Below are positions 1-35,279 of a stretch of DNA of 35,279 bases, one piece after another. Under the pieces are notes generated by a model that saw only the letters and a list, made by a program, of their open reading frames with translations, was not told the origin of the DNA and searched no databases. The stretch is taken from NCBI GenBank assembly GCA_016196465.1, contig JACPXR010000051.1, positions 1 through 35,279 on the forward strand, read 5' to 3'. Position 1 is the stretch's first letter. Every line of letters begins with the position of its first letter. The stretch comes from Candidatus Omnitrophota bacterium (GTDB lineage: Bacteria > Omnitrophota > Gorgyraeia > 1-14-0-20-64-10). A program made the position numbers and the translations under genes.

Positions 1-2
1 CC

Positions 3-926
3 TATCACCTCACCGATCTTCGGCCCATGAGGGGAATGAGCGGCTTTCTCCATCGCAAGTGCAACGAACTCCACGGCAAGAAGCTCGAGGAGATCTTCCT
101 CGATCACCGGCCCGACGTCATCCTCGGAACCCACTTCTTCCCCATGGAAGTGGCGGCATTCTTGAAGAGGGGCGGTCAGTTGAAGAGCCGTCTCATCACC
201 GTGCTGACCGATTTTCTTCCCCACACGGTCTGGATCGCCCCGGCCATCGACGGCTATGTGATCGGCTCTGAGAAAGGAGAGGAGGAGCTCGTCCGGAGGG
301 GGGTGCAGCCCGAAAAGATCCGATGCCTGGGAATTCCCACCCACCCGAAGTTTTCAAAGCCGCAGGAGCGCCCCCTCCTGGAGAGGAAACTGGGCCTGGA
401 AAAAGACCGCTTCACCCTCCTCATCGGCTCGGGGGGGACAGGCACCGGCCCGGTCCCCTCCCTTGTCCGGACCCTGGAGAAGGTCCAAGGGCCCCTTCAG
501 ATTCTTGTGGCCGCTGGAACAAACGAAGGGCTCGTCAACGCCCTGGAGGGACTGAAGAGAAAACTGATTCACCCGATGAAAGTGTTCGGCTTCATCGACA
601 ACATGGAGGAGCTGATGAGTGCCTCCGACCTCTTGATCACAAAACCAGGGGGCTTGACCTGCGCCGAAGCGATGGTCCAGGGGCTTCCCATGCTCCTCAT
701 CCCGGCGATCCCAGGCCAGGAGGGCCGAAACGGACTCATGGCCGAAGAACTCGGAGCCGGAATCCGGATCCATCGCCTCGGAGAACTCCCGGGGCTCGTT
801 GAAGCCCTGAGGGCGGATCCCCGGCGGCTCGCGGGGATCGGTTCTCGGGCAAGGGAGGCGAGCTTCCCCGATGCCGCGAAACAGATCGCGCAGTGGGTGA
901 GGGATGAGTCCTCCGCGGCCGGATAA
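3..926 (+). CDS. MGDG synthase / processive diacylglycerol glycosyltransferase (GT28/UgtP-like), 5'-truncated by window edge
   Basis: Frame is open from position 3. Motifs THFFP, TDF..H..W, KPGGLT..EA and PGQE..N are typical of MGDG-synthase/GT28 proteins. Confidence 0.8.
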   Translation, partial: YHLTDLRPMRGMSGFLHRKCNELHGKKLEEIFLDHRPDVILGTHFFPMEVAAFLKRGGQLKSRLITVLTDFLPHTVWIAPAIDGYVIGSEKGEEELVRRGVQPEKIRCLGIPTHPKFSKPQERPLLERKLGLEKDRFTLLIGSGGTGTGPVPSLVRTLEKVQGPLQILVAAGTNEGLVNALEGLKRKLIHPMKVFGFIDNMEELMSASDLLITKPGGLTCAEAMVQGLPMLLIPAIPGQEGRNGLMAEELGAGIRIHRLGELPGLVEALRADPRRLAGIGSRAREASFPDAAKQIAQWVRDESSAAG

Positions 927-1590
927 ATCCGAAACCGTTCAAAGGGCGGTCCGTTCCGCCCGCCGCCGGCTTGAGGCCCTTCAGGCGCTCGGGGTGACCT
1001 CTCTTCCGGCTCCCAAGGAGAAGAGGGAGAGATCCTCCAAAGCGGAAATTCTCCAGCCGATCCAGCGCCAGGCCGAAGCCTGCCGGGCCTGCCGGCTGCA
1101 CGAAACCCGCAAGAGCGTCGTCTTCGGGGAAGGGAGTCTGGAGGCCCCGGTCGTTTTCGTCGGGGAGGGACCGGGGCGGGAGGAAGACCTCCAGGGGCGC
1201 CCCTTCGTGGGGCAGGCGGGAGGGCTTTTGACCAAGATGATCTTTGCGATGGGGTTCAAGCGGGAGGCGGTTTACATCGCCAATGTCGTCAAATGCCGGC
1301 CGCCGATGAACCGCCCTCCCGAACCGGACGAGGTGGCGGCCTGCTCCAGCTACCTCAAGGCCCAGCTGGAAACGATCCGCCCCAGGGTGATCTGCGCCTT
1401 AGGCAGGACGGCCGCCTCGACCCTCCTGAAGACGTCCGCCCCGATGGCCCATCTCCGGGGAAAAGCCTTCGCCTGGGAAGGAATCCCGGTCGTGGTGACG
1501 TTCCATCCGGCTTATCTCCTCAGAAACCCCTCCGCCAAGACCCTCGTCTGGCAGGACCTCCAGCAGGTCCTCGCCCTCCTCCAATCATGA
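904..1590 (+). CDS. udg: Uracil-DNA glycosylase, family 4 (Fe-S)
   Basis: CRACRL, VGEGPG..ED..G.PFVG, NVVKCRPP.NR.P and HPAYLLR motifs. Confidence 0.93.
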   Translation: MSPPRPDKSETVQRAVRSARRRLEALQALGVTSLPAPKEKRERSSKAEILQPIQRQAEACRACRLHETRKSVVFGEGSLEAPVVFVGEGPGREEDLQGRPFVGQAGGLLTKMIFAMGFKREAVYIANVVKCRPPMNRPPEPDEVAACSSYLKAQLETIRPRVICALGRTAASTLLKTSAPMAHLRGKAFAWEGIPVVVTFHPAYLLRNPSAKTLVWQDLQQVLALLQS

Positions 1591-3587
1591 GCTCGCCGAA
1601 GTATGCGGAGGTGGCGGTGGGGCTTCCGGTCCGCTCCACCTTCCACTACGCCATCCCCAGAGGGGTCTGGGCGAAGGCGACGGTCGGAACGCTGGTCTGG
1701 GTTCCTTTCAGGAACCGGAGAATTCTCGGGGTGATTGTCGGCCTCGTCGAGAAACCCGAAGTCCCCCGCGTCAAACCGATCGCAGAGACGGTGGGGGAGG
1801 AGCCGTTGATCAGCCGGGAACTTCTTGAGCTCACCCGCTGGATCAGCGAGACTTACCAGGCGGGCTGGGGAGAAACCCTGCTGGCTGCCCTTCCGGGCCC
1901 TCTTCGGCGGGGACGCACGCGGATGGAGTCCCGGGAGGCCCTTTCAACCCCTGAAGCCCCCCGGACCCTGCCGTTTCAACCCACTCCGGAGCAGGCCTCG
2001 GCGCTGGAGAAGATCCTTCCCCTCCTTCGGCAGAAGAAGCACCAGATCTTTCTCCTCCACGGCGTCACCGGAAGCGGCAAGACGGAAGTTTATCTTCAGG
2101 CGATCGCAGAAACGCTCGCTCAGGGCCGGTCCAGCATCGTCCTCGTCCCTGAGATCAGCCTCACCCCGCAGGCGATCGAGCGATTTCAGGGGCGCTTTGG
2201 AAAAGAGGAGGTCGCCCTCCTCCACAGCGGCATGCTGGAAAGCCACCGACTCAGCGAATGGAACCGGATCCGCCGGGGAAGCGCCCGGGTGGTGGTGGGC
2301 GCCCGCTCGGCTGTCTTCGCGCCGGTCTCTTCGCTGGGTCTGGTCGTGGTGGATGAAGAGCATGAACCTTCCTACAAGCAGGAAGACTCCCCCCGATACC
2401 ACGCCCGGGAGGCGGCCATCCGGCGGGCAGCCCTGAACCAAGCGGCGGTGATCTTGGGTTCGGCGACGCCGGCCCTCGAAACGTACCGCCGGGCCCTCCA
2501 GGGGGAATTCACGCTCATCCGCCTTCCTCACCGGATTGAACGGGTGCCTCTGCCGGAGGTGAAGATCGTCGACATGAGGCGGGAGTGGGCCTCGGGGCGC
2601 CGGGGAGGGATCTTCTCCAAGGCCCTCGAGGAGGCGATCGCCCAGACCCTGAAGGACCGCCAGCAGGGGATTCTCTTCCTCAATCGGCGCGGATTTTCCA
2701 CCAGCGTCCAGTGCCGTCGCTGCGGGCACACCCTCCGGTGCAAATCGTGCCAGGTGTCGCTCGTCTATCACATCGCCAAGCGGGAGATGATCTGTCACAC
2801 CTGCCGGGCCTCGAGCCCAGCGCCTCAGGTCTGCCCCCCATGCCGGAGCGAATACGTCCGCTTCCAGGGGATGGGAACCCAGCGGGTGGAAAGCGAACTC
2901 TCACGCCTTTTCCCCCACGCCTCCATCGCCCGGATGGACACCGACTCCACACGAAGCCGGGGATCCCATGACAAGCTGTTGAGGAGCTTCCGGCGGCACG
3001 AGATTGACTTCCTCGTGGGGACCCAGATGATCGCCAAGGGCCTGGATTTCCCGCGGGTGACCCTCGTGGGAATCATCTCGGCCGACACCGCCTTGAACCT
3101 GCCGGATTTCCGCTCGGCGGAGCGGACGTTCAACCTCCTCACCCAGGTGGCCGGACGCTCCGGCAGGGGGGAGCTTCCAGGACGGGTCATCGTACAAACC
3201 TACACCCCCCACCATTACGCGATTCAGGCGGCCGGCCGCCACGACTACGAGGGCTTCTACGCCCAAGAGATCAAGGTCCGCCGCGAGGTGAACCTCCCTC
3301 CTTTCTCGCGGCTCATCCAGATCCTCGTCCGGTCCATGCGGGAGAGCAAGGCGATCGAAGGGGCGGGGAAGCTCAGGGACCTTCTTCGGGAGGAGCTGGG
3401 CAGCTCGGTGACTCTCCTGGGACCCTCCCCCCATCCAATCCGGCGCGTGAGAAGGGTTTACCGCTGGCAGATCCTTCTCAAGGCTCCATCGCTCGATCTC
3501 ATCCAGGAAGCGCTCACCAGGGCCCTCCGCAAGGCCCCCTCCCCCCGGGGGTGCGTTGTCAGCGTCGACGTGGATCCTCTTTCGTAG
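1587..3587 (+). CDS. priA: Primosomal protein N' (replication restart helicase)
   Basis: Start at the ATGA overlap with the udg stop (MSSPKYAEVAV). GVTGSGKT, DEEH, four CxxC pairs, GTQMIAKGLDFP, QVAGRSGR and C-terminal DVDP are present. Confidence 0.96.
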   Translation: MSSPKYAEVAVGLPVRSTFHYAIPRGVWAKATVGTLVWVPFRNRRILGVIVGLVEKPEVPRVKPIAETVGEEPLISRELLELTRWISETYQAGWGETLLAALPGPLRRGRTRMESREALSTPEAPRTLPFQPTPEQASALEKILPLLRQKKHQIFLLHGVTGSGKTEVYLQAIAETLAQGRSSIVLVPEISLTPQAIERFQGRFGKEEVALLHSGMLESHRLSEWNRIRRGSARVVVGARSAVFAPVSSLGLVVVDEEHEPSYKQEDSPRYHAREAAIRRAALNQAAVILGSATPALETYRRALQGEFTLIRLPHRIERVPLPEVKIVDMRREWASGRRGGIFSKALEEAIAQTLKDRQQGILFLNRRGFSTSVQCRRCGHTLRCKSCQVSLVYHIAKREMICHTCRASSPAPQVCPPCRSEYVRFQGMGTQRVESELSRLFPHASIARMDTDSTRSRGSHDKLLRSFRRHEIDFLVGTQMIAKGLDFPRVTLVGIISADTALNLPDFRSAERTFNLLTQVAGRSGRGELPGRVIVQTYTPHHYAIQAAGRHDYEGFYAQEIKVRREVNLPPFSRLIQILVRSMRESKAIEGAGKLRDLLREELGSSVTLLGPSPHPIRRVRRVYRWQILLKAPSLDLIQEALTRALRKAPSPRGCVVSVDVDPLS

Positions 3588-3594
3588 CCCGCCG

Positions 3595-3603
3595 TGATAA
3601 GAT
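3595..3603 (+). promoter_or_regulatory. Extended -10 promoter (TGaTAAGAT), probably giving a leaderless def transcript
   Basis: TGn-TAAGAT lies 6 nt before the def ATG at 3610, with no Shine-Dalgarno in between. Confidence 0.55.
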
Positions 3604-3609
3604 AGCCGG

Positions 3610-4122
3610 ATGGTTGCCCCGATCTTAAAAGAACCGGATCCCCTCCTCCACCGGAAGGCCCTGACGGTCCCGAAAATCACCTCCGAGATTGAGGGGCTCA
3701 TCGAAACGATGATTGAAACGATGCACGCCGCGCAGGGGGTGGGGCTGGCCGCCAACCAGATCGGCTCTCCCCTGAACATCCTCGTGGCCAGCCCCAACGG
3801 GGAAAGGGGCGGGGAAATCGTCCTCGTCAACGCCTCCCTCACCAGGGGCCGGGGCCGCGCGAAATCTCCTGAAGGGTGCCTCTCCCTGCCTGGAATTTCA
3901 TCGGAGGTGAGCCGGCCGGGCTCGGTGAGCGCCTCGGGTCTGGACCGCCGGGGAAACCCCCTCACCCTTGAGGCGGAGGGCCTCCTGGCCAAGATCCTCC
4001 AGCACGAAGTGGACCATCTCGAGGGGCACCTCTTCCTCCACCGGCTGGGATTCTGGAACCGAAGGCGCCTTCTCAGGAAATACGAGGCCCTGTCCAATTC
4101 CCTTCGCCAAATCAAGCTGTAG
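3610..4122 (+). CDS. def: Peptide deformylase
   Basis: GVGLAANQ, EGCLS and QHEVDHLEG motifs; adjacent to fmt. Confidence 0.97.
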   Translation: MVAPILKEPDPLLHRKALTVPKITSEIEGLIETMIETMHAAQGVGLAANQIGSPLNILVASPNGERGGEIVLVNASLTRGRGRAKSPEGCLSLPGISSEVSRPGSVSASGLDRRGNPLTLEAEGLLAKILQHEVDHLEGHLFLHRLGFWNRRRLLRKYEALSNSLRQIKL

Positions 4123-5073
4123 ATGCGAATCCTCTTCTTTGGGACCCCTTCCTTCGCCGTTTGCGCCCTCGAAGCGCTCCTCGAAAGCTCCCACACGCTG
4201 GTAGGAGTCGTCACCCAGCCCCCACGCCCCGCCGGACGTCTGGGCAAACCGCAGGGGTCCGCCGTCGAGGAAGCGGCCCGCCGGCACGGGCTGGATCTCT
4301 TTCAGCCGGAATCCCTGACGGACGCTGCCTTCCTTCAAACGTTAAGGGAACTGAAGGCGGAGGCGGCCCTGGTCGTCGCCTACGGCCGAATCTTTCCCCC
4401 TCCCCTTTTAAGCTTATTCCCTCGGGGGGCCTGGAACCTCCACGCCTCCCTGCTCCCCAAATACCGGGGTGCCGCTCCCATTCAATGGGCCTTGATCCGG
4501 GGGGAAACCCAAACGGGTTTGACGGTCTTCCGGATGGACGAACAGCTCGATCACGGAAAGATCCTTCTCCAGGAAACCCTCCCGGTCTCACAAGAGGAAA
4601 CGGCAATGACCTTAGGCTCGACCCTGGCGGGGAAGGGGGGACCGCTTCTCTTCAAGGCGCTGGGGCTGATCGAAAGCGGAACGCCCACCCTCCTTCCACA
4701 GGAGGAGTCTCAAGCCAGCTTCGCTCCCCGCTTGACCAAGGCGGACGGAGTGATCGACTGGAAGGAGCCGTCTCTGCCGATCCACAACCGGATCCGGGGT
4801 GTCCAGCCCTGGCCGGGGGCCCTGACCGGGCTTGAGGGAAGGGTGCTCAAGATCCTCTCCGCCGTCCCCCACCCGCAGCGCGGGGATTCCAACGCCTCGC
4901 CAGGAACCGTAGTCCAAGCCGATCCCAAGAAGGGGATCCTCGTTCAAACCGGTTTGGGACAACTGGAGATCCGCGAGCTTAAGCTCTCAGGGGGAAAGGC
5001 CTTGAGCGCCTCTGATTTTCTCCGGGGCCATCCCCTTCATGCCGGGATTCACCTCCTGGCCCCGCCCCTGTGA
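4123..5073 (+). CDS. fmt: Methionyl-tRNA formyltransferase
   Basis: FFGTP.FA, VVTQP, VAYG and NLHASLLPKYRGAAPI motifs. Confidence 0.97.
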   Translation: MRILFFGTPSFAVCALEALLESSHTLVGVVTQPPRPAGRLGKPQGSAVEEAARRHGLDLFQPESLTDAAFLQTLRELKAEAALVVAYGRIFPPPLLSLFPRGAWNLHASLLPKYRGAAPIQWALIRGETQTGLTVFRMDEQLDHGKILLQETLPVSQEETAMTLGSTLAGKGGPLLFKALGLIESGTPTLLPQEESQASFAPRLTKADGVIDWKEPSLPIHNRIRGVQPWPGALTGLEGRVLKILSAVPHPQRGDSNASPGTVVQADPKKGILVQTGLGQLEIRELKLSGGKALSASDFLRGHPLHAGIHLLAPPL

Positions 5074-5099
5074 TAGAATACCCCCTTTTACACTAGGAG
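5071..5099 (+). promoter_or_regulatory. Extended -10 promoter (TGaTAGAAT) plus RBS (AGGAG) for the galT-galT-gap-pgk-tpiA-secG unit
   Basis: TG-A-TAGAAT at 5071-5079 overlaps the fmt stop. AGGAG at 5095-5099 precedes the ATG at 5105. Confidence 0.6.
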
Positions 5100-5104
5100 C
5101 CCCC

Positions 5105-6143
5105 ATGCCGGAACTCCGCAAAGATCCTCTGATGGGACGGTGGGTGATCATCTCCACCGAACGGGCCAAGCGACCGGACGAATTTCTGCCGCTGGCGCCG
5201 GTTCTCCCCGAGACAGAGCCGGATTGCCCCTTCTGTGAGGGAAACGAATCCAAAACCCCTCCGGAGATCATGGCGGTCCGTCCGGCGGGTTTGGCGCCCA
5301 ACAGCAGGGGATGGAAGGTCCGGGTGGTCCCCTCCATTGCTCCCGTCCTGCGCATTGAAGGGAAGATGGAGCGCCGTCCCCAGGGGATCTACGACGTCGC
5401 TTCGGGAATCGGGGCCCACGAGGTGATCGTCGAAACCCCTCAGCACCTCCCCTCCCTCTCCCATCTCACCCAGGAACAGATCCAGCAGGTGCTCGAGGTG
5501 ACCCTTCACCGGATGACCGATCTGGAAAAGGACCAGCGGTTCAAAAGCGTCCTCCTGTTCAAGAACGTCGGTGAGAACGCCGGATCGGGCAAAACCCAGC
5601 ATGCCCGCGCTCAGCTCATCGCCCTTCCGGTGATCCCCGTCCGCCTGAAGGATGAGCTCCACGGCGCGAACCAGTATTTCCAGCTGAAGGAGCGGTGCAT
5701 CTTCTGCGACATTCTCCGGCAAGAGCTCGACGCCCAGCAGCGCCTCGCGGTGGAGACCTCGCACTTCGTCGCCCTGGCCCCCTTCGCTTCCCGTTTTCCC
5801 TTCGAGCTGTGGATCCTCCCCAAGGGGCACGCCGCCGACTTCACAAAGATGACGCCCCACGAGAAAGGGGACCTCGCAAGGATCCTTCAGTGGACCTTCT
5901 TAAAGCTCTCCCGCGTCCTCAAGGATCCTCCGTACAACACGATCCTTCACACCGCCCCCTACCGCCGCGCCAAGGCGGGGGCGTGGCGCACGATCGACCA
6001 GGATTTTCATTGGCACCTGGAGATCATGCCCCGGCTGACCCGGGTGGCCGGGTTCGAATGGGGAAGCGGCTTCTACATCAACCCGACCCCTCCTGAGGAG
6101 GCGGCCAAATTCATGAAGGAGGCGGGGGTCCCCGTGATGAGTC

Positions 6144-6151
<8 letters not shown>
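5105..6151 (+). CDS. GalT-family (HIT-like) nucleotidyltransferase, copy 1; catalytic His replaced (HAR instead of HPH)
   Basis: MPELRKDP..GRWVIISTERAKRP, CPFC, GAHEVIVE, CIFCD and AGFEWGSG are present. The active-site motif reads QHARAQ. Confidence 0.88.
6017..6081 (+). repeat. 65-bp perfect direct repeat, copy 1 (copy 2 at 7026-7090)
   Basis: ctggagatcatgccccggctgacccgggtggccgggttcgaatggggaagcggcttctacatcaa is identical in both galT paralogues. Confidence 0.95.
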
Positions 6152-8149
<1,998 letters not shown>

Positions 8150-8153
8150 CGCG

Positions 8154-9347
8154 ATGGTGGAGAAGACTCCCTTTCGGACCCTCCCAGAGCTTCAGATCGA
8201 GGGAAAACGCCTCCTCATCCGGGTCGATTTCAACGTCCCCCTCCGGGGGGGGAAGGTGACCGACACCACCCGGATCGAGGCCTCTCTTCCGACGATCCGC
8301 TATGCCCTGGAGAAAAAAGCGAAGGTGATCTTGATGAGCCACCTGGGACGTCCGGACGGCGAGGTGAAGGAGGAGCTCCGGATGCGGCCGGTGGCAGAGA
8401 AACTCTCCGAGATCCTCGGAATTCCGGTGAAGACCGCCCCCGACTGCGTCGGCCCGGAGGCGAAGCGGCTCGCTTCGGGGCTTCAAGGGGGCGAGCTCCT
8501 TCTCCTCGAGAACCTCCGGTTTCATCCGGAGGAGGAAGCGAACGACCCCGGCTTCTCAAAGGACTTAAGCCGCCTGGGAGAGCTCTACGTCAACGACGCC
8601 TTCGGCGCCGCCCACAGGGCCCACGCCTCCACCGCGGGGGTCGCCAGGCACCTCCCCGCCGCGGCCGGGTTCCTCATGGAAAAAGAGATCTCCGCCCTCT
8701 CCCGCCTCCTCGAGGAACCGGAGCGCCCCTACTGGCTGATTCTGGGGGGAGCCAAGGTCTCCGATAAGATCCCTTTGATCCAACAGCTCATCGACCAGGT
8801 GGACGGGATTTTAATCGGCGGCGGGATGCAGTACACCTTCTTCGCCGCCCAGGGAATCGGGGTGGGGAACTCTCCCGTGGAGCGGGACCATTTGAAAACC
8901 GCCCGAGCCCTGGTGACCCAGGCGAAAGAGCGGGCCATTGAGCTCCTCCTCCCCCTCGACCATGTCATCGCCACCCGCGTGGCGCCCGACGCCCGGATGA
9001 GGACCACCGAGAAGCCAGGCGTTCCAGAAGGATGGGAGGGGGTCGACATCGGCCCCAAGACCGTGGCGGCGTTCCAGGCGAAGCTTCAACAGGCCAAAAC
9101 CGTCCTTTGGAACGGCCCGGTGGGGGTTTTTGAGATCGAACCTTTCTCCCGAGGGACCCGCGCCCTCGCCCAGACCCTGGCGGGCCTCGACTGCACCTCG
9201 GTGGTCGGCGGAGGAGACTCGGCGGCCGCCGTGGTCAAATTCGGGCTCAGGGAGCGGATGACCCACGTCTCAACGGGCGGCGGAGCCAGCCTCGAGTTCC
9301 TGGAGGGGAAGGTTCTCCCCGGCGTGGCGGCTTTGATGCGCCGATGA
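8154..9347 (+). CDS. pgk: Phosphoglycerate kinase
   Basis: RVDFNVP, SHLGRP, NDAFGAAHRAHAS, GGAKVSDKI and STGGGASLE. Confidence 0.98.
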   Translation: MVEKTPFRTLPELQIEGKRLLIRVDFNVPLRGGKVTDTTRIEASLPTIRYALEKKAKVILMSHLGRPDGEVKEELRMRPVAEKLSEILGIPVKTAPDCVGPEAKRLASGLQGGELLLLENLRFHPEEEANDPGFSKDLSRLGELYVNDAFGAAHRAHASTAGVARHLPAAAGFLMEKEISALSRLLEEPERPYWLILGGAKVSDKIPLIQQLIDQVDGILIGGGMQYTFFAAQGIGVGNSPVERDHLKTARALVTQAKERAIELLLPLDHVIATRVAPDARMRTTEKPGVPEGWEGVDIGPKTVAAFQAKLQQAKTVLWNGPVGVFEIEPFSRGTRALAQTLAGLDCTSVVGGGDSAAAVVKFGLRERMTHVSTGGGASLEFLEGKVLPGVAALMRR

Positions 9348-10138
9348 ACCGACGGCGGATCATCGCTGGAAACTGGAAATTGAACGGCACCTTGAAGGAA
9401 GCCCTGGAACTGACCCAGGGGGTGCTCAAAGCCCTTTCCTCCCTTTCAGAGGAGGTGGAGGTGGTTCTCTGCCCCCCCTTCACCGCCCTCTCCAAGGTGG
9501 GAGAGCTCTTGAAGGGCAGCCGGATCCGCCTGGGAGCCCAGGACGTCCACTGGGAGCCGAAAGGGGCCTTCACCGGAGAAGTTTCCGCCCCCCTCCTGAA
9601 GGAGGCCGGCTGCCGGTTCTGCATCATCGGCCACTCCGAAAGGCGACTCTGGTTCGGTGAAACGGACTCGAACGTCCACAAGAAACTTCTCGCCCTGATC
9701 GAGGAGGGGCTCCATCCGATCCTCTGCGTCGGAGAAACGCTCGAACAGCGCCAGCGGGGGCACACCTGGGAAATCATCCGCCGTCAACTGGAAGCGGCCC
9801 TCGAGGGCCTTGAGCCGCTCGCGGCCGCCCGGCATCTCGTCATCGCCTACGAGCCGGTCTGGGCGATCGGAACCGGGCAGAACGCCACCCCCGCTCAAGC
9901 CCAGGAGGTCCACGCGAAGATCCGCGGCTGGCTCTCGACCCGGTTTGGAAAGGCCCAGGCCCAGTCCATCCGGATCCAGTACGGCGGGTCGGTGAAGCCG
10001 GAAAACGCCAAGGAACTCCTCGCGCAGACCGATGTCGACGGCGCCCTGGTCGGGGGAAGCAGCCTGCAGGTCAAATCTTTCGTACAGATCGTCGAATCGT
10101 CCCCTCAAGGGAGGCAGGCCCCATGCTGTACGGGTTGA
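9344..10138 (+). CDS. tpiA: Triosephosphate isomerase
   Basis: AGNWK, GHSERR, AYEPVWAIGTG and YGGSVK. Confidence 0.98.
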   Translation: MNRRRIIAGNWKLNGTLKEALELTQGVLKALSSLSEEVEVVLCPPFTALSKVGELLKGSRIRLGAQDVHWEPKGAFTGEVSAPLLKEAGCRFCIIGHSERRLWFGETDSNVHKKLLALIEEGLHPILCVGETLEQRQRGHTWEIIRRQLEAALEGLEPLAAARHLVIAYEPVWAIGTGQNATPAQAQEVHAKIRGWLSTRFGKAQAQSIRIQYGGSVKPENAKELLAQTDVDGALVGGSSLQVKSFVQIVESSPQGRQAPCCTG

Positions 10139-10431
10139 TTCTGGTCGTTCACCTCTTCATGTGCTTCATCCTCATCGCGGTGATCCTTCTTCAGGCAGGC
10201 AGGGGCGGGGGCCTCGCCGACGCCTTTTCCGGGGGAACGGCCCAGTCCATTCTGGGGACGCGGGGGGCGGCCTTCCTCACCAAGGCCACCTCCATCTGCG
10301 CGACCCTCTTCATGCTCACCTCCCTGTCCCTGGCGATCCTTTCCGTCCAGCGGGGCCGGTCCCTCATGGAGAGGGCGGCCCCCGCATCCAGCACGGTAGC
10401 CGGTGGCCCCCCACCAGCCGAACAGAAGTAA
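10123..10431 (+). CDS. secG: Preprotein translocase subunit SecG
   Basis: Two TM segments flank the ILLQ.G.GGGL..AF.GG linker; canonical position after tpiA. Confidence 0.93.
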   Translation: MLYGLILVVHLFMCFILIAVILLQAGRGGGLADAFSGGTAQSILGTRGAAFLTKATSICATLFMLTSLSLAILSVQRGRSLMERAAPASSTVAGGPPPAEQK

Positions 10432-11371
10432 AAATCTCCTCCTCATCTACGCGATGTCGTCCCTGACCTACTTCAGTCAGGGAATTGGCGGACTGGCGGG
10501 CCAGCCCCTCTTCTTCCACCTCAAAGAAATTCTTGTTTTGGACGCTTTCGGAGGGGCGATCAAGGATGTCGCCATGGACGGAATCATGGTGGAAGAGGGC
10601 AGGCGGATGGGGCTCGTGGGGAAGATCCAGGCCGTCCAGTGGGGGTCTCTCACCCTGGCCTCCGTCATCACGGGGCTGGCTGGGGGGGTCATCGCGGAAC
10701 GGTTCGACTATCATCTGGGCTTCAAGCTGGTCGCCGTTTTCCCTCTTCTCGTCGCCGGCCTGGCCTTTTTTTACCGGGAGAATCCGGTCGGGGACCGCGC
10801 GCAACGGCCGCCGATGAGGGAGGTCCTGAAGAACAGGCGGCTTCTTCTGGCGATGCTGTTTTTATTCCTTCTCTGGTTCTCCCCCTCCTTCGGCGTTCCC
10901 GTCTCTTTCAAGATGAGGGACGAGCTGCACTTCTCCAAGCTCGCCATGGGCTTCCTGGGGACGCTGGGCTCCGCCTTTTCCATCCTGGGGGCCGTCTGGT
11001 ATTGGAGGGTGAGCAGCCGGATCGATCTGAAGAAGTGGCTCGTCATCAGCACCCTCCTCAGCGCCCTCTCCACGTTCGCCTATCTCTACCTGACCCCAAC
11101 GAGCGTGGTCGTCTATGCCGTTGGGTTCGGGATCGCCAGCATGGCGACCCAGCTTATCCTCATGGACTTCTGCGCCAGGATCTGTCCGGAGGGAAAAGAG
11201 GCGACCACCTTCGCCCTCATCATGTCGGTTCTGAACTTCGGCACCTTCCTGTCAGGGATCGTGGGAGGCAAACTCCATGACCTGGTCGGCTACCACTGGC
11301 TCGTGGTGATCTCAGGGGCAACCACCCTGCTCTGTCTGCCGCTGATCCCGCATTTGAAAGTGGAGCGCTGA
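10403..11371 (+). CDS. BT1/folate-biopterin-type MFS transporter with an apparent internal in-frame deletion (possible pseudogene); start uncertain
   Basis: YFSQG, DVAMDGIMVE, ARICPEGKEATTFALIMSVLN and multiple TM helices are present. Only 322 aa, and the segment normally between 'FF.LKE' and 'DV..D' is absent. Confidence 0.7.
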   Translation: MAPHQPNRSKNLLLIYAMSSLTYFSQGIGGLAGQPLFFHLKEILVLDAFGGAIKDVAMDGIMVEEGRRMGLVGKIQAVQWGSLTLASVITGLAGGVIAERFDYHLGFKLVAVFPLLVAGLAFFYRENPVGDRAQRPPMREVLKNRRLLLAMLFLFLLWFSPSFGVPVSFKMRDELHFSKLAMGFLGTLGSAFSILGAVWYWRVSSRIDLKKWLVISTLLSALSTFAYLYLTPTSVVVYAVGFGIASMATQLILMDFCARICPEGKEATTFALIMSVLNFGTFLSGIVGGKLHDLVGYHWLVVISGATTLLCLPLIPHLKVER

Positions 11372-11373
11372 GC

Positions 11374-12192
11374 GTGCCTGCGCCTCCTTCAGGCCGATGG
11401 AACCGGATGGTCCGAAAGGCCCGCCGGGCGGTCTTTCGGGATGAACCGACTTACTACGACATGTTTGAAAATCCGGGGGAGAAATATTTCGCCCGGCTTT
11501 ATCTCGCCCAGATCCGGAAGGCGATCCAAGAGAGCCCTCCCCGGAAGGGGGAGCCCCTTCAAATCCTGGATGCCGGATGCCAGGCCGGACGGCTCGCCGT
11601 TCCCCTCGCCCTGGACGGCCATGAGGTCACCGGGGTGGACACCTCGGACCTCGCCCTGCGGCGGGCCAGGCGCCATGCCGGGGAGGCCCAAGTCCAGCTG
11701 AAGCTGATCCGGGCGGACCTGGCCTGGTGGCTTCCCGCGCAGCCGCAGGGCTCTTTCGATGCCGTCCTCTGCGCGGAGGTCCTCTACCTCAGGGAAAATT
11801 ACCGCCAGCTGCTCCAGGATCTCATCCGGGTCCTCCGCCCCGGGGGGCTTTGCTTCATCTCCCACCGGCCCACCGGCTACTACCTCGCTGAGGCGCTCCA
11901 GCGCCGGGACTGGGAAGGGGCGCGCCAGGTGCTGGAGAAAAGGGAGGGGAAGCTCTGGGGATCGTATTACAACTGGCAGGATCCGGAGGAGCTCATCCCC
12001 CTCTACCGGACCGTGGGGATCGATCCGGCGAGGGTCTTTCCGATCGGATTCTTCTCGTGGCTCGCCGTGAACCCCGAGGGGCTTCCGCCGGAGGGCCAGG
12101 AGCTTCTCTTTCAGGCGGACCAGGCCTTCGCCAACCCGATCAGCGCCTCCGGGCGGTATCTCTTGGTCTGCGGCCGGAAGGGGACGGCATGA
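11374..12192 (+). CDS. Class I SAM-dependent methyltransferase (start 11374 GTG or 11407 ATG)
   Basis: ILDAGCQAG, VTGVDTS, FDAVLC.EVL and RVLRPGG motifs. Confidence 0.85.
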   Translation: MPAPPSGRWNRMVRKARRAVFRDEPTYYDMFENPGEKYFARLYLAQIRKAIQESPPRKGEPLQILDAGCQAGRLAVPLALDGHEVTGVDTSDLALRRARRHAGEAQVQLKLIRADLAWWLPAQPQGSFDAVLCAEVLYLRENYRQLLQDLIRVLRPGGLCFISHRPTGYYLAEALQRRDWEGARQVLEKREGKLWGSYYNWQDPEELIPLYRTVGIDPARVFPIGFFSWLAVNPEGLPPEGQELLFQADQAFANPISASGRYLLVCGRKGTA

Positions 12193-12890
12193 AACGGTGG
12201 TGGTACCCGCCGATTCTCACCTATCACCGGATTGAGCCGGCCCCCCGCAAAGAAACTCCCACCCTTTCTCCGGAAACCTTCGACCGCCAGATGGGGCTTC
12301 TTTCAAAACGCTGGAAAACAGTTTCCCTTTCGGAGCTGTTCAGACGGCTGGAGCGAAACAGTCCTTTCGGCGGCAGGGAAGTGGCCCTCACCTTCGATGA
12401 CGGAACGGGGGACGCTTTTCTCCATGCCTTTCCGATCCTCCGAAAACACCGGATCCCGGCAACAATCTTCCTCATCGCCGCCGACATCGGCAAACCGGGG
12501 ATGCTCTCCCAGCCCCAAATCCGCCTCATGCAGGAAGCAGGGATCTCCTTCGGCAGCCATACCCTCCACCATGCCTACCTGCCGGACCTGACGCCGGAGC
12601 GAGCCCTTGAGGAACTCGCCGGCTCGAGAAAACTCCTTCGTTCCCTGGGGATCGAGGCGGAATTCTTGAGTTACCCGGCAGGGGGCTTCACCCCGGAGGT
12701 GGTCCGGATGGCGAAGGAGGCGGGCTACCGGGGCGCCCTCACCACCAACCGGGGGGAGCGCCGCTTCCCCGTCGACCGCTGGGCCCTGCGCCGGATCACG
12801 ATGCACTCGGGGGGGAGTTCCCCCTTCGGAATCTGGCTCCGGTGCTCCGGCTATTACGGACTGAACCACCACCTCCGCCCGAGCGCTTAA
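12189..12890 (+). CDS. Polysaccharide deacetylase (CE4/NodB family)
   Basis: ATGA overlap start. PILTYH, LTFDDG, FGSHTLHH and SYP.G motifs. Confidence 0.9.
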   Translation: MKRWWYPPILTYHRIEPAPRKETPTLSPETFDRQMGLLSKRWKTVSLSELFRRLERNSPFGGREVALTFDDGTGDAFLHAFPILRKHRIPATIFLIAADIGKPGMLSQPQIRLMQEAGISFGSHTLHHAYLPDLTPERALEELAGSRKLLRSLGIEAEFLSYPAGGFTPEVVRMAKEAGYRGALTTNRGERRFPVDRWALRRITMHSGGSSPFGIWLRCSGYYGLNHHLRPSA

Positions 12891-12902
12891 GAGCCGGCTC
12901 CC

Positions 12903-12932
12903 TTGTGAAATGAGCGCCCGGGGCGCTATAAT
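12903..12932 (+). promoter_or_regulatory. Sigma70-like promoter (TTGTGA-18-TATAAT) for glgC, with a 7-1-7 palindrome in the spacer
   Basis: TATAAT at 12927-12932; agcgccc-g-gggcgct at 12913-12927; ATG at 12944. Confidence 0.55.
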
Positions 12933-12943
12933 GCCTTTTCTCG

Positions 12944-14185
12944 ATGAAAACCGCCACCGGAACCAGGATCAAGAACACGCTCACCTTCATCATGGCGGGC
13001 GGCAAGGGAGAGCGGCTGATGCCCCTGACCCGGGACCGGGCCAAGCCGGCGGTCCCCTTCGGGGGGATCTTCCGGATCATCGACTTCACCCTCTCCAACT
13101 GCATCAACTCCGGCATCCGGAAGATCCACGTCCTCACCCAGTACCGCTCCATCTCCCTGGTCAGGCACCTCTGGATGGGCTGGAACATCTTCGACGCGGA
13201 GCTGGGGGAATACATCGACATCGTCCATCCCCACCAGCGGGCTGAGGAACACTGGTACCAGGGGACCGCCGACAGCGTCTACCAGAACATCTATTCGATC
13301 GAGGCGGAGCGCCTGCCCTATGTCCTGGTCTTGGCCGGGGACCACATCTACAAGATGAATTACGCCCAGATGCTGGAATTCCACACCGACGCTCAGGCCG
13401 ACGCCACCGTTGGGGTCGTCCGGATGCCGATCTCCCAGGCCCCCTCCCTGGGGGTGGCGGATCTGGACCGCCAACAGCGGATCGTCCGCTTCACGGAGAA
13501 GCCGCTCTCCCCGCAGCCGATTCCAGGCGATCCGGGGCACATCTACGCCTCCATGGGGATTTACCTCTTCAACCGGGATCCCCTGGAAGAGGAGCTGAGC
13601 CTGGACGCCAAAAGCGCGAGCGACCATGACTTCGGGAGGAACATTCTGCCCAACTGCCTGGAGCATGGGCGGCGGGTGATGGGATATCTCCTCGAAGGGG
13701 GGGAGGGCCGGGAAGCGTACTGGCGGGACGTGGGGACCCTGGATGCCTACTACGAGGCGAACATGGACTTGATCCAGGTGACCCCGGTCTTCAACCTCTA
13801 CGACCGGGACTGGCCGATCCGGACTTACATGGAGCAAAACCCTCCGGCCAAGTTTGTCTTCAGCGGGGGGGAGAATCCTTCCCGCGTGGGCCGGGCGATC
13901 GACTCCCTCGTCTCCGGCGGCTGCATCCTCTCCGGGGGAAGCGTGGCCCGCTCGATCCTCTCCCCCAAGGTCCGGGTCCACAGCTATTCGGAAATTTCCG
14001 ACTCGATCCTCCTGGAGGGGGTGGAGGCCGGCCGCCACTGCAGGATCCGCCGGGCGATCATCGACAAGGAGGTGAAGATCCCCCCGAACACGGTGATCGG
14101 CTTTAACCCCGCCGAAGACCGAAAGCGGTTTGAGGTGACGGACAGCGGGATCACCGTCGTCGCCAAAGGGACTGCCCTTTCATGA
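12944..14185 (+). CDS. glgC: Glucose-1-phosphate adenylyltransferase
   Basis: [43 protein letters not shown] and a C-terminal beta-helix. Confidence 0.96.
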
Positions 14186-14964
14186 CGGAAGAGATGCTCA
14201 CCATCGGCCGCTACAGCTTCCGATCGCGCCTGATCATGGGCACCGGCAAGTACCCCACCCCTCAGATCATGCAGGAGGCGCTGGAGGCATCCCAGACGGA
14301 GCTCGTGACGGTGGCCCTCCGGCGGGTGGACTTGAAGAACCGCCAGGCGGACCCGGTCCTCGGGTTTCTGGATCCGAAGCGGTACACGATCCTCCCCAAC
14401 ACCGCCGGGTGCACGACGGCGGAGGAAGCGATCCGCACCGCCCGCTTGAGCAGGGCCTCAGGGGGGTCGGATCTCATCAAGCTGGAGGTGATTGGAGACC
14501 CCAAAACCCTGATGCCGGACACCCTGGGGCTTCTGGAAGCGACCCGGGCCCTCGTCCAGGAAGGCTTCACCGTCCTGCCCTACACCAACGACGACCCGGT
14601 GATGGCCAGGCGGCTGGAAGAGGCGGGGGCCGCCTGCGTCATGCCGCTGGCCGCCCCGATCGGATCGGGCCAGGGGGTCCTGAATCCGCTGAACATCCAA
14701 TTCATCCTGGAAGCGGTGAAGATCCCCGTCATCGTGGACGCGGGGGTTGGAACGGCCTCTGACGCCGCCGTCGCGATGGAGCTGGGGGTGGAGGGAGTCC
14801 TCATGAACACGGGCGTCGCGGGGGCGCGGGACCCCGTCCGGATGGCGCGGGGGATGCGCCTCGCCGTGGAGGCCGGGCGGCTCGCTTATCTCGCGGGACG
14901 GATCCCCAAGAAAACCTATGCCAGCCCCTCCAGCCCTCAAACAGGAAAGGTGGGCAGTCGATGA
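14182..14964 (+). CDS. thiG: Thiazole synthase
   Basis: [34 protein letters not shown] and [10 protein letters not shown]. Confidence 0.96.
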
Positions 14965-16022
14965 GCCGAAATTACCGAATCGCGGTGATCCCCGGAGATG
15001 GGACCGGACCGGAGGTGATCCGGGAGGGCCTGAAGGTCCTCACGGCGGTCTCCGACAAAGTGGGCTTCGATCTTGAGCTCGTCCCCTACGACATCGGCGG
15101 GGAACGCTTCTTGAAGACCGGCGAGACCCTGCCCCCCTCGGTCCTTGAGGAGATGAAGAGCGTCTCCGCCATTTACCTGGGGGCGATCGGCCACCCCGAG
15201 GTGAAGCCGGGGATCCTGGAGGGGGGGATCCTCCTGAAGATCCGCTTCGAGCTGGACCAGTACATCAACCTGCGCCCGGTGAAGCTTTACCCTGGGGTTT
15301 GGACTCCCCTCAAGGAGAAGGGCCCGGAGGAGATTGATTTCGTGGTGGTCCGGGAGAACACCGAAGGCCTTTACGTCGGAATCGGCGGAAACTTCAAGAA
15401 GGGAACGCCGGATGAGGTGGCCGTCCAGTTGGACGTGAACACCCGCAAAGGGGTGGAGCGCTGCATCCGCTACGCCTATGAATTCGCGAAGAAAAGGGGT
15501 TCCCCGAAGAAGAAGCTCACCCTCTGCGCCAAGACCAACGTCCTCACCTACGCCCACGACCTGTGGGTCCGGGTCTTTGAAGAGGTGGGGAAAGAATATC
15601 CCGACGTCCCCCGGGACTATTCCCACGTGGACGCCCTCTGCATGTGGATGGTGAAATCCCCCGAGGTGTTCGACTGCATCGTCACCAACAACATGTTTGG
15701 GGACATCATCACGGACCTGGGGGCCATGATCCAGGGGGGCTTGGGGATCGCCGCCGGAGGCAACATCCACCCCAAGGGGGTCTCCATGTTCGAGCCGATC
15801 GGAGGCTCTTCCCCCAAGTACGCCGGGAAGGGCATGATCAATCCCCTCGCGGCGATCGCCGCCGGCGGGATGATGCTCGACTTCCTGGGAGAGGGAGGGG
15901 CCGCCGCGGCGATCGAGGAGGCGGTGAAGGCGGTGACCGGCACGAAACTGAAGAGTCTCGCCGCGGGGAAAATGGGGTACACCACCACCGAAGTGGGGGA
16001 CCTCGTCGTCGAGGCCCTATGA
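14961..16022 (+). CDS. leuB: 3-isopropylmalate dehydrogenase (beta-decarboxylating dehydrogenase family)
   Basis: [35 protein letters not shown] and FEPIGGS; leuB-asd-truA synteny. Confidence 0.85.
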
Positions 16023-17017
16023 AACCGCCCCTCAATGTCTGCGTCGTCGGCGTGGGGGCCGTCGGCATCGAGATCCTCCGCGTGCTTAAGGAACGCCGAT
16101 TCCCCATCCGCGCGCTGAAGGTCCTCGCCCGAAGCGCCCGCCCCCTCTCACTCGATGGGGAATCCCTCCGGGTGGAGGCCATCTCTCCCGAGGCCTTTCA
16201 AGGGCAGGATCTGGTCCTCTTCGCCGGCACCGAAGGAGAAAAGGGGGCGGCGGTCACCTACGCCCGCGAGGCGATCCGCCGGGGGGCGCTGGTCATCGAC
16301 AACGGGGCCGACTTCCGGATGGATCCCAAGGTCCCCCTGGTGATCCCCGAGATCAACCCGGAGGACGCCAAAAGGCATGAGGGGATGATCGCCAATCCCA
16401 ACTGCTCCACGATTCAAATGGTGATGGCCCTGGCCCCGGTTCACCGTCGCTTCAAGATCCGGCGGGTCATTGTCTCCACTTACCAGGCCGTTTCCGGAGC
16501 CGGAAGCAAAGCGATCGAAGCGTTGGAAGCCCAGACGGAGGCCACCGTCCGAAAAGTTGCTCTTCCCCCATCAGATCCATTGCCCCAGACCATCATCCAG
16601 AACGTTTTTCCAGAAATTGGCTCTTTTCAGGAGCTGGGATACACCAGCGAGGAATGGAAGATGGTCAGAGAGACCCAGAAAATCCTTCACGACGACCAGA
16701 TGGCCATTACCGCTACCGCGGTCCGGGTGCCGGTCGTCTCCGCCCATTCGGAATCGGTTTACTTTGAAATCGAGCATCCGGCAGCGCTTCAGGATCTGAA
16801 AGGCCTCTGGCGCCAAACTCCCGGCGTCAAGCTGGTGGAAGAGCCGTCCTATCCCATGCCGGTGGAGGCGGTCCATCGAGATGAAGTGTTTATCGGCCGG
16901 GTCCGGCAGGATCCCTTCATCAAGAACGCCTTCTCCTGCTGGGTGGTCTCCGATAACCTCCGGAAAGGGGCGGCCCTCAACGCCGTCCAGATCGCGGAAC
17001 TGTTTCTCACCCCTTGA
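16019..17017 (+). CDS. asd: Aspartate-semialdehyde dehydrogenase
   Basis: ATGA overlap start. ANPNCST, YQAVSGAG, VRVPV..HSE and DNLRKGAALN motifs. Confidence 0.96.
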   Translation: MKPPLNVCVVGVGAVGIEILRVLKERRFPIRALKVLARSARPLSLDGESLRVEAISPEAFQGQDLVLFAGTEGEKGAAVTYAREAIRRGALVIDNGADFRMDPKVPLVIPEINPEDAKRHEGMIANPNCSTIQMVMALAPVHRRFKIRRVIVSTYQAVSGAGSKAIEALEAQTEATVRKVALPPSDPLPQTIIQNVFPEIGSFQELGYTSEEWKMVRETQKILHDDQMAITATAVRVPVVSAHSESVYFEIEHPAALQDLKGLWRQTPGVKLVEEPSYPMPVEAVHRDEVFIGRVRQDPFIKNAFSCWVVSDNLRKGAALNAVQIAELFLTP

Positions 17018-17721
17018 CCCGGACATTCAAATTCACCGTCGCCTATGACGGCTCCCGGTACGCCGGCTGGCAAAGGCAGAAAAACACCAAGACGATCCAG
17101 TCGGTCCTCGAAGAGACCCTCCAGCGCATCACCGGCAGGAGGGCGCACGCGGTGGGAGCGAGCCGGACCGACAGCGGAGTCCACGCCGAGGGGCAGACGG
17201 CCCACGTCCAGCTCCAGACCCGCCTCTCCCCTTCCACCCTTCAACGGGCGATGAACGCCCTCCTCCCGGAGGATATTCTCATCCGGAAAGTGGAGCTGGC
17301 CCCCAGGAGCTTCCACGCCAGGTATCAGGCGAAAAGAAAGTGGTACCGCTACCTCATCTGGAATGAAAAAACCAGGCCCCTCTTCGAGCGGAACCGGGTC
17401 CTCCACCTTCCGGGGCCCCTGGACCTCCAGGCGATGCGGCGGACGGCCCGGAAACTCACCGGCCGGAGGGATTTCCGTCCCTTCTGCTCGGCTTCCGACG
17501 GCCGCAACCACCCCGGCAGCGCCCTCCGGACGATTAGGAAACTTTCCGTCCGCCGGGAGGCAGATCTGGTCCTCATTGACGCGGAGGCGGACGGCTTCCT
17601 CTATCACATGGTCCGCCGGATCGTGGGGCTGCTGATCCAGGTGGGGCAGGGAAAGAGGGCCCTGATTCCCCCGACGGCCCCCGCCAGGGGGCTCTGCCTG
17701 ATGAGGGTCTCCTACCGTTAA
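17014..17721 (+). CDS. truA: tRNA pseudouridine(38-40) synthase
   Basis: TTG start. YDGS.Y.GWQRQ, SRTDSGVHA, FHAR, FLYHMVR and TAPARGL motifs. Confidence 0.95.
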   Translation: MTRTFKFTVAYDGSRYAGWQRQKNTKTIQSVLEETLQRITGRRAHAVGASRTDSGVHAEGQTAHVQLQTRLSPSTLQRAMNALLPEDILIRKVELAPRSFHARYQAKRKWYRYLIWNEKTRPLFERNRVLHLPGPLDLQAMRRTARKLTGRRDFRPFCSASDGRNHPGSALRTIRKLSVRREADLVLIDAEADGFLYHMVRRIVGLLIQVGQGKRALIPPTAPARGLCLMRVSYR

Positions 17722-17742
17722 GCAAGAAAACTCATTTTTCGC

Positions 17743-17771
17743 TTGACAGGGCCGGGGTCATCCTTGATAAT
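17743..17771 (+). promoter_or_regulatory. Sigma70 promoter for the Fur metal cassette
   Basis: TTGACA (17743-17748), a 17-bp spacer, then GATAAT (17766-17771). Confidence 0.8.
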
Positions 17772-17811
17772 GAGACTCGATCTCAACTGAATGAACATGA
17801 GTCTCAATATC
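17766..17811. promoter_or_regulatory. Paired Fur-family operator boxes (inverted repeat)
   Basis: GATAATGAGACTCGATCTC matches 14/19 of the classical Fur box GATAATGATAATCATTATC. The arms gataatgagactc (17766-17778) and gagtctcaatatc (17799-17811) form a 12/13 inverted repeat. Confidence 0.7.
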
Positions 17812-18324
17812 GAACATCCCAAAGGCGCCGAGGTGATCCTCTTTCCTCGGCACGCCCGCCGCCCTGAGCAGTTCAAGGCGTGGCTGGCCAACATCCTCCA
17901 GACCTTCCAGGAGCACCTGGGCCGGCAGGGCCTGAAATTGACCCGCCAGCGGGAGGAGATCCTCCGGGCCCTCATGGCGGCCGACCGGCACCTGGGGATG
18001 GAGGAGCTCTACAGCTCGCTGAAGAAGCAGGACCCGACGATCGGCCGGGCCACGATCTTCCGGACGGTGAAGCTCCTCCAGGAGTGCGGGCTGGTGGCCG
18101 AGGTCGGCTCGGTGAACGGGGCGGCGAAGTTCGAGCTCAAGGCCGACCGCCCCCACCACGACCACATGATCTGCGTGGAATGTTCTCGGATCACCGAGTT
18201 CCAAAGCCCCATGATGGAGCGCTTTCAGGACGAGGCGATCCGCCGTCACGGCTTCACCGCCCTCTGGCACCGGCACGAGATCTTCGGCCGCTGCCGCGAC
18301 TGCTGGAAGAAACGGAACCGTTAA
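17791..18324 (+). CDS. fur: Fur-family metalloregulator (start may be 17791, 17797 or GTG 17833)
   Basis: T.QR..IL, IGRATIFRT..LL...GL, HHDHMIC..C and C-terminal G.CxxC. Confidence 0.92.
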   Translation: MNMSLNIEHPKGAEVILFPRHARRPEQFKAWLANILQTFQEHLGRQGLKLTRQREEILRALMAADRHLGMEELYSSLKKQDPTIGRATIFRTVKLLQECGLVAEVGSVNGAAKFELKADRPHHDHMICVECSRITEFQSPMMERFQDEAIRRHGFTALWHRHEIFGRCRDCWKKRNR

Positions 18325-18341
18325 CCGAAAGGAACCTTCGC

Positions 18342-18569
18342 TTGAAATCTTGGAGGGGCATCGGAGTGGTCCTTTTGTTCCTGGCCGGGTGCGCCCATGC
18401 CGGGGAGACACCCGTTCGTCTGGCCTCGGCCTGTCCCGCGAACCCCCCCGGTCCCACGGTCCTGTGCAAGCACTGCAACTGCTACATGCCGGCCGACGCA
18501 GACCCCGCCGCGCCGTGCACGGTCTGCAACTGCGGCTACCGGAACGCCCAGTGCGTCCGGGGAAAATAG
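18342..18569 (+). CDS. Small Cys-rich lipoprotein (75 aa, twin CxxCNC), putative metal-binding
   Basis: TTG start 8 nt after GAAAGGA. Signal peptide KSWRGIGVVLLF followed by lipobox LAGC, then CKHCNC and CTVCNC. It fills the gap between fur and the next ATG (18571). Confidence 0.75.
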   Translation: MKSWRGIGVVLLFLAGCAHAGETPVRLASACPANPPGPTVLCKHCNCYMPADADPAAPCTVCNCGYRNAQCVRGK

Positions 18570-18570
18570 G

Positions 18571-19332
18571 ATGACAAAAGTTCAATCGCTGCTGATCGTG
18601 GGGCTCTCCGTCGGAGCCGCCTTGGCGTTTCCGCCGAAACCGGCCTTCGCCCACCTGCGGGATTACATCTTCAACCAGGGGTACCACACCTCCCGCAAGG
18701 GGGAGTTCGAGATCGAGCTGCACAACGACCTTAACTTGAAGGAGGCCGACAACGACGAGAGCTACAGCTCCAAACACCAGGTGGAGCTAGAATACGGCGT
18801 CACGGATCACCTTCAGCTGGCGACCTACGAGGTGTTCAAGTGGGACCGCAAGGATGATTTCGAGCGGGACGAGCTGAAGGTCGAGGGGAAGGTTCGCCTT
18901 CTGGAAAGCGGCGAGCTTCCGGTGGACATCGCCCTCTACGGGGAGTATAAGAATCCCAACGGGCACCACGACCAGAGAAGCGACGCCATGGAGCTCAAGC
19001 TGATCTTGAGCAAGGATCTCGGCCCCTGGAACGTCACCGGGAACCTGATCACGGAACGGAAGATCAACCAGCACGATCCCTGGGCCTTCGAGTACACGCT
19101 GGGCATCAGCCGTCCGGTCCATCCTCAGGTCCGGCTGGGCCTGGAGATCAAGGAGGGCCTGGGGACCACTGAGGATCTGGGAGTGCGCCGGAAAGGACAC
19201 AAATTCCAGCTGATGCCGATGGTGGCCTGGAGCCCGACGCCCCACAGCCGGGTCCTCTTCGGGCCGGCCTTCGGCCTGACCCGGGCCAGTGACGACATCC
19301 AGTTGAAAAGCATCGCGTCAATCGAGTTCTGA
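18571..19332 (+). CDS. Exported, probably outer-membrane beta-barrel protein of unknown function
   Basis: Signal peptide ending AFA|H, alternating amphipathic strands (EFEIELH, VELEYGV, WNVTGNL, FEYTLGIS) and a C-terminal Phe (IASIEF). Confidence 0.7.
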   Translation: MTKVQSLLIVGLSVGAALAFPPKPAFAHLRDYIFNQGYHTSRKGEFEIELHNDLNLKEADNDESYSSKHQVELEYGVTDHLQLATYEVFKWDRKDDFERDELKVEGKVRLLESGELPVDIALYGEYKNPNGHHDQRSDAMELKLILSKDLGPWNVTGNLITERKINQHDPWAFEYTLGISRPVHPQVRLGLEIKEGLGTTEDLGVRRKGHKFQLMPMVAWSPTPHSRVLFGPAFGLTRASDDIQLKSIASIEF

Positions 19333-20486
19333 TGACTCCCCACCTCTCCGGACCGTGGCTCTTGGGGCTCCTCGCGGGAGGCACGATCTTCCTGGGGCTT
19401 CCGATCGCCCGCTTCAGCCGGGTCTCCTCCAAAACAAAGGCCTTTCTCAACGCCGTCTCCACCGGGATTCTGATCTTCCTCCTCGTGGAGATCACCGGAC
19501 ACTTGATCGAGGAGATCGAAGAGCTGGTCGAATCGGCGATCGGGTCGGGAGGAAACCTGAGCGCGGCGCTGCGCTATGGAGGGCTCTTTGCCCTCGGGTT
19601 CTCGGCGGGTCTGTTGAGTCTCGTCTACTTTGAGAAACGGTTTCTCGGCTCGATCAAGGACCAGGAGACAGCCCCGGCCAGAAAGGCAAAGCAGTTGGCG
19701 ATGATGATCGCCGTGGGCTTAGGGTTGCACAATCTCAGCGAGGGGTTGGCCATCGGGCAGGGGTATGTCGGCGGAGCGATGCAGCTGGCGTGGCTGATGG
19801 CGATCGGCTTCGCCCTTCACAACGCTACGGAGGGTTTTGGGATCGCAGCCCCTCTCTCCGGGCATCGGGCGAGCTGGGGGTTTCTCGGAACCGCGGGCTT
19901 GATCGCGGGAGGGCCCACGTTCCTCGGGACCCTCATCGGAAGCGGGTGGACGAACAAGTCAGTCGAGATCTTCTGTCTGGCGCTGGCGGCCGGAACGATC
20001 CTCTACATCATCGGGGAGCTGCTTCACCTGGGCCGGCTCCTGAAAGGGGAGGCGATCGTGGAGATGGGGCTCTTGGTGGGGTTCTTCGTCGCCATGGCCT
20101 CGGACTTCACCATCTCCGCGGCGATGGAGATGAACGCCCCCCACGCCCCCCGCCACGGCGGCTATTTCGGGGACGCCAACGACCTCTACCACTATGAACT
20201 GATCCCCGGGACCGACAACCGGCTCCTCCTGTACGTCAACGATCAGATGAACCGGCCTCTCGAGGCCTCGACCCTCCAGGGCCGCTGGACCCTGAACCCG
20301 GACTCCAGCGCCCCCACGATGGGCTTCTTTACCCCCTCCAGGGAAGGAAACTTCCTCGTGGGGGAGCTTCCGGGAAACTTCCGGAACGACCCCATCCACG
20401 TGAGGGTCGAGGTCCTCAAAGGAACCGCTTGGGCCCCCATGGAATTTTACGTCCCCCGCAAATCAAGCAAGTCTCCGGAAAAGTAA
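19332..20486 (+). CDS. ZIP/ZupT-family divalent metal permease with an extra C-terminal soluble His-motif domain
   Basis: GLHNLSEG and ALHNATEG transport-site motifs and about 8 TMs, followed by a ~120-aa hydrophilic tail with HAPRHGG...YHYEL. Confidence 0.88.
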   Translation: MTPHLSGPWLLGLLAGGTIFLGLPIARFSRVSSKTKAFLNAVSTGILIFLLVEITGHLIEEIEELVESAIGSGGNLSAALRYGGLFALGFSAGLLSLVYFEKRFLGSIKDQETAPARKAKQLAMMIAVGLGLHNLSEGLAIGQGYVGGAMQLAWLMAIGFALHNATEGFGIAAPLSGHRASWGFLGTAGLIAGGPTFLGTLIGSGWTNKSVEIFCLALAAGTILYIIGELLHLGRLLKGEAIVEMGLLVGFFVAMASDFTISAAMEMNAPHAPRHGGYFGDANDLYHYELIPGTDNRLLLYVNDQMNRPLEASTLQGRWTLNPDSSAPTMGFFTPSREGNFLVGELPGNFRNDPIHVRVEVLKGTAWAPMEFYVPRKSSKSPEK

Positions 20487-20489
20487 TCC

Positions 20490-20517
20490 TTGAATTTTAG
20501 GTAGGTCTTGCTACACT
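20490..20517 (+). promoter_or_regulatory. Promoter for rplM-rpsI (TTGAAT-16-TACACT, with extended TG)
   Basis: TTGAAT at 20490-20495; TGcTACACT at 20509-20517; ATG at 20529. Confidence 0.65.
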
Positions 20518-20528
20518 AAAGGTTTACG

Positions 20529-20963
20529 ATGCTGAGAACAAAAACCTTTCAAATCAGAGTGGAAGAGGTCTCCAGGCAGTGGCACTTGGTGGATGCCGAG
20601 GGGAAGATTCTGGGCCGTTTGGCGACCCAGGTGGCCGTCCTTCTAAGGGGCAAGCAGAAGCCGGTCTTCACCCCCTCGGTGGACTGTGGGGACGGGGTCG
20701 TCGTCATCAACGCTGAAAAGATCCGGGTGACGGGGACGAAGCTCGAGACCAAGATCTACCGACGCTTCTCCGGTTACCCGAGCGGCCTGAAAGAGGAGCC
20801 CTTAGGGTCCCTCCTCAGCCGCCGGCCGACGGAAGCGGTCCGCCGAGCGGTCATCGGGATGCTCCCCTCCAACCCTCTCGGACGGCAGGTGGCCAAGCGG
20901 CTGAAGGTGTACGCCGGAGCCCAGCATCCCCACGCCGCCCAGCTGAAAGGGGCCTCCTCATGA
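20529..20963 (+). CDS. rplM: 50S ribosomal protein L13
   Basis: W.LVDA.G.ILGRLA, LRGK.KP.FTP..DCGD and LKVYAG..HPH.AQ. Confidence 0.98.
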
Positions 20964-21337
20964 TCACGACGGGCAGAAGGAAAGAGGCGGTCGCCCGGGT
21001 GAGCCTAAAGGCCGGCAAAGGCCAGATCCTGGTGAACGGGCGCAGCTTAACCGACTATTTCCCACGAATCTCTTTGCAGACTCTGGTTCGCGAACCCCTG
21101 GAAGCCACCCAGGCCGCGGACCGGTTTGATTGTGTCGCTCAGGTGGCAGGTGGAGGCCTCACCGGCCAAGCCGGCGCTCTGCGCCACGGCCTGGCAAGGG
21201 CCCTGTGCGCCGCTGACGATTCCTTGAAAGCCGTTCTGCGCAAGTCCGGATTCCTCACCCGGGATTCCCGGGTGAGGGAACGGAAGAAATACGGCCAGAA
21301 GGGCGCTCGGAAGCGGTTCCAGTGGACCAAGCGTTAA
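20960..21337 (+). CDS. rpsI: 30S ribosomal protein S9
   Basis: TGRRK.AVARV, GGG..GQAGA.RHG and ERKKYG...ARK.FQ..KR. Confidence 0.98.
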
Positions 21338-21352
21338 CCAGCTCTTAACACC

Positions 21353-21427
21353 GGCCTATTCTTCCTAAGAAACGAGTCGTCTTCAAAAGGGCTCTGTGGA
21401 AGAGGAAGGGTAGGTTGTTTTCTTTTT
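21353..21427 (+). terminator. Terminator/attenuator-like stem with T-rich tail between rpsI and argC
   Basis: cctattcttcc (21355-21365) pairs with ggaagggtagg (21404-21414), giving 11 bp including 2 G-U, and a T-rich run follows. The loop is unusually large. Confidence 0.5.
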
Positions 21428-21433
21428 AAGAGG

Positions 21434-22468
21434 ATGAACATCCAAGCGGGAATCATCGGGGTCACCGGTTACGCCGGCAGCGAGCTTCTTCGAATTCTCC
21501 TCCGGCATGAGGGGATTTCTGTCCGGTACCTGGGGAGCCGACGGCTCCTCTCTCCGAAGCCGCTGGGGGAGCTCCTCCCCTCTTTCAGGGGGACCTCCGC
21601 GCTTGTGGTTCGCCCTTTCCGGCTGAAGGAGGCCCTCGAGGCCTGCGACGTTCTGTTTCTGGCCCTTCCCCATGGAACCGCCATGAAATTGGTCCCCCAG
21701 ATCTTCCGGAAGAAGTCCATCAAAGTGGTGGACTTCAGCGGCGACTTCCGCCTGGCCTCGAAGGCCTCATTCCGGAAGGCGTATCATCTTGGCCACTGCG
21801 CTTCCGCTCTCCTCAAAGAAGCGGTCTACGGACTCCCCGAGTGGAACCGGGAAGCGATCCGCTCCGCCCGCCTGGTGGCCAACCCCGGCTGCTACCCGAC
21901 CGCCGCGCTTCTGGCGCTGGCCCCGCTGGCTGTGGCGGGGCTTCTCGCCTCCGAGGGGCTCGTCGTCGACGCCAAGTCCGGCTTGACCGGCGCGGGCCGC
22001 TCCTTGAGAGAAGATCTGCTTTTTTCGGAGGTCAACGAGGATGTAAGGGCCTACCGGGTGAACCAACATCAGCACATGCCGGAAATGGAGCAAGAGCTCC
22101 GCCGGATGAACGGACGAAAAGTTCAGCTCACCTTTGTCCCGCACCTGGTGCCTCTCGACCGGGGGCTTTACGCGACGGTCTACGCGCCGCTGACCAAGGC
22201 CCTCACCGAGAAAGGCCTGCGCTCCCTCTACCGGAGGGCCTACGAAAAGGAACCGTTCATCCAGCTCCTTCCCGAAGAGGCCTGGCCTCAGGCCAAGTCG
22301 GTGGCGGGTTCCAACCGCTGCGAAATCGGGCTGCGCCTCGCCCCGGGAGGAAAGAGAGTGATCCTCCTTTCGGCCATCGACAACCTCGGCAAGGGGGCCG
22401 CCGGGCAGGCGGTCCAGAACATGAATCTCCTCTTCGATCTGGAGGAAACCCAAGGGCTCCTTCCATGA
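21434..22468 (+). CDS. argC: N-acetyl-gamma-glutamyl-phosphate reductase
   Basis: G.TGYAG.EL, ALPHG, ANPGCYPT, SG.TGAGR and IDNLGKGAAGQAVQNMN. Confidence 0.97.
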   Translation: MNIQAGIIGVTGYAGSELLRILLRHEGISVRYLGSRRLLSPKPLGELLPSFRGTSALVVRPFRLKEALEACDVLFLALPHGTAMKLVPQIFRKKSIKVVDFSGDFRLASKASFRKAYHLGHCASALLKEAVYGLPEWNREAIRSARLVANPGCYPTAALLALAPLAVAGLLASEGLVVDAKSGLTGAGRSLREDLLFSEVNEDVRAYRVNQHQHMPEMEQELRRMNGRKVQLTFVPHLVPLDRGLYATVYAPLTKALTEKGLRSLYRRAYEKEPFIQLLPEEAWPQAKSVAGSNRCEIGLRLAPGGKRVILLSAIDNLGKGAAGQAVQNMNLLFDLEETQGLLP

Positions 22469-23667
22469 CCGCGGTGGTGGGAGGGGTCACGGCCCCCCAG
22501 GGATTCCTCGCCTCCGGGGTCCCCTGCGGCATCAAGCGGCGGGGGAAAGATCTGGCCCTCATCATCTCCAAAAAACCGGCCGCGGCGGCCGGGGCCCTCA
22601 CCCAGAACGAGGTCAAGGCCTCCTGCGTGGACTGGGCCCGCAAGGTCCTCGAGGGGGGCAGGGCCCGAGCCCTGCTGGCCAACAGCGGCAACGCGAACTG
22701 CTGCACCGGCAGGCGGGGAGAAAGGGACACCCGCTCGATGGCGCGGCTGTTGGCGCAGAAACTGGGCATTCCTTCCGACCAAATCCTCGTCGCCTCCACA
22801 GGGATCATCGGCCAATTCCTCCCGATGGAACGGGTCAAAAAAGGAATCGGGCAGGCGGTCCGGCGTTTGACCCTTCACGGCTCCCACACCGCCGCGGAGG
22901 CGATCCTCACCACCGACACCCGGCCGAAGGAACTGGCTGTCCGGTTCAGGGCGGGAAACCGCTGGGTCACGATCGGCGGCATCGCCAAGGGCTCCGGCAT
23001 GGTCTCGCCTCACATGGCCACGATGCTCGCTTTCCTCACCACCGACGCCGACATCTCCCTGGCCGCCTTGAGGTCCGCCCTCAGGATCTGTGTGGGGGAG
23101 ACCTTCAACGCCATCACCGTGGACGGGGAGATGTCCACCAACGACATGGTCCTCCTCCTGGCCAACGGGGCCGCCGGCAACCTCCGGATCGTCGGGCCAA
23201 CCGGGACTTCCTACCAGGCGTTCCTCGCCGCCTTAAAGAAGGTCTGCCGGTACCTGGCCCATGAAATCGTCCGGGACGGGGAGGGGGTGACCCGTCTGAT
23301 GAGAGTCCGGGTCACCGGGGCCTCCAGTCTGGAGGCCGCGGCGAAAGTGGCCCGGCAGGTGGCCCAATCCCTGCTCGTGAAGACGATGGTGGCCGGGCGG
23401 GATCCCAACTGGGGACGGATCGCCTCCGCCGCCGGCGCCTCGGGCGTCCCCGTGAAGCCGGGAAAGCTCACCATCCGGCTGGGGAAAAGGACCGTCTTCC
23501 GATGGGGGGAGCCGATCCGGCTGCCGAGGGAGGAACTCCTTGAGACGGTGGATCCTCCGGAAGTCCAGATCGGAATCGACCTGGCTTCGGGGAGGCACTC
23601 GGCCGAAATCTTAAGCGGTGATCTCACCGAAGGGTACATTCGGATCAATGCCAAGTACACGACTTAA
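22465..23667 (+). CDS. argJ: Bifunctional glutamate N-acetyltransferase / ornithine acetyltransferase
   Basis: ATGA overlap start. NSGNANCCTG, STGIIG, KGSGM..P.MATML, STND, DGEG, DPNWGRI and IN..YTT motifs. Confidence 0.97.
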   Translation: MTAVVGGVTAPQGFLASGVPCGIKRRGKDLALIISKKPAAAAGALTQNEVKASCVDWARKVLEGGRARALLANSGNANCCTGRRGERDTRSMARLLAQKLGIPSDQILVASTGIIGQFLPMERVKKGIGQAVRRLTLHGSHTAAEAILTTDTRPKELAVRFRAGNRWVTIGGIAKGSGMVSPHMATMLAFLTTDADISLAALRSALRICVGETFNAITVDGEMSTNDMVLLLANGAAGNLRIVGPTGTSYQAFLAALKKVCRYLAHEIVRDGEGVTRLMRVRVTGASSLEAAAKVARQVAQSLLVKTMVAGRDPNWGRIASAAGASGVPVKPGKLTIRLGKRTVFRWGEPIRLPREELLETVDPPEVQIGIDLASGRHSAEILSGDLTEGYIRINAKYTT

Positions 23668-24544
23668 ATCGAATCTCCGGTTTCCCAGGGAGGTGATCCA
23701 AAAGGCGGACGTCCTCCTGGAGGCGCTCCCGTACCTGCAGGCCTTCCGGGGGAAAACCTTCGTGATCAAGTACGGCGGTTCCGCCCTGTCGGACCCCCTG
23801 AAGCGGAGAAACATTCTCCAGGACATCGTCTTCCTGAGCATCGCCGGGATCCGGCCGGTCCTGGTGCACGGAGGGGGGGCGGAGATTTCACGGGCCATGT
23901 CCCACTGGGGAAAAGCGCCCCGGTTCGTCCAGGGGTTGCGGGTGACCAACGCCGCCACGCTGGCGCTCGTCATCCGCGCTCTCCTGAAGGTGAACCGCCT
24001 CTTGACTGGTGAACTGCGCTCCCTGGGGGCCAGGGCCCAGGGGCTAAACGGCTTCGAGGGGGGCTTGATCCGGGCGGAGCGGTACACCCTCGCCGGAGAA
24101 GAGCTCGGATTTGTCGGAAAAGTCACCGACATTCACCCGGGGCCTGTCCAGCGGCTCAACGCCCTCGGGGTGATCCCCGTCGTGATGCCGGTGGGGACCG
24201 GCTGGGATCATCAGCGCTACAACATCAACGCCGACGAGGCGGCCGCGGCGCTCGCCGCCGCCCTGAAGGCGGAAAAGTTCGTCCTGGTCACCGACGTCCC
24301 GGGGATCATGAGAAATCCGAACCATCCCAAGAGTCTCGTCTCCACCCTCAGCATCCGGCAAGCGCAGGAGTGGACGAGGCGGGGAATCCTCCACGGGGGG
24401 ATGATCCCCAAGACCAAGGCCTGCATCCACGCCCTCCAGGGGGGGGTGGGGAAAACCCACATGGTCGATGTGGCGGTTCCCCACGGGCTCCTCCTGGAAA
24501 TTTTCACCGACCGAGGGATCGGAACGGAGATTGTCCGAAAATGA
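23648..24544 (+). CDS. argB: Acetylglutamate kinase (start uncertain)
   Basis: LEALPYL..F.GK.FVIKYGG, VHGGG, GLRVT, NINAD and GGMIPK. Confidence 0.95.
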   Translation: MPSTRLKSNLRFPREVIQKADVLLEALPYLQAFRGKTFVIKYGGSALSDPLKRRNILQDIVFLSIAGIRPVLVHGGGAEISRAMSHWGKAPRFVQGLRVTNAATLALVIRALLKVNRLLTGELRSLGARAQGLNGFEGGLIRAERYTLAGEELGFVGKVTDIHPGPVQRLNALGVIPVVMPVGTGWDHQRYNINADEAAAALAAALKAEKFVLVTDVPGIMRNPNHPKSLVSTLSIRQAQEWTRRGILHGGMIPKTKACIHALQGGVGKTHMVDVAVPHGLLLEIFTDRGIGTEIVRK

Positions 24545-25725
24545 GAACGGCGGACATCGAGAAACTGTATGAGCAATATGTGATCCCGGTCTACAACCGG
24601 AACGGGATCTGTGTGGCCCGCGGCTCGGGCTCCTGGGTCTGGGACCAGGAGGGGAAACGCTACCTGGACCTCTTCCCGGGGTGGGGGGTCAACATTCTGG
24701 GGCACTGCCACCCCCTTCTCGTCAAGGCGGTCCAGAGCCAGGCCAAGCGCCTCCTCCACGTCCCCAACACCTTTTACCACCAGCCCCAGGCGGAACTGGC
24801 CAGGGAGCTCATCGCCTTAAGCTTCAAGGGAAAAGCGTTCTTCTCCAATTCCGGCGCCGAATCGGTGGAGGCGGCGATCAAGCTGGCCCGGAAATTCGGA
24901 AACCCCGGCCGATGGGAGATCCTCACCATGGAGGGATCTTTCCACGGCCGCACGATGGCAGCCCTGGCCGCCACCGGCCAGGCCAAATACCACCGGGGGT
25001 TCGAACCGATCCCTCCGGGATTCCGGCACGTTCCCTTCAACGACCTGGAGGCCCTCCGGCGGGCGCTGCGCCCGGAGACGGTCGCCGTCATGGTGGAGCC
25101 GATCCAGGGAGAGGGGGGCGTTTTTGTGGGGGAAGAGGGTTATCTTCGAGGGCTCCGGAAGCTCTGCGACGAAGAGAAGCTCCTTTTGATCCTCGATGAG
25201 ATCACGACCTGCATGGGGAGGACCGGAACCTTCTTCGCCTTTGAGCCCTACGGCATCACCCCGGACATCGTTCTCCTGGCCAAGGGAGCCGCCGGCGGCC
25301 TCCCCCTTGGGGTCATGATCGCCAGAGAGGGGATCTCTGACCTCTGGGAGAAAGCGACCCATGCCACCACCTTCGGCGGAAACCCCCTCGTCACGGCGGC
25401 GGGGCTGTGCACCATCGAAATCATCCGGAAGGAGAAGCTCCTGGCCCATGTCCGAAGGGAGGGGAGGGTCCTTCTTGAAAAACTCGCGGCCCTCCAGAAA
25501 AAGCACCCGGTGATCCGGGAGATCCGGGGAAGGGGGTTCATGATCGGACTCGAGCTGGAAACGCCGGGGGCCCCCATCGTGAAGGCCGCCCTCCACCGGG
25601 GGCTCCTCATCAACTGCACCCAGGAGCGGATCCTGCGGTTTTATCCGGCCCTCAACGTGACCCGGGCCGAGCTGGAGCAGGGGATCAAAATCCTGGACCA
25701 GGCCTTGAGGGAGGCGGTTCCATGA
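24541..25725 (+). CDS. argD: Acetylornithine aminotransferase (class III PLP)
   Basis: NSGAES.EAA.K.AR, SFHGRT, EPIQGEGG, AKG..GG and TTFGGNPL; located within the arg cluster. Confidence 0.94.
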   Translation: MRTADIEKLYEQYVIPVYNRNGICVARGSGSWVWDQEGKRYLDLFPGWGVNILGHCHPLLVKAVQSQAKRLLHVPNTFYHQPQAELARELIALSFKGKAFFSNSGAESVEAAIKLARKFGNPGRWEILTMEGSFHGRTMAALAATGQAKYHRGFEPIPPGFRHVPFNDLEALRRALRPETVAVMVEPIQGEGGVFVGEEGYLRGLRKLCDEEKLLLILDEITTCMGRTGTFFAFEPYGITPDIVLLAKGAAGGLPLGVMIAREGISDLWEKATHATTFGGNPLVTAAGLCTIEIIRKEKLLAHVRREGRVLLEKLAALQKKHPVIREIRGRGFMIGLELETPGAPIVKAALHRGLLINCTQERILRFYPALNVTRAELEQGIKILDQALREAVP

Positions 25726-26636
25726 ACCGGCGGCATCTCCTTTCCATCCAAGATCTCCAGGCGGCCGACATCGAGCGGCTTTTCCAATCGGCCCGGCGGC
25801 TGAAGCGGACCTCCGTCCAAAAGCGTCCCCTGTCCGGAAAAACCCTGGGGCTTCTTTTTCAAAAACCCTCCCTCCGGACCCGGGTCTCCTTCGAGGTGGG
25901 GATGTCACAGCTGGGGGGGCAAAGCCTGTACGTGGGGCCTGTAGAGCTGGAGCAGGGGCGGAGGGAATCGCCGAAGGACCTCGCCCAGGTCCTCTCCCGG
26001 TACCTGCAGGGGCTCGTGGTGAGAACCTTCTCGCACAAGGAAGCGGAGGAGATCTGTCGGTGGTCGAAGATCCCGGTGATCAACGGCCTCTCCGACCTTC
26101 ACCATCCCTGCCAGGCCTTGAGCGACCTGTTCACAGTGCAGGAGAAGCTCCATCGCCTTCGGGGGGTCCGGATCGCCTATGTCGGGGACGGGAACAACGT
26201 CTGCCACTCCCTCATGGAAGGATCAGCCCTCATGGGGATCCATCTGGCCATCGCCACCCCGAAGGGGTATCGGCCCGATCCAAAAATCGTCCGGGGGTCG
26301 CTGGCCGCGGCAAAACGCTCCGGAGGGACCCTCCGTCTCGGGAACGACCCGGGGAAGGCGGTTCATGGCGCCTGGATCGTCTACACCGACGTCTGGACCA
26401 GCATGGGCCAGGAAAGTGAGCGGGGCCTCCGGAAAAAACTGTTTCGCCCCTACCAGGTGAACCGCAGACTGATGAGCCGGGCCGAACCGGGGGCTTACTT
26501 CATGCACTGCCTTCCCGCCCATCGGGGGGAAGAGGTCACCGATGAGATCATGGACAGCCAACGTTCGATCGTTTATGATCAAGCGGAGAATCGGCTTCAT
26601 GTCCAGAAGGCGATTCTCCTGGCGCTCCTCAAATGA
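25722..26636 (+). CDS. argF: Ornithine carbamoyltransferase
   Basis: KPSLRTR.SF, HPCQ, GDGNNV, DVW.SMG, HCLP and QAENR. Confidence 0.97.
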   Translation: MNRRHLLSIQDLQAADIERLFQSARRLKRTSVQKRPLSGKTLGLLFQKPSLRTRVSFEVGMSQLGGQSLYVGPVELEQGRRESPKDLAQVLSRYLQGLVVRTFSHKEAEEICRWSKIPVINGLSDLHHPCQALSDLFTVQEKLHRLRGVRIAYVGDGNNVCHSLMEGSALMGIHLAIATPKGYRPDPKIVRGSLAAAKRSGGTLRLGNDPGKAVHGAWIVYTDVWTSMGQESERGLRKKLFRPYQVNRRLMSRAEPGAYFMHCLPAHRGEEVTDEIMDSQRSIVYDQAENRLHVQKAILLALLK

Positions 26637-27826
26637 GAAAAGACAAAGAGAAAGTGATCCTGGCCTACTCGGGGGGTCTCGACACCTCCGTCTGCATCCA
26701 TTGGCTTCGAAAAAGGGGCTTCCGGGTCTTCGCCTTCTGCGCCGACGTGGGGCAGGGGGAAGATTTTCGGCCGATCCGGAAACGGGCCCTTGCCTGCGGG
26801 GCGGAGCGGGTGATCCTCCGGGACTTGAGAACCCCCTTCATCCAGGAATACATCCTCCCCGCTCTCAAGGCGGGGGCCGTCTACGAGGGGAAATACCTTC
26901 TGGGCACCGCCCTTTCCAGGCCGCTCATCGCCGAGGCACTGGCGGAATGCGCCCGGCGGGAGGGGGCTGGGGCGGTCGCTCACGGCTGCACCGGCAAGGG
27001 AAACGACCAAGTCCGCCTGGAAGTCTCCTTGAAGATCCTGGCGCCTCATCTGAAAGTACTGGCCCCGGTCCGGGAATGGGAGTTGAAATCCAGAGGAGAG
27101 GAGATCCGCTACGCCCAAAGACACAAGCTCCCGATCGCCAGGAAATCGGAATCCCGCTTCTCCATCGATCAGAACCTCTGGGGCGTTTCCATTGAAAGCG
27201 GCCCCCTGGAGGATCCCTGGAAGGAACCCCCTTCCGCCGCGTACCGGTGGACGAAAGATCCCGCCCGGGCACCCTCGAAGGCCGAGCGGGTGACGGTTGA
27301 ATTCGTGAAGGGGGTCCCCGTGGCCTTGAACGGAAAACGCCTCTCCGCGGGGTCCCTGATCCAAAGACTGAACCTCCTGGGGGCCCGGCACGGGATCGGA
27401 AGGGCCGATCTCATTGAGGACCGGCTGGTGGGGATCAAATCCCACGAGGTGTACGAGGCGCCGGCGGCCACGCTTCTTCATGCCGCCCACCGGGAATTGG
27501 AACAGCTGACCCTGGACCGGGAACTTCTCGCCTTCAAGGAGCTGATTTCGCAGCGCTACGCCCGGATGATTTACGATGGGCTCTGGTTTACCCCCCTCAA
27601 ATCGGCCCTGGAGGCCTTCGTCGAGGAGACCCAGCGCTTTGTGACAGGCAGGGTCCGCCTCAGGCTCTACAAGGGAAACGCCGCGGCCGTAGGCCGGGCC
27701 TCGAGGCATTCCCTCTACTCAAAATCCCTGGCCACTTACGCCTCAAGCGACCGGTTCGACCCGCGGTGGGCCGAAGGGTTCATCACCCTCTGGGGCTTGC
27801 CTTACCTCCGGAGGCGGGCGCGATGA
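26633..27826 (+). CDS. argG: Argininosuccinate synthase
   Basis: AYSGGLDTS, HGCTGKGNDQVR and SIDQNLWG.S.E. Confidence 0.97.
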   Translation: MRKDKEKVILAYSGGLDTSVCIHWLRKRGFRVFAFCADVGQGEDFRPIRKRALACGAERVILRDLRTPFIQEYILPALKAGAVYEGKYLLGTALSRPLIAEALAECARREGAGAVAHGCTGKGNDQVRLEVSLKILAPHLKVLAPVREWELKSRGEEIRYAQRHKLPIARKSESRFSIDQNLWGVSIESGPLEDPWKEPPSAAYRWTKDPARAPSKAERVTVEFVKGVPVALNGKRLSAGSLIQRLNLLGARHGIGRADLIEDRLVGIKSHEVYEAPAATLLHAAHRELEQLTLDRELLAFKELISQRYARMIYDGLWFTPLKSALEAFVEETQRFVTGRVRLRLYKGNAAAVGRASRHSLYSKSLATYASSDRFDPRWAEGFITLWGLPYLRRRAR

Positions 27827-29208
27827 GAAGGCCCAACCGGAAACTTTGGGGAGGACGCTTCAGCCGCCCCACGGCCCTTCCCATCGAGCGGTTCACCCAA
27901 TCCCTGAGGGTGGACCAGCGCCTGGGCGGGTGCGATCTGCGGGCCTCCATCGCCCATGCCAGGATGCTTGGAAAAACGAAGATCATTCCCGCGAGAATCT
28001 CCCGGCGGCTCGCGAAGGCCTTGACCGGGATGCTGAGAGACTTCAAGAGAGGGAAGATGAGGCTGGACCCTTCCGCTGAGGACATTCACACCGCCATCCA
28101 GCTGGAGCTGGAAAAAAGAGCGGGGGAAGCGGCCCAGTATCTCCACACCGCCCGCTCCCGGAACGATCAGGTCGTCACCGACCTGCGGCTCTACTGCAAA
28201 GAGGCGCTGGAGCGGGTCGATGATCAGATCCTGCGGCTTCAAAGGAAGATCCTCGATCAGGCCGGGCGGGCCGGGGCCCAGATCATCCCCGGCTACACGC
28301 ACCTTCAGCACGCCCAGCCGATGCTGGGGGCCCATCTGTTTCTCGGTTACCTGGAGGCCCTGGAGCGGGACCGGCAGCGCCTCAGGGCGGCCCGGGGCCG
28401 GGTGGATGAGCTGCCGCTGGGCTCCGGCGCCCTGACGGGAACCGGGCTTCCCATCGATAGAAAACTCGTCGCCGGGCTCCTTGGTTTCTCGCGGGTTTCT
28501 GAGAACTCAGTCGACGCCGTCACCGAAAGGGACTTCGCCGCGGAGATCCTGTCGGATTTGGGCATCCTGGGGCTTCATTTAAGCCGGATAGCGGAGGACC
28601 TGATCCTCTTCGCCACCCATGAATTCGGATTCATCCGGTTCGATGAACGCCTCCTCACGGGAAGTTCGATGATGCCCCAAAAGCAGAATCCGGACTTTCT
28701 GGAGCTCACCCGGGCGGGGACATCCCGCATCATCGGAAACCTCATGCAGCTCTTCACCCTGCTCAAAGGACTCCCCTCGGGATACCAGAGGGACCTCCAG
28801 CTGGACAAGGAATGCCTCTTCGAAGGCCTCGACCGGGCTCAGGGGATGCTGGACACACTCAGCCTGGGATTCGGCGCGATCCATTGGAACCCGAAAGCGG
28901 CCTTGAGGCAGCTCTCGGACGAGGCCCTTTACGCCACCGACCTGGCCGAATACCTCGTCCTCAAAGGGGTTCCTTTCGCGCTGGCCCACCGGGCGGTGGG
29001 CCAGCTCCTTGCCCATGCCGAGGGCCGGGGGATCTCTCTGGCTTCTCTTCCCCTGAAGGAGTTCCGCCGTTTCTCTCCGGCGTTTGAACAGGGGGTGTAC
29101 GCCCTCTTGAATCCCTCCGCCTCGATCCGGCGCAAGCGCTCCCTGGGCAGCACCGGTCCCGCCCGGGTCCGGGCCTGCCTCCTTCGCTGGCAGAAGAAGC
29201 TCCACTAA
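27823..29208 (+). CDS. argH: Argininosuccinate lyase
   Basis: KLWGGRF, HTARSRNDQV, PGYTHLQ.AQP and TGSSMMPQK.NPD. Confidence 0.97.
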   Translation: MRRPNRKLWGGRFSRPTALPIERFTQSLRVDQRLGGCDLRASIAHARMLGKTKIIPARISRRLAKALTGMLRDFKRGKMRLDPSAEDIHTAIQLELEKRAGEAAQYLHTARSRNDQVVTDLRLYCKEALERVDDQILRLQRKILDQAGRAGAQIIPGYTHLQHAQPMLGAHLFLGYLEALERDRQRLRAARGRVDELPLGSGALTGTGLPIDRKLVAGLLGFSRVSENSVDAVTERDFAAEILSDLGILGLHLSRIAEDLILFATHEFGFIRFDERLLTGSSMMPQKQNPDFLELTRAGTSRIIGNLMQLFTLLKGLPSGYQRDLQLDKECLFEGLDRAQGMLDTLSLGFGAIHWNPKAALRQLSDEALYATDLAEYLVLKGVPFALAHRAVGQLLAHAEGRGISLASLPLKEFRRFSPAFEQGVYALLNPSASIRRKRSLGSTGPARVRACLLRWQKKLH

Positions 29209-29210
29209 AG

Positions 29211-30473
29211 ATGCACCGCTTCGCCTTGAAAAGAGGACGGCTCTGGTGCGAGGGGGTGCCTGTGGAGGAGGTAGCCCGGCGGGTGGGAACCCCCGCCTAT
29301 CTCTACAGCCACGGCACGATCCTCGACCATTACCGGAAGCTCCAAACCGCCTTCCGCCCGGTGAAGGCCTTGATCTGCTTCGCCGTCAAGGCCAACGGCA
29401 ACCTCGCCGTTTTGCGCCTGTTGGCCAGGGCCGGAGCGGGGTTCGACATCGTCTCGCAAGGAGAGCTCGAGCGAGCCCTCCGGGCGGGAGCGGACCCGAA
29501 GAAAATCGTTTATGCCTCCGTTGGAAAAACCGAAGAGGAGATCCGGAAGGCGGTTCAGGCGGGGATCCTCTTCTTCAACGTAGAGTCCGCTCAGGAGCTT
29601 CGGCAGATCCAGGAGGTCTGCCGGAAGCTCAAGAAGCGCCAGAGGGTGAGCCTCCGGCTGAACCCAGAGGTGGACCCCCACACCCATTCCTTCATCGCCA
29701 CCGGACAGGCGGCCAGCAAATTCGGCATGGACTTCTCCACCGTCTCGACCCTTCTGCGGCGCCGGGGGGAGTTTCCGAACCTCCTCTTCGCGGGACTCCA
29801 CATCCACATCGGCTCGCAGATTTTGGAGGCGGCCCCGTTTGAGGCCGCCGTTCGAAAGGCCCTCCGGATGATCTCCCTGGCGAGGAAAGAGGGCGCGCCG
29901 ATCGATACCCTCAACATCGGCGGGGGACTCGGGATCGTTTATCACCAGGAGGCCCCCCAGACTGCCGCCGAGTTCGCCCGAAGGATCCTTCCCCTCTTGA
30001 AAGGCAGGTCTCTTCAGATTATTCTGGAGCCGGGAAGATTCATCGTGGGAAACAGCGGAATTCTCCTCACCCGGGTTCTGGTTCTTAAGGAAAGCGGCAG
30101 AAAGAAGTTCGCCATCGTGGACGCGGGGATGAACGACCTGATCCGGCCGAGTCTCTACGGGGCTTACCATGAAATCGTTCCCGCCTCGCAAAACGGGATG
30201 CTAAGAAAAAAGGCGCGGTACGACGTCGTGGGGCCGGTCTGCGAAAGCGGAGATTTCTTCGCCAAGGGCCGGCTCCTCCCTTCGCTCGCAGCCGGGGACC
30301 TCCTGGCAATCCTCGGGGCGGGGGCATACGGCTTCACCATGTCCAGCAACTACAACGCCAGGCCGCGGGCGGCCGAGGTGCTGGTCCGGGGAAACCGATG
30401 GCACCTCATTCGCAGAAGAGAAACCTTCGCCGACCTGGTGCGCGGGGAAAGGATCCCCTCCTTTCTGAAATGA
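29211..30473 (+). CDS. lysA: Diaminopimelate decarboxylase
   Basis: FAVKAN, HIHIGSQI, GGGLG, EPGR, GPVCESGD and GAYG..MSSNYN. Confidence 0.97.
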   Translation: MHRFALKRGRLWCEGVPVEEVARRVGTPAYLYSHGTILDHYRKLQTAFRPVKALICFAVKANGNLAVLRLLARAGAGFDIVSQGELERALRAGADPKKIVYASVGKTEEEIRKAVQAGILFFNVESAQELRQIQEVCRKLKKRQRVSLRLNPEVDPHTHSFIATGQAASKFGMDFSTVSTLLRRRGEFPNLLFAGLHIHIGSQILEAAPFEAAVRKALRMISLARKEGAPIDTLNIGGGLGIVYHQEAPQTAAEFARRILPLLKGRSLQIILEPGRFIVGNSGILLTRVLVLKESGRKKFAIVDAGMNDLIRPSLYGAYHEIVPASQNGMLRKKARYDVVGPVCESGDFFAKGRLLPSLAAGDLLAILGAGAYGFTMSSNYNARPRAAEVLVRGNRWHLIRRRETFADLVRGERIPSFLK

Positions 30474-31282
30474 GAGAGCTCCCGTTCGTCAAAGTCGCGG
30501 GATGCGGCAACGACTTCATCCTCCTGGACCGGCGCAAGGTCCCCGCGCCCGTGGACTTCCAAGCGCTGGCCCGGAAGTGGTGCTCCCGCCAGAAGGGAAT
30601 CGGCGCGGATGGAGTTCTCCTCCTGCTCCCCTCCAGGCGCGGGGACGCCCGGATGAGAATCTTCAACCCCGATGGGAGCGAAGCGGAGATGTGCGGAAAC
30701 GGCCTGCGGTGCGTCGCCTGGTACCTGCACGAGATGAACGGCAAAGCCGCCTCCTTCACCGTGGAGACGAAAGCGGGCCTCCTCCGGTCGGAGGTGGTCG
30801 GGGAGGAGCGGGTCCGGGTCACCCTGACCCCGCCGAAAGCATTGCGCCTGGGACTTCAAGTCGCCTGGAAAGGGGGCCGTCTCGCGCTTCATGCCGTCCA
30901 GTCCGGCGTCCCCCACGCGGTCCTCCTCACCACCCGCCTGAAGGAGGCGGAGGTGGAGAGACTGGGGCCCTTCCTCCGGTTCCACAAACTTTTCAGACCC
31001 CAGGGAACCAACGTCAACTTCGTTCAGATCCGTTCCCCTCACCGGATCGAGATCCGAACCTACGAACGGGGAGTGGAAAAAGAAACCCTCGCCTGCGGCA
31101 CCGGCGCGGTCGCTTCCGTGGTCATTGGAAACTCCCTGGGCCGCCTGAAGCCGCCGGTCGCGGTCCTCACGGCAAGCGGGGAACTCCTCCGGGTTGACTT
31201 CCAGGAGAGGAAAAGGCCATGGGAGGACCTCACCCTGGAAGGCCCCGCCCGAGTGATCTTCGAAGGAAAGGTCCGCCCATGA
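30470..31282 (+). CDS. dapF: Diaminopimelate epimerase
   Basis: G.GNDF, GIGADG, EMCGNG.RC and ERGV..ETLACGTG. Confidence 0.96.
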   Translation: MRELPFVKVAGCGNDFILLDRRKVPAPVDFQALARKWCSRQKGIGADGVLLLLPSRRGDARMRIFNPDGSEAEMCGNGLRCVAWYLHEMNGKAASFTVETKAGLLRSEVVGEERVRVTLTPPKALRLGLQVAWKGGRLALHAVQSGVPHAVLLTTRLKEAEVERLGPFLRFHKLFRPQGTNVNFVQIRSPHRIEIRTYERGVEKETLACGTGAVASVVIGNSLGRLKPPVAVLTASGELLRVDFQERKRPWEDLTLEGPARVIFEGKVRP

Positions 31283-32181
31283 AAACCAGAGATCCTTCCC
31301 GCTGGCTCAAAGGGTCCATGGTGGCCCTCGTCACTCCCTTCCGGAACGGGGAAGTGGACTTCAAGACCCTCCGGTGCCTCATCGAATTCCAGATCCGGGG
31401 CGGGACCTCGGCCCTCGTCCCCTGCGGAACCACCGGGGAATCGGCGACCCTCTCCCACGAGGAACATGAGCGGGTGATCGAGACCGCCATCCAGACGGCC
31501 CGGGGCAGAATCCCGGTCATCGCCGGAACCGGCTCCAACAACACCCAGGAGGCCCTTCGCCTGACGCGCCACGCCCAGCGCTCCGGCGCTGACGCGGCCC
31601 TCCTCATCGCCCCCTACTACAACCGGCCGACCCAGGAAGGCCTCTACCGCCATTTCCGGACGATCGCCGAGTCGGTCTCCATCCCCCTCGTCCTCTACAA
31701 CATCGCCTCCCGCACCGGGGTGAACATCGAGCCGGAGACCTTCGGCAGGCTCTCCATGATCCCCAACATCGTGGGGGTGAAGGAGGCGAGCGGCTCCCTG
31801 GAGCAGATGTCGCGGATCAAGGCGGCTTGCCCCGAGCGCTTCGTCCTCATCTCAGGAGACGACGCCCTGACGCTGCCGGTCCTGGCGATCGGCGGAACCG
31901 GCGTCATCTCGGTCGTGGCGAACATCGTTCCGAAGAGGGTCCACGGCCTTGTCCATTCCTTCGAAGGGGGGCGCCGCGGCGAGAGCCGCCGGATCCACGA
32001 GCGCCTTCTCTCCCTGACCAAAGCGATGTTCATCGAAACGAACCCCATCCCCGTGAAAACCGCCATGGGCCTCATGGGGCTTCTCAAGGACGCCTCCCTT
32101 CGCCTGCCGATGTGCCCCATGAGCGAGGGAAACCTCGTCAAGCTCAAAGAGGTCCTCCGCTCCTACCGCCTCATCCGATGA
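31279..32181 (+). CDS. dapA: 4-hydroxy-tetrahydrodipicolinate synthase
   Basis: ALVTPF, GTTGES.TL, PYYN.P.QEGL, YN...RT, GVKEA and ETNPIPVK. Confidence 0.97.
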   Translation: MKTRDPSRWLKGSMVALVTPFRNGEVDFKTLRCLIEFQIRGGTSALVPCGTTGESATLSHEEHERVIETAIQTARGRIPVIAGTGSNNTQEALRLTRHAQRSGADAALLIAPYYNRPTQEGLYRHFRTIAESVSIPLVLYNIASRTGVNIEPETFGRLSMIPNIVGVKEASGSLEQMSRIKAACPERFVLISGDDALTLPVLAIGGTGVISVVANIVPKRVHGLVHSFEGGRRGESRRIHERLLSLTKAMFIETNPIPVKTAMGLMGLLKDASLRLPMCPMSEGNLVKLKEVLRSYRLIR

Positions 32182-32969
32182 CCCCACCCCCCGCAAGAAT
32201 CCGCTTGGTCGTCAGCGGCTGCTGCGGCCGCATGGGCTCCCTCATCGCTGAGGAAGCAGCGAAGGATTCCGCCCATTTCGACCTCGCCGGGGCGCTCGAG
32301 CATCCCGGTCATCCCCAAGTGGGAAAACCCTATCCCGCGAAGCCCGGCCTGAAGGTGAGCGACGACCTGCCGGGACTGCTCCAACAGGCGGATCTTCTCA
32401 TGGAATTCACAACGCCGGAAGCAACCCTGGAACATGCGGGGATCTGTGCCGAGGCCCAGGTCGCCATGATCATCGGGACCACCGGACTTTCGCCGGAGCA
32501 AACGGACCGGCTGTTTCGAGAAACCGACAAAAAAATCCCCATCTTCATTTCGCCCAACATGTCCATCGGGATTTTCATTCTTCGAAAGATGATCGGCCAC
32601 GTCTCCGAGGAGCTCCGCAAGCTCAGCGTCCCGATCCAGGAGATGAAACTCTCCGAAGCCCACCACGCCAAAAAAAAGGACAGGCCCAGCGGAACGGCCA
32701 AGCAGCTCGCCAAAGAGATCGGGGAAGCCACGGGGCGGGTCATCCCGGAGAATCAGATCAGCGTCAGACGGGATGAGGAGTTTGACGTCGCCGGTGTTCA
32801 CACGGTGACCTTTGAGCTCGGCGCAGAGAAACTCCTCCTCACCCATGAAGCAACCGACCGGCGGCTCTTCGCCCAGGGGGCCCTTTGGGTCGCCCGACAT
32901 TTCCGCCAAGTCTGCACCGAACCCAAGGTCTACGGGATGGACGATTTCATGGCGCAGGTCCCTCGATGA
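32178..32969 (+). CDS. dapB: 4-hydroxy-tetrahydrodipicolinate reductase
   Basis: G..GRMG, IGTTG, PNMSIG, E.HH..K.D.PSGTA and R..FA.GA. Confidence 0.93.
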   Translation: MTPPPARIRLVVSGCCGRMGSLIAEEAAKDSAHFDLAGALEHPGHPQVGKPYPAKPGLKVSDDLPGLLQQADLLMEFTTPEATLEHAGICAEAQVAMIIGTTGLSPEQTDRLFRETDKKIPIFISPNMSIGIFILRKMIGHVSEELRKLSVPIQEMKLSEAHHAKKKDRPSGTAKQLAKEIGEATGRVIPENQISVRRDEEFDVAGVHTVTFELGAEKLLLTHEATDRRLFAQGALWVARHFRQVCTEPKVYGMDDFMAQVPR

Positions 32970-34165
32970 GACACAGGCGCGTCATTCCGGCGGTCGCACG
33001 GCGGCTCACCCAGCTGCCCCCGTATCTTTTCGTCGAGATAGACGCCATGAAGGAAGAGATGATCCGCAAAGGCAGGGATGTCATCGACATGGGGGTGGGG
33101 GACCCGGACATGCCGACCCCCGGCTTCATCCTCCGAGCGATGGCGCGGGCCCTGCGCGACCCGGGCAACCACCCTTATCCAACGAACAGGGGATTGGAGG
33201 ATTTCCGGACCGTGATCGCCCAGTGGTACCGGCGCCGCTTTTCGGTGAGACTCGATCCCGCCACCGAAATCTTGCCGCTGATCGGATCGAAGGAGGGGAT
33301 CGCCCACCTTCCGCTGGCCTTCGTCAACCCGGGCGACCGGGTCTGGGTGCCGGACCCCTGCTATCCCCCTTACCGGACCGGGACGATTCTGGCCGGGGGG
33401 CGCCCGGTCTCCGTGCCCCTTCTCTCGGAAAACGGCTTCCTCCCGGACTTAGGCCCCCTGACAAGAGGCGCCTCGGGGGTGAAGCTCTTCTTCCTCAATT
33501 ATCCGAACAACCCCACCACCGCGGTGGCGGACCTGGCCTTCTACCGGCGGCTGGTCTCCTTCGCCCATCGAACCGGGGTCCCCATCTGCCACGATGCCGC
33601 TTATTCGGAAATCGCTTTCGATGGGGTGCGTCCTCCCAGCTTCCTGCAAATTCCGGGAGCCAAAGAGGTCGGAATCGAGTTCCACTCCCTCTCCAAGACC
33701 TTCAACATGACCGGCTGGCGGATCGGCTGGGTCTGCGGAAACGCTCAGATGATCTCGGCCCTGGCCAAGGTGAAATCCAACATCGACTCAGGCATCTTCC
33801 AGGCCGTTCAGAGGGCCGGCATCCAGGCGTTGAAGGATCCCAGAGGGCATCTGGAGCGGATGCTGGAGCTCTACGCCCTGCGGCGGGATCTTCTGGTCGG
33901 CGCCCTCCGGAAATCCGGCTGGAAGGTCACACCCCCCCAAGCCACCTTTTACCTCTGGGCCCCGATCCCCGGCAAAGGAAATTCCAGGCAGACCGCCCGA
34001 CAGCTTCTTGAAAAAGCGGCCATCGTCGCGACACCCGGTGTCGGATTCGGAGCCCACGGAGAAGGGTACGTCCGCTTTTCCCTCAGCGTCCCCACCGGGC
34101 GTCTTCGTGAAGCGGCCCGCAGGATCCAACGGCTGCCCCTATGGCCACCGCCCTCATCGGCCTAG
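32966..34165 (+). CDS. dapL: LL-diaminopimelate aminotransferase (class I/II PLP)
   Basis: LPPYLF.EID, GVGDPD.PTP, GSKEGI.H, NYPNNPT, DAAY and SLSKTFNMTGWRIG; located in the dap cluster. Confidence 0.82.
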   Translation: MRHRRVIPAVARRLTQLPPYLFVEIDAMKEEMIRKGRDVIDMGVGDPDMPTPGFILRAMARALRDPGNHPYPTNRGLEDFRTVIAQWYRRRFSVRLDPATEILPLIGSKEGIAHLPLAFVNPGDRVWVPDPCYPPYRTGTILAGGRPVSVPLLSENGFLPDLGPLTRGASGVKLFFLNYPNNPTTAVADLAFYRRLVSFAHRTGVPICHDAAYSEIAFDGVRPPSFLQIPGAKEVGIEFHSLSKTFNMTGWRIGWVCGNAQMISALAKVKSNIDSGIFQAVQRAGIQALKDPRGHLERMLELYALRRDLLVGALRKSGWKVTPPQATFYLWAPIPGKGNSRQTARQLLEKAAIVATPGVGFGAHGEGYVRFSLSVPTGRLREAARRIQRLPLWPPPSSA

Positions 34166-34623
34166 GCTCGAACCTCGGCGACCGGGAAACCCTCCTTCAG
34201 CAGGCCCTAGAGGAAATTCGGAGGGTCCCCCGGACAAAGCTTCTCAAGGTTTCCCGTCTCGTTGAAACCGAACCGGTGGGGGGGCCTCCTCAAGGAAAAT
34301 ACCTCAACGGCGTCGCCAAGCTCTCCACGGAACTCCCTCCCGAGGAACTCCTGGCGGCTCTTCAGGGGATCGAGCGACGGCTGGGCCGTCCCATGAACCG
34401 GCCTCGCTGGGGACCCCGGGTGATCGACCTGGACCTTTTAAGCTATGACGAGGCGGTCCTCCAGACCCCTTCCTTGATCCTCCCTCACCCGAAGATGCAG
34501 GAACGGCTCTTTGTCCTCGTTCCCCTCTCCGAGGTGGACCCCCATTGGAAACACCCGGTCTCTGGAAAAAGAGTGGAGGAGCTTCTCCGGGAGCTTCACC
34601 ATGAAAGTCATTCGGCGCCTTAA
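34141..34623 (+). CDS. folK: 2-amino-4-hydroxy-6-hydroxymethyldihydropteridine diphosphokinase
   Basis: IGLGSNLGDR, YLN.V, WGPR.IDLDLL and LPHP.M.ER.FVL.PL. Confidence 0.96.
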   Translation: MATALIGLGSNLGDRETLLQQALEEIRRVPRTKLLKVSRLVETEPVGGPPQGKYLNGVAKLSTELPPEELLAALQGIERRLGRPMNRPRWGPRVIDLDLLSYDEAVLQTPSLILPHPKMQERLFVLVPLSEVDPHWKHPVSGKRVEELLRELHHESHSAP

Positions 34624-35279
34624 CGAACTCCGCCGGGAGATCGAGCTCCTTCAAAAAAGAGGCAAGACCGTGGGCTTCGTCCCCACCATGGGGGCCTTTC
34701 ATGAAGGGCACCTCTCCCTGATCCGGCGGGCGGCCGGGGAAACGGATGCCGCCGTGGTGAGCCTCTTCGTCAATCCGATCCAGTTCGATGAGGCGAAGGA
34801 CCTCCGGAGCTACCCCAGGCCCTGGCGGAAAGACCTCCGCCTGGCCGCCCGGGCGGGAGCCAAGCTCCTCTTTGCCCCGACCGCAGCCGAGATGTACCCT
34901 CCCGGCTTTCAAACCTTTGTAGAGGTGGAAAAGCTCGGCCGTCTGCTCGAGGGGCAGTTTCGCCCGGGACACTTCCGTGGTGTGGCCACCGTGGTGGCCA
35001 AGCTCTTTCACCTTGTTCAGCCCGACGTCGCCTACTTCGGCCAGAAGGACGCCCAGCAGGCGAGGCTCGTGGAGCGGATGATCCGGGACTTGAATTTCCC
35101 GGTCCGCCTCAAAGTGCTGCCCACCCTCCGGGAGAAAGACGGCCTCCCCTTGAGCTCGAGAAACCGATTTCTCTCGTCGGAGGCTCGACGGTCGTCGAGG
35201 GCCCTCGCGGAAGCTTTACAGGAGGCCCGACGGTTGATAGAATGTGATGAGCCCCGGGCATCCCTCGTCGTCCGACGGA
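34601..35279 (+). CDS. panC: Pantoate--beta-alanine ligase, 3'-truncated by window edge (absent from the ORF track)
   Basis: Hand translation from ATG 34601 gives MKVIRR...GFVPTMGAFHEGHLSL, SLFVNP.QF, RPGHFRGVATVV.KLF, FGQKDAQQ and REKDGL.LSSRN. Confidence 0.95.
   Translation, partial: MKVIRRLNELRREIELLQKRGKTVGFVPTMGAFHEGHLSLIRRAAGETDAAVVSLFVNPIQFDEAKDLRSYPRPWRKDLRLAARAGAKLLFAPTAAEMYPPGFQTFVEVEKLGRLLEGQFRPGHFRGVATVVAKLFHLVQPDVAYFGQKDAQQARLVERMIRDLNFPVRLKVLPTLREKDGLPLSSRNRFLSSEARRSSRALAEALQEARRLIECDEPRASLVVRR

Follow-up and report, generated by a model that had tools for sequence, protein, structure and literature searches.

Organization of the cassette

The window analysed here is a 35,279-nt stretch of contig JACPXR010000051.1 from a Candidatus Omnitrophota bacterium, an uncultured groundwater bacterium. 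Positions 17743-20486 hold four + strand genes behind a single promoter, which encode in order a Fur-family regulator, a Cys-rich lipoprotein, an outer-membrane beta-barrel and a ZIP permease with an extra C-terminal domain (Table 1). The intergenic gaps are 17, 1 and -1 nt, and no terminator-like site was found on the + strand within positions 17000-21500. A sequence-only reading of this DNA had described a strong promoter overlapped by Fur-like boxes, a lipoprotein with eight Cys beyond that of the lipobox, a signal-peptide protein ending in Phe, a ZIP permease with an added His-motif domain, and the lack of TonB or ABC components. All these elements were found where it had placed them, with a minor correction of the lipoprotein start to the TTG codon, and there are indeed no TonB or ABC genes inside the cassette.

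Table 1. Coordinates of the promoter, operator, genes and protein domains of the cassette
Feature	Position	Strand	Details
Sigma-70-type promoter	17743..17771	+	TTGACA 17743-17748, 17-nt spacer, GATAAT 17766-17771
Predicted Fur-type operator	17766..17811	+	two 13-nt inverted arms, 17766-17778 / 17799-17811
fur	17791..18324	+	177 aa; PF01475
Cys-rich lipoprotein	18342..18569	+	75 aa; TTG start; lipobox LAGC
Outer-membrane beta-barrel	18571..19332	+	253 aa; signal peptide 1-27; 12 predicted strands; C-terminal Phe
ZIP permease core	19332..20126	+	residues 1-265; PF02535; whole gene 19332-20486
ZIP C-terminal beta-sandwich	20127..20486	+	119 aa; residues 266-384; predicted periplasmic

The regulator and its predicted operator

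Residues 46-163 of the regulator match the Fur family in a Pfam search (113.4 bits, cut-off 23.1) and are preceded by an N-terminal extension of about 35-40 aa. The protein carries the regulatory-site motif HHDH (122-125) and the two CxxC pairs expected for structural zinc, CVEC (128-131) and CRDC (168-171), and in the alignment all of them coincide with their counterparts in C. jejuni Fur. The structures of this protein (4ets/6d57) are also the best solved relatives, with 113.7 bits, ahead of PerR (74.8) and Zur (71.2), and the stretch PHHDHMIC is identical between the regulator and iron Fur structures. All NCBIfam Fur equivalog cut-offs lie above its scores (best 101.9 vs 220). By its scores with solved structures the regulator is nearest to iron-sensing Fur, and no second Fur-family gene was found in its own genome, which is 83% complete.

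The promoter agrees with the consensus at 11 of 12 positions, and no other sigma-70-like site lies between positions 17000 and 21500 (shuffled-sequence mean 0.3); both the -35 and the -10 hexamer are kept upstream of the relatives' fur. The arms of the predicted operator are 92% complementary, and its core of 19 nt (17769-17787) has the form TGAGA-N5-TCTCA and covers part of the -10 hexamer. The operator also overlaps the start of fur and, because its second arm covers codons 3-7 of the annotated open reading frame, the annotated start at 17791 is only putative. All 10 relatives with a Fur identity of 60% or more have the core, with 1-4 mismatches, ahead of their fur gene, and in its own 1.41-Mb genome the core is unique (33.0 bits, next best site 16.7). 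Compared with classical Fur boxes the operator has a different core; with the delta-proteobacterial FUR box, as excerpted from PMC545781, it has a 7-1-7 layout and TGA...TCA ends in common.

The lipoprotein and the outer-membrane barrel

The lipoprotein begins with a signal peptide and lipobox, MKSWRGIGVVLLFLAG-C (TTG start taken as M), of which G16 and C17 are invariant in all 23 homologues. Its core consists of CKHCNC, 11 residues, CTVCNC, 6 residues and a further C. Invariant throughout the 23 family members are C17, C42, H44, C45, C47, C59, C62, C64 and C71, that is, seven of the eight Cys after the lipobox Cys, plus one His. No match was obtained in Pfam or NCBIfam. Since the +2 residue is Ala, the protein is probably located on the outer membrane, and so many Cys would be as fitting for zinc or copper as for iron.

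For the barrel, the best AlphaFold2 model has 12 strands and a pLDDT of 76.8 (52-63 in the other four models), and Foldseek relates it to FapF (5o68, E 1.7e-9, TMq 0.67) and to a COG4313 channel (4rl8, E 5e-6, TMq 0.61). Its scores with PF13557 (17.7 bits, cut-off 22) and DUF5777 (PF19089; 15.6 bits, cut-off 23.1) lie under the cut-offs, and neither PF04966 nor PF07396 is among its Pfam matches at E up to 1. Some relatives bear precomputed PF19089 or PF13557 labels. On sequence criteria the barrel is a member of an unnamed family, and neither it nor the lipoprotein matched a known unrelated function; such a match is what the sequence-only reading had named as speaking against its proposal. Among 68 family members, Q70, E72, E74, Y75, G76, Y86, Y123, E125, E141, E192 and P216 never vary, and E47 is kept in 67. 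From this residue spacing, the family-invariant glutamates, which occupy alternating strand positions, would be expected to point into the lumen and to make the channel cation-selective.

The ZIP permease and its fused C-terminal domain

ZIP proteins are best known for zinc. The ZIP core of the cassette (43 bits with PF02535, cut-off 35.1) contains the TM4/TM5 metal-site motifs HNLSEG (133-138) and HNATEG (163-168) and aligns to residues 128-305 of the 309 of BbZIP (5tsa), with both motifs in register with the site residues. Membership of the ZupT equivalog NF003243, the best NCBIfam row, was rejected at 44.8 bits against a cut-off of 252, and at such a distance the substrate is not readable from homology.

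The added C-terminal domain is predicted to be periplasmic, because the ZIP core ends where BbZIP ends and free-standing homologues of the domain have signal-like N-termini. It contains HAPRHGG (271-277, H-x3-HGG) and YHYE (286-289), and its AlphaFold2 model has a pLDDT of 92.7. In a VIA-align comparison of this model with 48,161 chains, four of the top eight rows are CrdA (9ll2, Z 10.3), HftA (8t7m, 9.1), Tp34 (3pjl, 8.6) and FtrA-P19 (7r4z, 8.2); the P19-type structures superpose with Z 8.2-9.1 and an rmsd of 3.1-3.2 A over 100-102 residues. Unrelated models typically reach a best Z of 7-8, which these values of 8-10 exceed only slightly. Foldseek, whose rows include FetP, gave none at E <= 0.001. 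The model thus suggests that the domain is most like the periplasmic metal-binding beta-sandwiches CrdA and P19/FtrA. In sequence family and metal-site motif the domain has nothing in common with P19: assignment to the P19/FetP/Tp34 family (PF10634) was rejected after 26 domain homologues gave no match at E up to 1. It has no Pfam family, and a sequence comparison with solved structures gave nothing better than E 0.12, to antibody chains. Its own family numbers 44 representatives in a set of 1.84 billion proteins; most of them are free-standing and about 150 aa long, and one stand-alone homologue is fused to an SBP_bac_6 binding protein.

Conservation and genome context

The sequence-only reading regarded the four genes as one self-regulated unit and had proposed a search for their co-occurrence across genomes. 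In this search the complete order of Fur, lipoprotein, barrel and ZIP with its C-terminal domain recurs in six other species-level genomes of Omnitrophota type (loci L011, L012, L013, L014, L018 and L019), with further partial cases, which supports one conserved, self-regulated unit. Among the 15 close barrel loci, defined by a barrel at least 45% identical, Fur lies upstream in 14, and the permease downstream is ZIP in 10 and FTR1 in three, the remaining two loci ending before a permease. The lipoprotein is present in 12 of these 15 loci and in none of 65 distant ones, and it accompanies the barrel with either ZIP or FTR1. Neither accessory part is obligatory, as L016 and L020 have a barrel without the lipoprotein and L010 and L020 a ZIP without the extra domain.

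Over the whole set of 80 barrel loci, drawn from many phyla, a Fur-family gene occurs in 49 (within 700 nt in 41), FeoB in 24, a DtxR-FeoA fusion in 13, FeoA in six, ZIP in 10 and FTR1 in four. Fur or an iron permease-type gene thus lies beside the barrel in 55 loci; the DNA examined for the other 25, which include Zetaproteobacteria with a cupredoxin gene nearby, contains neither. No Nramp cluster is among the recurrent neighbour clusters. In the 83%-complete genome that carries the cassette, FeoB, FeoA, FTR1 and DtxR were not found.

The block had been thought to look inserted between truA and rplM. A recent insertion is not detectable: the GC content of 0.60-0.65 across the cassette equals that of its flanks, and relatives use the same truA...rplM slot. 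The slot is modular instead. Within the frame of Fur and ZIP-fusion, close relatives have as an alternative middle either a TonB-dependent receptor with ExbB-ExbD-TonB (contigs of five relatives) or a porin, an FMN_bind protein, a membrane protein and ApbE, and a ferritin gene also occurs in this slot. The proposed independence from TonB therefore holds for the cassette itself and not for the ZIP-fusion in general.

Proposed function and alternative explanations

We consider it probable that the cassette is a Fur-autorepressed operon for the acquisition of Fe2+ that needs neither a TonB motor nor ATP. Iron is most likely the metal carried, since the barrel lies beside Fur and iron permeases, the regulator is nearest to iron Fur and the ZIP-fused domain has a fold like CrdA and P19/FtrA; the lean towards Fe(II) in the sequence-only reading gains from these links of the barrel to Fur, FeoAB and FTR1 and from the FMN_bind/ApbE and ferritin genes in the relatives' slot. 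Also in favour of iron are the presence of a single Fur and the lack of FeoB, FeoA, FTR1 and DtxR among the genes found in the 83%-complete genome, and the SBP_bac_6 fusion of one stand-alone domain homologue. From which genes are present and how they are conserved, together with operator, folds and genome neighbourhoods, we infer a route whose binding steps and direction of hand-over would be as follows. When iron is plentiful, metal-loaded Fur would occupy the operator over the -10 hexamer and switch off the single promoter, and when iron is scarce the four genes would be co-transcribed. The barrel would act as a cation-selective channel for Fe2+ across the outer membrane. The Cys7-His lipoprotein, tethered in the periplasm, may be a helper specific to this clade, assisting the barrel by binding a metal or by keeping iron in its reduced form. 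The ZIP-fused beta-sandwich would capture the ion through His, Glu and Asp residues, in the manner of P19 or FtrA beside FTR1, and would then hand it to the ZIP metal site for import, so that pore, chaperone and ZIP would form a physical relay. Iron import by ZIP proteins has precedent (Grass 2005, cited in an excerpt of PMC9334652).

A zinc-uptake cassette, in which the regulator would be a Zur, the ZIP protein would import Zn2+ and the lipoprotein and His-rich domain would be periplasmic zinc chaperones, seems unlikely to us. ZIP is classically a zinc importer family, with ZupT as the best NCBIfam row of the permease, though far under its cut-off; the seven Cys and one His, arranged in two CxxCxC knuckles, look like zinc-binding modules; and some stand-alone homologues of the C-terminal domain (P0174, P0178) have His-rich N-terminal tails. 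The pairing of the same ZIP-fusion with a TonB-dependent receptor in relatives also fits, as zinc systems such as ZnuD use such receptors. However, the regulator scores 113.7 bits with iron Fur against 71.2 and 66.9 with Zur/FurB structures and 46.9 with the NCBIfam Zur model, the partners of the barrel elsewhere are FeoB, FeoA and FTR1 rather than ZnuABC, and redox genes (FMN_bind/ApbE) and a ferritin gene in the relatives' slot would make no sense for zinc. Manganese has in its favour that Mn2+, too, is bound at the HHDH site of Fur proteins and that an acidic channel would hardly tell Fe2+ from Mn2+. A Mur-like Fur homologue would then control a Mn2+-selective channel and ZIP, as in Bradyrhizobium MnoP/MntH, and the literature documents an outer-membrane protein dedicated to Mn2+, MnoP, as well as the import of Mn by ZIP members (excerpts of PMC9334652). 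We give this explanation little chance, since the barrel's neighbours are iron permeases and FeoA-type proteins with no Nramp among the recurrent clusters, the relatives' slot contains ferritin and ferric-reductase-type genes, and a sole Fur-family gene in an 83%-complete genome favours a general iron sensor.

Within an iron operon, the lipoprotein and barrel might alternatively be a redox device rather than a chaperone and a passive pore, with a rubredoxin-like or Fe-S lipoprotein at or in the barrel reducing external Fe(III) to Fe2+, as a counterpart of the FMN_bind/ApbE module. One or two redox-active metal sites could be formed by the knuckles C42/C45 and C59/C62 together with C47, C64, C71 and H44, the lipoprotein goes with the barrel for either ZIP or FTR1, the porin, FMN_bind, membrane protein and ApbE set takes the place of lipoprotein and barrel between Fur and the ZIP-fusion in relatives, and P19-FTR1 clusters also have FMN-binding or thioredoxin-like partners for which a redox role has been proposed (PMC8238504, excerpt). 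We nevertheless regard such a device as improbable, because no library recognises a cofactor or redox motif, the cassette encodes no electron donor, L016 and L020 do without the lipoprotein, and 12 strands make a narrow barrel in which to hold a protein. That the four genes are mere neighbours of unrelated function sharing one promoter is hardly credible: other targets of the regulator could lie in the 17% of the genome that is not assembled, but the same order in six complete and several partial loci of different species-level genomes, the tight gaps and the close Fur-barrel pairing in 41 of 80 loci over many phyla speak against it.

Returning to ferrous-iron uptake, we tentatively put forward a broader joint reading, which we hold with less confidence than the operon's function itself. 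The barrel might be a widespread, dedicated 'ferrous-iron pore' that pairs interchangeably with FeoAB, FTR1 or ZIP under Fur in eight phyla or more, two new families of periplasmic iron-handling proteins might be represented by the ZIP-fused beta-sandwich and the Cys7-His lipoprotein, and the stretch from fur to rplM might be a swap site at which three or four entry modules (passive pore, flavin reductase plus porin, TonB-dependent receptor) are exchanged before one common importer. Passage of Fe2+ across the outer membrane is usually ascribed to general porins. A conserved Fur-linked channel family, if true, would give this step a dedicated, testable component, and the fusion of a periplasmic metal-binding domain to a ZIP protein would offer this universal transporter family a new means of gaining affinity or selectivity. 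The swapped modules would be natural experiments on iron supply in small-genome bacteria of anoxic groundwater, and the three accessory families involved are at present unnamed, uncharacterised 'hypothetical proteins'.

Comparison with known systems

The probable ferrous-iron route built from these parts is not known to have been described in print, as the sequence-only reading had supposed for its relay. The general idea is known, in that predictions of 2004-2008 already placed porins of other families under Fur and beside Fe(II) transporters (excerpts of PMC545781 and PMC2631029). In the feoPABC unit of Acidithiobacillus ferrooxidans, a Fur-controlled channel gene is likewise combined with an Fe(II) permease and the channel has been proposed to admit ferrous iron (PMC2631029), and in Geobacter and Desulfuromonas the psp or OprB-type porin gene lies under Fur beside feoAB (PMC545781). 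The likeness is one of arrangement only, as the feoP/psp porins are OprB (PF04966) or phosphate-porin-like (PF07396) and the permease is FeoB. By contrast, the barrel described here is small and 12-stranded, belongs to an unnamed family weakly related, under cut-off, to PF13557/PF19089, and is encoded with a ZIP permease and two extra periplasmic parts.

In the cFtr1-P19, FetMP and FtrABCD systems, which the cassette may resemble, a periplasmic metal-binding beta-sandwich serves a secondary iron permease (7r4z, 8t7m, 3pjl, 3nrp), often together with an accessory redox or Cys-containing partner (PMC8238504, excerpt). In contrast to these proteins, the C-terminal domain described here has no sequence kinship with P19/FetP/FtrA, carries the motif H-x3-HGG...D...YHYE and is covalently fused to its permease, which is a ZIP and not an FTR1. 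MnoP and MntH of Bradyrhizobium (Hohle 2011 as cited in the excerpt of PMC9334652) combine, as proposed for the cassette, a metal-regulated, dedicated outer-membrane channel for a free divalent cation with a secondary inner-membrane importer and need neither TonB nor ATP; set beside the cassette by description only, they differ in metal (manganese), in regulator and in not forming one operon. ZupT and BbZIP share with the permease the eight-helix ZIP core and two HNxxEG-type motifs, and the broad spectrum of ZupT includes Fe (Grass 2005, same excerpt), whereas the ZIP of the cassette carries a 119-aa periplasmic domain and is encoded by the last gene of a Fur operon instead of standing alone.

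Organisation of the cassette and its transcription unit

The sequence-only reading had described four genes between truA and rplM, together with a promoter and an operator, and this arrangement is confirmed at the sequence level, whereas the interpretation placed on it finds support in part. It is best regarded as a conserved, self-regulated operon predicted to span the envelope and to take up metal. Intergenic gaps from fur to the ZIP gene amount to only 17, 1 and -1 nt, and the promoter is the sole sigma-70-like site within 17000–21500 (shuffled-sequence mean 0.3). No terminator-like site was found on the + strand of the same interval. Just 42 nt (20487–20528), likewise without a terminator-like site, separate the ZIP stop codon from rplM-rpsI, and it is possible that the metal-regulated promoter reads through into these ribosomal protein genes. 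The block had also been taken for an insertion. A recent insertion was rejected because its GC content of 0.60–0.65 is similar to that of the flanks and because relatives use the same slot. The genome itself comprises 1.41 Mb in 138 contigs (completeness 83%), and the closest public relatives of the window are Omnitrophota-type metagenome-assembled genomes, part of them deposited as 'uncultured Planctomycetia'. Three DNA sequencing runs, all from a single groundwater study, are listed as containing the organism, and no RNA run is.

Coordinates of the cassette, its control elements and its flanks
Feature	Position	Strand	Remark
truA	17014-17721		upstream flank of cassette
sigma-70-like promoter	17743-17771		TTGACA-N17-GATAAT; 11/12 consensus positions
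13-nt inverted repeat	17766-17778 / 17799-17811		92% complementary; brackets -10 hexamer and fur start
operator core	17769-17787		19 nt; TGAGA-N5-TCTCA inside AAT...AAT frame
fur	17791-18324	+
lipoprotein gene	18342-18569	+	75 aa; TTG start
barrel gene	18571-19332	+	253 aa
ZIP gene	19332-20486	+	384 aa
rplM	20529-20963		downstream flank of cassette

Operator and Fur regulator

The operator core lies 5' of fur, with 1–4 mismatches, in all ten relatives with a Fur of 60% identity or higher, invariably next to the same -35 and -10 hexamers. When the 11 sites, one from the window and ten from relatives, were combined into a matrix and the own genome was scanned with it, the window site scored 33.0 bits and the next best 16.7, which argues for a dedicated, autoregulated predicted operator and bears out the earlier proposal of self-regulation. 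The second operator arm, on the opposite strand, reaches 15.8 bits with the same matrix and covers codons 3–7 of the annotated fur, so that the fur start codon is uncertain. The regulator is a full Fur-family protein (PF01475, 113 bits) with an HHDH motif at residues 122–125 and two CxxC pairs, and no other Fur-family gene was detected in the 83% complete genome. Ahead of the canonical Fur domain it carries a conserved N-terminal extension of about 35–40 residues, EVILFPxHARxPxQF... (17791–17910). It scores higher against the solved iron Fur proteins of C. jejuni (113.7 bits), Magnetospirillum (85.8) and H. pylori (81.6) than against the solved paralogues PerR (74.8) and Zur (71.2). In NCBIfam the regulator remains under every equivalog cut-off, and the sequence thus does not settle which metal is sensed.

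The outer-membrane barrel

An AlphaFold2 model of the barrel, based on a 17-sequence alignment, consists of a signal peptide followed by 12 strands (pLDDT 76.8 for the best model and 52–63 for the remaining four). Among 12-stranded outer-membrane barrels, Foldseek matches it to FapF (E 1.7e-9, TMq 0.67) and to the COG4313 channel 4rl8 (E 5e-6, TMq 0.61), and the only Pfam matches, PF13557 and PF19089, are both sub-threshold. The family comprises 188 proteins at E <= 0.001 in a word-indexed search, all unnamed or 'hypothetical', and among 301 genomes sampled from the phylum, 41 gave a match at E <= 1e-10. In the ESM Atlas the barrel is placed in 'hypothetical protein' clusters. Residues Q70, E72, E74, Y75, G76, Y86, Y123, E125, E141, E192 and P216 are invariant in 68 aligned barrels from many phyla, and E47 and E49 are present in 67 and 65 of them, respectively. 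Since the conserved charged residues occupy i, i+2 positions of the predicted strands, they should line the lumen, and we infer an acidic, cation-selective channel. H28, the N-terminal histidine of the mature barrel, was rejected as a family-wide metal ligand, because it is invariant in the close clade only and not in distant members. A complex prediction for the mature barrel with the mature lipoprotein was uninformative (score 0.04, mark 0.32). Within the same class, one genome encodes a barrel homologue (G127:C2:152468-153172) that has a single in-frame TAG within the match.

A pattern scan with one genome per species yielded 112 confirmed barrel loci, of which 80 were kept, from phyla including Omnitrophota, Nitrospirota, Elusimicrobiota, Planctomycetota, Verrucomicrobiota, Bacteroidota, Myxococcota and Zetaproteobacteria. 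Neighbouring genes were identified by clustering all ORFs, and partners were counted by tblastn with Pfam-checked queries. A Fur-family gene is present in 49/80 loci and lies within 700 nt in 41/80 (35 of the 63 loci that extend 1.2 kb or more to each side). The other partners are FeoB (24 loci), a DtxR-FeoA fusion (13), ZIP (10), FeoA (6) and FTR1 (4). In total, 55 of the 80 loci contain Fur or a listed iron gene and 25 contain none. A second PF13557 barrel is found in eight loci; at L045 (5786–6565) and seven other Nitrospirota-type loci it lies directly 3' of the first, with DtxR-FeoA and FeoB. The Zetaproteobacteria loci are among the 25 without Fur or iron gene, and a cupredoxin gene recurs there (cluster 11, seven loci). 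This cupredoxin-like gene is found near distant barrels of iron-oxidising Zetaproteobacteria at L085 (3696–4073) and six other loci; the barrel family may possess a second, redox-linked context.

The close clade and the Cys-rich lipoprotein

The close clade comprises 15 loci with barrels at least 45% identical to that of the window (L010–L024). Fur lies 5' of the barrel in 14 of them, the fifteenth (L017) starting inside the barrel gene. The lipoprotein gene is present in 12/15, being absent from L016 and L020 and cut off in L017. The permease that follows is a ZIP in ten loci and FTR1 in three (L015, L022 and L023; PF03239, 111–124 bits), and two loci stop at the barrel. Eight of the ten ZIPs carry the C-domain (not L010 and L020). 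The co-occurrence of the four families is borne out by the complete order Fur, lipoprotein, barrel and ZIP with C-domain in L011, L012, L013, L014, L018 and L019. A gene for a small YezD-like protein, DUF2292, lies just 5' of the barrel in 10/15 loci (e.g. L012, 4744–4980), between the lipoprotein and barrel genes wherever the former exists. DUF2292 is absent from the window and from the own genome, and no tie to iron was found in the literature on it.

In the close loci the lipoprotein accompanies the barrel regardless of the permease that follows, and it was found in none of the 65 distant barrel loci. Its family has 23 members of 64–77 aa with a common lipobox and the core LCKHCNCYMPADxDPxxxCxVCNCGYxxxxCxRG. 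Residues C42, H44, C45, C47, C59, C62, C64 and C71 are invariant in all 23, and the eighth cysteine of the window protein, C31, is not conserved. The protein matches nothing in the libraries searched (the best ESM Atlas score, 0.81, is uninformative). Its two CxxC knuckles, together with four additional ligands, point to one or two putative metal sites; these could hold iron, zinc or a cluster, or the cysteines could pair as disulfides.

The ZIP permease and its C-domain

The ZIP core (PF02535) is distant from ZupT by NCBIfam, and its HNLSEG and HNATEG motifs align with the metal site of BbZIP. This alignment stops at BbZIP residue 305 of 309, which identifies residues 266–384 as a C-terminal add-on. 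The C-terminus of ZIP-family proteins lies outside the cytoplasm. When 1.84 billion representatives were searched exhaustively without a profile, only 44 relatives of the C-domain emerged, mainly free-standing proteins of about 150 aa whose signal-like N-termini support a predicted periplasmic location. In one relative the domain is joined to an SBP_bac_6 binding protein, and in another it lies beside an HMBD motif. In domain numbering, H10, G11, G12, E24 and W102 are the same in all of 26 sequences, and D16, H22, Y23, E106 and F107 are nearly invariant.

The C-domain is modelled as an eight-strand sandwich (pLDDT 92.7). No Pfam family is shared by the 26 homologues, a sequence search against the PDB gave chance-level rows only (best E 0.12), and Foldseek against the PDB gave no row with E <= 0.001, FetP being among the rows of that list. 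In a VIA-align comparison with 48,161 chains, four of the top eight rows are periplasmic metal-binding beta-sandwich proteins, namely CrdA of H. pylori (Z 10.3), the iron- and copper-bound HftA of T. denticola (Z 9.1), Tp34 (Z 8.6) and FtrA-P19 (Z 8.2). As these scores are only modestly above background, we read the C-domain model as one that may work like CrdA/P19-type proteins and do not claim membership of their family.

Alternative modules between Fur and the importer

Relatives encoding the ZIP-fusion or a free C-domain were surveyed for what lies between Fur and the importer. The intervening genes fall into four types, and most of these loci terminate at rplM. Type A is the arrangement of the window, lipoprotein plus barrel, to which DUF2292 may be added; it occurs on six contigs, with one further barrel-only and one cut example. 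Type B (L004 and L103) combines DUF2292 with a porin-like protein of 472 aa, an FMN_bind protein, a small membrane protein and ApbE. At L004 (2242–5992) the porin-like protein has a coiled-coil N-terminus and the membrane protein 183 aa. This module looks like a flavin-based ferric reductase placed ahead of the ZIP-fusion, and matches the flavin-based iron-reduction clusters in the accessible part of PMC8238504. Type C contains DUF2292, a TonB-dependent receptor, ExbB, ExbD and TonB (L001/L098, L002/L104, L099, L109 and the cut L003/L106), and in types B and C DUF2292 comes after fur. Since Fur and the ZIP-fusion flank the type C module at L001 (1472–6000; receptor of 720 aa) and also at L099, L104 and L109, the ZIP permease would there take the place of the usual ABC transporter in serving a TonB-dependent receptor. 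Type D, at L112 (619–5337), has TonB, a PhnD-type ABC transporter, a secreted free C-domain protein of 142 aa and a ferritin-like gene before rplM. In L020, ExbB-ExbD-TonB and a ZIP lacking the C-domain come after the barrel. Given these front-end types, the cassette of the window represents a modular locus in its TonB-free form. The proposed TonB independence hence holds for this cassette as one of several options in the clade, and in some relatives the slot carries a TonB-dependent receptor with ExbB-ExbD-TonB.

The metal and comparison with known systems

The permease partner of the barrel is exchangeable, but the recurrent partners are all iron-type, and this weighs most in favour of iron. 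Among the possible metals iron has the best support for the cassette, and we favour it with somewhat better than even confidence. Queries of the own genome by tblastn with relatives' FeoB, FeoA, DtxR-FeoA and FTR1 returned generic GTPase P-loops only, and those with relatives' DUF2292, porin, FMN_bind and ApbE proteins likewise found none beyond such P-loops. An ExbB/ExbD-like pair is present in the own genome on C116, a different contig from that of the window (C93), without a TonB match. The cassette thus appears to be the only recognisable iron-import route within the assembled 83% of the genome. Any hand-over of metal between its proteins is inferred.

The literature search found neither the barrel family nor the lipoprotein described, nor any ZIP carrying a fused P19-like domain. 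Papers on COG4313 with iron and on DUF5777/Phenol_MetA_deg gave no iron link, the latter dealing with aromatic catabolism and surveys, and nothing on Omnitrophota iron uptake via ZIP or on ZIP/P19/FTR1 periplasmic fusions tied these families to iron. The relay from pore to permease had been called undescribed, which agrees with the literature search for its protein families but not for its principle: the accessible parts of PMC545781 and PMC2631029 already present the idea of a porin under Fur control that supplies an Fe(II) permease, with other porin families. The window operator shares the 7-1-7, TGA...TCA layout of the delta-proteobacterial Fur box, as far as the accessible part of PMC545781 presents it, whereas its core sequence is unlike that of this box.
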